Below, piece by piece: positions 1 through 64,000 of a DNA stretch of 64,000 nt. The translations under genes and the position numbers were made by a program. Source of the stretch: Flavobacteriales bacterium (GTDB lineage Bacteria; Bacteroidota; Bacteroidia; DT-38); assembly GCA_013214975.1 (NCBI GenBank), contig JABSPR010000020.1, positions 1,300 through 65,299 of the forward strand, read 5' to 3'. The notes under the pieces are model-generated. The model ran no database searches. It was not told the origin of the DNA and was given only the letters and a program-made list of their open reading frames with translations. The number at the start of each line of letters is the position of its first letter. The stretch's first letter is position 1.

Positions 1-2327
1 TGGTTTACGAAAAAGACAGTCTTACTCAGTTTAGTCATTACCATATGGCTGCTTGTTATATAAAATTAGATAACAAGAAGTTTGCTAGAAACTCTTTTAG
101 TGCCTGTACTAAATTAAAATTTGATGATAAAATAAGGGAAGACGCCCTCTTTAACTTTGCGAAATTGTCGTACGAGCACAAATACAATCCTTTTCAAGAG
201 GCGATATCTGCATTTCAAGACTTTATCGAACAATATCCTAAATCTACAAAGGTTACCAAGGCATACGAGTATATGGTTAGTGCTTATTTAACAACAAATA
301 ATTATAAGCTCGCATTACAATCATTAGAAAAAGTAAAGCAAGAAGTTAGAGATAAGGATATTAAACTTCAACAAGCCTATCAAATGTTGGCCTACAATAG
401 AGGGATCGATCTTTATAATAACAATGAACTAAAAAAGTCGATTGTTCATTTTGAAAAGGCGCTCATATATCCGTTAGATAAATCGATTAACCTGAGAGCT
501 CATTTTTGGAAAGCTGAAGCGCATTTTGCATTGGAGAGATATGAGGAGTGTATTAGCGAATACGAAGTGTTTTATAAAGTACCTGGTGCTGCCAGTTCTG
601 ACGAGTTTGTAAAAGCACATTACAACCAGGGTTATGCTTTCTTTCAGAAAAAAGATTACGCTTCGGCAATTTTAAGACTACGACAATTCACAAAGAAAGC
701 AGATACGAACAACAGGCAGATTATTTCTGATGCTTATTTAAGGATAGGAGATAGCTATTTTATTGCTAAGGATGGACACAATGCAATTGATTACTATAAT
801 CTGGCATTACATTTTGGGATACAAGATGAAGCATATACTGTGTTTCAGAAATCGATGGCTCTTGGCATCCTAAGGAAATTTGATGAGAAAATAGCTTTGT
901 TAGAATCGATGATAGGTAAATATGAAAAATCTATTTGGATTGATGATGTTAAATTTCAACTGGCGAGCAGCCTAATGATCATGAATAAAACAGAAGAGGC
1001 TCAATCGTATTTTGAAAAGGTTGTAGCGGAATACCCTACTAGTAGCTATGTGAAAAAGTCGTTGCTGAAAATAGCTGTAATCGATTTTAACAATAATAAA
1101 GACGACGAAGCAATTAAATTATATAAGCAAATAGCAGCTGATTATCCGGAAACGCCAGAAGCGAAGATTGCATTTGACGGAATTGAAAAGATCTATATAG
1201 CCAATAGTAATATTGATGGCTGGATGACTTATTTGAAAAACATAGGTAAAGACGTGCCTCCGTCAAGACTTGATTCTGCAACATATCATGCAGCAGAGAA
1301 TGGATACATTGAAGGGGATTGTGAAAAGGCAATATTAGATTTTGGTAATTATCTATCGGGTTTCCCATCTGGTGTATTTATGTTGCAAGCTCAGTTTTAT
1401 CGATCTGAATGCTTCGTGAGAAGGAGTGAGCTTGTAAAGGCATTAACAGGTTATACTTATGTTTTAAGTAGAGGGCGCACCAAGTTTTATGAAAAGGCAT
1501 TGCGACGAAGCGCAGATATTAATATGGAATTGAAATACTTTAATGAAGCAAAAGATCAATACATCAGATTAGAGTCGATATCAGAATATCCAGAAAATGT
1601 ACTAGCTGCTGTAATTGGCCAGATGCGGATAAACTTTAAATTGAAGGAGTACACCACTGCAATCGAAAAAGCGAGGGTTCTTTTAAGTGCCGAAAACGTA
1701 GATGATAAATTGGTTGAAGAATGCCATTTTGTAATTGCTAAATCGGCTTTTGCTTTAGAGGATCTTGTTACAGCAATTATCGAATTCAAACATGTAACGA
1801 CTAAGTTTAAAACAGAAAAGGGTGCCGAAGCACAATACCATGTGGCATATATTCAGTATTTGCAAAACGAATTGGATTCTGCGGAAGCTTCTATAACAGA
1901 ATTGGTATATCAAGTTCCTTCTTATGATTTCTGGATTTCGAAGGGGATGATATTGTTAGCAGAAATCTATGCAAAAAAAGACGACGCTTTTCAAGCTAAG
2001 CACATTTTACAAAGTATAATTGAAAAGTCACAGGATTCTGTATTGGTTTCGACAGCAGAAATTAGATTGTTAGAAATTGTTGAAGCAGAAGAACAAGCAC
2101 GAATAGCAAAAGAGAAAGAGCTAGAGGAGAATAGAGAGAAAACAGAAATGGTAATCGATGAATCTGATGAGCAGGAACAAGAAGACGTAATCAAACCTGA
2201 AAAAGACAAGGACGGAGAAAAAGAGAAGGGTAAAGAAAAAGAGAAGAACAAAGAAAAGGTAGAGGACGAAAAAGAAAAAGTAGAAGAGGAGAATAGCGAA
2301 GAGAACAATGGTAAAGATGAAGAGTAA
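1..2327 (+). CDS. TPR-repeat protein, 5'-partial (reading frame open to window edge; first in-window ATG at 45), with Lys/Glu-rich low-complexity C-terminal tail
   Basis: The ORF 45..2327 has no in-frame stop upstream back to position 3. It contains repeated TPR-like helix-pair patterns (e.g. AxxYxxLG, YxxALxxY). The C-terminal ~80 aa is EKEKGKEKEKNKEK-type low complexity. Confidence 0.6.
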   Translation, partial: VYEKDSLTQFSHYHMAACYIKLDNKKFARNSFSACTKLKFDDKIREDALFNFAKLSYEHKYNPFQEAISAFQDFIEQYPKSTKVTKAYEYMVSAYLTTNNYKLALQSLEKVKQEVRDKDIKLQQAYQMLAYNRGIDLYNNNELKKSIVHFEKALIYPLDKSINLRAHFWKAEAHFALERYEECISEYEVFYKVPGAASSDEFVKAHYNQGYAFFQKKDYASAILRLRQFTKKADTNNRQIISDAYLRIGDSYFIAKDGHNAIDYYNLALHFGIQDEAYTVFQKSMALGILRKFDEKIALLESMIGKYEKSIWIDDVKFQLASSLMIMNKTEEAQSYFEKVVAEYPTSSYVKKSLLKIAVIDFNNNKDDEAIKLYKQIAADYPETPEAKIAFDGIEKIYIANSNIDGWMTYLKNIGKDVPPSRLDSATYHAAENGYIEGDCEKAILDFGNYLSGFPSGVFMLQAQFYRSECFVRRSELVKALTGYTYVLSRGRTKFYEKALRRSADINMELKYFNEAKDQYIRLESISEYPENVLAAVIGQMRINFKLKEYTTAIEKARVLLSAENVDDKLVEECHFVIAKSAFALEDLVTAIIEFKHVTTKFKTEKGAEAQYHVAYIQYLQNELDSAEASITELVYQVPSYDFWISKGMILLAEIYAKKDDAFQAKHILQSIIEKSQDSVLVSTAEIRLLEIVEAEEQARIAKEKELEENREKTEMVIDESDEQEQEDVIKPEKDKDGEKEKGKEKEKNKEKVEDEKEKVEEENSEENNGKDEE

Positions 2328-3996
2328 CTTTGCATACATATTGCTGTTATTGTTATTGGTATCAATGTCTGATGTGCTATTGGCGCAGGAAAAGGCAAAA
2401 GATAAAGATGGGATAGGCAATGAAAATGTTATTATAGTGGTGGATTATGAAGCTATTATAACCGACGCCCAAAAATTCAATGATTATCCGTCGATAACGG
2501 ATTCTTTGAAAACAATCGTAAACTTGAAATATGACTTCTTGAATAAGAAGAAAGATATTAAGGTAAAAGTAATGCCTATTCAAGCTGCAAGAATAGGAGG
2601 AGCTGGCCCCGTGGCGAAATTGTACAATGGTTTCGTACAACTTGCAGGAGGAAATCATGCCAGTGTGTTTTTGGATGCGAGTTATGCCAGTGTAAGAGAT
2701 AAAAACTATTCGGTTGGTTCTAAATTGCATCATTTCTCTAGTAACGGCAAAGACTTTAATCAATTCAGTAATTCTAATGTAGAAGTATTTGGTAAAAAAT
2801 TCATCAATAAAAAACATACCCTAAGTGGAGGGTTGGCTTATTCGATGGATGGATATGATTATTACAAGTCTAGGAATTTTGAAATGTTAGGGCTTGACGT
2901 TGATTTGAATCAACGATACAATCAATTTGGTGGTAATGTAGGTTTTAAAACGTTTCATGAAGATTCGGCTAAGTTAAACTTAGGTGTGAATATTGAATAC
3001 ATCAACTTTAGCAGCCTTTTAACAAATAACCTTAATAAATCTCTAGAAAATATAATTGATTTTGATGCTTACATGGTTACTCCAGTAACTTCGTCTGCAA
3101 CCGGGAAAGTTTCGATAGGATTGAAATCGTATGGTTATAAATCGGAAGGAGATACTTCTGTTAATACAATTGTAAATGTAGATGCTGTTGCTGTGCTTAC
3201 GCATGATAACATGAGAATGGAATTGGGAGGTAGGTTTTTTGTTGTGAGTCATCAAGGGGATGCTGCAAATATTAAAGTTTACCCGAAAGTGAATTTTAGT
3301 TACAACATTGTCGACAACATATTTATTCCTTATGTAGGCATTGCCGGTTCTGTTAAAAGAGCTGGTTATAAAGGGTCTGTTGATAATAATCCATTTGTAT
3401 CACCAAATTTGGATTTAAGAAACTCCGAAGAGTTATTTGGATACATAGGGTTTAAGGGCACGTTAAGCTCAAGTATATCTTACGATGTACAAGGTTCTTG
3501 GAAAAAAACGAATACGAGAGCATTGTTTGTTCAAGATACTACGGATAACGCTTTCAACTATTTTAATTTGGTGTACGATACGGTTACCACATTATCCGCA
3601 AAGCTTGAATTGGGTTATGAAATTTCTAATAAATTGAAAATGTCTCAAAAAACAATTTACAACAGCTATCAGATGGATAATTTAAAGGCTGCTTGGCATT
3701 TACCGGTTTGGGATGTGTCTTTGATGTTGGAATATAAACTGAAAGACAAATTTAAGGCGCTTATAGAGGTTTATATGCTTGATGGGTTAATTGGTCGTGA
3801 TTTTGATTTAGGTCAAGAGATACCACTCGAAATGGACGCTTTTGCTGATTTTAACTTAGGTGTCGAGTATAATTATTCTTCACGCCTTTCGGCTTTCTTA
3901 CGACTGAATAACCTTTCTTCCAAGAAATACAATAGGTGGTATGGCTACCCTCGATTTGGTTTCAATGTACTAGGTGGATTCTCCTTCTCTTTTTAG
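2308..3996 (+). CDS. hypothetical outer-membrane beta-barrel protein
   Basis: N-terminal signal peptide (MVKMKSNFAYILLLLLLVSMSDVLLAQ). The protein has alternating amphipathic beta-strand character and ends in ...GGFSFSF (C-terminal Phe, typical of OMPs). Its start overlaps the preceding gene by 20 nt, which suggests translational coupling. Confidence 0.45.
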   Translation: MVKMKSNFAYILLLLLLVSMSDVLLAQEKAKDKDGIGNENVIIVVDYEAIITDAQKFNDYPSITDSLKTIVNLKYDFLNKKKDIKVKVMPIQAARIGGAGPVAKLYNGFVQLAGGNHASVFLDASYASVRDKNYSVGSKLHHFSSNGKDFNQFSNSNVEVFGKKFINKKHTLSGGLAYSMDGYDYYKSRNFEMLGLDVDLNQRYNQFGGNVGFKTFHEDSAKLNLGVNIEYINFSSLLTNNLNKSLENIIDFDAYMVTPVTSSATGKVSIGLKSYGYKSEGDTSVNTIVNVDAVAVLTHDNMRMELGGRFFVVSHQGDAANIKVYPKVNFSYNIVDNIFIPYVGIAGSVKRAGYKGSVDNNPFVSPNLDLRNSEELFGYIGFKGTLSSSISYDVQGSWKKTNTRALFVQDTTDNAFNYFNLVYDTVTTLSAKLELGYEISNKLKMSQKTIYNSYQMDNLKAAWHLPVWDVSLMLEYKLKDKFKALIEVYMLDGLIGRDFDLGQEIPLEMDAFADFNLGVEYNYSSRLSAFLRLNNLSSKKYNRWYGYPRFGFNVLGGFSFSF

Positions 3997-4087
3997 GGTT
4001 TTTAAATAGTTGATAACCCTGCTCTAATTGTTAATAACAATATAGGTTTTAATGGAGTTTTCGACCGTTTAAGATACCCTGTTTTTT

Positions 4088-4095
4088 TATCTTTG
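4088..4095 (+). promoter_or_regulatory. candidate Bacteroidota sigma-A -7 box (TATCTTTG) upstream of gyrB
   Basis: Matches the TAnnTTTG consensus ~38 nt upstream of the gyrB ATG. No exact -33 TTTG is present upstream; the nearest is TTTCG. Confidence 0.3.
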
Positions 4096-4130
4096 TAAGA
4101 GTTTGAAATAAACATAATTCCTATCAATAA

Positions 4131-6104
<1,974 letters not shown>

Positions 6105-6139
6105 CGTTAGGAGTCTTATTCGGTAAGGAACAAGGTTAA

Positions 6140-6171
6140 ATGGGTTTAGCAATAGCTAAGCCCATTTTTTG
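6140..6171 (+). terminator. rho-independent terminator downstream of gyrB
   Basis: Stem ATGGGTTTAGC / GCTAAGCCCAT (one G-U pair) with loop AAT, followed by TTTTTT. Confidence 0.55.
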
Positions 6172-6334
6172 CATGTAGTATGTTCCTTGCATCGTTATTA
6201 TTGTAGAAAAATAAACTGATATCATAGAAAAATATTCTATCTTTACAATTAGTTACTAAGCGCTCAATAGTGCATTGAAAAGGGTTTTCGATAGTTTGCG
6301 CGTTTTGTAAGAGAAAGTAAAAATAAGACAGTAA

Positions 6335-6877
6335 ATGAAGAAGTTAGATACGATCGATCTCAGAATCCTAGATTTATTGCAAATGGATGCGAGGATTACA
6401 AATAAGGAGCTTTCAGCAAAGCTTAGCTTATCTACAACTCCTGTTTTTGAGAGAGTGAAAAAGTTAGAGCGATTTGGTTACATCAAGGATTATGTTGCTT
6501 TAATTGATAGAAATAAACTAGATAAGAAAATAGTAACCTATATCTCTGTTTCGTTAAAGGAACATCGGCGAGATTTTGCATGGGAATTTGCTAAGCAAGT
6601 AATCACTTTTAATGAGGTGATGGAGTGTTATGTGATTTCTGGAAGATCTGATTACTTAATTAAGGTAATCGTTGAGGACATGACAGAATTTAGAGACTTT
6701 ATGGAAAATAAAGTAGCAGGTATTGAGAATGTTGGAAAGGTAGAAACTGCTTTTGTAACAGCAGAAATTAAAGCTACAACAGCAATTCCTCTTAGTGGTT
6801 GGATGGACGCTGAAATGTTCGAAAAATCGAAAGGTGTTGATTATGATTTCTTTAATTTGGAGATAAATCCATTATAA
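6335..6877 (+). CDS. Lrp/AsnC family transcriptional regulator
   Basis: N-terminal HTH (LDTIDLRILDLLQMDARITNKELSAKLSLSTTPVFERVKKLE) followed by an RAM/AsnC_trans-like C-terminal domain. Confidence 0.85.
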   Translation: MKKLDTIDLRILDLLQMDARITNKELSAKLSLSTTPVFERVKKLERFGYIKDYVALIDRNKLDKKIVTYISVSLKEHRRDFAWEFAKQVITFNEVMECYVISGRSDYLIKVIVEDMTEFRDFMENKVAGIENVGKVETAFVTAEIKATTAIPLSGWMDAEMFEKSKGVDYDFFNLEINPL

Positions 6878-6894
6878 GAAACCATCTATAAGAA

Positions 6895-6930
6895 AGTAAA
6901 AAAGGGATCGATTGATCCCTTTTTTTTTGG
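6895..6930. terminator. bidirectional rho-independent terminator between convergent genes
   Basis: A-run, then a GGGATC GATT GATCCC hairpin, then T9. It can serve both the asnC-like gene (+) and the 6981..8339 gene (-). Confidence 0.6.
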
Positions 6931-6980
6931 TCAGAAACCGAGCTTAATTAGTTTCCTGGTTATTATCATTCCTTAATGAG

Positions 6981-8339
6981 TTATTGATTACTCATAATTC
7001 TTACAGATCCTGGTACGTCTACTTGTACGCCATCTTCGCTAACAGCAGTTAATCGCCATAAGAAAGTGTTGTTGTGAGACGATAGGTTCTCTAATCCTGT
7101 TAATCCATCCCAGCTTTCGTCTGGATTGATTGTGGACCAGATTAACTTACCTGACGTATCGTGGATTTCTAATTTGTAATCTCTCACATTACTATTAGAT
7201 AAATCTGGTTTAAAAGAGTCTAAAAAGCCATCACTATTTGGGCTAAATTGTCTAATAGCCGACACTATAAAGCCTTCTTGAATGTTTATTTTATACACCA
7301 TCTCGCTCGAGCAGAGGTAATCATTAGTAGCTTTTAGAGTTACTGGGTATTCATCCTCCACTTCAAACAAGTTTTTAGGATTTTCTAAAGTTGAAGTGTT
7401 GCCATCCGCAAAGTCCCATGAATATTCTGTAGCTCCACCAGTAGTTAAGTTTTTAAACTGAATGCTGGAGTTGCTACTATTGCTTTCGAAAGTGAAACGT
7501 ACTTGAGGTGTTGGGAATACATCAACGTTTTGCACGATTGCCGGACATGCTTTACGGTTATTAGGCATAATGATTAATGTTACCTTGCTATTACCACTTT
7601 GGTTAAACACGTGAGTAGGAGATGCATTGTTGTATGAATTTCCATCGCTAAATTTCCATAGGAATCTAGCTTCCGTATCATCTATGTTGATGTGGTAAGT
7701 TTTCTTCTCACCCTGACATAAATTTGTGTCCTCTAAATGTAGATCACAGATGTTTTTGTCGGCATTTACCGCATCTATAGCTACAGCAGGTGTGATGTTA
7801 GGTGATCTTTCAGGGCTAGGACTATTTGCAATCGCATCAGATTGTGTTTCGGTTGCAAGTGCTTTTTCTTCTTGAGAAATATAATTTGTTGAAGGAGTAT
7901 TTACATCACTTAAAGAAGCGGTTTCTTTAGCTTCAGATTTATCCGAATCTGACGATATAGGTGTTTTGTTTGCTTTTAATAATTTTTCGGTACTAACTTC
8001 TTTGTATTGCGTAGCAACTGCAGCCGCGTGGCCCGAGTTCTTTTCGGGTTTCGCAGATTCGTTATTAGTAATAACTTCCTTAGCAACAATTGAATCCGTT
8101 TTAATGCTTGTCTCATCTGAAGATGACGAAAACATAATTGCACCAACAATTACTGCTGCACCTGCAATTGTGCTGATGTACTTAATCGTGTTGTTCCCTT
8201 TTTCAGGAGTGTCTTGAGCGTTTTTATCTAACGACTGTTCTACTCTGTCCCAAACTCCTTCATCATATGGAACTTCGATATTATCAAGGCCATCCTTAAT
8301 AAATTTATCGAAAGAATCGTATGTGTTTCTACTATCCAT
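6981..8339 (-). CDS. ECF-sigma partner (putative anti-sigma-like) single-pass membrane protein with two PKD-like domains and a T9SS type-B (gliding-motility-type) C-terminal domain
   Basis: Its start overlaps the stop of the upstream ECF sigma gene by 8 nt. The ~52-aa cytoplasmic N-terminus carries the VPYDEGVWDRVEQSLDK pattern typical of Bacteroidota ECF partner proteins, followed by one TM helix (ISTIAGAAVIVGAIMF). A ~130-aa Ser/Thr/Glu/Lys-rich linker leads to two PKD-like repeats (WKFSDGNS..., YSWDFADGNTS...). The C-terminus FSPNSDGFLDSF ... KLIWST ... WDG ... GSVRI resembles the T9SS type-B CTD. Confidence 0.6.
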   Translation of the reverse strand: MDSRNTYDSFDKFIKDGLDNIEVPYDEGVWDRVEQSLDKNAQDTPEKGNNTIKYISTIAGAAVIVGAIMFSSSSDETSIKTDSIVAKEVITNNESAKPEKNSGHAAAVATQYKEVSTEKLLKANKTPISSDSDKSEAKETASLSDVNTPSTNYISQEEKALATETQSDAIANSPSPERSPNITPAVAIDAVNADKNICDLHLEDTNLCQGEKKTYHINIDDTEARFLWKFSDGNSYNNASPTHVFNQSGNSKVTLIIMPNNRKACPAIVQNVDVFPTPQVRFTFESNSSNSSIQFKNLTTGGATEYSWDFADGNTSTLENPKNLFEVEDEYPVTLKATNDYLCSSEMVYKINIQEGFIVSAIRQFSPNSDGFLDSFKPDLSNSNVRDYKLEIHDTSGKLIWSTINPDESWDGLTGLENLSSHNNTFLWRLTAVSEDGVQVDVPGSVRIMSNQ

Positions 8340-8916
8340 TACTTTTTACTGCTAACTTTTCAAGGAAAACTTTCCTTAAATTAATTTTTGCTTTAGATAA
8401 ATTAGATTTCGATGCGTTAACACTTATTCCTAATTGATCTGCTATTTCTTTATGCGAATACTCTTCTAATACGAACATATTGAAAACAGTTCGGTATGCC
8501 GGCGATAAATTTTGTATTTCAGCCATTACTTCCTGCATGTTAAACTGATTGAACATGCTAGTATCATCCTGTTCATTCCAGCTTTCTAAGTCCAGAATAT
8601 CTGCTTCGTAATCCAGACTTTTAGATTTTATTTTGTTCTTACGGAAAAAGTCCACAGTTGTGTTCACTATTATTCTTCTTACCCAACCTTCAAAGGAGCC
8701 TTTGAAATTATATTTATGGACACTATCAAAAACTTTCAGAAAGCCATCATGTAAAATGTCTTTGGCTTCATCCTGGTCTTTCGAATATCTTAAGCAAACT
8801 CCCATCATCTTCTGGTAGTATAAAGTGTATATCTTTTTCTGGCAAACTCGATCTCCTGCGGCACATCCATTAATAGTGGATATAAGTTCTTTTTTCGCAT
8901 TTTGATCAATTCCCAT
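8332..8916 (-). CDS. RNA polymerase ECF-type sigma-70 factor
   Basis: The sigma-70 region 2 (ILHDGFLKVFDSVHKYNFKGSFEGWVRRI) and region 4 (YRTVFNMFVLEEYSHKEIADQLGISVNASKSNLSKA) signatures are present. Length is 194 aa. Confidence 0.85.
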   Translation of the reverse strand: MGIDQNAKKELISTINGCAAGDRVCQKKIYTLYYQKMMGVCLRYSKDQDEAKDILHDGFLKVFDSVHKYNFKGSFEGWVRRIIVNTTVDFFRKNKIKSKSLDYEADILDLESWNEQDDTSMFNQFNMQEVMAEIQNLSPAYRTVFNMFVLEEYSHKEIADQLGISVNASKSNLSKAKINLRKVFLEKLAVKSNG

Positions 8917-9219
8917 TTTGTGTTACAGATATAAGTCGTTCAATATGTCAAATGGTTGCCTTGTAATGTTAGTTATTTTTCATTGTAAAAATACACCTGC
9001 ATTTTTAATTACATAAATAAAGACGGAAATAGTTGTACGAGGTTGCCTGTTGATACATGAATACTTCGTTTGTTTTTAATAAGGCCGTGTAACTATCCAT
9101 GTAGTAGAGGTTTGTGTTGAAGGGGTCTGATTATATAACTCTTGTTATAATTTGAACGTATGATCTTCTTTATATACTTTAGCCCTCCTTAAAATATTAA
9201 TGAATAATTTATTTTTTTT

Positions 9220-10146
9220 ATGAAAGTAACTGTGGTAGGTGCTGGTAACGTTGGTGCAACATGCGCAAATGTAATAGCACACAAAGAATTAGCTAACGAA
9301 ATAGTATTAGTAGATATTAAAGAAGGCCTTGCAGAAGGTAAATCTTTAGATATGTGGCAAACTGCTCCTATCAATATGTATGATTCGAGAATTATCGGTT
9401 CTACAAGTGATTATACCAAAACTGAAGGGTCTGATGTTGTTGTAATTACTTCAGGTATTCCTAGAAAACCAGGTATGACTAGAGATGATTTAATTTCTAC
9501 AAATGCTGGTATTGTTAGAATGGTAACAGAAAATATCATTGCAGCTTCTCCTGATGCAATTATCATTATTGTATCAAACCCGTTAGATGTAATGACTTAT
9601 TGTGCTTATTTATCTGCAAAAGTTGATTCTTCTAAAGTATTCGGGATGGCAGGTATTTTAGATACTGCTCGTTATAGAGCTTTCTTGGCCGAAGCGTTAG
9701 ATGTTTCTCCTAAGGATATTCAAGCTGTGTTAATGGGTGGTCATGGAGATACAATGGTTCCTTTACCTCGCTATACTACTGTTGGTGGTATTCCAGTTGC
9801 AGAATTGATTAGTGAAGCAGAATTAGAAGCTATTGTAGATAGAACGAAAAAAGGTGGCGGAGAATTAGTTAACCTTATGGGAACATCTGCTTGGTATGCT
9901 CCAGGTGCTGCTGCTGCTCAAATGGTAGAAGCGATTGTTAGAGATCAAAAACGAATCTTCCCAGTTTGTGCATGGTTGCAAGGTGAGTATGGAATGAAAG
10001 ACATCTACTTAGGCGTTCCTGTTAAATTAGGAAAGAATGGTATCGAAGAAATCATCGAATTAAAATTAAACGAAGCAGAAACTAAGTTGCTCGAAGAATC
10101 TGCTGTTGCAGTTCGTGAAGTAATGTCTGTTTTAGATAAGATGTAA
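9220..10146 (+). CDS. mdh: malate dehydrogenase (LDH-like, NAD-dependent)
   Basis: Rossmann start MKVTVVGAGNVGATCA followed by LDH/MDH family conservation over the full length. Length is 308 aa. Confidence 0.9.
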   Translation: MKVTVVGAGNVGATCANVIAHKELANEIVLVDIKEGLAEGKSLDMWQTAPINMYDSRIIGSTSDYTKTEGSDVVVITSGIPRKPGMTRDDLISTNAGIVRMVTENIIAASPDAIIIIVSNPLDVMTYCAYLSAKVDSSKVFGMAGILDTARYRAFLAEALDVSPKDIQAVLMGGHGDTMVPLPRYTTVGGIPVAELISEAELEAIVDRTKKGGGELVNLMGTSAWYAPGAAAAQMVEAIVRDQKRIFPVCAWLQGEYGMKDIYLGVPVKLGKNGIEEIIELKLNEAETKLLEESAVAVREVMSVLDKM

Positions 10147-10174
10147 TAACGATCTTATAATAGTTAATTTAAAT

Positions 10175-10205
10175 AAAAAAGGCTTCCATTGGAAGCCTTT
10201 TTTAT
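10175..10205. terminator. rho-independent terminator downstream of mdh
   Basis: A-run, then a GGCTTCC ATT GGAAGCC hairpin, then T-run. Confidence 0.6.
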
Positions 10206-10328
10206 TTAAATAAGATTAGTAAGGTATTAATCTGGATTAGTGAGATTGTCAGAATCTATATCCTTCGCAGTTCGAGAGCCAACTGCATAACGCAAGTGCA
10301 GCGGTTTACGTTTCTGTTTAACTGGGAC

Positions 10329-10943
10329 TTATGGTATTTTGTCATTGTCAGGATCTGCATCACATGCAGTTCCTGAAAGCGTACTACATAATATAAGTGC
10401 CACTGTTTGTTCACCTCGCTTATTGGTGATTTCCTTTAAAGCAATTCCCGAAATGTTTTCGTACTCATATATGTGATCTACATATAATTTTAATTTGTTT
10501 TCATCTAATTCTGAAATTGTGCTATCGTAAAATACCCAATTGTAAACATTGGTATAAAGAGACAAGCTTGCATCTTTCATTACCAGCCAATTTGTGTCGG
10601 CATTAAATTCTAAAATTTCCGTGGGAACAGTGGCTGTACCATAAAAGAAAAAATCGTTACGGCTCAAGTCTTCAAACATTACCTTACCAGTGTAGTCTGT
10701 TGTTAAAAATTCATGGTAATTATCATCTAACCCACCTGGATACTCCGTTTTTCCACACGCCATTCTCACATAAGCACTATCAACAAGATTCGATGCATCA
10801 ACCGTACCTTGATATACAGCAACTAATAACTTAGCCTTGCCGTCGTCACACTTTTTACATGCAGGAAGGATTACAATAGCTATAAGTCCAGCTAGTAATG
10901 CCCATTTGATTCCCCATTTAGTTGGATTTGCTTTCACGTTCAT
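10329..10943 (-). CDS. hypothetical lipoprotein
   Basis: Signal peptide with a lipobox-like LPAC motif (ALLAGLIAIVILPACKKC). No recognisable catalytic motif. Confidence 0.4.
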   Translation of the reverse strand: MNVKANPTKWGIKWALLAGLIAIVILPACKKCDDGKAKLLVAVYQGTVDASNLVDSAYVRMACGKTEYPGGLDDNYHEFLTTDYTGKVMFEDLSRNDFFFYGTATVPTEILEFNADTNWLVMKDASLSLYTNVYNWVFYDSTISELDENKLKLYVDHIYEYENISGIALKEITNKRGEQTVALILCSTLSGTACDADPDNDKIP

Positions 10944-11112
10944 GTTTATTTGATTTCAGAGGGTTAAATATACAACATATTTACGTACTTGTCAATTCGA
11001 GATAAATGCAAATCAATGACAATTGCCTTGATAATGGTGTTGCATAATCTTCTAATCGCGAAATAAATGAATAATGCAGCATCTGTAATGACCATTGTAT
11101 CATTAGTTGTTT

Positions 11113-11120
11113 TATATTTG
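11113..11120 (+). promoter_or_regulatory. candidate -7 box (TATATTTG) upstream of secDF
   Basis: Matches TAnnTTTG ~33 nt upstream of the secDF ATG. The -33 TTTG element is not exact. Confidence 0.3.
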
Positions 11121-11152
11121 CGGATTCCAAAAACCGAGTAAGTATTATTATA

Positions 11153-14100
11153 ATGCAGAATAAGGCAGCAATTCAGATTTTTACAATCCTACTAGCAGTG
11201 GTTTGTATATACCATTTGTCATTTACGTGGGTAGTAAATAGTGTAGAGAACGATGCAAAAGCGTTCGCAAATGGAGATTCCCAAATAGAGTCCGATTACC
11301 TCGACTCAATGAAGAGTGTAGCGGTATATCCCATATTTGATCATACCTATGCAAAGTGTAAAACGAGTGAAATTAACTTAGGTCTCGATTTAAAAGGCGG
11401 AATGAATGTTACTTTAGAAGTATCAGTAGTTGATATTCTTAAAGCATTGGCAAATAAGAGCCAAGATGAAACATTTCAAAAAGCATTAGTAACAGCAACA
11501 AAACTTCAGGAAATAAGAGGAGACGATTATATTGTATTGTTTAAAGAAGCATTTGAACAGATTGATCCTCAGGCAAAATTAGCTTCACCTTCAATTTTTG
11601 GTACGAGAGAAATGCAAGGGCGTATCAAGTACGAAAGTACCAATGATGAAGTAATTGCAGTATTGCAAAGAGAAGTCGATGCGGCTATTATAAGATCATT
11701 CCTTGTGTTAAGAACAAGAATTGATAAGTTCGGAGTTTCTCAGCCGAATATTCAACGTTTAGGTACTTCAGGACGAATCCAAATCGAATTACCAGGAGTT
11801 AAAGATCCTGAAAGAGTTAGGAAATTGCTTCAAGGAACTGCAAAATTGGAATTCTGGGAGACGCATACTAATCAGGAAATATATCCATTTTTAGCAAAGG
11901 CTAATGATGAACTTGCGAGATATGGCAAGGCTGAAACTATTAAAGAAACTGGAGCAGACTCTTTACAAACAGGTAGTGAAACGGAATCAAACGGAAATGA
12001 CGAAGAAACTGTAGAAGCAAAGTCTGATTCAACAGCGGTAGATTCATCAGAGAAATCGTTACTTGACCAAATTGCTAGTGGCGATGGTGGTACAGATGAA
12101 GATGCTACTTTGAGTGACGCCGATAGAGAAAAAAATAATCCGTTGTTTTATAAACTGTCAGCTAACGTAGGGCAGGATGAGCAAGGTCAGAAAGTATTAG
12201 TGCGTGGGCCTGCGGTTGGGATTTGCTTGATTAAAGATACTGCAGCGGTAAATGAAATGTTGAGAATGCCAAGAATTAAGGCAATCTTTCCAGCTACGGC
12301 TAAGTTTTTATGGGCTGTAAAACCTTTTGATGATAAAGGAAAAGCGCTAAGACTGTATGCTATGAAAGTTGTGGACAGAGAAGGGAATGCTCCATTAGGC
12401 GGTGACGTAATAAAAAGTGCAAGCGGACAGTACGATCAGCTTTCTTCGCAAGCGGAAGTTAGAATGGTAATGTCGCCAGAGGGTACTAAGATTTGGAAAA
12501 GGCTTACCAGGGATAATAAAGGCAAGAGTATCGCCATTGTTTTAGATAACCATGTTTACTCTGCTCCAAATGTAATTAATGAGATTCCTAATGGTATATC
12601 GTCAATTACAGGAGACTTTAGTAAAAATGAGGCAGACGATTTAGCGAATATACTTGAGGCTGGAAAGTTACCAGCTCCTACCAAAGTGGTTGAAGAGGCT
12701 ATAGTTGGGCCTTCGTTAGGAGAAAAAGCAATCAACGATGGTGTAAGTTCTTTTGGAATAGCATTAATCATTGTGTTGTTATACATGATCTTTTATTATG
12801 GTAAAGCCGGTATAGCTTCAAATGTTGCTTTGTTTGCCAATATATTCTTCTTAATGGGTGTTCTGTCATCTGTTACTGCTGTATTAACATTGGCAGGAAT
12901 TGCTGGTATCGTTTTAACAATTGGTATGTCGGTTGATGCAAACGTGCTCATCTATGAAAGGATCCGGGAGGAACTTGCCGCAGGAAAAGGCTTGCATTTG
13001 GCGATCTCCGACGGTTATAAAAAAGCATATTCGTCTATAATTGATGCGAACGTAACAACATTCTTAACAGGAGCGATACTATTTATATTCGGTTCGGGTC
13101 CAATTCAAGGATTCGCATTTACATTAATGGTAGGTATTGGAACTTCAATGTTCTCAGCAATCTTCATTACTCGAATGATCTTTACTTGGATGTTAGATAG
13201 GAATAAGGAAATTACCTTTTCAACGCGAATGACGGAAGGAGCCTTTAAGAATATTAAATTCTCATTCATAGGTAAACGAAAGCTTTACTATATGATTTCG
13301 GGAGTTGTTATTATTGCTGGATTAGCTTCAATGCTTGGAAGAGCCGAGCCGTTTGATTTAGGAGTTGATTTTAGTGGAGGTCGTTCTTATGTGATAGAAT
13401 TCAAGAATGATGTAGCATCAGATGAAGTTAGTAAAGTTCTAACGGCAGACTTGATGAGTGCTCCTTCGGTTAAAACATTTGGTTCGGATAAAGTGATGAA
13501 AATTACTACCAAATATTTAATTAACGATGTTAGCGAAGATGTTGAGAAAACCGTTTTAACGAAAGTCTATAATGGTTTGTCTCCTATAATAGGTTCTGAT
13601 GTTAGTTTCGAAACTTTTAAATCGGACTACTTGCAAAGCTCGCAAAAAGTTGGACCTACTATTGCTGATGATATTAAAGTAAAAGCTGTTTGGTCAATCG
13701 TATTCTCTTTAGTTATTATCTTCCTTTATATCTACGGTAGGTTTGGTTTTAAATGGCAATTGGGTATGGGTGCTTTGGTTGCGATATTCCATGATGTATT
13801 AGTTGTAATGTCGTGCTTCTCGTTATTGCACGGAATTATGCCATTTACAATGGAGATAGATCAAGCATTTATTGCAGCAATATTAACAGTTGTTGGTTAT
13901 TCAATCAATGATACTGTGGTTGTGTTTGACAGAATTAGAGAGTACTTGGAATTGCATAAAAAGAAAGGCTTGTCAGACTTAATTGATAACGCGCTTAATG
14001 ATACTTTAAGTAGAACTTTTAATACTTCGATTACAATCTTTGTTGTGTTGTTGGCCATCTTCTTGTTTGGCGGAGAAGTTATAAAAGGATTTTCTTTCGC

Positions 14101-14188
14101 ACTACTTATTGGTGTTGTTGTTGGTACTTACTCTTCACTTTGTATTGCCACTCCAATTTATTACGAATTATCAAAGAAGAATTCTTAA
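11153..14188 (+). CDS. secDF: protein translocase subunit SecDF (fused SecD-SecF)
   Basis: The 1011-aa protein has a large periplasmic domain and two RND-like TM bundles. The fused SecD/SecF architecture is typical of Bacteroidota. Confidence 0.9.
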   Translation: MQNKAAIQIFTILLAVVCIYHLSFTWVVNSVENDAKAFANGDSQIESDYLDSMKSVAVYPIFDHTYAKCKTSEINLGLDLKGGMNVTLEVSVVDILKALANKSQDETFQKALVTATKLQEIRGDDYIVLFKEAFEQIDPQAKLASPSIFGTREMQGRIKYESTNDEVIAVLQREVDAAIIRSFLVLRTRIDKFGVSQPNIQRLGTSGRIQIELPGVKDPERVRKLLQGTAKLEFWETHTNQEIYPFLAKANDELARYGKAETIKETGADSLQTGSETESNGNDEETVEAKSDSTAVDSSEKSLLDQIASGDGGTDEDATLSDADREKNNPLFYKLSANVGQDEQGQKVLVRGPAVGICLIKDTAAVNEMLRMPRIKAIFPATAKFLWAVKPFDDKGKALRLYAMKVVDREGNAPLGGDVIKSASGQYDQLSSQAEVRMVMSPEGTKIWKRLTRDNKGKSIAIVLDNHVYSAPNVINEIPNGISSITGDFSKNEADDLANILEAGKLPAPTKVVEEAIVGPSLGEKAINDGVSSFGIALIIVLLYMIFYYGKAGIASNVALFANIFFLMGVLSSVTAVLTLAGIAGIVLTIGMSVDANVLIYERIREELAAGKGLHLAISDGYKKAYSSIIDANVTTFLTGAILFIFGSGPIQGFAFTLMVGIGTSMFSAIFITRMIFTWMLDRNKEITFSTRMTEGAFKNIKFSFIGKRKLYYMISGVVIIAGLASMLGRAEPFDLGVDFSGGRSYVIEFKNDVASDEVSKVLTADLMSAPSVKTFGSDKVMKITTKYLINDVSEDVEKTVLTKVYNGLSPIIGSDVSFETFKSDYLQSSQKVGPTIADDIKVKAVWSIVFSLVIIFLYIYGRFGFKWQLGMGALVAIFHDVLVVMSCFSLLHGIMPFTMEIDQAFIAAILTVVGYSINDTVVVFDRIREYLELHKKKGLSDLIDNALNDTLSRTFNTSITIFVVLLAIFLFGGEVIKGFSFALLIGVVVGTYSSLCIATPIYYELSKKNS

Positions 14189-14191
14189 ATT

Positions 14192-14410
14192 TTGATTTAT
14201 CTTGCAGGGATGCAATATCTGTTTTTTAGTTTTGGAGGAGGTGAGATATTCGTTATTCTTCTAATCGTTTTAATATTATTTGGATCTAAGAAGATTCCGG
14301 AGCTTGCTCGTGGAATTGGAAAAGGCATTCGTGAAGTAAAAGATGCCACCAATGATATTAAAAGAGAAATAGCTAAAGGAGCCGAAGAAAAAGATAATAA
14401 CAAAAGCTAG
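14192..14410 (+). CDS. tatA: twin-arginine translocase TatA/E family protein
   Basis: TM helix plus amphipathic helix with the motif [31 protein letters not shown]. The true start may be the downstream ATG at ~14210 (MQYLFF...). Confidence 0.75.
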
Positions 14411-14468
14411 AAGCTGCTTTGGGGAAGCGTTTTGATTCTCTTATAATCATTAATAATTTTACCTAAGA

Positions 14469-15419
14469 ATGGATTACTTAATGTTGCTTGGCGGGCTCTG
14501 TTTGCTCGTAGCTAGTGGGGAGTTTCTTGTAAGAGGAGCTGTTTACTTGGCAAGCAAGATGAAAGTTTCTTCTCTAGTAATAGGGATGACCGTTGTTTCC
14601 TTTGGTACGTCAGCCCCCGAGTTACTTGTTAGTCTTGAAGCAGCCTTAAATGGCCACGCAGATATTTGTATTGGTAACATTGTAGGTTCTAATATTGCCA
14701 ACCTTGCTCTTGTGCTAGGCTTAACAGCAATTGTTTTTCCTGTAGTGGTCGACAAAAATTCGGTTCGGGTAGATTGGCCTTTAATGTTCGGAGCAACATT
14801 ACTATTTGTCTATTTTATTTCAGATTCTGTTTTAAGTCATACCGAGGGATGGATATTTGTCTTCCTAATTGTCTCCATTGTTTTGTGGATGATTTGGAAA
14901 TCGAGGAAAGAACAAAAGGGCGAAGTAGAAGTTGAAAAAGCAGAAAGTGGTAAGAAAGAGATGTTGATTAACATATCATATCTTGCTGGAGCATTCGTTG
15001 GCTTGTACTTTGGTGCGGACTGGTTGGTGGAAGGGGCTGTTAATATTGCAGAGGACTTAGGTGTTGACGAGAAGCTTATCGGAGTAACTATAGTGTCGTT
15101 TGGAACGAGCTTACCAGAGTTGGTTACTTCTTTAGTTGCTGCATTTAGAAAAGAATCTGATATCTCGATTGGGAACTTGATTGGATCTAACCTGTTTAAT
15201 ATTCTAGCCATTCTAGGGATTACTGCAGCCGTTAAGGAAATAGATGTTTCTTTTGATGCATTTTTCTACGATGTATCGTGGATGGTTGGGATTTCAATAT
15301 TGGTTTTTCCATTAATGATGAATAAAATGAGTCTATCCAGAATTAAAGGTTTCCTATTATTCGCCTGCTATTGTGGATTCATGACTTTTACGATTTGCAG
15401 AAGCGTAAACTTATTGTAA
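14469..15419 (+). CDS. Ca2+/Na+ antiporter (CaCA/YrbG family)
   Basis: Two alpha-repeat regions (GMTVVSFGTSAPELLVSL and GVTIVSFGTSLPELVTSL) and about 10 TM segments. Confidence 0.8.
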   Translation: MDYLMLLGGLCLLVASGEFLVRGAVYLASKMKVSSLVIGMTVVSFGTSAPELLVSLEAALNGHADICIGNIVGSNIANLALVLGLTAIVFPVVVDKNSVRVDWPLMFGATLLFVYFISDSVLSHTEGWIFVFLIVSIVLWMIWKSRKEQKGEVEVEKAESGKKEMLINISYLAGAFVGLYFGADWLVEGAVNIAEDLGVDEKLIGVTIVSFGTSLPELVTSLVAAFRKESDISIGNLIGSNLFNILAILGITAAVKEIDVSFDAFFYDVSWMVGISILVFPLMMNKMSLSRIKGFLLFACYCGFMTFTICRSVNLL

Positions 15420-15479
15420 AATAAAATTATTCTTGAAAACAAGGGGGTAAGTTATAAAAAAATGGGTTTTTATAGCGAT

Positions 15480-15510
15480 TTGTTGAAAAAAACAGGGGGT
15501 GTATCTTTGA
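15480..15510 (+). promoter_or_regulatory. candidate sigma-A promoter (TTTG-N19-TATCTTTG) upstream of the GSIII gene
   Basis: TTTG at ~15480-15483 and TATCTTTG at ~15503-15510 are separated by a 19-nt spacer. A second TATCTTTG lies at ~15549-15556. This implies a long 5' UTR. Confidence 0.3.
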
Positions 15511-15598
15511 AAATAGCTATTTCTTCAGATTTAACCGGATTGTATTAATATCTTTGTGCAAGTTGTTCTAATTAATCAATTTCATAAAAAATAAAGTT

Positions 15599-17785
15599 AT
15601 GTCATCATTAAGATTTCGCGCAGTACAAGATATATTGGATAGAGAGCCCCTAATAATAGAGAATCAAGGAGAGTCGTTAGCAGAGCAGTTTGGAGCTAAT
15701 GTATTCAATAAGGTATCTATGAAAAAACATCTTTCAAACGATATCTTTAAAAAAGTGAATCATTCCATAGCTGGAGGTAAAAGATTAGATAGAGAGATAG
15801 CTGGTCAAGTTGCAACGGGAATGAGAACTTGGGCAATGACAAAAGGTGCTACACATTACACACATTGGTTTCAACCTTTAACTGGATTAACTGCTGAAAA
15901 ACACGATGGTTTTTTTGAAACAACTGGTGATGGTGAAGCAATTGATCACTTTGGTGGAGCACAATTGGTACAGCAAGAGCCAGATGCTTCTAGTTTCCCT
16001 AATGGTGGAATAAGAAATACTTTCGAAGCTCGTGGTTACACAGCATGGGATCCAACATCTCCGGCTTTTGTAATGGGCACAACGTTATGTATTCCTACTG
16101 TATTTGTTGCATATACAGGTGAAGCATTGGACTTTAAAACGCCATTACTTAAAACCATTTCTGCAATCGATAAAGCAGCAACCGATGTCTGTCAATATTT
16201 TGATAAAAAAACGTCAAAGGTTATTACTACTCTCGGTTGGGAGCAAGAATATTTTTTAATTGATTACGCACTTACAAATGCACGACCAGATATTATCCTT
16301 ACTGGAAGAACATTATTTGGTCATTTGTCTTCGAAAGGTCAACAGTTAGACGATCATTATTTTGGATCGATCCCTGAAAGAGCTAAGGCGTTTATGGAAG
16401 ACTTCGAATGTGAAGCTATTAGATTAGGAATACCTGTTAAAACAAGACACAATGAAGTAGCGCCTAATCAGTTTGAATGCGCTCCGATATTTGAAGAGTT
16501 AAACTTAGCTGTTGATCACAATCAATTGTTGATGGATGTTCTTGAGACTGTTGGGAGAAAGCATAAGTTTAAAGTATTGATGCATGAAAAACCTTTTGCT
16601 AATGTGAACGGTTCAGGTAAACACAATAACTGGTCGTTAGCAACTGATTCAGGTGAAAACTTATTGAGTCCAGGCAATACACCAAAAAGCAACCTTCGAT
16701 TCTTAACATTCTTTGTAAATACAATTAAGGCAGTTCATGAGCACAGTGACCTGATAAGAGCATGTATTACAAGTGCTGGAAACGACCACCGATTAGGTGC
16801 TAACGAAGCTCCACCAGCAATTATGTCTGTATTTATTGGAACAGAATTAAGTGCAGTTTTGGATGAAGTAGAGAAAAGAGTCTCTGGTAATAAAATGTCA
16901 ACAGAAGATAAGACACATTTAAAACTTGATATCGGAAAGATTCCAAGCATCCTATTAGATAATACAGACAGAAACAGAACATCTCCTTTTGCTTTTACAG
17001 GAAATAAATTTGAGTTAAGAGCAGTTGGTTCTCAAGCAAACTGTTCTTCATCAATGATTGTTTTAAATACCATCGTTGCAAAGCAATTACAAGAGTTTAA
17101 AAAATCGGTAGACGCATTAATTGCTAAAGGAACCAAAAAGGATGAAGCCATCTTGAAGATTTTGAAAAAGTATATAGTGGAGTCGAAAGCGATTCGTTTT
17201 GAAGGAAATGGCTATGGTGACGAATGGGTTAAAGAAGCTGAGAAAAGAGGTTTGGCTAATATTAAAACTACTCCACATGCCCTTGACGCCATGGTATCTG
17301 ATAAAACTAAAAAGCTTTACACAGAGCTTGGGATTTTATCTGAAGTTGAATTAGAGGCGAGATATGAGATTGAACTTGAAAACTATAAATTAAAAATCCA
17401 GATAGAATCTAGGATGATTGGAGATTTAGCACTAAATCAAATTATCCCGACTGCAATCGAATATCAAAACTTGTTAGTGAACAACGTTAATGGGTTGAAA
17501 AACATAATGGGGACTAAGTTTAAAACAACTGCTGCAAGCCAATTAAGAACAATCGAAAAGATTTCTGCTCATATAACAGCAATTGAGGAAAATGTTGAAT
17601 TAATGGTAGCCGCAAGAAAAAAGATTAATAAAATCGAAAATGCGAGTAAGTCAGCAAGAGGATACTGTGAAAAAGTAATTCCATTTTTTGAAGTAATTAG
17701 AAGTCACGTTGATAAATTGGAGGTTTTGGTAGATGACAAAATGTGGCCATTGCCAAAATATAGGGAGATGCTGTTTACTAAATAA
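15599..17785 (+). CDS. glnA: glutamine synthetase type III
   Basis: The 728-aa length and family-wide conservation are characteristic of GSIII, which is common in Bacteroidota. Confidence 0.9.
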   Translation: MSSLRFRAVQDILDREPLIIENQGESLAEQFGANVFNKVSMKKHLSNDIFKKVNHSIAGGKRLDREIAGQVATGMRTWAMTKGATHYTHWFQPLTGLTAEKHDGFFETTGDGEAIDHFGGAQLVQQEPDASSFPNGGIRNTFEARGYTAWDPTSPAFVMGTTLCIPTVFVAYTGEALDFKTPLLKTISAIDKAATDVCQYFDKKTSKVITTLGWEQEYFLIDYALTNARPDIILTGRTLFGHLSSKGQQLDDHYFGSIPERAKAFMEDFECEAIRLGIPVKTRHNEVAPNQFECAPIFEELNLAVDHNQLLMDVLETVGRKHKFKVLMHEKPFANVNGSGKHNNWSLATDSGENLLSPGNTPKSNLRFLTFFVNTIKAVHEHSDLIRACITSAGNDHRLGANEAPPAIMSVFIGTELSAVLDEVEKRVSGNKMSTEDKTHLKLDIGKIPSILLDNTDRNRTSPFAFTGNKFELRAVGSQANCSSSMIVLNTIVAKQLQEFKKSVDALIAKGTKKDEAILKILKKYIVESKAIRFEGNGYGDEWVKEAEKRGLANIKTTPHALDAMVSDKTKKLYTELGILSEVELEARYEIELENYKLKIQIESRMIGDLALNQIIPTAIEYQNLLVNNVNGLKNIMGTKFKTTAASQLRTIEKISAHITAIEENVELMVAARKKINKIENASKSARGYCEKVIPFFEVIRSHVDKLEVLVDDKMWPLPKYREMLFTK

Positions 17786-17943
17786 GTGTTTCTTGTTTTC
17801 GTAGTTTGGCCTGTATTTGGGCGCTGATCGTAATTTTACGCAAATTATTATAATCCAATAGCAGGCATTCAATATCAATGAATTGTCAGTTATTGGGTTA
17901 GTTGTTAAAAAAATCGTTATTTTGGTCTACTATTTAACCAAAA

Positions 17944-19956
17944 ATGATGAGCAAACATCTTATGAAATTTGTAAAACTTATATTTACAGCACTAGTGGTT
18001 GTATTGGTTTCAGTGAATTCATACTCACAAAGAAACTTTTCAAAAGAGGCGGATGAGGCATATAAAGCGTCGTCATATTCAGAAGCAATTGACCTATATA
18101 AAGTTGCATTTTCTAAAGCCAAGAAAAACAGAGTAGAAAAAGCTCGTATTATTTATCAGGTAGCTAATTGCTATCGGATGAAAAACGAGTACAAACAAGC
18201 TGAACTTTGGTTTCAAAAAGCCATTAATGCTAGGCATTTAGATCCTTATGCAAAATTGTATTTGGCTGATGCTAAAAAATACAATGGTAAGTACGAAGAA
18301 GCTCTTGTATGGTATCAGAAATTCGTTAAGAATTTACCCAATAGTCAAGACGGTAAAAATGGTATAGAGTCTTGTCAATTAGCAATGGAATGGATAGATA
18401 CTCCATCAAACTATAATGTGGAAATAAGTAATGCATTTAATACTAAGTTTGATGACTTTTCGCCTGTTTATGCTAAGAAGGATTATAAAGTAGTATACTT
18501 TACTTCTGCAAGACCAAGTGCTGCAGGGCAAACAACTGATGGTTGGACAGGGCAGAGCTTTACGGATGTCCTTCAAGCCAATCAGGATAGAAAAGGTAAA
18601 TGGGCAGAACCTGTTGTAATTGAAGGTGGAGTTAATTCGCCGTACAATGAGGGAGCAGTTGCATTTAATAAAAGATTTAGCAGCATTTATTTTACAAGAT
18701 GTATAATTGATAAAGGAGCAGACATGGGGTGTCAAATTTATACTGCTGATAGAGAGGGTAAAAGTTGGGGAGCATCTTCAGAGATTAAACTTGCACATGA
18801 TTCAATTAGAGTTGGACATCCATCAATGGCGCCAGACGATGTTACCTTATATTTCTCGGGTAATATGCCAGGAACACTTGGAGGGAAGGATATTTGGAAG
18901 TCTGTATATAACCCTAGTTCAAAAACTTGGTCGAAAGCAGAAAACTTAGGACCTACTATTAATACGAAAGGAGACGAAATGTATCCGTATATTAGAAGTA
19001 ATGGAGATTTGTATTTTGCTTCGAATGGACATATTGGAATGGGTGGGTTAGATATCTTTCATTCTAAAGCAAAAGGCGGTGGATTCGGTGAGCCTGAAAA
19101 TATGCAGTTTCCTATCAATTCATCTACCGATGATTTTGGAATTACGTTTCAAGGACGGAGAGAAGCAGGTATGTTTACATCTAATAGGCCTGGCGGAAGA
19201 GGCAAGGATGATATCTACGAATTTACAGTACCGCCTTTAGTTATTGTATTGGATGGTTATGTAAGAGATATGGAAACAAAAGAGATTATTCCTTACGCAA
19301 TTGTTGAACTTCGAGGTTCTGATGGGTCTATATTAATAGATACAACAGGAGCTGATGCTTATTACAAATTTCCTCTATCAGAAGAAACGAGTTATGATAT
19401 TGAAGGTAGAAAGAAAGGTTTCTTATCAGATTTTGCTCACGTAACGTCTGTAGGGGTGACAGTGTCATCAACACTTAAATCGGATAAAGATTTGTCCTTG
19501 ATAAACATTGTAAAGCCAATCAACCTTCCAAACATCGAGTATGCATATGCTAAATGGGCATTACTAGATAAGTCTACAGAAGCATTGTTGGATTTGGTGA
19601 AAACATTAGTTGACCATCCGAATATTACAATTGAGTTAAGAGCACACACAGATTTTAGGGGATCGGCTACTAATAATAAAGTACTATCTCAAAAAAGAGC
19701 AAAAAGCGTTGTTGACTTCTTGAAAGAAAAGGGGATTTCTGCAGACAGATTAACGCCTAAAGGGTATGGCGAAAGCTCGCCTCGTAGAGTTTCTGAGTTC
19801 ATGTCTAAGTCATGTTCCTTTGAAGCTGGTGATCTTTTAACAGAAAAGTTATTAGGGCCAAGAACAATGAAAGGTGATCCTAAATGGGAAGAAGGAATGC
19901 AGTTAAATAGACGAACTGAATTCTTTATCTTAAGAACAGATTACGTTCCTAAATAA
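17944..19956 (+). CDS. OmpA-family protein with N-terminal TPR, PD40/TolB-like beta-propeller repeats and C-terminal OmpA peptidoglycan-binding domain
   Basis: Signal peptide, TPR-like helices, PD40-like repeats (SPxxSxDGxxLYF pattern) and a C-terminal OmpA domain (ELRAHTDFRGSATNNKVLSQKRAKSVVDFLKEKGISADRL...GYGES). It is paralogous in architecture to 61174..63258. Confidence 0.7.
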   Translation: MMSKHLMKFVKLIFTALVVVLVSVNSYSQRNFSKEADEAYKASSYSEAIDLYKVAFSKAKKNRVEKARIIYQVANCYRMKNEYKQAELWFQKAINARHLDPYAKLYLADAKKYNGKYEEALVWYQKFVKNLPNSQDGKNGIESCQLAMEWIDTPSNYNVEISNAFNTKFDDFSPVYAKKDYKVVYFTSARPSAAGQTTDGWTGQSFTDVLQANQDRKGKWAEPVVIEGGVNSPYNEGAVAFNKRFSSIYFTRCIIDKGADMGCQIYTADREGKSWGASSEIKLAHDSIRVGHPSMAPDDVTLYFSGNMPGTLGGKDIWKSVYNPSSKTWSKAENLGPTINTKGDEMYPYIRSNGDLYFASNGHIGMGGLDIFHSKAKGGGFGEPENMQFPINSSTDDFGITFQGRREAGMFTSNRPGGRGKDDIYEFTVPPLVIVLDGYVRDMETKEIIPYAIVELRGSDGSILIDTTGADAYYKFPLSEETSYDIEGRKKGFLSDFAHVTSVGVTVSSTLKSDKDLSLINIVKPINLPNIEYAYAKWALLDKSTEALLDLVKTLVDHPNITIELRAHTDFRGSATNNKVLSQKRAKSVVDFLKEKGISADRLTPKGYGESSPRRVSEFMSKSCSFEAGDLLTEKLLGPRTMKGDPKWEEGMQLNRRTEFFILRTDYVPK

Positions 19957-20008
19957 CTACATTTAGAACTACTTTAAAAAAGTTCAAAACTTAAAATATT
20001 TTTAATGA

Positions 20009-20040
20009 AAGCATCTCGTGTAATCGAGGTGCTTTTTTTA
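20009..20040 (+). terminator. rho-independent terminator after the OmpA-family gene
   Basis: Hairpin GCATCTCG TGTAAT CGAGGTGC followed by TTTTTTT. Confidence 0.55.
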
Positions 20041-20050
20041 TTTTTGCAAC

Positions 20051-21220
20051 ATGTCGGAAAAGTTGAAATATGAATTACGAGGAGTGTCTGCCTCAAAAGA
20101 AGATGTACATAACGCAATAGCAAATATTGATAAAGGTTTGTACCCAAGAGCATTTTGTAAAGTTATTCCCGACATCTTAGGTGGAGACGACGACTATTGT
20201 AATATAATGCATGCCGATGGTGCTGGAACCAAATCGTCTTTAGCATACGTTTACTGGAAGGAGACAGGCGATATAAGCGTTTGGAAGGGAATTGCACAAG
20301 ATGCAATTGTAATGAACATAGACGACTTGCTTTGTGTTGGTGCTACTCAGAAAATATTGCTTTCGTCAACCATTGGTAGAAATAAAAATCTGATTCCGGG
20401 TGAAGTTATAGCGGCTATCATTAATGGTACAGAAGAGATTTTAGCAGAACTTAGAGAACAAGGAATAGATATTCATTCTACGGGTGGCGAAACAGCTGAT
20501 TTAGGCGACTTGGTTAGAACTATTATTGTGGACTCTACTGTAACCTGTAGAATGAAGCGATCGGAAGTGATAACCAACGAGAAAATTGGAGCAGGAGATG
20601 TGATAGTTGGCTTGTCTTCATCAGGGCAATCTACTTACGAAAAGATTTATAATGGCGGAATGGGAAGTAATGGATTAACATCTGCCCGTCATGATGTTTT
20701 TAATAAGGCATTGGCCGAAAAGTATCCTGAAAGTTTCGATCCTCAAGTACCTAGCGATTTAGTTTATTCTGGTGGGATTTCTTTGGAAGATAAAGTTGAT
20801 TTGACACCTTTAAATGCGGGTCAATTGGTGCTTTCTGCAACTAGAACCTATGCTCCGGTAATTCGTAAAATGCTTGATGAACATAGAGGAGATATAAGTG
20901 GAATGGTACATTGTAGTGGAGGAGCGCAAACCAAGATTCTTCACTTTATTGATAACCTGCACATAATTAAAGACAATATGTTTGATGTGCCACCATTATT
21001 TAAAATGATTCAGGAGCAATCTGGCACGCCATGGCAAGAGATGTACAAGGTTTTTAATATGGGGCACAGAATGGAAATTTACATTGGGCAGGAGCATGCA
21101 CAAAGTATAATCGACATTTGTAAGAGTTTTGAAATCGATGCGCAAGTAATTGGTAGGGTTGAAAGTCATAATGCGAAAAAGGTAACCATCAAATCCGAAT
21201 TGGGTACATTTGAATATTAA
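20051..21220 (+). CDS. purM: phosphoribosylformylglycinamidine cyclo-ligase (AIR synthetase, PurM-like)
   Basis: PurM-family motifs: ADGAGTKSS (cf. DGVGTK), [21 protein letters not shown] and HCSGGAQTK. The 389-aa length matches Bacteroidota PurM. Confidence 0.7.
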
Positions 21221-21234
21221 TTCTAAGAGATATA

Positions 21235-22308
21235 ATGTTAGATAAGCTAAGAACATTAAATGCAAAGTGGGGCGAATTGGAATTGCAAATTTCCGATCCA
21301 GAGATAATAACGGATCAAAAACGCTATGCGCAACTTAATAAAGAATATAAAGATCTTAACTGGGTAGGAGATGCTTTTAAGGAGTACGAAGACCTGTTGA
21401 GTAACATTGAAATGGCCAAAGATATTCTTAGCAATGAGAAGGATCCTGATTTTAAGGAAATGGCTAAGGAAGAACTAGAAGAGTACAAGGGTGCTTTTGA
21501 AAAGTTAGATGAAAAAATAAAACTCTTAATTATTCCCAAAGATCCTGCCGATGATAAAAATGCTTTGGTAGAAATTAGAGCTGGTACGGGTGGAGACGAA
21601 GCTAGTATTTTTGCTGGAGATTTATACCGAATGTATTCCAAATATTGTGATTCGAGAGGTTGGAAAATGGAATTGGTAGATACTTCTCATGGTACATCTG
21701 GAGGATATAAAGAGATTGTATTTAATGTTATAGGTGTGGATGTTTACGGGCAGATGAAATATGAATCAGGAGTTCATCGAGTTCAACGGGTACCACAAAC
21801 AGAAACCCAAGGTAGGGTACATACTTCTGCTGCGTCTGTAGTTGTTTTACCGGAAGCAGATGAGTTTGACATCGACCTTAAACCTAACGATATTAGAAAG
21901 GACACCTACTGTTCATCTGGACCAGGTGGGCAATCTGTAAATACTACTTATTCGGCAATCAGACTTACTCACATTCCAACCGGAATTGTAGCACAATGCC
22001 AAGATCAAAAATCTCAATTGAAGAACTTTGATAAAGCGATGAAAGTGCTGAGAAGTAGAATCTACGAATTGGAGTACAATAAGTATATGGAAGAAATTAG
22101 CGGAAAAAGAAAAACGATGGTTTCTACTGGCGACCGTTCGGCTAAAATTAGGACATATAATTATGCCCAAGGCCGAGTAACAGATCATCGAATTGGTTTC
22201 TCTATGCATAACCTCCCAAACTTTATGAATGGAGATATCCAGGAGTTTATTGATGAATTACAATTAGCAGAGAACACCGAGAAGTTAAAAGAAAGCTCAG
22301 GAGAATAA
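21235..22308 (+). CDS. prfA: peptide chain release factor 1
   Basis: GGQ motif (GPGGQSVN) and the RF1-type recognition region [14 protein letters not shown] (PxT class, not SPF). Length is 357 aa. Confidence 0.85.
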
Positions 22309-22315
22309 TAACGAT

Positions 22316-23143
22316 ATGAAACTAGACAGAGATACCCTTTTTCAGAGAATCAAGGAAAAGAAATCATTCCTATGTATTGGTCTTGATAGTGACTATGATA
22401 AAATTCCTGCGCACCTGCATAAATACGAAGATCCAATCTACGAATTCAATAAAAGCATCATTGATGCAACCAAAGATTTTTGTGTTGCCTACAAGCCTAA
22501 TTTGGCCTTTTATGAGAGCACAGGTGCAGCAGGGTGGAAGAGCCTTGAGAAGACCATGGCTTACATTCCTAAAGATATATTTACAATAGCCGATGCCAAA
22601 AGAGGTGATATTGGAAACACTTCCAATAAATATGCAAAGGCATTTTTTAAAAGATTAAGTTTCGACTCAGTTACCGTCAATCCTTATATGGGAGAGGATG
22701 CAATTAGTCCTTATTTAAAATATGACAATAAATGGGTGGTTATTTTAGCACTTACCTCTAATAATAGCGCGAAGGATTTTCAAACGATTGCTGTGGAAGG
22801 AGGAAAACAGTTGTATGAACGTGTTCTTGAGATTTCCCAAAAATGGGGACACTTAGATAATACCATGTACGTTGTTGGAGCAACCAAAGCAAGCGAATTA
22901 GAAAATATTCGAAAAATTGTACCTGATCACTTTTTATTAGTACCAGGAGTTGGCTCACAAGGCGGCGACTTACAGGAAGTTTCAAAGTATGGTTTAAACG
23001 ACAAATGTGGATTATTGGTAAACATGTCGAGGGGAGTTATCTTCGCTGGACAAGGAATGGAATTTGCAATAAAAGCAAAAGAAAAAGCACAAGAAGTTCA
23101 AAAAGAAATGGAGGCCATACTTACTGAACGTGGTCTAATATAA
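22316..23143 (+). CDS. pyrF: orotidine 5'-phosphate decarboxylase (long type 2 form)
   Basis: The 275-aa length and type-2 OMPdecase conservation ([10 protein letters not shown] and related motifs). Confidence 0.85.
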
Positions 23144-23176
23144 GCGCATAATACTCACCTTTCATGTCTCATCTCA

Positions 23177-24463
23177 ATGCACGAAGAATTCATTTATTAT
23201 CTATGGAAAAATCATTTCATAGATCGAAACTCACTAAAAACAAGTCAAAAGGAAGAAGTAATAATAATGTCTCCCGGAATAAGAAATGATGACGCCGGAC
23301 CCGATTTTTCCCATGCTAAAATTAAAATTGGCGGAACTGTTTGGGCAGGAAACATAGAGATTCATGTAAAAGCTTCAGATTGGCGGGCTCACAAACATCA
23401 TTTAAACGAGGCTTACGATAATGTAATTCTACATGTGGTTTACGATGCAGATAAAAAGATATTGCGAAGCAACGGAGGTGAAATTCCTACAATTGAAATC
23501 AAGAATAAATTCGATGAAAATTTATTCAAAAGCTTTCAAGCGCTAGAAAAAAGTAAAAAATGGATTCCTTGCCAAGACTTTGTTGCAAAGGTAAATCCGT
23601 TTATTGTAAACAATTGGCTCGAAAGGATGTTGGTTCATAGAATGGAGGATAAATCAAATTTGATTTTAGCCGACTTAGAACGAACAAAGAATAATTGGGA
23701 AGAAGTATTTTATGTACACTTGGCCAAAAACTTCGGATTTAAAGTAAACGCTTTGCCGTTTGAGCTTTTGGCTAAATCGGTTCCTCATAAATTTATTAGA
23801 GCCAACAGAAAAGAGACGTTTTTAATAGAAGCATGTTTATTTGGGCAGTCGGGATTTTTGGATGACTTTTTTACAGATGCATATCCAAACGATTTGATTA
23901 AGGAATACAGTCATTTGCAAAAGAAATACGATTTGCTTCCTCTTCAAAAATACTTGTGGAAATTTTCTCGGATGCGCCCAAATAATTTCCCCACAATAAG
24001 AATCTCTCAATTTGCTAATTTAATGTCGAAAGAAAAGGATCTTTTTAACACATTAATTTCGGAAGCCAGTGTTAAGAAAATCAGAAAAATATTTGACATA
24101 GAAGCATCTGCTTATTGGAGTGGGCATTTCACATTTGATAAAAAAGTGAAATGCGACAAGCCTAAAAGAATAGGCGAAAAATCAATCGATAATTTAATTA
24201 TCAATACCATCGCCCCATTTTTATTTGTGTACGGCATAAAAAAAGGAAATGATGAGTTTAAGGAAAGAGCGTTAGACCTCCTTCAGAACGTGGATGTAGA
24301 AAAAAATTCGATTGTAGATAAAATGAAAGGACTGGGTATGAGAGCGGAATCTGCATTCGATAGTCAGGCCCTGCTTCAACTTAAGAAAGCGTATTGCAGT
24401 GAGAAAAAATGCTTAGATTGCGCTATAGGCAATCAAATAATAAATCACATGGATCATGATTGA
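23177..24463 (+). CDS. DUF2851 family protein
   Basis: The conserved Bacteroidota DUF2851 N-terminus (EEFIYYLWKNHFID...PGIRNDDAGPDFSHAKIKIGGTVWAGNIEIHVKASDWRAHKHH). Confidence 0.7.
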   Translation: MHEEFIYYLWKNHFIDRNSLKTSQKEEVIIMSPGIRNDDAGPDFSHAKIKIGGTVWAGNIEIHVKASDWRAHKHHLNEAYDNVILHVVYDADKKILRSNGGEIPTIEIKNKFDENLFKSFQALEKSKKWIPCQDFVAKVNPFIVNNWLERMLVHRMEDKSNLILADLERTKNNWEEVFYVHLAKNFGFKVNALPFELLAKSVPHKFIRANRKETFLIEACLFGQSGFLDDFFTDAYPNDLIKEYSHLQKKYDLLPLQKYLWKFSRMRPNNFPTIRISQFANLMSKEKDLFNTLISEASVKKIRKIFDIEASAYWSGHFTFDKKVKCDKPKRIGEKSIDNLIINTIAPFLFVYGIKKGNDEFKERALDLLQNVDVEKNSIVDKMKGLGMRAESAFDSQALLQLKKAYCSEKKCLDCAIGNQIINHMDHD

Positions 24464-24677
24464 TAAGATTCAAGATATTTTTGAAAAAAGGGCGTTTGGA
24501 GTTTGTTCATGGATTGGTGACAGGCTTGGAATTGATTCGTCTAAAATTCGATTGTATTTTATCTACCTTTCATTTGTAACTTTGGGGTCTCCGTTAATTA
24601 TATATCTCGTTTTCGCCTTTTTGTTAGATCATAAAAGTTTCTTTGGCAGAAGACGCAGAACATTTTGGGATCTATAA
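24456..24677 (+). CDS. PspC-domain small membrane protein
   Basis: PspC N-terminal pattern (RAFGVCSWIGDRLGIDSSKIRLYFIYLSFVTLG) followed by a TM segment. Overlaps the DUF2851 stop by 8 nt. Confidence 0.6.
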   Translation: MIDKIQDIFEKRAFGVCSWIGDRLGIDSSKIRLYFIYLSFVTLGSPLIIYLVFAFLLDHKSFFGRRRRTFWDL

Positions 24678-24686
24678 GTAAATAGT

Positions 24687-25709
24687 ATGCATTGGAAATA
24701 TTTTGGTAAGTTATACATCGCCCTGCTTCTGCTTCTAAATATCATTGGTGTAGGTTGTATAGGCTATATGCTTATTGAAGAATACACATTTCTTGAGGCC
24801 ATTTACATGACCTTAATAACCGTGTCGAGTGTAGGGTTTAACGAAGTGCATTCACTTAGTGACAACGGAAGAATATTTACAATCTTTCTCATCTTAACCA
24901 GTTTTGGTACATTTGCCTTTGCTATTTCGTCTATTACACGATACATGCTTGATGGCGAGTTTAGAAAATATTTCGCCCAAAATAAATCGAAGAAAAAAAT
25001 GTCAAAACTTAATAACCATGTTATAGTATGCGGATTTGGTCGAAATGGCGGTCGTGCAATTCAAAGTTTAATAGTGCACAACCAATCTTTCGTTATTATA
25101 GAAAACGAACCAGAAAAAATTAAACGAGCTCAAGAAGAAGGCCATGAAAATATTATTAAAGGAGATTCTACCCGTGATAGTGTTTTACATGCTGCAAATA
25201 TTCAAAATGCCAAAGCTCTAATAACCACCTTTCCTAAGGATGCAGATAATCTATTTGTTGTATTAACAGCTAGGGAGATAAATCCTCGGTTAAATATAAT
25301 TAGTAGTGCAGCCGAGGATAATTCGGTTAGGAAATTGAAAATTGCTGGAGCAGATAACGTTATTATGCCAAGTAAAGTTGGTGGAGCTCATATGGCATCA
25401 TTAGTTCTTACTCCTGATATCGTTCAGTTTTTAGATCATATTTCTTTAGAAGGAGATGCAGAGGTAAATCTGGAAGAAATTTCGTTTAAAGAATTACCGG
25501 AAGACTTTGGATATAAAACATTGGGAGAAATTGAAACGAGGTTTAAAACGGGAACAAGTATAATTGGATTTAAATCGAGTGATGGCGAGTTTATCATCAA
25601 TCCAGGCGCGAGCACCGAATTGCTGCCCAATTCAAAAATGTTTGTACTTGGCAATCCAGATCAAATTAAGCAGTTGAATGACATCTTTGGATTGAAGAAG
25701 CATGTATGA
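24687..25709 (+). CDS. potassium-channel-like protein (2TM pore + RCK/TrkA-N domain) with atypical selectivity-filter sequence
   Basis: TM1, pore helix plus filter region (YMTLITVSSVGFNEV), TM2, then an RCK Rossmann motif (VIVCGFGRNGGRA). Confidence 0.75.
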   Translation: MHWKYFGKLYIALLLLLNIIGVGCIGYMLIEEYTFLEAIYMTLITVSSVGFNEVHSLSDNGRIFTIFLILTSFGTFAFAISSITRYMLDGEFRKYFAQNKSKKKMSKLNNHVIVCGFGRNGGRAIQSLIVHNQSFVIIENEPEKIKRAQEEGHENIIKGDSTRDSVLHAANIQNAKALITTFPKDADNLFVVLTAREINPRLNIISSAAEDNSVRKLKIAGADNVIMPSKVGGAHMASLVLTPDIVQFLDHISLEGDAEVNLEEISFKELPEDFGYKTLGEIETRFKTGTSIIGFKSSDGEFIINPGASTELLPNSKMFVLGNPDQIKQLNDIFGLKKHV

Positions 25710-25866
25710 CGATAAAATTTTAGGAGTTTGCGTTTGGTTGAGCAGAAAGTTCGACGTGAATGTAGGATATGTCAGAATCGCCTTCTTGGTTGCCGTAATA
25801 TGCGGGTTAGGTGTTCCTGTTCTAATTTACTTTGGGTTGGCTTTCTATAAATCTAAAATTGAATAA
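25702..25866 (+). CDS. second PspC-domain miniprotein (54 aa), not in the supplied ORF track
   Basis: Hand-translated as MYDDKILGVCVWLSRKFDVNVGYVRIAFLVAVICGLGVPVLIYFGLAFYKSKIE. It shares the G-V-C-x-W ... R-x-x-F-x-x-x-x-x-x-G PspC pattern with 24456..24677. Its start overlaps the channel gene stop by 8 nt. Confidence 0.5.
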   Translation: MYDDKILGVCVWLSRKFDVNVGYVRIAFLVAVICGLGVPVLIYFGLAFYKSKIE

Positions 25867-25867
25867 C

Positions 25868-26767
25868 TTGAAAGGAAAAATTCTAATAACAGGTTCAAAT
25901 GGCCTTTTAGGTCAAAAAATAATAAGTCAACTAAGTGCAGAAGGCGAGTTTGATTTCTTGGCCACCAGTAATGGTGCTAATAGAATGACGTCGATTCAAT
26001 TTAATTATAGCCCATTAGACATAACAAATGCAGCCGAAGTAAACAAGGTTATTGAAAGCTATAAGCCAACTGCAGTTATCAATACTGCCGCAATGACAAA
26101 TGTTGATCAGTGCGAAGATGATCGTGAAGGTGCGAAAAAACTAAATGTAATTGCAGTTCAAAACCTTATTGATGCATGCAAAAAGTGGGATTGTCATTTG
26201 GTTCACCTTTCAACCGATTTTGTATTTGATGGTGAAGATGGCCCATATAAGGAGGACGATATTCCTAATCCACTAAGCTATTATGCCCAAACGAAAAATG
26301 ACGCCGACAATCTCGTTAGGGAAAGCGGTTTAAAATGGGCTGTTGTAAGAACAATGTTGGTTTATGGCGTTGTTGAGGATATGAGCAGATCGAACGTGGT
26401 TTTATGGGCTAAAGGCGGTTTAGAAAAAGGCGATGCAATGAATGTGGTTGATGATCAGTTTCGGATGCCAACCCTCTCGGAAGATTTGGCGAAAGCATGT
26501 ATCGAAATTGTAAAGCGCGAATGCACTGGTTATTTTCATATTTCGGGGAAAGACATGATGAGTATTTTAGATTTGGTAAATCGGGTTGGTGCTCATTATA
26601 ATTTGAATACCGAAAATGTATCATGTATAACTTCAGAAAGTCTTAATCAATCGGCAAAAAGGCCGCCTAAAACTGGTTTTATCTTAGATAAAGCACGAAA
26701 GGAATTGGATTACAATCCTGTTTCTTTTGAGGAAGGACTTGACATTGTACTCAATCAACTTAAATAA
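25868..26767 (+). CDS. dTDP-4-dehydrorhamnose reductase family (RmlD-like) NAD(P)-dependent oxidoreductase
   Basis: KILITGSNGLLGQ Rossmann start, a YAQTK catalytic Tyr-x3-Lys and RmlD-like length. I place the start at the TTG at 25868, immediately after the PspC stop. The ORF-track ATG at 25832 would overlap the PspC miniprotein in another frame and add an atypical 12-aa extension. Confidence 0.65.
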   Translation: MKGKILITGSNGLLGQKIISQLSAEGEFDFLATSNGANRMTSIQFNYSPLDITNAAEVNKVIESYKPTAVINTAAMTNVDQCEDDREGAKKLNVIAVQNLIDACKKWDCHLVHLSTDFVFDGEDGPYKEDDIPNPLSYYAQTKNDADNLVRESGLKWAVVRTMLVYGVVEDMSRSNVVLWAKGGLEKGDAMNVVDDQFRMPTLSEDLAKACIEIVKRECTGYFHISGKDMMSILDLVNRVGAHYNLNTENVSCITSESLNQSAKRPPKTGFILDKARKELDYNPVSFEEGLDIVLNQLK

Positions 26768-26834
26768 GAAACAACTCTCTATATAGTTTCTTGAACAAGT
26801 CATATATTTGAACATCAAGAAATAACAAGCATTT

Positions 26835-28397
26835 ATGAAAGCAATTAAGTACCTTTTTTTATTCGCCTTTATTTTCAATACGAGTTTAGCCGTTGCAGAT
26901 GAGAAGGCAAATACAGTCGATACCACCTCTATAGATTACAGAATTAACAAAAGTATTACCCCTGTTTCTAATATTATTCAGAAATACGTTTTTTATCCGA
27001 TCTATACAATTGAGGGAGATAGTGAAGATGAGAAAATGGAAATTCCAATTGTCTTGGTGTGGCTAGTTCTAGGTGCACTATTTTTTACTTTCTATTTAAA
27101 ATTTATTAATATTTCGGGGTTTAAATTAGCCATAGACGTTGTTAAAGGGAAATATACTGACCCTAATGATAAAGGAGAAGTATCCCATTTTCAGGCGTTA
27201 ACAACAGCACTGTCGGCAACAGTTGGTTTAGGAAACATTGCAGGAGTTGCCATTGCTATTTCAATAGGTGGGCCGGGTGCTACATTTTGGATGATAATTG
27301 CAGGATTACTTGGTATGTCTTCAAAGTTCGTTGAATGTACCTTGGGAGTTAAGTATAGAACGATCAATGAAAATGGGGAAGTTTCAGGTGGTCCCATGTA
27401 TTATTTGAAAAAGGGATTTGCGCAGAAAGGTAAGAACTGGGGAAGAGCAGGATTATTATTAGGCGGGTTCTTCGCAGTAATGGGGATCGGTGGTTCTTTT
27501 GGTGGTGGAAATATGTTTCAGATTAATCAGGCCACCAAACAATTCGTTGATTTACCAATGATTCAAGGTACGTACCTAGCAGAAAACACTTGGCTTGTAG
27601 GGCTAATTATCTCCTTAATTGTTGGGGTTGTTATTATTGGTGGAATTAAAAGTATCGCTAAAGTAACAGACAAGATTGTTCCTTTTATGTGTGGTATATA
27701 CTGTTTAGCTGCATTGATAGTGTTAGGTGCATACTTTGAAGAAATCCCTTCTGCTATGGGGAAAATATTTAGTGGAGCATTTGGTAATGATGCGGTAATA
27801 GGTGGAGTAGTAGGAGTGATGATTCAGGGGTTTAGGCGTGCCGCTTTTTCAAACGAAGCTGGTATTGGTTCTGCTGCAATTGCTCACTCTGCGGTTAAAA
27901 CTAAAGAGCCAATTACTGAAGGGTTAGTGTCGTTACTCGAACCATTTATTGATACTGTAGTTGTTTGTACTATGACAGCTCTTGTTATTGTAATCACTGG
28001 AGTTTATGATGATCAATCAGGAATGGGAGGCATTGAAATGACATCAAGTGCATTCGAAAGTGTCTTCCCTTGGTTTAAAGGGGTGCTTACTATTGCAGTA
28101 GTACTGTTTGCCTTCTCTACGATGATTTCTTGGTCGTATTACGGAATGAAATGCGTTACCTTCTTATTCGGCGAATCGAAAATTGTGGAGTATTCATATA
28201 AGTTTGTCTTTTGTGTGGTAATCGTAATTGGTTCTTCAATGGAATTAGGTGCTGTGGTCGGTTTCTCAGATGCAATGATATTTTTAATGTGCGTTCCCAA
28301 TATATTTGGTATGTTAATTTTATCTCCAGGTATTAAAAATGACCTCTCTAGTTTTTTATCACGAATTAAATCGGGAGAGATAAAAACCTATAAATAA
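26835..28397 (+). CDS. alanine/glycine:cation symporter (AGCS family)
   Basis: The conserved AGCS core ([57 protein letters not shown]) is preceded by a signal-peptide-like N-terminal extension. Confidence 0.8.
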
Positions 28398-28450
28398 CAT
28401 TCTTCGATCTCTCATCTCATATTTTTCATTTCACTAAACTCTCATCTCAC

Positions 28451-29338
28451 GTGTCGAATAAATTTCTTAAGGCGTATTTTTTCTATTCCGAAAGGGAAAA
28501 AAGCGGAATTCAAGTACTTCTATTTTTAATCGTATTCTTAATTGTTGTGCTGTACTTTAAGAGAGAGGCAGAACCGATTACGATTATAATTGATGAAGAT
28601 CAGAAAAAGCCTAAAGTAGAAGCAACGCTTGCTTCATATCAGGAAAAAGAGTCGAAGCCAGAAGTGAAAATGGTAGAGCTTTTTATGTTTGATCCGAATG
28701 GGTTATCTCTTGAAAACTGGCAGAAACTTGGCCTGTCGAAAAAGCAAGCTGCTGTTATTAAAAGATATGAAAGCAAAGGAGGGAAGTTTAGAAGTGAATT
28801 AGATGTGAAAAAAATGTATTGCATCTCAGATAAGAAATATGCTGAACTACTGCCTTATATCAATATCAAAGTAGAAAAAGAGAGAGCAAAATATGTCGAT
28901 AATACCAAACCAAAGTTTGTTAAAGAGAAAAAAACTCTTGAAATTTTCGAGATAAATTCTTGCGATACAAATCAATTACAGTCTCTCAGGGGGATTGGTC
29001 CCGTTTTGTCGAAACGAATAATAAAATACAGAGAGAGTTTGGGAGGATTTAGGAGCTTAGGCCAGCTCAACGAAATCTATGGTTTAGATTCAGGCTTAGT
29101 GAATAAAATATCATTACGCCTTCATGTTGATCTTGATAAAGTAGAAATGATTAAGATTGCCCAAACTGATATCAAGCGCTTATCTAAGCATCCATATATA
29201 AACTATAACCAATCAAGGGCGATTTATAACTATTTTCAAGCTCATTCGGAAATGGTCAATGTTATTGAGTTGAGCAACATCGTAATTATCGACAGCTTGG
29301 CATTTGAAAGAATGAAGCCATATATAAGCCTGAAGTGA
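28451..29338 (+). CDS. ComEA-like helix-hairpin-helix DNA-binding protein (membrane anchored, three tandem HhH modules)
   Basis: N-terminal TM helix, then repeated HhH motifs (LQSLRGIGPVLSKRIIKYRESLGGFRSLGQLNEIYGLD and related copies). Confidence 0.65.
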   Translation: MSNKFLKAYFFYSEREKSGIQVLLFLIVFLIVVLYFKREAEPITIIIDEDQKKPKVEATLASYQEKESKPEVKMVELFMFDPNGLSLENWQKLGLSKKQAAVIKRYESKGGKFRSELDVKKMYCISDKKYAELLPYINIKVEKERAKYVDNTKPKFVKEKKTLEIFEINSCDTNQLQSLRGIGPVLSKRIIKYRESLGGFRSLGQLNEIYGLDSGLVNKISLRLHVDLDKVEMIKIAQTDIKRLSKHPYINYNQSRAIYNYFQAHSEMVNVIELSNIVIIDSLAFERMKPYISLK

Positions 29339-29652
29339 ACTCTATTATGTAATTGTTCTTTAGGATTTTGGGTGGTAACAAAGCTGATATAAACACAAAT
29401 GTGATTCCCTGCTATATAGTAGAGAGGCTTGGTGTCCCGAAACTTCGGGAGGTTAGGGGGAGAGTCAATCCTTAGATAATCAACTAGTACCACAACAAAC
29501 AGCATCTTTCTACGTATGAATTTGTAGGAGCGTATAAGTGCGTAGGGACTAAAATTTTGGAGCTACTCTTCAAATGAATTCTCAATTCGGAAATTCCCAA
29601 TCAATAATCCACCAAGTATAATTTATACCGCTTACACTTAAAATAAATTATT

Positions 29653-30111
29653 ATGATGAATTCAGATATAGAAATGTTGAGTCTTATTGTTAAAAGGAGA
29701 ATTGCAGAAACTTCACTTTACTTAGATTCGATTCAAAGAAATGCAACAATGATTTTGAAGAGTCAAAAGGGCATACACAACAAAATGCGCAATACAAGTA
29801 GAAAGAACATTAGTTCAAACATTAACCAAGCAATGGGAAGTCTTTCTAACTATGGGAAAACAAACATATTGATTAAGCGTGTTCACCAAATAATGCAAAC
29901 ATGCACTTATTGGAAAACGATTCAGAAATTTTTGCCAATAATTATTATCGACAAGCCTGTAATAAATTCAACACCTTTGGAAGTTACATCTATTGCTCCG
30001 ATGAGTCAGGAAGTGAGACTTTTAGGAATGCTGCAAAAAGGGCTGAAAAGAATAGGAGAACATTCTCTATCTCATTTTGTTGAAAATGAATTATTGATAG
30101 TCAAATCTTAA
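29653..30111 (+). CDS. hypothetical protein (weakly supported ORF)
   Basis: An open frame only, with no recognisable domain, motif or TM segment. It lies within an otherwise unannotated ~820-bp interval. Confidence 0.25.
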   Translation: MMNSDIEMLSLIVKRRIAETSLYLDSIQRNATMILKSQKGIHNKMRNTSRKNISSNINQAMGSLSNYGKTNILIKRVHQIMQTCTYWKTIQKFLPIIIIDKPVINSTPLEVTSIAPMSQEVRLLGMLQKGLKRIGEHSLSHFVENELLIVKS

Positions 30112-30164
30112 TAGTAACTTTCTCCGAATTAAGCAGTAAGTATCTACAACATTCAATCCGTAAA

Positions 30165-31307
30165 ATGAACTTCGAACTTTCAGAAAACCAACTCATGGTT
30201 GCCGACATGATTAGAAAATTTGGCAACAAACATATCCGTCCTAATATTATGAAATGGGATGAAGCACAAGAATTTCCTATTCCATTATTTAAAGAGTTAG
30301 GAAAGCTAGGCTTAATGGGCGTGGTATTACCCGAAGAATATGGTGGATCAGGATTCAATTACAAAGAATATGTAACCGTTGTTTCCGAAGTATCTAAAAT
30401 TTGTGGATCTATAGGATTGTCATTAGCAGCCCATAATTCTTTGTGTTCAGGTCATATTTATCAATTCGGAAATGATGAGCAAAAGAAACGCTGGCTTCCT
30501 AAGTTGGCAAGTGCCGAATGGATTGGTGCATGGGGTTTAACCGAGCCATCATCAGGTTCCGATGCTGGTGGAATGATCTCGAAAGCAGTTAAGGATGGAG
30601 ATCATTGGGTGCTTAATGGAACTAAGACATTTATCACTCACGGTATTTCATCCGACATTGCGGTTGTTATTATGCGTACGGGAGAAAAAGGAGATTCTCA
30701 TGCTATGACGGCTTTTGTAGTTGAAAGAGGAACTGAAGGCTTTGCAGGTGGGAAAAAATTGGATAAGCTTGGTATGAGGGCTTCGGAAACTTCTGAAATG
30801 ATTTTCACCGATTGTAGAATTCATAAGGACAGCGTGATTGGTGAAGTAGGCGAAGGATTCATTCAGGCATTAAAATTACTTGAAGGAGGCAGGATTTCAA
30901 TTGCTGCCCTAGGATTGGGCATTGCAAAGGGTGCATACGAGGCTGCGGTTAAATATTCAAAAGAACGTGAGCAATTTGGTAAACCAATATCTGCTTTTCA
31001 AGGCATATCGTTTAAATTGGCCGAAATGTCGATGGAAGTCGAAGCTGCCGAACTATTAGTATATCGGGCTGCAGATTTAAAAGATAGGGGACAAATAGTG
31101 ATTAAAGAATCAGCAATTGCTAAATGCTATTGTGGTACAGCGGCAGTAAATGTATCCAACGAAGCTGTTCAGATATTTGGAGGATATGGCTATACAAAGG
31201 AGTTTCCTGTAGAAAAGTTTTACCGAGATTCTAAATTGTGTACAATAGGAGAAGGAACGACAGAAATACAAAAAATGGTAATTGCTAAACAAATATTAAA
31301 GGACTAG
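30165..31307 (+). CDS. acyl-CoA dehydrogenase
   Basis: Full-length ACAD conservation (GAWGLTEPSSGSDAGGM and the C-terminal catalytic region YGGYGYTKEFPVEKFYRDSKLCTIGEGTTEIQ). Confidence 0.85.
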   Translation: MNFELSENQLMVADMIRKFGNKHIRPNIMKWDEAQEFPIPLFKELGKLGLMGVVLPEEYGGSGFNYKEYVTVVSEVSKICGSIGLSLAAHNSLCSGHIYQFGNDEQKKRWLPKLASAEWIGAWGLTEPSSGSDAGGMISKAVKDGDHWVLNGTKTFITHGISSDIAVVIMRTGEKGDSHAMTAFVVERGTEGFAGGKKLDKLGMRASETSEMIFTDCRIHKDSVIGEVGEGFIQALKLLEGGRISIAALGLGIAKGAYEAAVKYSKEREQFGKPISAFQGISFKLAEMSMEVEAAELLVYRAADLKDRGQIVIKESAIAKCYCGTAAVNVSNEAVQIFGGYGYTKEFPVEKFYRDSKLCTIGEGTTEIQKMVIAKQILKD

Positions 31308-31356
31308 TAGAAAGTCTTGAAAAAATATTACATTTGCGCCACTCAAAAAACGAGAT

Positions 31357-31548
31357 ATGTTAATTATACCAGTAAAAGAAGGAGAACCAGTAGAAAGAGC
31401 CTTAAAGAGATTTAAGAAGAAATTCGAGAAGACTGGAGTGATGAAACAAGTGCGAGAGCGCAAGCAATTCACAAAAAAGTCTGTAATCATAAGAAAGCAA
31501 AGAGCTAAAGCAGCATACGTACAGCAATTGAGACAAAACGAGGAATAG
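31357..31548 (+). CDS. rpsU: 30S ribosomal protein S21
   Basis: The 63-aa basic protein (VKEGEPVERALKRFKKKFEKTGV...) matches S21. Confidence 0.9.
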   Translation: MLIIPVKEGEPVERALKRFKKKFEKTGVMKQVRERKQFTKKSVIIRKQRAKAAYVQQLRQNEE

Positions 31549-31582
31549 CGTACTTTAGTAAAAGTATTCCTTATTTTGTTAT

Positions 31583-32464
31583 ATGCATCAAGAAAAGTTC
31601 CTTGAGTACCTAAGAGTAGAGAAGCGTTATTCTGAACGCACTTTGGTTTCGTATGGAACCGACCTACGACAGTTTAAAGTATATCTAAAAGATTTCTTCG
31701 AAACGGAAGAAATCACCGACGTTAATCACATGATGATTCGCAGTTGGATTGTTGAACTCATAGAAAATGAGATTTCAACAAAAAGCGTAAATCGCAAAAT
31801 CGCGACGTTAAACACTTACTATAAGTTTTTATTAAAAGAGCAAAAAATTGAGTTGAATCCGATGCTCAAGATAATTGCACCAAAAATGTCGAAACGGTTG
31901 CCTGTTTTTGTAGAAGAAAAGGCAATGGAAGAGCTATTTGAAGAAATGGAGTTTGCTGACGACTTTAATGGGGTTTTGGATAAGTTGGTTTTAGAATTAT
32001 TTTATGCAACAGGAATTAGGCTTTCAGAACTTATAAACATAAAAAGAATAAATGTTGATCAGGCTAACTCATCGATTAAAGTATTAGGAAAAAGAAATAA
32101 GGAAAGAATCATCCCGATTAACAAATTATTGCTCGAATCGATCCGGGATTTTGAATTAAAAAAAGGGGAAATAGAAATAATTGACCCTGAATATTTATTT
32201 GTTGACGCTTTAGGAAAAAAATTATACGAAAAAAAAGTCTATAGAATTGTTACAAAATACCTTAATATGGTGACTACATTGTCAAAGAAAAGTCCACATG
32301 TTTTAAGGCATACATTTGCAACACACATGTTAAATAATGGCGCTGATATAAACGCAATCAAGGAGTTACTTGGTCATGCAAATTTAGCCGCAACGCAAGT
32401 ATATGCGAGTAATTCTATAGAACGTTTAAAGAATGTACACAAGCAAGCACATCCAAGGGGATGA
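31583..32464 (+). CDS. tyrosine site-specific recombinase (XerC/XerD-like, the conserved Bacteroidota copy adjacent to rpsU)
   Basis: N-terminal SAM-like core-binding domain. The catalytic C-terminus has HVLRHTFATHMLNNGADINAIKELLGHANLAATQVY (R..H..R..Y). Confidence 0.8.
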   Translation: MHQEKFLEYLRVEKRYSERTLVSYGTDLRQFKVYLKDFFETEEITDVNHMMIRSWIVELIENEISTKSVNRKIATLNTYYKFLLKEQKIELNPMLKIIAPKMSKRLPVFVEEKAMEELFEEMEFADDFNGVLDKLVLELFYATGIRLSELINIKRINVDQANSSIKVLGKRNKERIIPINKLLLESIRDFELKKGEIEIIDPEYLFVDALGKKLYEKKVYRIVTKYLNMVTTLSKKSPHVLRHTFATHMLNNGADINAIKELLGHANLAATQVYASNSIERLKNVHKQAHPRG

Positions 32465-32503
32465 AATTATTTTCATGATCTGTCTCAAATTAATTTCATA
32501 TGC

Positions 32504-32534
32504 TTTGGTTATATATAAATCTTTATTACATTTG
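32504..32534 (+). promoter_or_regulatory. Bacteroidota sigma-A-type promoter (TTTG-N19-TACATTTG) for the tRNA-tuf transcription unit
   Basis: Exact -33 TTTG, a 19-nt spacer and an exact TAnnTTTG -7 box about 50 nt upstream of the first tRNA. Confidence 0.45.
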
Positions 32535-32584
32535 CACTCCTTTTTTTGAGGGGAAAGTATGTGTAAAAGCATGGAAAATACGTT

Positions 32585-32658
32585 GCCGATGTAGCTCAGC
32601 TGGCTAGAGCAGCTGATTTGTAATCAGCAGGTCGGGGGTTCGACTCCCTCCATCGGCT
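32585..32658 (+). tRNA. tRNA-Thr (anticodon UGU)
   Basis: Cloverleaf: acceptor GCCGATG/CATCGGC, anticodon loop TTTGTAA, T-loop GGTTCGACTCC. Confidence 0.9.
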
Positions 32659-32691
32659 CACGTTCTTTTATAGATTGAAATAAAAAGAGTA

Positions 32692-32773
32692 GGGGAGATA
32701 CTCAAGCGGCCAACGAGGACAGACTGTAAATCTGTTGGTTTTACCTTCGAAGGTTCGAATCCTTCTCTCCCCA
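32692..32773 (+). tRNA. tRNA-Tyr (anticodon GUA)
   Basis: Acceptor GGGGAGA/TCTCCCC, anticodon loop CTGTAAA, long variable arm, T-loop GGTTCGAATCC. Confidence 0.9.
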
Positions 32774-32787
32774 CTGAAGAAGGTATT

Positions 32788-32861
32788 GCGGGAGTAGCTC
32801 AGCTGGCTAGAGCATCAGCCTTCCAAGCTGAGGGTCGCGGGTTCGAATCCCGTCTCCCGCT
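32788..32861 (+). tRNA. tRNA-Gly (anticodon UCC)
   Basis: Acceptor GCGGGAG/CTCCCGC, anticodon loop CTTCCAA, T-loop GGTTCGAATCC. Confidence 0.9.
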
Positions 32862-32884
32862 CAAAAATAATATCGGTTAGGTAA

Positions 32885-32956
32885 GCCGATGTAGCTCAGG
32901 GGTAGAGCGTTTCCTTGGTAAGGAAGAGGTCAGGGGTTCAATTCCCCTCATTGGCT
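32885..32956 (+). tRNA. tRNA-Thr (anticodon GGU)
   Basis: Acceptor GCCGATG/CATTGGC (one G-U pair), anticodon loop TTGGTAA, T-loop GGTTCAATTCC. Confidence 0.9.
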
Positions 32957-33054
32957 CTTATTAAAGGGCGCGCGGAAAGTAGAGGTAGAAAGAAAGAATA
33001 GAGAAATTAGAGTAATTAAGTAATAAGTAACATTAACAATAAACATTTAAGATC

Positions 33055-34242
33055 ATGGCAAAGGAAAATTTTGATAGGTCAAAACCACACCTTAATATAG
33101 GTACAATTGGTCACGTTGACCACGGTAAAACAACTTTGACTGCAGCGATTACTTCGGTATTGGCTTCTATGGGTTTAGCAGAGAAAAAAGCTTTCGATTC
33201 AATAGATATGGCTCCTGAGGAAAAAGAAAGGGGTATTACTATTAATACTGCTCACGTAGAGTATTCTACTGGAGCAAGACATTATGCTCACGTAGATTGT
33301 CCTGGTCACGCTGATTATGTTAAGAACATGGTTACTGGTGCTGCTCAAATGGATGGTGCGATATTAGTTGTTGCGGCAACGGATGGTCCTATGCCACAAA
33401 CAAGAGAGCATATCTTATTAGCTCGTCAAGTTGGGGTACCTAGTCTTGTTGTTTTCATGAACAAAGTAGATTTAGTTGATGATGATGAGTTGTTAGAATT
33501 GGTTGAGATGGAAGTGAGAGAATTACTTTCTTTCTACGATTACGACGGAGATAATATTCCTGTGATTCAGGGTTCTGCACTTGCAGGATTGGAGGGAACT
33601 GAAGGTGGTATTGCAAGTGTTATGGAATTAATGGATGCAGTTGATAATCATATTCCACTTCCAATAAGAGAAGTTGATAAGGATTTCTTAATGCCAGTTG
33701 AAGATGTATTCTCTATTACAGGTAGAGGTACTGTTGCAACAGGAAGAATTGAATCTGGAGTTATTAATTCAGGTGAAGCTGTGGATATCTTAGGATTTGG
33801 TGCTGAGAAATTGACAAGTACTGTTACAGGTGTTGAGATGTTCAGGAAAATTCTTGATAGAGGTGAAGCTGGCGATAACGTTGGTCTTTTATTAAGAGGT
33901 ATTGAAAAAGAGCATATCAAAAGAGGTATGGTAATCGTTAAACCTGGTACTGTTAAAACACATACTGAGTTTAAAGCAGAAGCTTATATCTTGAAAAAAG
34001 AAGAAGGTGGACGTCATACACCATTTCATAACAAATACCGACCTCAATTTTACTTAAGAACGACAGATGTTACTGGTGAGATCTTCTTAGAAGAAGGAAG
34101 AGAAATGGTAATGCCTGGAGATAACTTAACTATCATAGTTAAATTAATTGCTCCTGTTGCATTAAGCAAAGGATTAAGATTTGCAATTAGAGAAGGTGGA
34201 CGAACTGTTGGAGCAGGTCAAGTAACTGAGATCATAAAATAA
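33055..34242 (+). CDS. tuf: elongation factor Tu
   Basis: [11 protein letters not shown]-loop, DCPGHADY and NKVD motifs. Length is 395 aa. Confidence 0.97.
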
Positions 34243-34287
34243 TAACAACTAGTACTTTGCTTAAGTGATTTTTCACTTAAGTACTGT

Positions 34288-34360
34288 ACGGGTGTGGCTC
34301 AATTGGTAGAGTAGTGGTCTCCAAAACCATTGGTTGCAGGTTCGAGTCCTGCCACCCGTG
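34288..34360 (+). tRNA. tRNA-Trp (anticodon CCA)
   Basis: Acceptor ACGGGTG/CACCCGT, anticodon loop CTCCAAA, T-loop GGTTCGAGTCC. Confidence 0.9.
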
Positions 34361-34377
34361 CAAAAGAACAAATAACG

Positions 34378-34569
34378 ATGGGACTGAATACCTATTTTAA
34401 AGCGACATGGGACGAGTTAGTCAACAAAGTGTCATGGCCAACATGGCAAGAATTGCAGAGTAGCGCAATTGTGGTTATGGTTGCATCGTTGATTATTGCA
34501 TTGATCATTGGAATGATGGATAAATCTTTTAGCACTATCATGCAGATGTTTTACGACATGATGAGCTAA
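34378..34569 (+). CDS. secE: preprotein translocase subunit SecE
   Basis: A short single-TM protein ([45 protein letters not shown]). I chose the ATG at 34378 because the ORF-track start at 34330 lies inside tRNA-Trp. Confidence 0.8.
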
Positions 34570-34585
34570 TTACTTACGATTATTA

Positions 34586-35152
34586 ATGACTGAAGAAGTT
34601 AAAATAGAAACCTCAAATAAAAAATGGTACGTAGTGCGTGCTATTAGTGGGAAGGAAAAGAAAGTTAAAGCTTATATAGAGCTTGAGATTTCTCGTCTGA
34701 AGATGACTAAATATGTTGGTCAGATTCTTATTCCTACAGAAAAGGTCTATCAGATAAGGAAAGGAAAGAAAGTTAGCAAGGAGCGAAATTTTTTCCCTGG
34801 TTATATTCTTATTGAAGCGGAATTGGTTGGAGAGATTGTTTTTGCAATTAAAAATGTAACCAATGTTATTGGATTTTTGGGAACTAAAGCTGGAGACCCA
34901 GTTCCATTAAGACAAACTGAGGTTAATAGAATATTAGGAAAGGTTGATGAAATGGCTGAAACTGCTGAAATAATGAATATTCCATTCATTGTTGGTGAGT
35001 CAGTTAAAGTCATCGACGGTCCGTTTAGTAGCTTCTCGGGTACGATTGAAGAAATTAATGAGGAGAAGAAGAAACTTAAAGTGATGGTTAAGATTTTCGG
35101 TAGAAAAACACCATTGGAGTTAAGCTATATGCAGGTTGAAAAAGAAATGTAA
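34586..35152 (+). CDS. nusG: transcription termination/antitermination factor NusG
   Basis: NGN domain ([14 protein letters not shown]) and KOW domain ([25 protein letters not shown]). Confidence 0.9.
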
Positions 35153-35164
35153 TCAAAAGATAAA

Positions 35165-35602
35165 ATGGCAAAGGTAGTATCAGCGTTAATTAAATTGCAA
35201 ATTAAAGGAGGAAGTGCAAACCCTTCACCACCAGTAGGACCTGCTCTTGGAGCAAAAGGTGTGAATATCATGGATTTTTGCAAGCAATTTAATGCAAGAA
35301 CAGAAGATAAGAGAGGTAAGATTGTACCTGCAGTTATTACGGTATATGCAGATAAATCGTTTGATTTTGTAATCAAAACTCCTCCTGCAGCAATAGAATT
35401 GAAAGAGGCTCTTAAGTTAAAGTCTGGATCTTCAGAACCTAATAGAATTAAAGTTGGGTCTGTTACTTGGGATCAGATTAGAACTATTGCTGAAATGAAA
35501 ATGACAGATTTGAATGCTTTTAAAATAGAGTCGGCAATGAAGATGGTTGCAGGTACAGCTCGTAGTATGGGGATCAACGTAAAAGGTGCTAAACCGTTTT
35601 AA
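35165..35602 (+). CDS. rplK: 50S ribosomal protein L11
   Basis: L11 N-terminal signature ([36 protein letters not shown]). Confidence 0.95.
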
Positions 35603-35623
35603 GAATAGATAGAATTAATTCTG

Positions 35624-36313
35624 ATGGCTAGATTAACAAAAAAGAAAAAAGAGGCGCAAGGTAAATACGATGCTGAAAAGCAATATTCGTTACTTGAGGC
35701 TGCTGGAATAGTAAAGGATATTACTAATACAAACTTTGATTCAAGCATTGAAATAAGTGTTCGGTTAAATGTAAATCCAACAAAGGCAAATGAAATGGTA
35801 AGAGGTAATGTTGCTCTTCCTCATGGTCTTGGTAAGGAAGTTACAGTTTTAGTATTATGTACTCCAGACAAGGAAGAGGAAGCTAAAGCAGCTGGTGCTG
35901 ATTTTGTTGGGTTGGATGATTATATTGAGAAGATCAGAGGTGGTTGGACAGATATTGATTCAATTATTACTATGCCTAGCATAATGGGTAAAATTGGCGC
36001 ATTAGGAAAAGTTTTAGGACCACGTGGATTAATGCCTAACCCTAAAACAGGTACAGTTACAATGGAAGTTGGGAAGGCTGTTACTGCAATTAAAGCGGGT
36101 AAGATTGATTTTAAAGTAGATAAAACTGGGATTATTCATTCTGCTGTTGGAAAGGCTTCTTTTGATAAAGAAAAAATTTCTGAGAATGCAAATGAGCTTA
36201 TTCAAACTATTATTAAGTTGAAGCCTGCATCTACAAAGGGTATTTACATTAAAAGTTTATCAATGTGTAGTACGATGAGTACTTCTGTCTCGGTTGACAC
36301 GAAAACATTGTAA
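35624..36313 (+). CDS. rplA: 50S ribosomal protein L1
   Basis: L1 family conservation ([34 protein letters not shown]). Confidence 0.95.
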
Positions 36314-36335
36314 TATAATATAGAAGATTGTTATC

Positions 36336-36857
36336 ATGACAAGAGCGGAAAAAGATCAGTTAATAGGAAGCTTAACTACAGAGCTAGCAAATAGCGCCAA
36401 TTTATATATTACCGATATATCCGGAATGGATATGGTAGGCACAAGTAAGTTGCGTAAAATGTGCTTCGACAAGAATGTGACTTTATCGGTTACGAAAAAC
36501 ACATTGTTGAAAAGAGCAATGGAGAATTCGGAAACAGATTACTCCGAGTTATACGATGTGTTAAAAGGAAACACAGCTATTATGTTTTCTGAAAGTGCAA
36601 GTGAGCCAGCTAAACTAATAGAGAAGTTTAGAAAGAAAAAGGATAGGCCTTATGTTAAAGCTGCTTTCATTGAAGAGACAGTATACATTGGTGATGAGAA
36701 TTTGAAAATGTTAAGTAACATCAAGTCTAAAAACGAAATGATTGGGGAAGTGATTGGAATACTTCAATCTCCAGCTAAAAATGTTATTTCTGCTCTTCAA
36801 TCAGGAGGACAGACATTATCGGGAATTGTTAAAACCTTAGGGGAGAGACAAGAATAA
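36336..36857 (+). CDS. rplJ: 50S ribosomal protein L10
   Basis: L10 family conservation and its position between rplA and rplL. Confidence 0.95.
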
Positions 36858-36889
36858 TTTTATATACAACAACAATTAAATTTAATACA

Positions 36890-37267
36890 ATGGCAGATTT
36901 AAAATCATTTGCAGATCAACTAGTAAGTTTATCAGTAAAAGAAGTCAATGAGTTGGCTGGAATCTTGAAAGATGAGCACGGTATCGAACCAGCGGCAGCA
37001 GCAGTTGCAGTAGCAGGTCCTGGAGCAGGAGCAGCTGAAGAAGCAGGTGAGGAACAAACTGAATTCGATGTAGTTTTAACTGAAGCAGGTGGTTCAAAAT
37101 TAGCAGTAGTAAAATTAGTTAAAGAACTAACTGGTTTAGGTCTTAAAGAGGCAAAAGAAATGGTAGACGGAGCACCGAAAGCTATTAAAGAAGCAGTGTC
37201 TAAGGACGAAGCTGAGTCTCTTAAAGCAAAATTAGAAGAAGCTGGAGCTTCAGTTGAATTAAAATAA
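36890..37267 (+). CDS. rplL: 50S ribosomal protein L7/L12
   Basis: Ala-rich hinge ([18 protein letters not shown]) and the C-terminal domain ([56 protein letters not shown]). Confidence 0.95.
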
Positions 37268-37283
37268 TCAACTGATTCCAGTG

Positions 37284-37320
37284 CTAACCTGGCTTAGTCA
37301 GGTTAGTGTTTTCTTGTTTC
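37284..37320 (+). terminator. intrinsic terminator/attenuator hairpin between rplL and rpoB
   Basis: 8-bp stem CTAACCTG / CAGGTTAG with a 7-nt loop, followed by a T-rich tract (TGTTTTCTTGTTTC). This is the same position as the classical rplL-rpoB attenuator. Confidence 0.55.
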
Positions 37321-37370
37321 GCAATTGAGATTTTTTCAGAGTTATATTTCTTAACTAATTATATTATTAC

Positions 37371-40300
37371 ATGGCTACAGAAAAGAGGATTAATTTTTCG
37401 AGAACGAAAAATAAGTTAGAGTACCCTGACTTTCTTGATGTGCAAATCCAGTCGTATACGGACTTTTTTCAGATTAACACTGCACCTGAAAAGAGAAACA
37501 ACGAAGGTCTCTATAAAGTTTTCGCTGAAAACTTCCCTATAACTGATTCACGGAATCAGTTTGTATTGGAGTTTTTGGGATATTCTATAGATCCACCTAG
37601 ATATTCTTTAGAGGAATGTTGTGAGCGTGGTTTATCTTATAGCTTGCCGTTAAAGGCAAAGCTTAAGCTGTATTGTACTGATCCTGAACATGAGGATTTC
37701 GAAACAATTGTGCAAGATGTATATTTGGGAACTATCCCTTATATGACTCCTAAAGGTTCGTTTATAATAAACGGAGCAGAAAGAGTTATCGTTTCGCAAT
37801 TGCATAGATCGCCTGGTGTTTTCTTTGGTCAAAATTTTCATGCAAATGGTACAAAACTGTACTCTGCAAGGGTAATTCCTTTTAGAGGATCTTGGATTGA
37901 GTTTACGACGGATATTAATCACGTAATGTATGCGTATATCGATCGTAAGAAAAAGTTACCTGTTACTACTTTGCTTAGGGCAATTGGTTATGAGAGTGAC
38001 AAAGAGATCCTTCAGATCTTTGACTTGGCTGATGAAATGAAAGTTAGCAAAGCCGCTCTTAAGAAAGTTATCGGTAGAAAACTTGCTGCAAGAGTATTAA
38101 AAACTTGGATCGAGGATTTTGTTGATGAGGATACTGGTGAGGTTGTTTCTATCGAAAGAAATGAAATGATAATCGATAGAGAGACTGTTATTGAAAAAGA
38201 GCATATCGAACTTATTCTTGAATCTGAAACTAAATCAATCATCCTACACAAGGAGAATGTAAATACTGCTGACTATGCAATTATTTACAATACTTTACAA
38301 AAGGATGCTACGAATTCTGGTAAAGAAGCTGTAGAATATATCTATCGTCAGTTAAGAAATACTGAGCCTCCAGATGAGGAAACTGCAAGAGGTGTAATTG
38401 ATAAATTATTCTTCTCTGATAAACGGTATGATTTAGGTGAAGTTGGTCGATACAGAATTAATAAGAAATTAAACTTAGATACACCTGTAGATACAAAGAC
38501 TTTAACTAGAGAAGATATTATTTGCATAATAACTTATTTGATCGAGTTGGTTAACTCAAAAGCAGATGTTGATGATATTGATCATTTAAGTAATAGAAGA
38601 GTAAGAACTGTTGGTGAGCAACTGTTCACTCAATTCGGTGTTGGGCTTTCAAGAATGGCTAGAACTATTCGTGAAAGAATGAATGTTCGAGATAATGAGG
38701 TTTTTACTCCTATCGATTTGATTAATGCAAAGACTCTGTCCTCTGTTATTAATTCATTCTTTGGAACTAACCAGTTGTCACAGTTTATGGATCAAACGAA
38801 TCCATTAGCTGAGATTACGCACAAAAGAAGACTTTCTGCACTTGGACCAGGTGGTTTATCAAGAGAAAGAGCTGGTTTTGAGGTAAGGGATGTTCATTAT
38901 ACGCATTATGGTAGACTTTGTACTATTGAAACTCCAGAGGGACCAAACATTGGTTTGATATCTTCTCTTTGCGTATACGCGAAAATTAATAAGCTTGGAT
39001 TCATTGAAACACCTTACCGAAGTGTTACTGATGGTAAAGTGGATTTCGTTACAGTTCCTAAGTATTTAAGTGCGGAGGAAGAGGATTCTCATACAATCGC
39101 TCAAGCGAATGCTCCTATTGATGATGCTGGAAAGTTCATTAATAAGGAAGTTAAAGCAAGATTCGAGGGTGATTTTCCTGTTGTGCCACCGAAGGATGTC
39201 GATTTAATTGATGTTGCTCCTAATCAGATTACGTCTATTGCTGCATCTTTAATTCCATTCTTAGAGAATGATGATGCGAATAGAGCCCTGATGGGATCGA
39301 ATATGCAACGTCAAGCTACACCATTATTAAATCCACAAGCTCCTGTAGTCGGAACTGGATTGGAAGCCAAAGTTGCTGAAGATTCTAGAGTTCTAATTAA
39401 TGCAGAAGGCGAAGGTATTATCGAATATGTTGATGGAGATGAAATTCGAGTTAAATATAGTAGAAGCAAAGAAGATGAATTAATCAGCTTTGATGATACT
39501 GTAAAAAGCTATGGGTTAACAAAATTCAAGAAAACGAATCAAAGTACTTGTATTAACTTGAGGCCAATTGTTGTAGTAGGTGAGAAGGTAAGAAAAGGTC
39601 AGGTGTTATGTGAGGGTTATGCTACGGATAACGGTGAGTTAGCTTTAGGTCGTAACTTAAAAGTAGCTTTTATGCCTTGGAAAGGGTATAACTTTGAGGA
39701 TGCAATTGTGATCTCTCAAAAGGTTGTTAAAGACGATATCTTTACCTCTATACACATAGATGAATATTCTATGGACGTAAGAGATACTAAACGTGGTTTA
39801 GAGGAACTTACTCCTGATATTCCTAATGTAAGTGAAGAAGCAACGAAGGATCTAGATGAAAATGGATTGATTCGTATCGGTGCTGAAGTTAAAGAAGGAG
39901 ATATCTTAATTGGGAAAATAACCCCTAAAGGAGAAACGGATCCTTCTCCTGAAGAGAAACTATTGAGAGCAATTTTTGGAGATAAAGCAGGAGATGTTAA
40001 AGATGCCTCATTAAAAGTATCGCCGTCTGTTAACGGTATCGTAATTGGTAAGAAATTATTTACTAGAGCTCTTAAAGAGAGAAAGCATAAAACACAAGAT
40101 AAATCTGTAATTGATGCAATCGAGTCTGATCATGATGCTGAGAATGCTAGGTTAAAGAACTTGTTAGTGGAGAGATTGTTTTCTATCGTGAATGGTAAGA
40201 CTTCGCAAGGTGTAATTAATCACTTTAATGAAGAGATCATCAAGAAAGGAACAAAATACACACAAAAACTTCTTCAAAAAGTTGAGTATGCTGATATCGA

Positions 40301-41171
40301 TTCAAGTAGATGGACTACAGACTCAGATAAAAATAACGTCATTAAAAAATTATTACATAACTACAATGTAAAGTTTAATGAAGAGTTAGGTGAATTCAGA
40401 AGAAAGAAGTTTGCTATAACGGTTGGTGATGAATTGCCCTCTGGTATTGTTAAAATGGCTAAAGTTTATATTGCTCAAAAAAGGAAACTTAAAGTGGGTG
40501 ATAAAATGGCTGGACGTCATGGTAATAAAGGTATCGTTGCTAAAATAGTTAGAGAAGAGGATATGCCTTTCTTGGAAGATGGTACTGCTGTTGATATTGT
40601 ACTTAATCCACTTGGTGTACCTTCTAGGATGAACTTAGGCCAGATTTATGAAACGGTTCTTGGTTGGGCTGGTGTGCAAACAGGTGTTAAGTTTGCAACT
40701 CCCATTTTTGATGGAGCATCTGTTGAGGAAATTGGCAAATATGTGAAAGATGCTGGATTACCAGAATATGGTATGACATATCTATATGATGGTGGTACAG
40801 GTGATAAATTTGATCAGCCTGCGACAGTTGGTGTGATCTATATGATTAAACTACATCACTTGATTGATGATAAAATGCATGCGAGATCAATTGGGCCATA
40901 TTCACTCATTACACAACAACCTCTTGGTGGTAAAGCACAGTTTGGTGGTCAACGTTTTGGAGAGATGGAAGTTTGGGCAGTTGAAGCATTCGGTGCGGCA
41001 AATATTCTTCAAGAATTATTGACTATAAAATCAGATGATGTTAGTGGTAGAGCGAAAGCTTATGAAGCTATCGTTAAAGGAGAGGCAATGCCTACACCTG
41101 GAGTTCCTGAGTCCTTCAGTGTATTATTGCATGAACTTAGAGGATTAGGATTGAATATAGCATTAGAGTAA
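37371..41171 (+). CDS. rpoB: DNA-directed RNA polymerase subunit beta
   Basis: The 1266-aa protein shows full RpoB conservation. Confidence 0.98.
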
Positions 41172-41210
41172 AAAAGAAGTAAATTATTAATTACTAATAA
41201 TTGTTGATTA

Positions 41211-44200
41211 ATGGCTTTTAAAAAGGAAAGTAAGATAAAGAACGATTTTAAAAAAATCGTTATCAGTTTAGCGTCACCAGAAATGATTTTAGAAAGATCT
41301 AGTGGTGAAGTGTTGAAACCAGAAACAATTAATTACAGAACTTATAAACCTGAAAGAGATGGTTTATTCTGTGAAAGAATTTTTGGTCCTGTTAAAGACT
41401 GGGAATGCCATTGTGGAAAGTACAAGAGAATTAGATATCGTGGAATTATTTGCGATAGATGTGGTGTTGAAGTGACGGAGAAAAAAGTACGTCGTGAGAG
41501 AATGGGACACATCTCTCTAGTTGTACCAGTTGCCCATATTTGGTATTTTAAATCGTTACCTAATAAAATTGGTTATTTATTAGGTCTTCCTACCAAAAGG
41601 TTGGACATGATTATCTATTATGAAAGATATGTAATCATTCAAGCTGCAGGTACGTTAAATAAAGAGGGTGAGCCTTATCAGTATTTGGATTTCATAACGG
41701 AGGAAGAATACCTTGATATTTTAGAAGCTAGACCTATTGAAAGTCAGTATCTAGATGATTCTGATCCAGAGAAATTTATTGCAAAAATGGGTGCGGAAGC
41801 ATTGTTTGATTTGCTTTCTAGAATTGATTTGGATGATCTTTCTTTCCAATTAAGAGATAAGGCTTCCAAAGAAACTTCGCAACAAAGAAAGAATGAAGCG
41901 TTAAAAAGGCTTCAAGTTGTTGAAGCATTTAGAAATGCCAACACTAGGATTGTTAACAAGCCTGAGTGGATGATCATCAAGGTAGTACCTGTAATTCCAC
42001 CTGAATTACGTCCATTGGTACCTCTAGATGGTGGTCGTTTTGCGACTTCTGATTTGAATGATTTATACAGAAGGGTAATCATTAGAAACAATCGACTAAA
42101 AAGATTGATTGAAATTAAAGCTCCTGAAGTAATCTTACGTAACGAAAAAAGAATGTTGCAGGAAGCTGTAGATTCATTACTTGATAATACACGTAAGGCA
42201 AGTGCTGTTAAAACTGAATCAAACAGAGCGCTTAAGTCATTAAGTGATAGTTTAAAGGGTAAGTCTGGTAGATTCCGTCAAAATTTATTAGGAAAGAGGG
42301 TAGATTATTCTGCAAGATCTGTAATTGTTGTAGGGCCAGATTTGAAGCTACATGAGTGTGGTCTTCCTAAAGACATGGCCGCTGAACTTTTCAAGCCGTT
42401 TGTCATTAGAAAACTTATTGAAAGGGGCATTGTGAAAACAGTGAAGTCTGCAAAGAAAATTGTAGATAAAAAGCATGCGGTAATTTGGGATATATTGGAA
42501 AATGTATTAACGGGGCATCCAGTTATGCTTAACAGGGCTCCTACTCTTCACAGATTAGGTATCCAAGCTTTCCAACCAAAACTTATTGAAGGGAAAGCAA
42601 TACAGTTACATCCTTTAGTTTGTACAGCGTTTAACGCGGATTTTGATGGTGATCAGATGGCGGTTCATTTACCTTTAGGTAATGCAGCTATTTTGGAAGC
42701 TCAAATGTTAATGTTAGCTTCTCATAATATTCTTAACCCTGCAAATGGCGCTCCAGTTACTGTTCCTTCGCAGGATATGGTTTTGGGTCTATATTATATG
42801 ACCAAAGGTAGAGTGAGTGAAGAAGGGGCTCCTGTTAAAGGTGAAGGATTATCTTTTTATTCTCCTGAGGAACTTATCATTGCTTACAATGAGAAGAAAG
42901 TAGATCTACATGCTTGGATTAAAATTAGAACAGAAGTTTTAGGTGATGATGGTGAAACAAAACTTGCTATTATTGATACTACTTGTGGCCGAGTTTTATT
43001 TAACGAAGTTGTACCTCAAGAAGTAGGCTATATAAACGAAGTTTTAACTAAAAAAGCATTAAGAGATATTATTGGTCTTATCCAAAAGAGAACGGGTATG
43101 GCAAATACAGCTGCATTCCTTGACGAAATTAAGGACATGGGATTTACCATGGCATTTAAAGGAGGTTTGTCGTTTAATCTTGAAGATATTATTATCCCAG
43201 ATATTAAAGCTGAATTAGTTGCTACAGCTGCCGCTAAAGTAGATGAGGTTAAGAAAAACTATGGAATGGGATTTATAACGAACAACGAACGTTATAATCA
43301 AATTGTAGATATCTGGAGTAATGCGAATGCAAAGCTTACTCAAAACTTAATGGATACCATTAAGGAAAGCAAGCAAGGGTTTAACTCAATCTATATGATG
43401 TTTGATTCTGGTGCTAGGGGTTCTAGAGAGCAGATTAGACAGTTATCGGGAATGAGGGGTCTAATGGCTAAACCTCAGAAATCTGGTGCAACAGGAGGAG
43501 AAATTATCGAAAATCCAATTCTTGCAAACTTTAAAGAAGGTTTGTCAATTCTTGAGTACTTTATTTCTACTCACGGTGCTAGAAAAGGTTTGGCAGATAC
43601 AGCGCTTAAAACAGCTGATGCGGGTTACCTGACTAGAAGATTAGTAGATGTTGCTCAAGATGTAGTAATTACCGATGCAGATTGTGGTACGCTTAGAGGC
43701 CTAATAGCATCAGCTCTTAAAAAGAATGAAGAAGAAGTAGAATCTTTATACGATAGAGTACTGGGTAGGACAACGGTTCATGATGTATTTAATCCACTTG
43801 ATGATGCATTAATTATTGAAGCTGGAGAGCAAATTACTGAAGAAGTTGCTAAGATCATTGAGGATTCTCCGATAGAACATGTTGAAATACGTTCTGTACT
43901 TACTTGTGAGATGACAAGAGGCGTTTGTGCTAAATGCTATGGTAGAAACCTTGCATCTGGATTTATGGTTCAGAGAGGTGAAGCCGTTGGTGTTATTGCT
44001 GCTCAGTCTATTGGTGAACCGGGTACACAGTTAACGCTTAGAACTTTCCACGTTGGGGGTACTGCTTCCACTTCTACTGTTGCATCTAGTATTGTTGCAA
44101 AAGCTGACGGTAAATTAGATATTGATGAACTCAAGACAGTTAAGAATTCTAAAGATGAAGTAGTGGTTATTGGACGTTCTGCAGAGATGCGTTTGATTGA

Positions 44201-45521
44201 TGATGAAAAAGGAATTATTTTATCTACAAATAATATTCCTTATGGTGCACACTTATTTATTAAGAATGGTTCTAAAGTTAAAAAAGGAGATATTCTTTGC
44301 GAATGGGATCCATATAATGCGGTAATTATTTCTGAATCAGCTGGTAAGGTTGAGTTTGAGAGTATTGAAGAAGGATATACATTTAGAGAAGAGTCTGATG
44401 AGCAAACTGGATTTAAGGAAAAGGTAATAATCGATTCAAAGGATAAGACAAAGAACCCTGCTATGCATATTATGAGTGGCAAAGATGTTTTGAATTCTTA
44501 TAATATTCCGGTTGGTGCGCATATTTCAATTGACAAAGGGCAAAAGATTAGTGCAGGACAAATTCTTGTTAAGATACCTAGATCATCTGGTAAAACGGGT
44601 GATATTACAGGTGGACTACCAAGAGTAACTGAATTGTTTGAGGCACGTAATCCTTCTAATCCAGCTGTTGTTTCTGAAATTGATGGAGTTGTTTCTTTTG
44701 GAAAAATCAAGAGAGGTAATAGAGAGATAATTGTTGAATCGAGAACGGGTGAGATTAAGAAATACTTGGCTTCATTATCTAAGCATATTCTTGTTCAAGA
44801 AAATGACTATGTAAGAGCTGGTACAAGGTTATCTGAGGGAGCAATTACTCCTGCTGATATCTTGGCTATTGAAGGACCAACTAAAGTACAAGAGTACTTA
44901 GTGAATGAAATTCAGGAAGTTTATCGTTTGCAAGGTGTGAAGATTAATGATAAGCATTTTGAAGTTATTGTTCGTCAAATGATGAGGAAAGTAATTATTG
45001 CTGATCAAGGGGATACTAAATTCTTAGAGAAGCAAAGTGTTACCAAGCTTAGCTTTAGAGGTGAAAATGATTGGATTTTTGGTCGTAAAGTTGTTCTTGA
45101 TAGTGGAGATTCTGCTACTGTGAAAGTTGGGCAAATAATTACTTCTAGAAAACTAAGAGATGAAAATTCAATGCTAAAAAGAAAGGATAAGAAGTTAATA
45201 GAGTCCAGAGACGCTATTAATGCAACTTCTAGTCCTATTCTTCAAGGTATAACTAGAGCATCTTTACAGACAGATTCGTTTATTTCTGCTGCTTCGTTCC
45301 AGGAAACTACTAAGGTTCTTAATGAGGCTGCCATTAATGGGAAGGAAGATTACTTAAAAGGCCTTAAGGAGAATGTTATTGTTGGTCATTTAATTCCTGC
45401 AGGTACTGGCGTTAGAGAATACTCGAACATAGTTGTGGGTTCTCAAAGTGAATATGATAAACTTACAGGTACTAGTAAAGAAGTGGCTGAGGAAGTAACA
45501 GAGGCAGTAGTAATTGAATAG
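41211..45521 (+). CDS. rpoC: DNA-directed RNA polymerase subunit beta'
   Basis: The 1436-aa protein has the zinc-binding CxxC...CxxC motifs and the NADFDGD catalytic motif. Confidence 0.98.
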
Positions 45522-45855
45522 TGTTGATAAGATGGCTGGCGAAATAGAAGGAAAGGATAAAAATCAATTGAATATTGAATTATCTGAAGAGATTGCGGAT
45601 GGTATCTATTCAAATCTTGCTATCGTGAATCACTCTAACTCTGAATTTGTTTTAGACTTTATTAGAGTAATGCCAGGCTTGCCAAAGGCGAAAGTAAAAT
45701 CTAGAATTGTACTTACACCTCAACATGCTAAACGGTTATTATCAGCGCTTAATAATAATATTGTAAAGTTTGAAAGCACGCATGGTGCAATTCCTGAAAT
45801 GGAACCTCAGGCTACCGTTCCAATGAATTTTGGCGGGCCGGCCGCAGAGGCTTAA
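45514..45855 (+). CDS. DUF3467 family protein
   Basis: A small protein conserved immediately downstream of rpoC in Bacteroidota ([21 protein letters not shown]...). It overlaps the rpoC stop by 8 nt. An alternative start is at ~45532. Confidence 0.7.
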
Positions 45856-45869
45856 TTAAAGAGTTTTAA

Positions 45870-45909
45870 GTGTAAGTTTTGAATTCTAAACAGAATTTGA
45901 AACTTACAC
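45870..45909. repeat. long near-perfect inverted repeat (hairpin) between convergent operons
   Basis: GTGTAAGTTT ... AAACTTACAC outer arms with an inner AATTCT/AGAATT pair. No adjacent T-run on either strand. Confidence 0.4.
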
Positions 45910-45958
45910 GAAATTCCCTTCCGAATCTGTTTCTAATATATTACCCGAATATTTTTTC

Positions 45959-47317
45959 TTAGCTTATAGCGCTTATCACATCATGCTTAGTTATGATATG
46001 ATATTTATTGTCTTCTAGTTCTACAAGAACAGCGTTGTTATCTTTGTGAATTAGTCTGGACACTTCTTCAATTGATGCGTTTTTGCCAACAATAGGAAAG
46101 GAGCCTTTCATTATATCCTTGATAGGTGTATCTGCAACGTTTTTATCGTTAAAGTATAATTTAAACAAGTCGCTTTCATCAACTGAGCCCACAAGCCCAT
46201 TTGAGTCTTCCACAGGGATTTGTGAGATGTTATATTTCTTCATTCTCTCTATCGCGTGCGAAACAAGTTCTTCCGTTTTAACGGTAATCATAGGCTGATC
46301 TATATGATTGCTTATAAGTTGTACAGCTAATTTAATGTCTATGTCAAGAAAACCTCTGTCTCTCATCCAGTCGTCATTAAACATTTTGCCAACGTACCTG
46401 CTTCCATGATCGTGAAACATCACCACAACCATATCCTCTGGTTTAAAATGCTCTTTCAGCTGAAGTAATCCCTTTATAGCAGACCCTGCAGAATTACCAA
46501 CGAATATTCCTTCCTCTTTAGCGATTTTACGTGTGTAAACAGCCGCATCTTTATCGGTAACTTTTGTAAAACCATCAATAATATCAAAGTCTACATTTTC
46601 AGGAAGAATATCCTCGCCAATACCTTCAGTTATATAGGAGTAGATTTCATTTTCATCGAACTCACCGGTTTCATGGTATTTCTTGAAAACAGATCCATAT
46701 GTATCGATGCCCCAAAGTTTAATATTAGGGTTTTTCTCTTTGAGATATTTTCCAACTCCAGAAATAGTTCCGCCCGTACCTACTCCAGCAACGAAATGCG
46801 TAATTTCCCCTTCTGTTTGTTCCCAAATTTCAGGACCAGTTTGCTCGTAATGTGCGATGGCATTAGATGGGTTATCGTATTGATTTACATACCAACTATT
46901 AGGTGTCTCCTTAGCTAATCTTTTCGAAACTGAATAGTACGATCGCTCATCATCTGGTTCTACATTAGTTGGACAAACAACAACTTCTGCACCTACGGCT
47001 CTCAGTATATCCATTTTTTCTTTGGACTGCTTATCGCTAATAACACATATTAACTTGTAACCTCTCACTACTGCCACTAACGCAAGTCCCATCCCTGTAT
47101 TTCCAGAAGTTCCTTCGATAATAGTTCCTCCTGGTTTTAACCTTCCATCAGCTTCGGCATCGTCAATCATTTTAACAGCCATTCTGTCTTTAACCGAATT
47201 CCCTGGATTAAAGGTTTCTACTTTGGCCAGAACAAGCGCATCAATTTCTTTGGTTACATGATTTAACTTCACAAGTGGAGTATTACCAATGGTTCCTAAA
47301 ATATCCTCGAAATACAT
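45959..47317 (-). CDS. cystathionine beta-synthase-like protein (CysK-type PLP domain + tandem CBS domains)
   Basis: PLP-lysine region (ETFNPGNSVKDRMA), a glycine-rich loop (GTSGNTGMGLA) and a C-terminal CBS pair. Confidence 0.75.
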   Translation of the reverse strand: MYFEDILGTIGNTPLVKLNHVTKEIDALVLAKVETFNPGNSVKDRMAVKMIDDAEADGRLKPGGTIIEGTSGNTGMGLALVAVVRGYKLICVISDKQSKEKMDILRAVGAEVVVCPTNVEPDDERSYYSVSKRLAKETPNSWYVNQYDNPSNAIAHYEQTGPEIWEQTEGEITHFVAGVGTGGTISGVGKYLKEKNPNIKLWGIDTYGSVFKKYHETGEFDENEIYSYITEGIGEDILPENVDFDIIDGFTKVTDKDAAVYTRKIAKEEGIFVGNSAGSAIKGLLQLKEHFKPEDMVVVMFHDHGSRYVGKMFNDDWMRDRGFLDIDIKLAVQLISNHIDQPMITVKTEELVSHAIERMKKYNISQIPVEDSNGLVGSVDESDLFKLYFNDKNVADTPIKDIMKGSFPIVGKNASIEEVSRLIHKDNNAVLVELEDNKYHIITKHDVISAIS

Positions 47318-47332
47318 AATGCAGGTTGTTTA

Positions 47333-48589
47333 TTAGTTGATTTTAATCGTTTTGATAGGCAATATTCTTTTGACTATATACGATGGAATAATTAATGTTG
47401 TTGTGCAAATCACAAGTAGTCCAAAGTTAAGGAAGAGGACGTGAAAAAAGGTAATGTTTATGGGAACGTAATCAATAAAATAAGACTCTTGAGGAAGTGT
47501 TATTAACGAGTACTGATGTTGAATTAATGCCAGTCCAACTCCAATCAAGTTACCCCAGAATACTCCTCTGCCAATTATAGAGATTGATTGGTAGATGAAG
47601 ATCTTTTGAACTGTCCAATCCGTTGCGCCGAGTGCTTTGAGTATGCCGATCATCCCAGTACCTTCTAATATAGTAACCAGTAATGTTGAAATAATATTTA
47701 TTGATGCTACTAGAACCATCAATACAAGTATTATCTGAACGTAAATGTTTTGTAATTCTAACCAACTGAAAATTTCTGGGTGATTGGTGTCGACTGAGAT
47801 CGAAATGAGTTGTGAACCGATAGCATCGTATACATAGTCATTAATGCCCTCAAGATTATCGATATCATGAAGGAATAGTTCAAAACCACCAACTTCGTCA
47901 TTTTGCCAGCCATTTAGTTTCTGAACTACGTCAATATTTGTTAGAGCATATAGTTTATCAAAGTCAATTAGCCCTGTTTCATAAATACCGGCTATTTCAA
48001 ATTTCCTGATACGTTGTTTGTCATCTTTTAAGAAGTAAACAAACAAATTATCTCCTGCGCCAAGTTTAAGTTTGTCAGACATAAACTTCGAAAGCAATAT
48101 TTGATTCTTGCCTTTTTTATATTCGGGGAGCCTGTTACCCGAAATTATTTTACTCTCAAAGAAATCCCAATCGTAATTTTGATCAATGCCTTTGAGTAAA
48201 ATCCCATAGATCTCATCGTTGCTTTTTAAGATGCCAGTTTTAAGTGCATACCCTTGCGTATGGCGAATTTCTTTTACTGAATCAAATTCTTGTAAAAAAG
48301 GTTGATCTTCTTTTATAGGATAACTGTCGAAAGAGGTATTGTCGAAACTTGTTATTTGAATATGAGAACTAAACCCAATAACCTTGCTTGTAATTTGATC
48401 ACGATAACCGTTTAGTATAGCAATCGAAAGAATCATTATAGTTAATCCGAGAGCAATGCTAAAGGTTGCTACTTTAACAATAGTTCTAGATGTATTTTGT
48501 GAATCATTTTTACCAAAAATTATTTTTTTAGCAATAAAAAGTTCTAGATTCAAGGCGTAATTAGATAAGTTGAGAATTTTAAAATCCAC
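47333..48589 (-). CDS. FtsX-like ABC transporter permease (LolC/LolE-like)
   Basis: N-terminal FIAKK...TSRTIVKVATFSIALGLTIMILSIAILNGY, a large periplasmic loop and a C-terminal 3-TM FtsX domain. The called start is GTG, so the true start is uncertain. Confidence 0.7.
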   Translation of the reverse strand: MDFKILNLSNYALNLELFIAKKIIFGKNDSQNTSRTIVKVATFSIALGLTIMILSIAILNGYRDQITSKVIGFSSHIQITSFDNTSFDSYPIKEDQPFLQEFDSVKEIRHTQGYALKTGILKSNDEIYGILLKGIDQNYDWDFFESKIISGNRLPEYKKGKNQILLSKFMSDKLKLGAGDNLFVYFLKDDKQRIRKFEIAGIYETGLIDFDKLYALTNIDVVQKLNGWQNDEVGGFELFLHDIDNLEGINDYVYDAIGSQLISISVDTNHPEIFSWLELQNIYVQIILVLMVLVASINIISTLLVTILEGTGMIGILKALGATDWTVQKIFIYQSISIIGRGVFWGNLIGVGLALIQHQYSLITLPQESYFIDYVPINITFFHVLFLNFGLLVICTTTLIIPSYIVKRILPIKTIKIN

Positions 48590-49847
48590 AAGATTGAAAT
48601 CTAAAGATAAAAAATTAATCTTTTTAATAGTACTCTCTTTATTGGCTCTTTATAGTTGTGGTCAATCAGAAAAAGTTACTGGTAATAAAGTGATGAATCC
48701 GATTCCTGAGGAACGTGAAGTGTTTCTTGCTGGAAGTCATCAATTAAAGGCATATAAAGAATTGTTATTGGGTAAATCGGTTGCCGTTATTGGAAATCAA
48801 ACTTCCATGATAGGTAATATGCACTTGGTAGATGCCTTGCTTCGATATGATATTAATGTAACTAAAATATTTAGCCCAGAACATGGATTTAGAGGGGTAG
48901 GAGATGCAGGAGAACATTTAGCCGACTATACAGATGCTAAGACCGGTTTACCTGTTGTGTCTTTATATGGTAATAAGAAGAAGCCTAGCAATGAAGACTT
49001 AGACGGTATTGATGTTGTAGTGTTTGATATACAGGATGTCGGCGTTCGGTTTTATACATATATTTCGACAATGACATATGCGATGGAAGCATGTGCAGAA
49101 AATGATATCCAGATGATCGTAATGGATAGAGCAAATCCTAATGGGCATTTTGTAGATGGACCAGTTCTTGATCCAAAATTTTCATCTTTCGTTGGGTTGC
49201 ATAAAGTTCCTATTGTATATGGCATGACGATGGCTGAATACGCTCTCATGGTTAACGGAGAAGGTTGGTTGAAGAAAAAAAAGAAATGCGATTTAGTAAC
49301 AATCCCATGCAAAGGCTATGACCATGATTTTTTATACAAGCTTCCAATTAAACCGTCCCCGAATCTACCTAATATGTCCTCCATTTATTTGTATCCATCA
49401 CTTTGCCTTTTCGAAGGAACTACCGTAAGTATTGGAAGAGGGACAAAGAAACCGTTTCAATCTGTGGGACACCCAAAGTTAACTTTGGGTAAGTACTCAT
49501 TTACTCCTGAAAGCATAATTGGTGCAAGTCTTAATCCGAAACACAAAGGGGTGGCTTGTCAAGGTTTTGATTTAAGTATTTATGGGGAGAACATTATGCC
49601 TGCGAGTAAACAATTAAATTTATTTTGGCTATTAGATGTCTATAAGAACCTTTCAAGCGAAGATGATTTTTTCAATAATTACTTCAATAAGTTAGCAGGT
49701 AATTCGACATTGAAGGAACAAATAATAGAAGGTAAGAGTGAGGCCGAAATACGGAAAAGTTGGGAGAAGGATATTGCTGTATTTATGGAAATTCGAAAAA
49801 AATATCTTCTGTATCCCGACTTTAGCCAAAATTTGATTGAAAATTAA
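48570..49847 (+). CDS. DUF1343 family protein (NamZ-like exo-N-acetylmuramidase family), probable lipoprotein
   Basis: Conserved DUF1343 core (VAVIGNQTSMIG...FSPEHGFRG...VVFDIQDVGVRFYTYISTM...MDRANPNG). The signal peptide has LALYSCG. The called TTG start overlaps the divergent upstream gene start; an alternative TTG lies ~24 nt downstream. Confidence 0.7.
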   Translation: MRILKSTRLKSKDKKLIFLIVLSLLALYSCGQSEKVTGNKVMNPIPEEREVFLAGSHQLKAYKELLLGKSVAVIGNQTSMIGNMHLVDALLRYDINVTKIFSPEHGFRGVGDAGEHLADYTDAKTGLPVVSLYGNKKKPSNEDLDGIDVVVFDIQDVGVRFYTYISTMTYAMEACAENDIQMIVMDRANPNGHFVDGPVLDPKFSSFVGLHKVPIVYGMTMAEYALMVNGEGWLKKKKKCDLVTIPCKGYDHDFLYKLPIKPSPNLPNMSSIYLYPSLCLFEGTTVSIGRGTKKPFQSVGHPKLTLGKYSFTPESIIGASLNPKHKGVACQGFDLSIYGENIMPASKQLNLFWLLDVYKNLSSEDDFFNNYFNKLAGNSTLKEQIIEGKSEAEIRKSWEKDIAVFMEIRKKYLLYPDFSQNLIEN

Positions 49848-49901
49848 AGGCATCCTTTCTCACTGAAAAACGTTTCTACTAGATAACCTATAGGTTAATC
49901 G

Positions 49902-51401
49902 ATGGTAAAATGTAGTCGTGCTTATTTCTTATGGAGAATTGGAACTTTAGTTCTTATTTCTTCTCTGTTCTTTCTTAACAGTGCTTTGGGACAGTATAAT
50001 TGGGGGATGGTAAACAGTAATTATAACCCTGGTGTATCTCTATATAACAATCCTGCCTCAATAACAGACTGCAAGAACATAATGGACCTTACCTTTCTGG
50101 GTGTAAATCTGTATGTCAATAATAACTTTGCAACTATAAGACGAAAAGGAGTGCTTAAAGCATCTAGAGATTCTGTTGCCGCTGGTTATAAGAGTTTTAC
50201 CGACGATGTTTCTTATAATCAAAAGCCATAATCCTATGACATGGTATCGGAAATTGTAATTCAGCTTCCAGTATTTGTGTACAGTTCAGGTAATAATGGA
50301 TTTGCTTTATCTACACGGGACAGGGAAATGTTTGACGTACGTGGAATCCCTCGACACATTACCAACCAGGTATTAAATGGTTTTGAAGTAGCTGATATCG
50401 ATATTGATAATATCGATGAATTTAAGTTCGGTAATGTTCAAGGCTCCGCTCTTTCTTATCTTGAAATAATGGGTACCTATAGTCGTATCGTGATGAAAAC
50501 AAAATTTCAATTACTGACATTAGGAGCCTCCGTTAAATATCTTATTCCACATGCGGCGGCAGGTTTTAAATTTCATGAACTAAACTGCGATGATGCTGAT
50601 ATGTGGGTAGAGAACATGACATTGGAACAATTATTTGATACATCTTATTTTAGGTATAATGTAAATACAGAGTATCTGTTTACCTCTGGAGATGGGAATT
50701 CTCCATTGTTTGGTTTTAAACTGGGATCTGGTTGGGGATCAGATATAGGTTTAGAGTTAAAACACACAACCGATGAGGTAAGGCAGTACTTTCCCAATTC
50801 CCCATTAAGTAGATGTAGAGAAGTTGGTTACCGATACAAACTGGGTTTCGCATTTTTAGACATAGGTAGCGTTAAGTTAAAGAGCTACGCCAGCACCGTT
50901 TATAATTATAGAGACAGTTTGAGCGTAATGGTTCGGGATGGGGAAGTAGTTGTCGAAGGGGTAGGAGATGCTACAAGTAAATTTTGGGCTTCAGCATCTT
51001 CAACCGGCGGGGTTGTGTCGAAACCTAATAAAATTAAATTAGCCTCGGCAATGGCATTTCAATTAGAGGCAAGACTTAAAGAAGATGTCTATTTCGGAGT
51101 AAACTACGTTCATGGTTTTAAGAGAGATGCAGGCGTATATGGAGTTAAGAAACCATCAGTTTTTGCCTTTACAACAAGAATAGAAAAGGAGAAGTTTGAG
51201 TTTGCAATTCCCATCAGTGTTTATGAATTTGAACAGGTTCATATGGGAATGTCTTTTCGGTATGCTGGATTTTATATGGGTACAGATATGCTTGGAAATT
51301 ATTTATTCAAGAATAATGTATACGGATTAGACTTCTTCTTCGGACTTAAAGCCAGAATACCAGAGCATAAAGCTTGTCATAAAAAAATAAAAAAAGGTTG
51401 A
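49902..51401 (+). pseudogene. outer-membrane protein gene interrupted by a single in-frame TAA (ORFs 49902..50231 and 50241..51401 are in the same frame)
   Basis: Both ORFs lie in frame 0 and are separated only by the TAA at 50229..50231 plus three sense codons. The upstream part carries the signal peptide (LVLISSLFFLNSALGQ). The downstream part has no signal peptide but is beta-strand rich and ends in an OMP-like C-terminus. Confidence 0.45.
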
Positions 51402-51511
51402 GAGAAAAGCCTTTGTTGGGTCGTCAGTAATGAGAAAAGATTTTAGAATACACCATAAAGATTAGTCGTGGAATGGCTTTGTATTGAACGATTCAGGCTA
51501 TTAGCTTAGGT

Positions 51512-51898
51512 TTATTTTGACGAATCAATTACATTGCATCTAAAGCTAATGAATGCCGAAGTTTTCTTGGCATTACTAATTACTTCAATGTTTCTATCCT
51601 GATATCCGTATTTTCCTTTTGTACTAAACGTAACGTTTATTGAATCTTTCGCTTCTGGTAAAATAGGATAGTCTGGCCATTTAGGAATAGTGCAGCCACA
51701 TGTTACTGCGGCATCTTGAATTATCAATGGAACTGTCCCCGTATTTTGAAAGTAGTATGTGAATGGAATAATTGTGTCCTTTTCTACTTTACCAAGCTTA
51801 ATTACTTTCGACTCAAATTTTAGCACTGCATTATTTTCTTGCCCCATGGAAAGCAGACAAGAGTTTAAAAGGATAACTAGCAATAATAAATTTCTCAT
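51512..51898 (-). CDS. DUF1573 domain protein (secreted, CGCT motif)
   Basis: Signal peptide plus PLIIQDAAVTCGCTIPKWP. Confidence 0.65.
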   Translation of the reverse strand: MRNLLLLVILLNSCLLSMGQENNAVLKFESKVIKLGKVEKDTIIPFTYYFQNTGTVPLIIQDAAVTCGCTIPKWPDYPILPEAKDSINVTFSTKGKYGYQDRNIEVISNAKKTSAFISFRCNVIDSSK

Positions 51899-51902
51899 AG
51901 CA

Positions 51903-51935
51903 ACAAAAAAGCCGTCTCTAACGAAACGGCTTTAA
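51903..51935 (-). terminator. rho-independent terminator after 51954..52499 (minus strand)
   Basis: Plus-strand sequence AAAAAA GCCGT CTCTAACGAA ACGGC. On the minus strand this forms a hairpin followed by a U-run. Confidence 0.5.
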
Positions 51936-51953
51936 TGAATTAAGTTTTATAGA

Positions 51954-52499
51954 CTAGTTATCTACAGGTAAACCAGGAGTTGTAGGTTTAACTGGAGCTT
52001 CAGATGGAACTGAAGGTAGAGCTTCTACTTTTCCTTTTATTTTAATAACCTTAGATGCGCTTTTAGCATTTGAAGAGATAGTGATTGTTTTAGTAAAAGC
52101 ACCAATCCTTTTTGTGTCATAACGTACTTTGATTACAGAAGACTCACCTGGATTAATTGGTTCTTTTGGCCAATCAGGGATAGTGCATCCACAAGATCCT
52201 TTTGCATTTGTAATAATCAAAGGCTCTTTTCCTGTGTTCTTAAATACGAACTCTCTATATGGGTCAGAATTTTGTTTGATTGTTCCATAATCCAAAGTTT
52301 CATTTTCGAATTCCATGATAGCGGCATTAGGATTAACAACCGCAGGTGTTGTTTCTACTGCAGGTGCTGCTTTACGAGGAGTGCTACTTTTATTACCTGG
52401 AGTGCTTTTGAATTTTACTGGTCCATTCTGAGCCAAAACAGTTCCGGATGCAGTTAGCATACCTGCTACGATGCAAATGCTTATGATTGATTTTTTCAT
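51954..52499 (-). CDS. DUF1573 domain protein (secreted, CGCT motif, with a Pro/Ala/Thr-rich N-terminal linker and C-terminal extension)
   Basis: Signal peptide plus PLIITNAKGSCGCTIPDWP. Paralogous to 51512..51898. Confidence 0.65.
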   Translation of the reverse strand: MKKSIISICIVAGMLTASGTVLAQNGPVKFKSTPGNKSSTPRKAAPAVETTPAVVNPNAAIMEFENETLDYGTIKQNSDPYREFVFKNTGKEPLIITNAKGSCGCTIPDWPKEPINPGESSVIKVRYDTKRIGAFTKTITISSNAKSASKVIKIKGKVEALPSVPSEAPVKPTTPGLPVDN

Positions 52500-52672
52500 T
52501 GTAATAAGTTTGTGTTTTTATTATAGTTACAAATATAGACAAAAATGCCTTTTGCACTTTTGCCTTTAACGTCAGTTATGTTGCTAAAATTGTGCCACTT
52601 TCGACGCCAATTCTATCTAGGATTTATTAGCGTCTTTTAGTAGCTTCGCATTCCCCTAAAAACAGTAATACA

Positions 52673-55285
52673 ATGGAGATTTCAGGCAATTACGATTTTG
52701 TAAAAAGTGAAGAAAAATGGTATTCGCATTGGATGGATCGAGGTTTTTTTAAATCTACTCCTGATGATAGGGAACCATATACAATAGTTATACCTCCTCC
52801 AAATGTTACCGGTGTTCTGCACATGGGGCACATGCTCAATAACACACTTCAAGATGTACTTATTCGTAGAGCTAGAATGCAAGGAAAAAATGCTTGCTGG
52901 GTTCCTGGAACCGATCATGCATCTATTGCAACTGAGGCGAAGGTAGTGGCTAAGTTAAAAGAGGAAGGAATAAGTAAGAATGATCTTTCTCGAGATGAGT
53001 TTTTGGAACATGCTTGGGAATGGACACATAAGCATGGTGGAATAATCTTAGAACAGCTTAAGAAGCTTGGTGCTTCATGCGATTGGGATCGAACCAGATT
53101 TACATTGGATGAAGATTTGTCTGTTGCCGTTACTCAGATGTTTATTGACTTCCATAAAAAGGGATACATCTACCAAGGGGTTAGAATGGTAAATTGGGAC
53201 CCCGTTGCTCTTACTGCTCTTTCGGATGAAGAGGTAATTCACAAAGAGAAGCAGTCGAAGTTATATCATATGAAGTATGATATAGTTGGTGAAGACAGAC
53301 AAGTAATAATTGCAACTACACGACCTGAAACAATATTAGGAGACACTGCAATTTGTGTAAATCCAAACGATACTCGTTACGATTGGCTTAAAGGCAAGAA
53401 AGCAATTATTCCAATTGTAGGAAGAGAGGTTCCTGTGATTTTCGATGAGTATGTGGATATGGAATTTGGTACAGGAGTACTTAAAATAACACCTGCTCAC
53501 GATGTAAATGATTACAACCTTGGAATCAAACACAAGCTAGAAACCATCGATATATTTAATGACGATGCAACGATTAACGAAGTTGCTAAGCTATACGTTG
53601 GCTTGGATCGATTTAAGGTGAGAAAGAAAATTGTGGTTGATCTCGAAGAGGCTGGACACATTGATAAGATTGAAGACTATACCAATAAAGTTGGTCATTC
53701 GGAACGTACAGACGCAGTTATAGAACCTAAATTATCTAAGCAATGGTTTTGTAAAATGGATGAGTTAGTTAAGCCAGCAATCTCTGCAGTAAAAGATGGT
53801 GAAGTGAAGTTGCATCCAGATAAGTTTTCTAAAACTTATTTCCACTGGATGGAGAATATCCAAAACTGGTGTATATCTCGACAGTTGTGGTGGGGGCATC
53901 GTATTCCAGTTTACTATTTACCGGATGGGGAATATATTGTTGCAGCTACTGTTGAAGATGCAATTGCGCAAGCAAAGGAAAAAGGATTTGGAGCGGATGA
54001 TCTTAAACAAGATGAGGATGTATTGGATACTTGGTTCTCATCTGCACTTTGGCCTTTGTCTGTTTTTGATGGAATAAAAAATCCTGATAATGAAGAAATA
54101 AACTATTACTATCCAACGAATGATTTAGTAACGGCTCCAGAGATTTTGTTTTTCTGGGTAGCACGTATGGTTATTTCTGGATACGAGTATAGAAATGAAA
54201 AGCCTTTCGAGAATGTATACTTAACGGGTATTGTTCGTGACGAACAACGTAGAAAGATGTCGAAGTCGTTGGGGAATTCTCCAGATCCGATAGAATTGAT
54301 GGGGAAATATAGCGCTGACGGTGTTCGTGTTGGTATGTTATTTTGCTCACCTGCAGGGAATGATTTAATGTTCGATGAGAAGCTTTGTGAACAAGGCAAG
54401 AAATTCTATAATAAGATTTGGAATGCTTTTAAATTGATTAAAGGATGGGAGATTGATGCGTCTTTATCTCAGCCAGAAACTTCGAAGATTGCTATTGATT
54501 GGTTCGATTCTAAATTTAGTATTGAACTTGAGAAAGCAAATTCTAGCTACGATCAGTATAAGATTTCGGAAGTTCTAATGATTTCTTATAAATTAATCTG
54601 GGATGATTTCTGCTCAAATTATTTAGAGATGATTAAACCAGAATATCTAAAGCCGATTGATAAAGCTTCTTATGATGCGACGGTTAAGGATTTGGAGAAA
54701 GTACTAAAGGTGATCCATCCCTTTATGCCTTTTATTTCTGAAGAGATTTGGCATTTGGTTGGAGAAAGATCAGACGATGATTGTATCATGGTTTCGGAAT
54801 GGCCGGCTGTTTCTGCGATAGACCAAGATGTGATTAAGAAAATGGAAGTTGCTCTGGGTGTTATCGGAGGAGTTCGTAATATTCGGAAACAAAAGAATAT
54901 TGCTCCAAAAGAAAAACTGGATCTGAAGGTTAAAAAAGATGATTCGATCAATTCTTCGTTTGATTCTATCATTGTTAAAATGACGAACCTCAATAGCATT
55001 GAAATAGTAGAAGAAAAAATGGAAGGAGTTCCTTCTTTTATGTCAGACGCAACTCAATATTATATTGATTTCAAGGAAGAGGTTAATGCAGAAGAAAAGG
55101 CCGAAGAACTTAAGAAAGAGCTTGTTTACTTTAAAGGCTTTTTAACAGCTATCGATAAGAAATTAAGTAATTCTAGGTTTGTGGATAATGCACCAGAGCA
55201 AGTTATTGTTGGTGAACGAAAGAAACGACAAGATACCGAAACGAAGATTAAACTAATCGAAGAGCAACTTAGTTCTTTGGCATAA
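52673..55285 (+). CDS. valS: valine--tRNA ligase
   Basis: HMGH-type motif ([16 protein letters not shown]), KMSKS motif (KMSKSLGN) and a C-terminal coiled-coil. Length is 870 aa. Confidence 0.95.
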
Positions 55286-55293
55286 GCAGTAGA

Positions 55294-56301
55294 ATGGATA
55301 GTGAACTTATATCCATAATAATGCCTGCGAAGAATGCTTCACGATTCATTCGCGAATGCCTCGATTCGATTGTATCTCAGCAAGAACAGAACTGGGAACT
55401 AATTATTGTAAACGACAATTCGTTAGACGATACAATGGCTATAGCCTCTGGTTACTCTGCCAAAGATTCCCGCATTCAAGTTCTCGATAATAATGGCAAT
55501 GGAATTATTGATGCGCTTAAAACAGGCTATCGTATATCGAAAGGGAAGTACACTACCCGTATGGACTCCGACGATATAATGCCTGCAATAAAATTAAAGG
55601 AGTTAAAGAATATTCTAATATCGAATGGAGAAGGGAATCTTGCGACTGGCAAGGTAAAGTACTTTCCGGAGGATGAAATTAAAGAAGGCTTCCTTAATTA
55701 TGCCAATTGGCTTAATATGCTGTGTGCAGAGAATAGCCAGTTCAATGATATATACAAAGAGTGTGTGGTTGCGTCACCTTGTTGGATGATTCATCGTACG
55801 GATTTTGAAGCGCTGGGTGCCTTCGATTCAAGTATGTATCCAGAAGATTATGAGCTCGTTTTTCGATTTTACAAGTATGGGTTGCAAGTTGTCTCTTCTC
55901 AAGATGTGTTGCATCTATGGCGAGACCACCCGTATAGGGCTTCGCGAAACGACGAGAATTATTCCAATCCCCATTTTTTCAAACTCAAAACAAAGTTCTT
56001 TTTAGAGCTAGAATTCGACAACACGAAAGAATTAGTATTATGGGGAACTGGGCCGAAGGGAAAGGCGCTTGCCGATAATTTATTGGCCAATGATGTTTCC
56101 TTTACTTGGATGTGCAACAACGAAAGAAAGTACGGCGTGAACATTAAAGGGTTGATAATTGAACCTTACGAAGATTTGAAGAAGAAGGATAATTATCAAT
56201 TAATCATTGCTATTTCACAACGTAATGCGGTGGAATATATAAGTTACTATTTGGGTGAGCTTGGACTCGCGAGAAACAAAGATTATTTCTTTTTCTGTTA
56301 G
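55294..56301 (+). CDS. glycosyltransferase family 2
   Basis: GT-A fold N-terminus (ISIIMPAKNASRFIRECLDSIVSQ...ELIIVNDNSLDDT...DSDDI, a DxD motif). Confidence 0.75.
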   Translation: MDSELISIIMPAKNASRFIRECLDSIVSQQEQNWELIIVNDNSLDDTMAIASGYSAKDSRIQVLDNNGNGIIDALKTGYRISKGKYTTRMDSDDIMPAIKLKELKNILISNGEGNLATGKVKYFPEDEIKEGFLNYANWLNMLCAENSQFNDIYKECVVASPCWMIHRTDFEALGAFDSSMYPEDYELVFRFYKYGLQVVSSQDVLHLWRDHPYRASRNDENYSNPHFFKLKTKFFLELEFDNTKELVLWGTGPKGKALADNLLANDVSFTWMCNNERKYGVNIKGLIIEPYEDLKKKDNYQLIIAISQRNAVEYISYYLGELGLARNKDYFFFC

Positions 56302-56434
56302 GGTGTAATGTTATTTATATAATAATATAACTGATTAAGTAAAGTAGTTTATTTAATAAACTATAATATTTATTTACAATGAAATACGAATGCTTCGTTT
56401 GGATCCGTTTCTGTATATTCGATAAAATCAATTC

Positions 56435-57373
56435 ATGAGACTATTCCGCAAACTGTTGTTTTTAGTTTTACTCTTAGGATGTTCAGGGATTTCTTTCGCG
56501 CAAGACAAGGTATTTACCCAGAGTTATAGCGCACCAATATATTTAAACCCAGCATTTACTGGTTATACAGATGAGGTCAGAATTGTATCCAATTACAGAA
56601 ATGCTTGGCCAGCCCTTAACGGGCAATTTATAACGCACAATGTTTCGTACGATCAATATATAAATAAACTGGGTGGAGTGGGGCTTAATATGATGCGAGA
56701 TAAAGAAGGTGATGCGTTAAAGACTTATTCGGTGTCGATTAACTATTCTCCAATGTTTAGGCTTTTTAAAGAGAAATTGTCAATTAGTCCTGCGATAGAG
56801 CTAGGATGGAGAAGAAAAACCTTAGACTGGTCGAAACTTGTTTTTGGAAATCAAATTGATGATCGGTTTGGGTTTGCTCATCAGCAATCCACGGAGCTTA
56901 TGGAACCTCAATCAGATGTTCTAGATATTAATTCGGGAATATTAATTAGTCATGGAGGGTTCGTTTATGGAATTGCGGTGCATCATTTAACAACACCGGA
57001 TGAGGGACTAGGGAGTGTTTCGTTACTGCCTAGAAAATATACGGGTCATATACTTTACTCTCTTGAATTCGAAAATGAATTCCGATTTTCTCCGTCTGTA
57101 ATATTTCAACGACAAGGAGATTTTCAAATGATGACACTTGGTATTATGAGTGGATTTAAGGATGTGAAATTTGGAATTGCATATCGTAATGGCGACAGCT
57201 TTATTGCGATGGCCGGTTATAGGCACAAAGCTTTTGCTTTGAATTATAGTTATGATGTAACAACGTCAAAACTTAATATTCAGAACTCCAATGGAAGTCA
57301 TGAGTTGAGCCTCACGGCTAAATTTGGCGGCAAAGACGAGAAGAGAAAGGGAGTAGACTTTGTGAGCTTTTAA
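56435..57373 (+). CDS. type IX secretion system membrane protein, PorP/SprF family
   Basis: Signal peptide followed by the family N-terminal pattern (AQDKVFTQSYSAPIYLNPAFTGY). Length is ~310 aa. Confidence 0.75.
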   Translation: MRLFRKLLFLVLLLGCSGISFAQDKVFTQSYSAPIYLNPAFTGYTDEVRIVSNYRNAWPALNGQFITHNVSYDQYINKLGGVGLNMMRDKEGDALKTYSVSINYSPMFRLFKEKLSISPAIELGWRRKTLDWSKLVFGNQIDDRFGFAHQQSTELMEPQSDVLDINSGILISHGGFVYGIAVHHLTTPDEGLGSVSLLPRKYTGHILYSLEFENEFRFSPSVIFQRQGDFQMMTLGIMSGFKDVKFGIAYRNGDSFIAMAGYRHKAFALNYSYDVTTSKLNIQNSNGSHELSLTAKFGGKDEKRKGVDFVSF

Positions 57374-57392
57374 ATAGTTATTCTTAATTCAG

Positions 57393-57590
57393 ATGATAAA
57401 AATATTTCAGTTTCTTGTAAGCGAGCTTTTAGGAAATGCTATTCTCTTACTGGCTGGACTGGTAATATTTTGGAGTGTTAAAAGAGAATACGGTGCTTAT
57501 CGTTGGAATCCAAAAGGCTTTATTATTTCCTATGCTTTAACTTTTGTAGGTGTGGTTTTGCTTCTATTTAATCTTTTTGTGAAAAAATAG
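57393..57590 (+). CDS. hypothetical small membrane protein (2 TM, 65 aa)
   Basis: Two hydrophobic helices. Starts 20 nt after the PorP/SprF gene stop. No homology recognised. Confidence 0.3.
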   Translation: MIKIFQFLVSELLGNAILLLAGLVIFWSVKREYGAYRWNPKGFIISYALTFVGVVLLLFNLFVKK

Positions 57591-57674
57591 AAAACCGCAA
57601 TAAGTAGCATTTTATCACACTTAGGTGTCTTTTAATGCCAAAAATAGATGTTAAGGTGATGCAATTGTGCATTT

Positions 57675-58613
57675 TTAGAAATAAAGAAGTCGGCCTTTCA
57701 AGCCATCCACCCTATTGTATTCGAGCGTTGGAAATGGAACTTTAATAAGGTTAACCACTTGAAATATTTTCTTGAGCCATTTTTTGTTTGTCGGTATTTT
57801 TGTGAAATCGACATCTAAGGAAATTAGAAACTGACGGTGTCTTTCTAAAGTTATGTAGTCTCCTTCATGATAAAGTACCGGGTTATAGAATTCGTAGATC
57901 ATACCATTTGCGCTATAGCCCAATGCCACATTTAGCCAAGACGGTATCTTTTTACTTTTAGTAATCTTACTCACGTTTGCCGACAACCAATAGGAGTGTG
58001 CATTATAATCGTAGAAGAACCTTTCTACTTGTGTTGTGCCTAAATAAGAAGAGTATTCAGGATAGATGCTTGGGGAATATGAGAATTTCATAAGTACAAT
58101 TTGATCGTCCCATAAAGCTTCTTGAACTGTAAATAATAAGGAGCCAAAAGTATTTGCTGCCATGTCGTACCATGAGAATCCCCAGTCTTCGTACATACCA
58201 TCAAATATTTCTATAGGAGTTTGGAATAACAAACCGACGGGCCCACCAATAAGGAGTGCTTTCTTCTTACTCAGACCAGTTCTGCGTAACGCATTATATG
58301 CCAGATAGCTTTCCCTATATGCACTATATCCATGTCCCCATTTATCTATTTGTAAATAACCTTTCGAATCGTTGTAAAAGTGAAACGGTACTCGTTCATG
58401 ATCGGTATACCAGATGTATCTTAGAAATGAAAGTCCAGCTGCATACGACACTACCTCGGTTCCAATTGTTCTATATAGTTTTTTCTTGTTTAGGCTATCT
58501 GGGTATGTCTCTGATATGCGTTGCGCATCACAATTAATTATAGCTAGTAGCAGAGAAAGACAAAGAATAATAATTCTCATGAAATCAATGTGATTCTTAT
58601 TTAAAATATTCAC
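57675..58613 (-). CDS. conserved hypothetical exported protein (possibly DUF2279-like)
   Basis: Signal peptide, aromatic-rich with no catalytic motif. The family assignment is from memory only. Confidence 0.35.
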   Translation of the reverse strand: MNILNKNHIDFMRIIILCLSLLLAIINCDAQRISETYPDSLNKKKLYRTIGTEVVSYAAGLSFLRYIWYTDHERVPFHFYNDSKGYLQIDKWGHGYSAYRESYLAYNALRRTGLSKKKALLIGGPVGLLFQTPIEIFDGMYEDWGFSWYDMAANTFGSLLFTVQEALWDDQIVLMKFSYSPSIYPEYSSYLGTTQVERFFYDYNAHSYWLSANVSKITKSKKIPSWLNVALGYSANGMIYEFYNPVLYHEGDYITLERHRQFLISLDVDFTKIPTNKKWLKKIFQVVNLIKVPFPTLEYNRVDGLKGRLLYF

Positions 58614-58648
58614 CCTCGTAACAAGGCGTTTTATTATTGGGTTGGTTT

Positions 58649-59509
58649 TTAACTAAAACCTGTTCTTCTCATTGTTCCGGCATATTGAAAATATTTTCCC
58701 CCCTTAGTAGTTATATTATAGTCATGATCATAATGAAGCGGGTTCTGGTTTAATAGAACGCATAGTTGTTTAAATATACTCGGTAACTCATATTTAAATT
58801 CCTTTGGCGATTCAAAGAAATGTTCAATGCAGACAGGGAAAAATTCATGTTTAGTTGCCGCCCCATACTTTCGTAAAATGGAATCTCCATTAGCTTTAAG
58901 TATTTGATACTCTTTAGATGATACTGTGAAAAAATCTTTGATATTCTCCTTCATTTCATCACTCGCAAATTGATTGGTAAACTGACTCATAAAGGCGTGT
59001 GACATTTCATGCACCCCAAGGTTAATGTTGTCGTCTTCAACCTCGAAACCTTCTTTAATATGTTTCCATGAAAAAAAAATTGAAGTTTTGGCTGCGGTGG
59101 CACCTCTCATTTTACCTTTGTTAAAAGGAAGATTGAAAATACTTGGGTACACATGGATGTAGTCATATTGGAAAAAGTGATAATCATCCAATCCATAAGA
59201 GATCTGAATTGCAGCAGAGGATATTACAATTTTTACTAATTCATCAATTTTTAGACCTTCCTTACCGATGAATTTCTTTTGCTTAATGAATACTAAGAGT
59301 CGGTTTAGGAATTTAGCCTTTCCTTTAAGTGAAAGTTTATTATAGTAGGTGTTGTATTGGCTTAATTGCTTGTCTAATTGCTTGTATTTACCTCGGCTAA
59401 TATCATTCCCGTACAATATTCTATTGTAATAAAACTCCATGGTCGGAGATTTTAAGAAAAAGATCAATAGAACAGAAAAAAAGAATCCGAAGAATAAAAC
59501 TCCTGCCAT
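58649..59509 (-). CDS. membrane-anchored zinc metallopeptidase, MtfA/M90-like (HExxH)
   Basis: N-terminal TM helix, an HEMSH zinc-binding motif (GVHEMSHAF) and a downstream EHFFESPKEF resembling the MtfA family. Confidence 0.5.
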   Translation of the reverse strand: MAGVLFFGFFFSVLLIFFLKSPTMEFYYNRILYGNDISRGKYKQLDKQLSQYNTYYNKLSLKGKAKFLNRLLVFIKQKKFIGKEGLKIDELVKIVISSAAIQISYGLDDYHFFQYDYIHVYPSIFNLPFNKGKMRGATAAKTSIFFSWKHIKEGFEVEDDNINLGVHEMSHAFMSQFTNQFASDEMKENIKDFFTVSSKEYQILKANGDSILRKYGAATKHEFFPVCIEHFFESPKEFKYELPSIFKQLCVLLNQNPLHYDHDYNITTKGGKYFQYAGTMRRTGFS

Positions 59510-59705
59510 TATTTAAACGTAATTAAACTATTTCGATTCTCTAGTTTCCCTTAAATAACTGCAGCACTTTCTGAGTTTCATTTCTAGGTGTAACTAATTT
59601 GATATTTTAATACTTCTTAATTTGATGATTTGCTAATGTAGTAAAATGAAGTATCTGATAATGAGAGGATATTATAACTTTTTCGATATGAATTTTATAA
59701 GTTAC

Positions 59706-60263
59706 TTATCTCTCATTAACATTTTCACCCAATTGGTAAAGCAAAATCACGTCAATCATAAAATGTGCAGCTATGGCAGATATCAATCCATAAGATTGAT
59801 ATAAATAACCGATTCCCGCAATTACGAAACAGGTATATATTCCATAAACGCAGAGTGGTTTGTTTTTAGGATTGAGGTATCCGTGAATCGCAATAAAAAT
59901 AATTGACGTTAGCCATATTCCTAATAGAGGTTGAACCTCTGCTCTAAATAGAATTTCTTCACCAAAGCCAGCGCAAAAGGAGATGAAAAGTATTTCGGGG
60001 ATAGAGAGGTTAAATTGTTGGATGAGGTTGGAGAAGAAAGTACGAACATCATTCAAGTAATTAATTTGAATTATCTGCCAAGCTACTATCGAGGTCACTA
60101 GTCCGTATGACAAGCCAATCCCAAGCTCTAAAAACCAAGGTGAATCGGAATTGAAAATAGAGGTGATATCTTTTTCTTGAAAGAAATAGAGCAGTGGCCA
60201 GCCTAAAAGAGGAAACACAATAAGGGTAACGATGCCAAGTAAAAAGAATGATTTACGCGTCAT
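59706..60263 (-). CDS. CPBP family intramembrane metalloprotease (CAAX protease / Abi-like)
   Basis: Motif 1 EE..FR (GFGEEILFRAEV), motif 2 (FIAIHGY) and motif 3 (AAHFMIDV). Confidence 0.7.
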   Translation of the reverse strand: MTRKSFFLLGIVTLIVFPLLGWPLLYFFQEKDITSIFNSDSPWFLELGIGLSYGLVTSIVAWQIIQINYLNDVRTFFSNLIQQFNLSIPEILFISFCAGFGEEILFRAEVQPLLGIWLTSIIFIAIHGYLNPKNKPLCVYGIYTCFVIAGIGYLYQSYGLISAIAAHFMIDVILLYQLGENVNER

Positions 60264-61134
60264 CTTGTTCGACTATCTTAGTTTTAATTGGTCTTTTGTA
60301 AATGCTATTCATAACAATGCCGCCAACAACAAGTGCCATTCCAAATAGAACCATAGGACTTAAAGCCTCATCGAATATATAGTATCCGAATATTATTGGG
60401 TAAACAATTCCGAAGTTGCTAACGGGTACAATTTTTGAAACTTCTTCCAGTTGGTAAGCTCTAGTCATAAATACTTGCCCACCGTGTGCTGCTAATGCAA
60501 GTAGAACGAGATACATTAGATCAGATAAGTTTAGTGGCATCCAATCAAAAAGAGCAATGGTACCAACTACCGGAATAGAGGCTAAAGGGAAATAAAATAC
60601 AATGACATCTGGGTGCTCCGAGTCTTTGAGCTTTCTAATTATATTATAAACAAAACCTCCAGCTAAGGCCGAACAAATACCAGTAAGTAGCATGATAAAA
60701 CTAATTTCATGATCGAATCCTTTAATGAGAACAATGCCTATAAATGCGATTAGAAAGAATAGCCATTGTATTGGTGCCACTTTTTCTTTTACAAAGAATA
60801 TTGCGATGATTACCGCAAAAATGGGAGAGAGGTGATACAAGGTGGAGGCTGTTGCTAAAGAAACTTCTTTAATTGTAATAAAGAATAAAATGAGAGCAGT
60901 GGCACCGATTAAACCTCTTGCAATTAAAAGAATCTTGTTGTTACCCCATGGATTTACGCCTTGTGCCTTAAGAGTTATTCCGCTGAATATTAGAGCGAAT
61001 ACCATGCGCATAAAAACGATTTGAAAAACAGGAATATGTGGAATGCTTTTTACAAAAACGCCCATTAGCCCAAAAGAGAGGCTTGCTATTAATATGTAAA
61101 ACATTCCTCTAGTCATGGAAATTAATTTTCGCAA
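60253..61134 (-). CDS. EamA/DMT-superfamily transporter
   Basis: Ten predicted TM helices and an internal duplication typical of EamA. Overlaps the downstream CPBP gene by 11 nt. Confidence 0.75.
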   Translation of the reverse strand: MRKLISMTRGMFYILIASLSFGLMGVFVKSIPHIPVFQIVFMRMVFALIFSGITLKAQGVNPWGNNKILLIARGLIGATALILFFITIKEVSLATASTLYHLSPIFAVIIAIFFVKEKVAPIQWLFFLIAFIGIVLIKGFDHEISFIMLLTGICSALAGGFVYNIIRKLKDSEHPDVIVFYFPLASIPVVGTIALFDWMPLNLSDLMYLVLLALAAHGGQVFMTRAYQLEEVSKIVPVSNFGIVYPIIFGYYIFDEALSPMVLFGMALVVGGIVMNSIYKRPIKTKIVEQDDA

Positions 61135-61173
61135 AGATAGCGAACTTGAGAAGGCTGGAAGGGGATAAGAGTC

Positions 61174-63258
61174 TTAGTTTTTAGTTGGCATTTCTACATC
61201 CGACCACAGCTCTTCTTCTGTGAGGGTGTCAACAACTCGGAATTCACTACGCCGATTTAGTTTACGTCCTTCTGGGTTGTCTGTACCATCGGCGTTTGTG
61301 TTTAGTGCGATAGGGTTAGATTCCCCATAGCCTTGTGCCGTAATTCGGTCTTTGTTTATTCCTTTATTTGTGAGGTGTTTTACCACGCTTTCCGCTCGTT
61401 GTTGAGAGATTTTTATGTTTAATTCATTCGACCCCTTACTATCTGTATGAGACATAACTTCTAATACTAACTGAGGGTTTTCTTTCAGCATAACAAGCAA
61501 ACCACTATTTATACTCTGCTTAACCGCTTCCGATAGATTTGTCTTTCCAAATTCAAAGTGTATGCTCTCTAATGCAATAGGGTCTTTTGGAATTACCTTC
61601 ATGATTATTTCTGCAAGCACCGTATCCGATTTGAGTAATTCCAAAGTGGAAATTTCAGTAAACGAGTTGAAGTATCCATCTTTCTTTGCCTCTAGAATAT
61701 ATTTTTGTTTTGGTTTTAGATAGAGCGTAAATGATCCATTTATGATTTTAGTTTTTTCTAGTAAACTCTTCTCTCCGTTTTCATCTACTATGTATAAGTC
61801 AAGTTCACTATCCCCATCTACTAATTGCCCTATTCCATCTCCTTCATTTAGTAGTTTTCCAAGAATCACACGATCAACAAATTTCAATGCGGTTATTTCG
61901 TAGAGATCGTCGCAGCATGTCTCGTTATAGAGGGATTGACCACCTTTTCTGTTCGAAACGATATATCCATTCCTATCGTTAGGATTAAGTATGAAATCCA
62001 AGTCGTCTGCCCTGGAGTTGGCGGGGATACCAATGTTAGTAGCAGGTACCCATCTGCTTTTTTCACCAACTGTAGAAAAAACATCCAAACCACCAAAGTT
62101 TGGACGACCGTTAGAACTGAAATATAATGTTCGCGTGTCTTCGTCGAAATATGGTGTCATTTCTGTTCCTCCCGTATTGATTTTACTACCTGCGTTTTTG
62201 GGGTTTCGATAGTGTTTTTTCTTGGGGTGATACTCGGTATACCAAATATCTGTTCGGCCCTTTCCTCCCGGACGGTCGGAGACGAAATAGATTAACTCAT
62301 GCCCCTTTTTCGAATCTCTTGCAACGGTAGGATGGGAGGTGGAAAATCCTTTTAGATTTATTTGATCGTTAAATGCAATAGGCGTGGACCAACCTGTATC
62401 TGTAATAGAAGTGTAATATAGTTTGCAGATATTTTTAAACTGTCGGTTCTCATTACATTGCGTGAAATAGAATTTGGTACTGTCGAACGAGAATGTTCCA
62501 TTGGCAACTTCTGTGGAGTCGGAGTTGAAAGGGCCTTCCCATTCCCCATCAAATACCCATCTGTTTTCCTCGTTTTTATGAGCCTTGTATAATTTCCTCG
62601 TAGGGAGGTTTATTGTATCCAGTTGGTCTTTATTGTAATATTTCGGACTGTCTTCTTTCAAAGAACCATATACCAATATTCGATTAGATAAAGGTATTGG
62701 CGAAAAATCGATGTGTGGGTTATTGATCGTTGGAGGAAGATGCCTGATGTCGTATTTTATAGAAGTATCGGGGAAGTTTAAAGCCATTTCACAACCTAGC
62801 AGCTCGGCTTTTCCTAGCTTTTTTAGGGATAGGTCTTTTGCTAGTTTGGCCAGCTTTTTAAATTTAAATAATGTTACTTGGGCTTCTTCGTATTTTCCGT
62901 TTGATTTTTGCATTGTGCCTAAATAAAATACGGTTTCCGGATGCTTCTCCAATACTTTGTCTTTTACCAATAAGTATTCCTGTTCTGCTCTAATGTAGTT
63001 CTTTGTGTGTCTGTATAATTCGGCTAATTCAAAATGATACTTTGATTCGGCAGGCTTTAATTCTACGAGTTTTTCGTAGTATGCTAAGGCAATGAGTATA
63101 CTTCCTTCTCTCTTGGCTTGATTGGCCAGTTTAACCAAACGTGAAGATTTTTCTTCTAAGACTTTAAAATTATCGGTTTGACCGTATCCGTTTAAAATGG
63201 ATAAGATTAATAATGTGGATATAATTATTACTCTAGCTATCATTAGAATCGGGTACAC
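61174..63258 (-). CDS. OmpA-family protein with TPR, PD40-like repeats and C-terminal OmpA domain (paralog of 17944..19956)
   Basis: Signal peptide, TPR helices, PD40-like repeats and an OmpA domain (LEVMSHTDSKGSNELNIKISQQRAESVVKHL...GYGES). Sits immediately downstream of a PorP/SprF gene with a 16-nt overlap. Confidence 0.7.
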   Translation of the reverse strand: MYPILMIARVIIISTLLILSILNGYGQTDNFKVLEEKSSRLVKLANQAKREGSILIALAYYEKLVELKPAESKYHFELAELYRHTKNYIRAEQEYLLVKDKVLEKHPETVFYLGTMQKSNGKYEEAQVTLFKFKKLAKLAKDLSLKKLGKAELLGCEMALNFPDTSIKYDIRHLPPTINNPHIDFSPIPLSNRILVYGSLKEDSPKYYNKDQLDTINLPTRKLYKAHKNEENRWVFDGEWEGPFNSDSTEVANGTFSFDSTKFYFTQCNENRQFKNICKLYYTSITDTGWSTPIAFNDQINLKGFSTSHPTVARDSKKGHELIYFVSDRPGGKGRTDIWYTEYHPKKKHYRNPKNAGSKINTGGTEMTPYFDEDTRTLYFSSNGRPNFGGLDVFSTVGEKSRWVPATNIGIPANSRADDLDFILNPNDRNGYIVSNRKGGQSLYNETCCDDLYEITALKFVDRVILGKLLNEGDGIGQLVDGDSELDLYIVDENGEKSLLEKTKIINGSFTLYLKPKQKYILEAKKDGYFNSFTEISTLELLKSDTVLAEIIMKVIPKDPIALESIHFEFGKTNLSEAVKQSINSGLLVMLKENPQLVLEVMSHTDSKGSNELNIKISQQRAESVVKHLTNKGINKDRITAQGYGESNPIALNTNADGTDNPEGRKLNRRSEFRVVDTLTEEELWSDVEMPTKN

Positions 63259-64000
63259 GGTAAAACAACAATTTCATTTTTCGTGCTCGGTGAAGTAAAG
63301 ATTAAAGAAAATTCTATCGCTCCTTTTCTAGAGTCTACACCACTTAAGTCGGAAATATTGTAGTCGTAACTTAATCCGAAATCGAAATTTCCATAAGTAA
63401 CACCAAAAACAGGTACGAAAGAATCAAGGTTTCTACTTACACCATGTCTGTAGTATAAACCTGTATACACCCAAGGTATAAATTGAAGTAATGATCGGAA
63501 CATTACATTACCTCCAAGGATTATTTCATTGGCTCCAGCTGTCCATGCAACCAGTATTTTTGGTTCAAGTCGTAGGGTAGACGTTATGTCGTATTGAACA
63601 AAAGTATGTAGTACCTTTTTTGTTCTGAGTTTTTCAGTGAAAGATTGGAAATGCGTGTCTTTTGGTCGGTTAAAATGATTCAAAGCAAACCCGCTTTCTA
63701 TATTAAATCGGTTGTATTCTCTCTTCCAGACGAGTCCAGTATTCATATCGAAATAAGAAGATGAATTGTTTAGTCCTGTTTCATTATTAGGTAGTCCTGT
63801 ATCAAAAGCATCAGGATAATAAACCCATTGATTAGGAAACGTAAAATCATCGAAACTTGCTTTCCTGAAAACGGGGCCGAATTGGAGGCCAAGACGAAAT
63901 ATATTTCCTCTGAACTCTGTGGAGTACGAGCTTGAGAATAATATTTTATTTCCTGAGATGTTTAAATCTGCGTATTTGTCTTGCGTTACTATAAAACCTA
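63243..64000 (-). CDS. type IX secretion system membrane protein PorP/SprF family (5'-partial, runs off window end)
   Basis: The C-terminal beta-barrel portion is similar in pattern to 56435..57373. The reading frame remains open to the window end. Confidence 0.65.
   Translation of the reverse strand, partial: GFIVTQDKYADLNISGNKILFSSSYSTEFRGNIFRLGLQFGPVFRKASFDDFTFPNQWVYYPDAFDTGLPNNETGLNNSSSYFDMNTGLVWKREYNRFNIESGFALNHFNRPKDTHFQSFTEKLRTKKVLHTFVQYDITSTLRLEPKILVAWTAGANEIILGGNVMFRSLLQFIPWVYTGLYYRHGVSRNLDSFVPVFGVTYGNFDFGLSYDYNISDLSGVDSRKGAIEFSLIFTSPSTKNEIVVLPCTRF

What the first reader, a model, noticed from the sequence alone, without database searches (positions are those of the whole stretch)
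6981..8916. ECF sigma factor paired with a membrane-anchored partner that carries PKD domains and a T9SS type-B sorting domain
The ECF sigma gene (8332..8916) overlaps its downstream partner (6981..8339) by 8 nt, the usual sigma/anti-sigma arrangement. The partner has the short cytoplasmic N-terminus common to Bacteroidota ECF partners (VPYDEGVWDRVEQSLDK) and a single TM helix. Its extracytoplasmic part is not a FecR or zinc-finger sensor. It is a long disordered S/T/E/K linker, two PKD-like repeats and a C-terminal domain matching the T9SS type-B (gliding-motility-associated) CTD: FSPNSDGFLDSF ... WDG ... GSVRI. CTD cargo normally has a cleavable Sec signal and is exported by the T9SS. Here the same sorting signal sits on an inner-membrane-tethered regulatory partner. 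This suggests a signalling route in which engagement or proteolysis of the CTD by the T9SS, or a block in secretion, controls ECF sigma activity. I am not aware of this route being described.
Basis: partly seen in the sequence, partly recalled or inferred. Interest (0 to 1): 0.6.

Follow-up and report, generated by a model that had tools for sequence, protein, structure and literature searches.

The report
ECF sigma partner carrying T9SS sorting domain
A stress-type sigma factor gene is paired with a membrane-anchored partner whose outer end is a type IX secretion "type B" sorting domain, and related genomes link the same sigma family to that domain's known docking protein (PorP/SprF) in three further ways, pointing to an undescribed regulatory link between this secretion branch and gene expression.

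Summary
8332..8916(-) encodes an ECF sigma. 6981..8339(-) overlaps it by 8 nt and encodes: a ~44-aa acidic N-module, a TM helix, a 120-aa disordered linker, two PKD domains and a C-terminal type-B T9SS CTD (Pfam CHU_C 31.2 bits, cutoff 27; TIGR04131 28.6, below its cutoff of 35).

It is not a one-off. In 80 reference-genome loci with a related sigma, 78 have a downstream gene with the same N-module and TM helix, and 63 of 80 partners end in a type-B CTD.

Independent links to the type-B branch:
- Four partners instead end in a PorP/SprF barrel, the known docking partner of type-B CTDs, followed by a small type-B-CTD lipoprotein.
- Eight short partners are followed by a PorP/SprF gene carrying the sigma's own promoter (GGCAACC-N16-CGTCT).
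- About 24 CTD-type loci have a large type-B cargo gene adjacent.

The N-module marks ECF partners generally (580 clusters), often fused to outer-membrane beta-barrels.

Most likely this is an envelope-spanning anti-sigma that reports on the type-B CTD/PorP-SprF branch. Sigma binding, CTD docking and signal direction are inferred, not shown. I found no description in the literature; the closest concept is PorA-CTD/PorXY/SigP. I rate it a new variant of a known kind.

The parts
8332..8916 (-). ECF (group 4) sigma-70 factor, 194 aa
   Evidence: Sigma70_r2 + Sigma70_r4_2; TIGR02937 87.8 bits (cutoff 42.9). More than 3500 homologues at E<=1e-20, about 50-59% identical, in Flavobacteriales-type lineages.
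6981..8339 (-). Partner gene (452 aa + stop), putative single-pass anti-sigma factor; overlaps the sigma stop codon by 8 nt
   Evidence: A gene with the same N-module and TM helix lies downstream of the sigma in 78 of 80 related loci. 77 of 78 junctions fall within -32..+16 nt and 48 overlap.
8208..8339 (-). N-module (aa 1-44): acidic, two predicted helices, motif F-x2-I-K-x2-L-x3-E-V-P-Y-D/N-x3-W-x2-V/M-E-x2-L-D; presumed cytoplasmic sigma-binding part
   Evidence: W30 is invariant and E22 is >=90% conserved across 47 partners. Helices 6-19 and 27-41 at low pLDDT. No Pfam or PDB relative. 580 representative clusters carry it.
8124..8189 (-). Transmembrane signal anchor (aa 51-72)
   Evidence: Kyte-Doolittle peak at aa 52-70. 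Family-wide, the uncharged stretch has a median of 24 aa, with K/R just before and D/E just after, and no conserved small-x-small site. AF2 helix 51-70.
7755..8123 (-). Disordered S/T/E/K-rich linker (aa 73-195)
   Evidence: pLDDT about 30. Family linkers are 79-120 aa (median 93) and 80% STPEKQNDGA.
7500..7754 (-). PKD-like domain 1 (aa ~196-280)
   Evidence: PKD_4 first stretch and PKD_6 at aa 204-254. AF2 beta-sandwich with pLDDT >90.
7275..7499 (-). PKD domain 2 (aa ~281-355)
   Evidence: PKD_4 at aa 289-344 and PKD at 288-341. pLDDT >90.
6984..7274 (-). T9SS type-B C-terminal domain (aa 356-452)
   Evidence: CHU_C 31.2 bits (GA 27); TIGR04131 28.6 bits (<35). Cargo-derived HMM 48.5 bits. 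hhalign 99.8%. AF2 four-stranded core with pLDDT 76-96.
9016..9049 (-). Distal ECF-type promoter copy: CAGGCAACC-N15-CGTCTTTATT
   Evidence: 25.7 bits with a PWM built from 40 orthologous upstream sites.
8929..8962 (-). Proximal ECF-type promoter copy at the position conserved in relatives (-10 element CGAC instead of CGTC), about 17 nt upstream of the sigma ATG
   Evidence: 21.7 bits. These two copies are the only sites >=12 bits in the 64-kb window, against 0.75 expected per shuffled window.

Best explanation
The two genes form an autoregulated ECF sigma/anti-sigma-type operon. The partner is an inner-membrane protein with its N-terminus in the cytoplasm. Its ~44-aa N-module would hold the sigma factor. 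Its 120-aa flexible linker and two PKD domains reach across the periplasm. [quoted passage not shown] Sigma activity would thereby be coupled to the state of that branch (shuttle availability or occupancy, or secretion competence). Release of the sigma would probably occur by proteolysis of an undocked or engaged partner. The sigma then transcribes its own operon and, elsewhere in the genome, type-B components such as PorP/SprF shuttles or type-B adhesin cargo.

Shown here: the architecture, its conservation, the promoter, and the comparative links to PorP/SprF and type-B cargo.

Inferred: sigma binding by the N-module, the CTD-PorP/SprF contact, proteolytic release, and the direction of the signal.
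For: 1. Architecture and topology.

2. Conserved operon. 78 of 80 related loci have an N-module + TM gene downstream of the sigma, and 77 of 78 junctions lie within -32..+16 nt. The synteny secDF-mdh | sigma-partner | gyrB shows vertical inheritance.

3. The CTD is real and conserved. 47 of 77 partners pass CHU_C and TIGR04131 at E<1e-3. 63 of 80 match a cargo-derived HMM at the extreme C-terminus. hhalign gives 99.8%.

4. Domain swap. Four partners of closely related sigmas carry PorP/SprF (62-90 bits) in place of PKD-CTD. Each is followed within 0-4 nt by a ~211-aa lipoprotein with a type-B CTD at 60-75 bits. [quoted passage not shown]

5. Promoter. GGCAACC-N15/16-CGTCT lies upstream of the sigma genes, exact in 43 of 70, with two copies in the window. 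At >=17 bits there are 86 hits on the sigma strand and 0 on the opposite strand in 770 kb. All 8 short-partner loci carry a 24-29-bit copy in front of a full-length PorP/SprF gene (211-223 bits). Copies also precede SprB-repeat or CHU_C cargo genes in L079, L086, L061, L070, L084/85, and in a six-locus sub-clade.

6. About 24 CTD-type loci have a large type-B cargo gene adjacent on the same strand.

7. The N-module is a general ECF-partner module. It occurs in 580 clusters. Among the 77 best hits of >=300 aa, 24 carry OMP_b-brl_2, 18 carry PKD+CHU_C and 2 carry PorP/SprF. Members of the barrel class and of the repeat-bearing CTD class are also sigma-adjacent. All these C-termini either sit in the outer membrane or bind an outer-membrane barrel.

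8. The genome has the type-B machinery. It encodes an orphan PorP/SprF at 56435..57373 and a PorP/SprF + PorE-like pair at 61174..64000.

9. Precedent. An engineered inner-membrane-tethered PorA is not exported, yet its CTD still signals in the periplasm to an ECF sigma pathway (PMC12152298).
Against: - No direct evidence that the N-module binds the sigma. It has no detectable similarity to any solved anti-sigma domain or Pfam family, its AF2 confidence is low, and the complex prediction could not be run.
- For the window protein itself the CTD hit is modest and falls below the NCBIfam cutoff.
- No PorP/SprF gene lies within 5 kb of any CTD-type pair.
- In the window no promoter copy precedes any gene other than the sigma, so the regulon in this organism is unknown.
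- Many CTD-type loci show no detectable promoter in front of the adjacent cargo gene.
- The PorP-fusion and short-partner classes sit in different genomic contexts and may be paralogous rather than orthologous systems.
- All characterised T9SS CTDs act on proteins released from the inner membrane. Whether a tethered type-B CTD can reach its shuttle is unknown.
Confidence: 0.55

Rival explanations
1. Secretion-checkpoint version, with logic like FlgM and sigma-28. The CTD makes the partner itself a T9SS substrate. When the type-B route is competent, the ectodomain is threaded or pulled through the translocon. The tether is cut, the remaining stub is degraded, and the sigma is released to switch on type-B cargo genes.
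For: The CTD retains all conserved motif blocks of secreted cargo. The linker of 79-120 disordered residues is long enough to span the periplasm. Predicted targets include large type-B adhesin genes.
Against: An engineered inner-membrane-tethered PorA was not transported to the surface (PMC12152298). The PorP/SprF-fused and beta-barrel-fused partners cannot be 'exported'. They fit a docking or tether model better than an export model. No cleavage site is conserved after the TM helix.
Confidence: 0.17
2. The partner is a genuine anti-sigma factor, but its CTD-like domain is only a co-opted periplasmic beta-sheet module (a sensor, or a domain for oligomerisation or peptidoglycan/ligand binding). 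It would have no interaction with the T9SS, and the T9SS-related neighbours would be coincidental in genomes rich in such genes.
For: The window protein's scores are marginal (31.2 bits; TIGR04131 below cutoff). These genomes carry many type-B CTD genes. No PorP/SprF gene is adjacent in CTD-type loci.
Against: Many family members score strongly (best CHU_C E = 3e-17) and always at the extreme C-terminus. The alternative partners are PorP/SprF fusions followed by a type-B CTD lipoprotein. The sigma's own promoter precedes PorP/SprF genes in 8 of 8 short-partner loci. Three independent links to the same binding pair are hard to attribute to coincidence.
Confidence: 0.15
3. The partner is an ordinary T9SS surface protein that is merely the first gene of the sigma's regulon. 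Its long N-terminal region would be an atypical extended signal peptide that is cleaved off, with no anti-sigma role.
For: All known T9SS cargo have cleavable signal peptides (PMC12618676). The N-module matches no known anti-sigma domain. Public annotation calls these proteins only 'gliding motility-associated CTD' or 'PKD domain' proteins.
Against: The N-module is conserved independently of the C-terminus across four architectures, all of them sigma-adjacent. It is acidic, 35-50 aa long, and sometimes repeated 2-7 times. The hydrophobic span is about 20-24 aa, flanked by K/R and D/E, with no conserved cleavage motif. By contrast, cargo and PorP/SprF proteins in the same loci have classical short signal peptides ending in ...AQ. 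No alternative start codon exists.
Confidence: 0.08

Closest known systems
PorA - PorY/PorX - SigP cascade of Porphyromonas gingivalis (PMC7712824, PMC12152298)
   Same: A T9SS C-terminal domain serves as a periplasmic signalling element that ultimately controls an ECF sigma factor regulating T9SS-related genes. An inner-membrane-tethered version of the CTD protein still signals.
   Different: PorA has a type-A CTD and a cleavable signal peptide. It is a free cargo protein that binds the sensor kinase PorY, and the signal passes through the response regulator PorX to SigP. Here the CTD is type B, is covalently part of the sigma's own membrane-anchored partner, and no two-component system lies in the locus.
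FecA-FecR-FecI type cell-surface signalling
   Same: An ECF sigma is controlled by a single-pass inner-membrane partner whose periplasmic end contacts an outer-membrane beta-barrel, and the sigma drives expression of that outer-membrane system.
   Different: There is no FecR/DUF4974 domain, no TonB-dependent transducer and no signalling extension. The presumed outer-membrane contact is a FadL-type PorP/SprF barrel reached through a secretion-signal domain.
Type-B CTD cargo / PorP-SprF shuttle pairs of the T9SS (PMC12618676, PMC9143113)
   Same: The same C-terminal domain family with all motif blocks aligned. Variant operons contain a PorP/SprF domain next to a type-B CTD protein.
   Different: Known cargo have cleavable Sec signal peptides and a porP/sprF gene directly downstream. 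This protein has a conserved cytoplasmic module plus a signal anchor, follows an ECF sigma gene, and has no adjacent porP/sprF gene.
FlgM / sigma-28 secretion checkpoint
   Same: An anti-sigma factor carries the recognition signal of a secretion machine, so the competence of that machine could set sigma activity.
   Different: FlgM is soluble and is exported whole through the flagellar type III system. This partner is membrane-tethered, and its export is unproven and perhaps impossible.
RseA / sigma-E envelope-stress pathway
   Same: A single-pass, N-in anti-sigma factor that is probably removed by regulated proteolysis in response to the state of outer-membrane biogenesis.
   Different: RseA senses free unfolded porin C-termini through DegS. 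Here the partner itself carries the outer-membrane-directed domain (CTD, PorP/SprF or beta-barrel). The N-module is unrelated in sequence to the RseA anti-sigma domain.

Membership tests
ECF (group 4) sigma-70 factors | Only sigma-2 and sigma-4 domains, small size, matches to ECF models | tested here: met
   194 aa. Sigma70_r2 53.5 bits, Sigma70_r4_2 55.1 bits, TIGR02937 87.8 bits (cutoff 42.9).
ECF (group 4) sigma-70 factors | Autoregulatory promoter with an AAC-type -35 element and a CGT-type -10 element | tested here: met
   GGCAACC-N15/16-CGTCT upstream of the sigma in relatives, with two copies in the window (25.7 and 21.7 bits).
ECF (group 4) sigma-70 factors | Assignment to a named ECF group (Casas-Pastor classification) or an NCBIfam equivalog | tested here: inconclusive
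   The best specific models fall below their cutoffs: TIGR02985 99 bits against 126.4, and sigma_PG0214 79.7 against 130. The supplementary group tables of the classification paper are not held.
Anti-sigma factors (class I/ZAS, class II CnrY-like, FecR-like) | Sequence or profile similarity to a known anti-sigma domain | tested here: not met
   An N-module profile against all PDB sequences gives a best E of 0.15, to unrelated proteins. No Pfam or NCBIfam family covers the N-terminus of any of 77 partners.
Anti-sigma factors (class I/ZAS, class II CnrY-like, FecR-like) | Gene immediately downstream of and co-transcribed with its ECF sigma, conserved across relatives | tested here: met
   78 of 80 loci, with 77 of 78 junctions within -32..+16 nt. 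This also holds for the beta-barrel and repeat-bearing classes.
Anti-sigma factors (class I/ZAS, class II CnrY-like, FecR-like) | Single-pass topology with the N-terminus in the cytoplasm | tested here: met
   This is a prediction only: the K/R-hydrophobic(~24 aa)-D/E pattern, AF2 helix 51-70, and no alternative start codon.
Anti-sigma factors (class I/ZAS, class II CnrY-like, FecR-like) | Physical binding and inhibition of the cognate sigma | not testable with these tools
This needs a multimer prediction or an experiment.
T9SS type-B CTD proteins (TIGR04131 / PF13585) | Model hit above the curated cutoff at the extreme C-terminus | tested here: inconclusive
   The Pfam CHU_C cutoff is met (31.2 against 27). 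The NCBIfam TIGR04131 cutoff is not met (28.6 against 35). Support at family level is strong.
T9SS type-B CTD proteins (TIGR04131 / PF13585) | The five conserved motif blocks in the last ~100 aa, with B, D and E on strands and A and C in loops | tested here: met
   All blocks align between the partner and cargo profiles. The AF2 strands at 385-393, 425-434 and 439-448 and the loops at 365-376 and 410-412 match the layout described in PMC12618676. The motif sequences themselves are not printed in that paper's text.
T9SS type-B CTD proteins (TIGR04131 / PF13585) | N-terminal cleavable Sec signal peptide | tested here: not met
   There is a 50-aa acidic conserved N-module before a ~21-aa anchor, with no alternative start and no conserved cleavage motif. 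No dedicated predictor (SignalP, DeepTMHMM) was available.
T9SS type-B CTD proteins (TIGR04131 / PF13585) | Cognate porP/sprF gene directly downstream | tested here: not met
   The downstream neighbour is an Lrp/AsnC regulator on the other strand. No PorP/SprF gene lies within 5 kb in any CTD-type locus. Orphan type-B cargo do exist in F. johnsoniae (PMC12618676), and an orphan PorP/SprF lies at 56435..57373.
T9SS type-B CTD proteins (TIGR04131 / PF13585) | T9SS- and shuttle-dependent secretion or surface anchorage | not testable with these tools
   This can only be tested experimentally.
FecIRA-type cell-surface signalling | FecR/DUF4974 periplasmic domain and a TonB-dependent transducer partner | tested here: not met
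   None of 77 partners has such a domain, and no such gene is present in the locus.
PorA-PorXY-SigP cascade | Type-A CTD ligand and a PorY/PorX two-component relay | tested here: not met
   The type-A model TIGR04183 gives E = 0.33. No kinase or response-regulator gene is adjacent.

The most novel reading that the evidence does not exclude
A family of envelope-spanning anti-sigma factors uses a secretion-system sorting domain (type-B CTD), its cognate shuttle barrel (PorP/SprF), or a plain outer-membrane beta-barrel as a built-in 'test substrate'. Successful docking or insertion of the partner's own C-terminus in the outer membrane would set the activity of a dedicated ECF sigma. In the type-B case, this would give Bacteroidota a direct feedback controller matching type-B adhesin and shuttle expression to T9SS capacity.
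Probability: 0.35. Interest if true: 0.85.

Novelty: new variant of a known kind. Interest (0 to 1): 0.72.

Why it matters
**Regulation of the type-B branch.** This branch of the T9SS secretes gliding and adhesion proteins such as SprB, and almost nothing is known about how it is regulated. Cargo and shuttle must be made in matched amounts (PMC12618676), but no sensor for this is known. This locus offers a concrete, testable candidate: a sigma factor whose own partner carries the cargo signal.

**Testability.** The system comes with a defined promoter motif, predicted targets, and cultured hosts (Cryomorpha, Brumimicrobium).

**ECF annotation.** The work defines an unmodelled but widespread ECF-partner N-module (580 clusters at 50% identity). 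Automatic annotation misses it entirely. It appears to tether anti-sigma factors physically to the outer membrane, and this design principle for ECF signalling has not been characterised.

Tried and rejected
- **Alternative start codons.** I looked for one that would create a normal signal peptide. None exists between M1 and the TM segment.
- **Full-length partner search.** Apart from one near-identical fragment and P0016, all hits came through the PKD domains. I therefore switched to sigma-anchored loci.
- **N-module profile against PDB and Pfam.** Nothing significant was found.
- **Word-indexed search with the N-module profile.** It returned only six short fragments and was superseded by the exhaustive HMMER search.
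- **ECF group assignment.** The supplementary tables of the classification paper are not held.
- **Fold searches.** The afdb50 library was unavailable. The PDB Foldseek search returned only generic tandem Ig-like adhesins, topped by Aureispira GhpA.
- **Further regulon members inside the window.** There are none at >=12 bits.
- **Orthology of the variant classes.** I considered treating the PorP-fusion and short-partner classes as strict orthologues. I rejected this because they lack the mdh synteny and form separate clades, and treat them as closely related systems instead.
Full report
**Observation**

The partner's ATG and the sigma's TAG share the string ATGGATAG, an 8-nt overlap. The sigma (194 aa) has Sigma70_r2 and Sigma70_r4_2 domains and passes the general ECF model TIGR02937 at 87.8 bits against a cutoff of 42.9.

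The partner (452 aa) has two PKD domains and a CHU_C domain at aa 363-432. CHU_C scores 31.2 bits against a Pfam gathering score of 27. The NCBIfam type-B model TIGR04131 scores 28.6 bits, below its cutoff of 35. On the single sequence, therefore, the CTD call is real but modest.

M1 is the only possible start codon upstream of the hydrophobic segment at aa 52-72, and the preceding 52 residues are acidic, with 6 K/R against 13 D/E. The AlphaFold2 model, built on a shallow alignment with mean pLDDT 69, shows the following:
- two short helices at aa 6-19 and 27-41, at low confidence;
- a 20-residue helix at aa 51-70;
- a disordered stretch at aa 71-195;
- two confident PKD sandwiches;
- a confident C-terminal domain whose core is a four-stranded sheet, as described for predicted type-B CTDs (PMC12618676).

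**Source and conservation**

The sigma is identical to a protein from a Flavobacteriales MAG. It has more than 3500 homologues at about 50-59% identity. The partner has almost no close relatives, so I anchored the comparison on the sigma.

A scan of one genome per species returned 80 loci from Cryomorphaceae, Crocinitomicaceae, Vicingaceae, Salibacteraceae and allied lineages. In 78 of them a gene follows the sigma, and 77 of the 78 junctions lie within -32 to +16 nt, with 48 overlapping. These genes begin with the motif F-E-x2-I-K-x2-L-x3-E-V-P-Y-N-x3-W-x2-M-E-x2-L-D followed by a hydrophobic segment.

Across the family the uncharged span has a median of 24 residues. It is almost always preceded directly by K/R and followed by D/E, and it has no conserved small-x-small cleavage motif. 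Cargo and PorP/SprF proteins in the same loci have short classical signal peptides. This supports an N-in signal anchor.

The locus is part of the core genome. The arrangement secDF-mdh | sigma-partner | gyrB recurs in distant relatives, and mdh lies upstream in 36 of 61 CTD-type loci.

**The CTD is conserved and homologous to cargo CTDs**
- Of 77 partners, 59 have PKD domains and 47 pass CHU_C and TIGR04131 at E<1e-3, with a best CHU_C E-value of 3e-17.
- An HMM made from seven ordinary type-B CTD proteins matches 63 of 80 partners at the extreme C-terminus.
- Partner and cargo CTD profiles align over 99 columns at 99.8% probability, with all motif blocks in register.
- The linker is 79-120 residues long and about 80% polar or small residues. 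That is long enough to cross the periplasm.

**Independent links to the type-B branch**

Type-B CTDs are known to bind cognate PorP/SprF outer-membrane barrels stoichiometrically and are not cleaved (PMC9143113, PMC12618676).

1. *PorP/SprF fusions.* In four loci the partner of a closely related sigma has the N-module (repeated) and a TM helix. It ends in a PorP/SprF domain (62-90 bits against a cutoff of 22.3) instead of PKD-CTD. In all four, the next gene, 0-4 nt away, encodes a ~211-aa lipoprotein with a strong type-B CTD at 60-75 bits. The anti-sigma-like module therefore sits on either half of the same binding pair.

2. *Shared promoter.* The sigma genes share an ECF-type promoter, (A)GGCAACC-N15/16-CGTCT, which is exact in 43 of 70 upstream regions.
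   - The window has two copies, at 9016..9049 (25.7 bits) and 8929..8962 (21.7 bits). No other site reaches 12 bits in the 64 kb.
   - In 770 kb of related loci, 86 sites reach 17 bits on the sigma strand and none do on the opposite strand.
   - All eight loci with a ~240-aa partner have a 24-29-bit copy in front of a full-length PorP/SprF gene at 211-223 bits.
   - Other copies precede SprB-repeat or CHU_C cargo genes (L079, L086, L061, L070, L084/85). A six-locus sub-clade has a variant -10 element, CATCATA, at 13.5-18.9 bits against a null 99th percentile of 7.5.

3. *Adjacent cargo genes.* About 24 CTD-type loci have a 750-1250-aa type-B cargo gene directly adjacent on the same strand.

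**The N-module is a general ECF-partner module**

It has no Pfam, NCBIfam or PDB relative. An exhaustive HMMER search found 580 representative clusters. Among the 77 best hits of at least 300 aa, 24 carry an outer-membrane beta-barrel (OMP_b-brl_2), 18 carry PKD+CHU_C and 2 carry PorP/SprF. Many have two to seven tandem N-modules.

A beta-barrel member (P0196) and a repeat-bearing CTD member (P0185) both lie directly downstream of ECF sigma genes. The recurring theme is a cytoplasmic module and an inner-membrane anchor joined to a domain that resides in, or binds to, the outer membrane.

**Mechanism**

The best-supported reading is an envelope-spanning anti-sigma factor. Its type-B CTD would dock on the type-B branch of the T9SS, most likely on a PorP/SprF shuttle, and so couple that branch's state to sigma activity. 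The sigma would drive itself and type-B components.

Sigma binding, the CTD-shuttle contact, proteolytic release and the sign of the response are inferences.

An export-coupled, FlgM-like version is possible but fits the barrel-fused partners less well. It also fits poorly with the finding that an inner-membrane-tethered PorA is not exported yet still signals (PMC12152298). The rival that this is ordinary cargo with a long signal peptide is disfavoured by the architecture-independent conservation of the N-module.

**Context in this genome**

The window encodes an orphan PorP/SprF at 56435..57373 (Pfam 161 bits). It is 35-41% identical to the promoter-driven PorP/SprF proteins of the short-partner clade. 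The window's other PorP/SprF is only 21-30% identical to them. That second copy is cut by the window end at 63243..64000 and is followed by a PorE-like TPR-WD40-OmpA gene at 61174..63258. The orphan is a candidate cognate shuttle, but no sigma-type promoter precedes it.

**Novelty**

Full-text searches found no description of an anti-sigma factor carrying a T9SS CTD or a PorP/SprF domain.

Public records name these proteins only for their C-terminal halves:
- the window's partner is NCBI NQY66357.1, 'gliding motility-associated C-terminal domain-containing protein';
- cultured relatives are 'PKD domain-containing protein';
- the fusions are 'PorP/SprF'.

ECF control of T9SS genes is already known, through SigP in P. 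gingivalis and the SM6 promoter class in F. psychrophilum (PMC4800418, PMC9723704). The idea that a CTD can act as a periplasmic signal for an ECF pathway was published for PorA (PMC12152298). What is new is the direct fusion, the type-B/PorP-SprF wiring, and the general N-module family. I therefore rate it a new variant of a known kind, of high interest to T9SS and ECF specialists.

Noticed in passing
window 56435..57373 (+): Orphan full-length PorP/SprF gene (Pfam 161 bits) between a GT2 glycosyltransferase and a DUF2279 lipoprotein. It is 35-41% identical to the sigma-promoter-driven PorP/SprF proteins of the short-partner clade, against 24% to the window's other PorP/SprF. It is a candidate cognate shuttle for the partner's CTD, but no sigma-type promoter lies upstream.
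   Followed up: partly
window 61174..64000 (-): A PorP/SprF gene cut off by the window end (63243..64000; Pfam profile positions 141-273) is followed by a 694-aa TPR + WD40(PD40) + OmpA protein with PorE-like architecture. This is the typical tail of a type-B cargo / shuttle / PorE operon, and the cargo gene would lie beyond the window.
   Followed up: partly
window 17944..19956 (+): A second 670-aa PD40 + OmpA protein with PorE-like architecture.
   Followed up: no
window 8332..8916 (-), sigma residues C18 and C41: Two cysteines in the sigma-2 region (G-C-x-K-G-D-R...M-G-V-C-x-R-Y) are invariant in 28 homologues at about 50% identity, and a third (C25) is common. This is unusual for ECF sigmas, and a redox or metal role is conceivable.
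   Followed up: no
P0196, P0185, P0217, P0280 and the partners in L009/L021/L035/L037: Many N-module proteins carry 2-7 tandem copies of the ~35-aa module before the TM helix. This suggests that one partner may hold several sigma molecules.
   Followed up: partly
Short (~240 aa) partners, e.g. L016:5539-6282 and P0172, P0174, P0176, P0182: Their periplasmic part contains a conserved motif L-R-F-G-D-Q-I-D-P-R-K-G-F-I-Y. It matches positions ~125-163 of my PorP/SprF HMM weakly (12-20 bits). Its meaning is unknown.
   Followed up: no
L079:7028-7480 and L086:16465-16872: Small ORFs of 136-151 aa with signal peptides and no Pfam match lie between a sigma-type promoter and giant SprB-repeat genes.
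   Followed up: no
L053 and L081, about position 5358: A promoter-like site (GAGGAAACC...CACGTCATA, 18.6-19.7 bits) lies inside the sigma coding region, about 195 nt upstream of the partner start. It could be an internal promoter for the partner.
   Followed up: no
L030, L031, L038, L040, L043, L047, L057, L059, L061, L070, L075, about 85 nt upstream of the main promoter: A second conserved site, GAGGCATCC-N-GCGTCT (17-22 bits), occurs in one sub-clade. It lies at the start of an N-terminally extended sigma reading frame of about 224 aa.
   Followed up: no
window 10329..10943 (-): A 204-aa predicted lipoprotein with no Pfam match lies between mdh and secDF.
   Followed up: no
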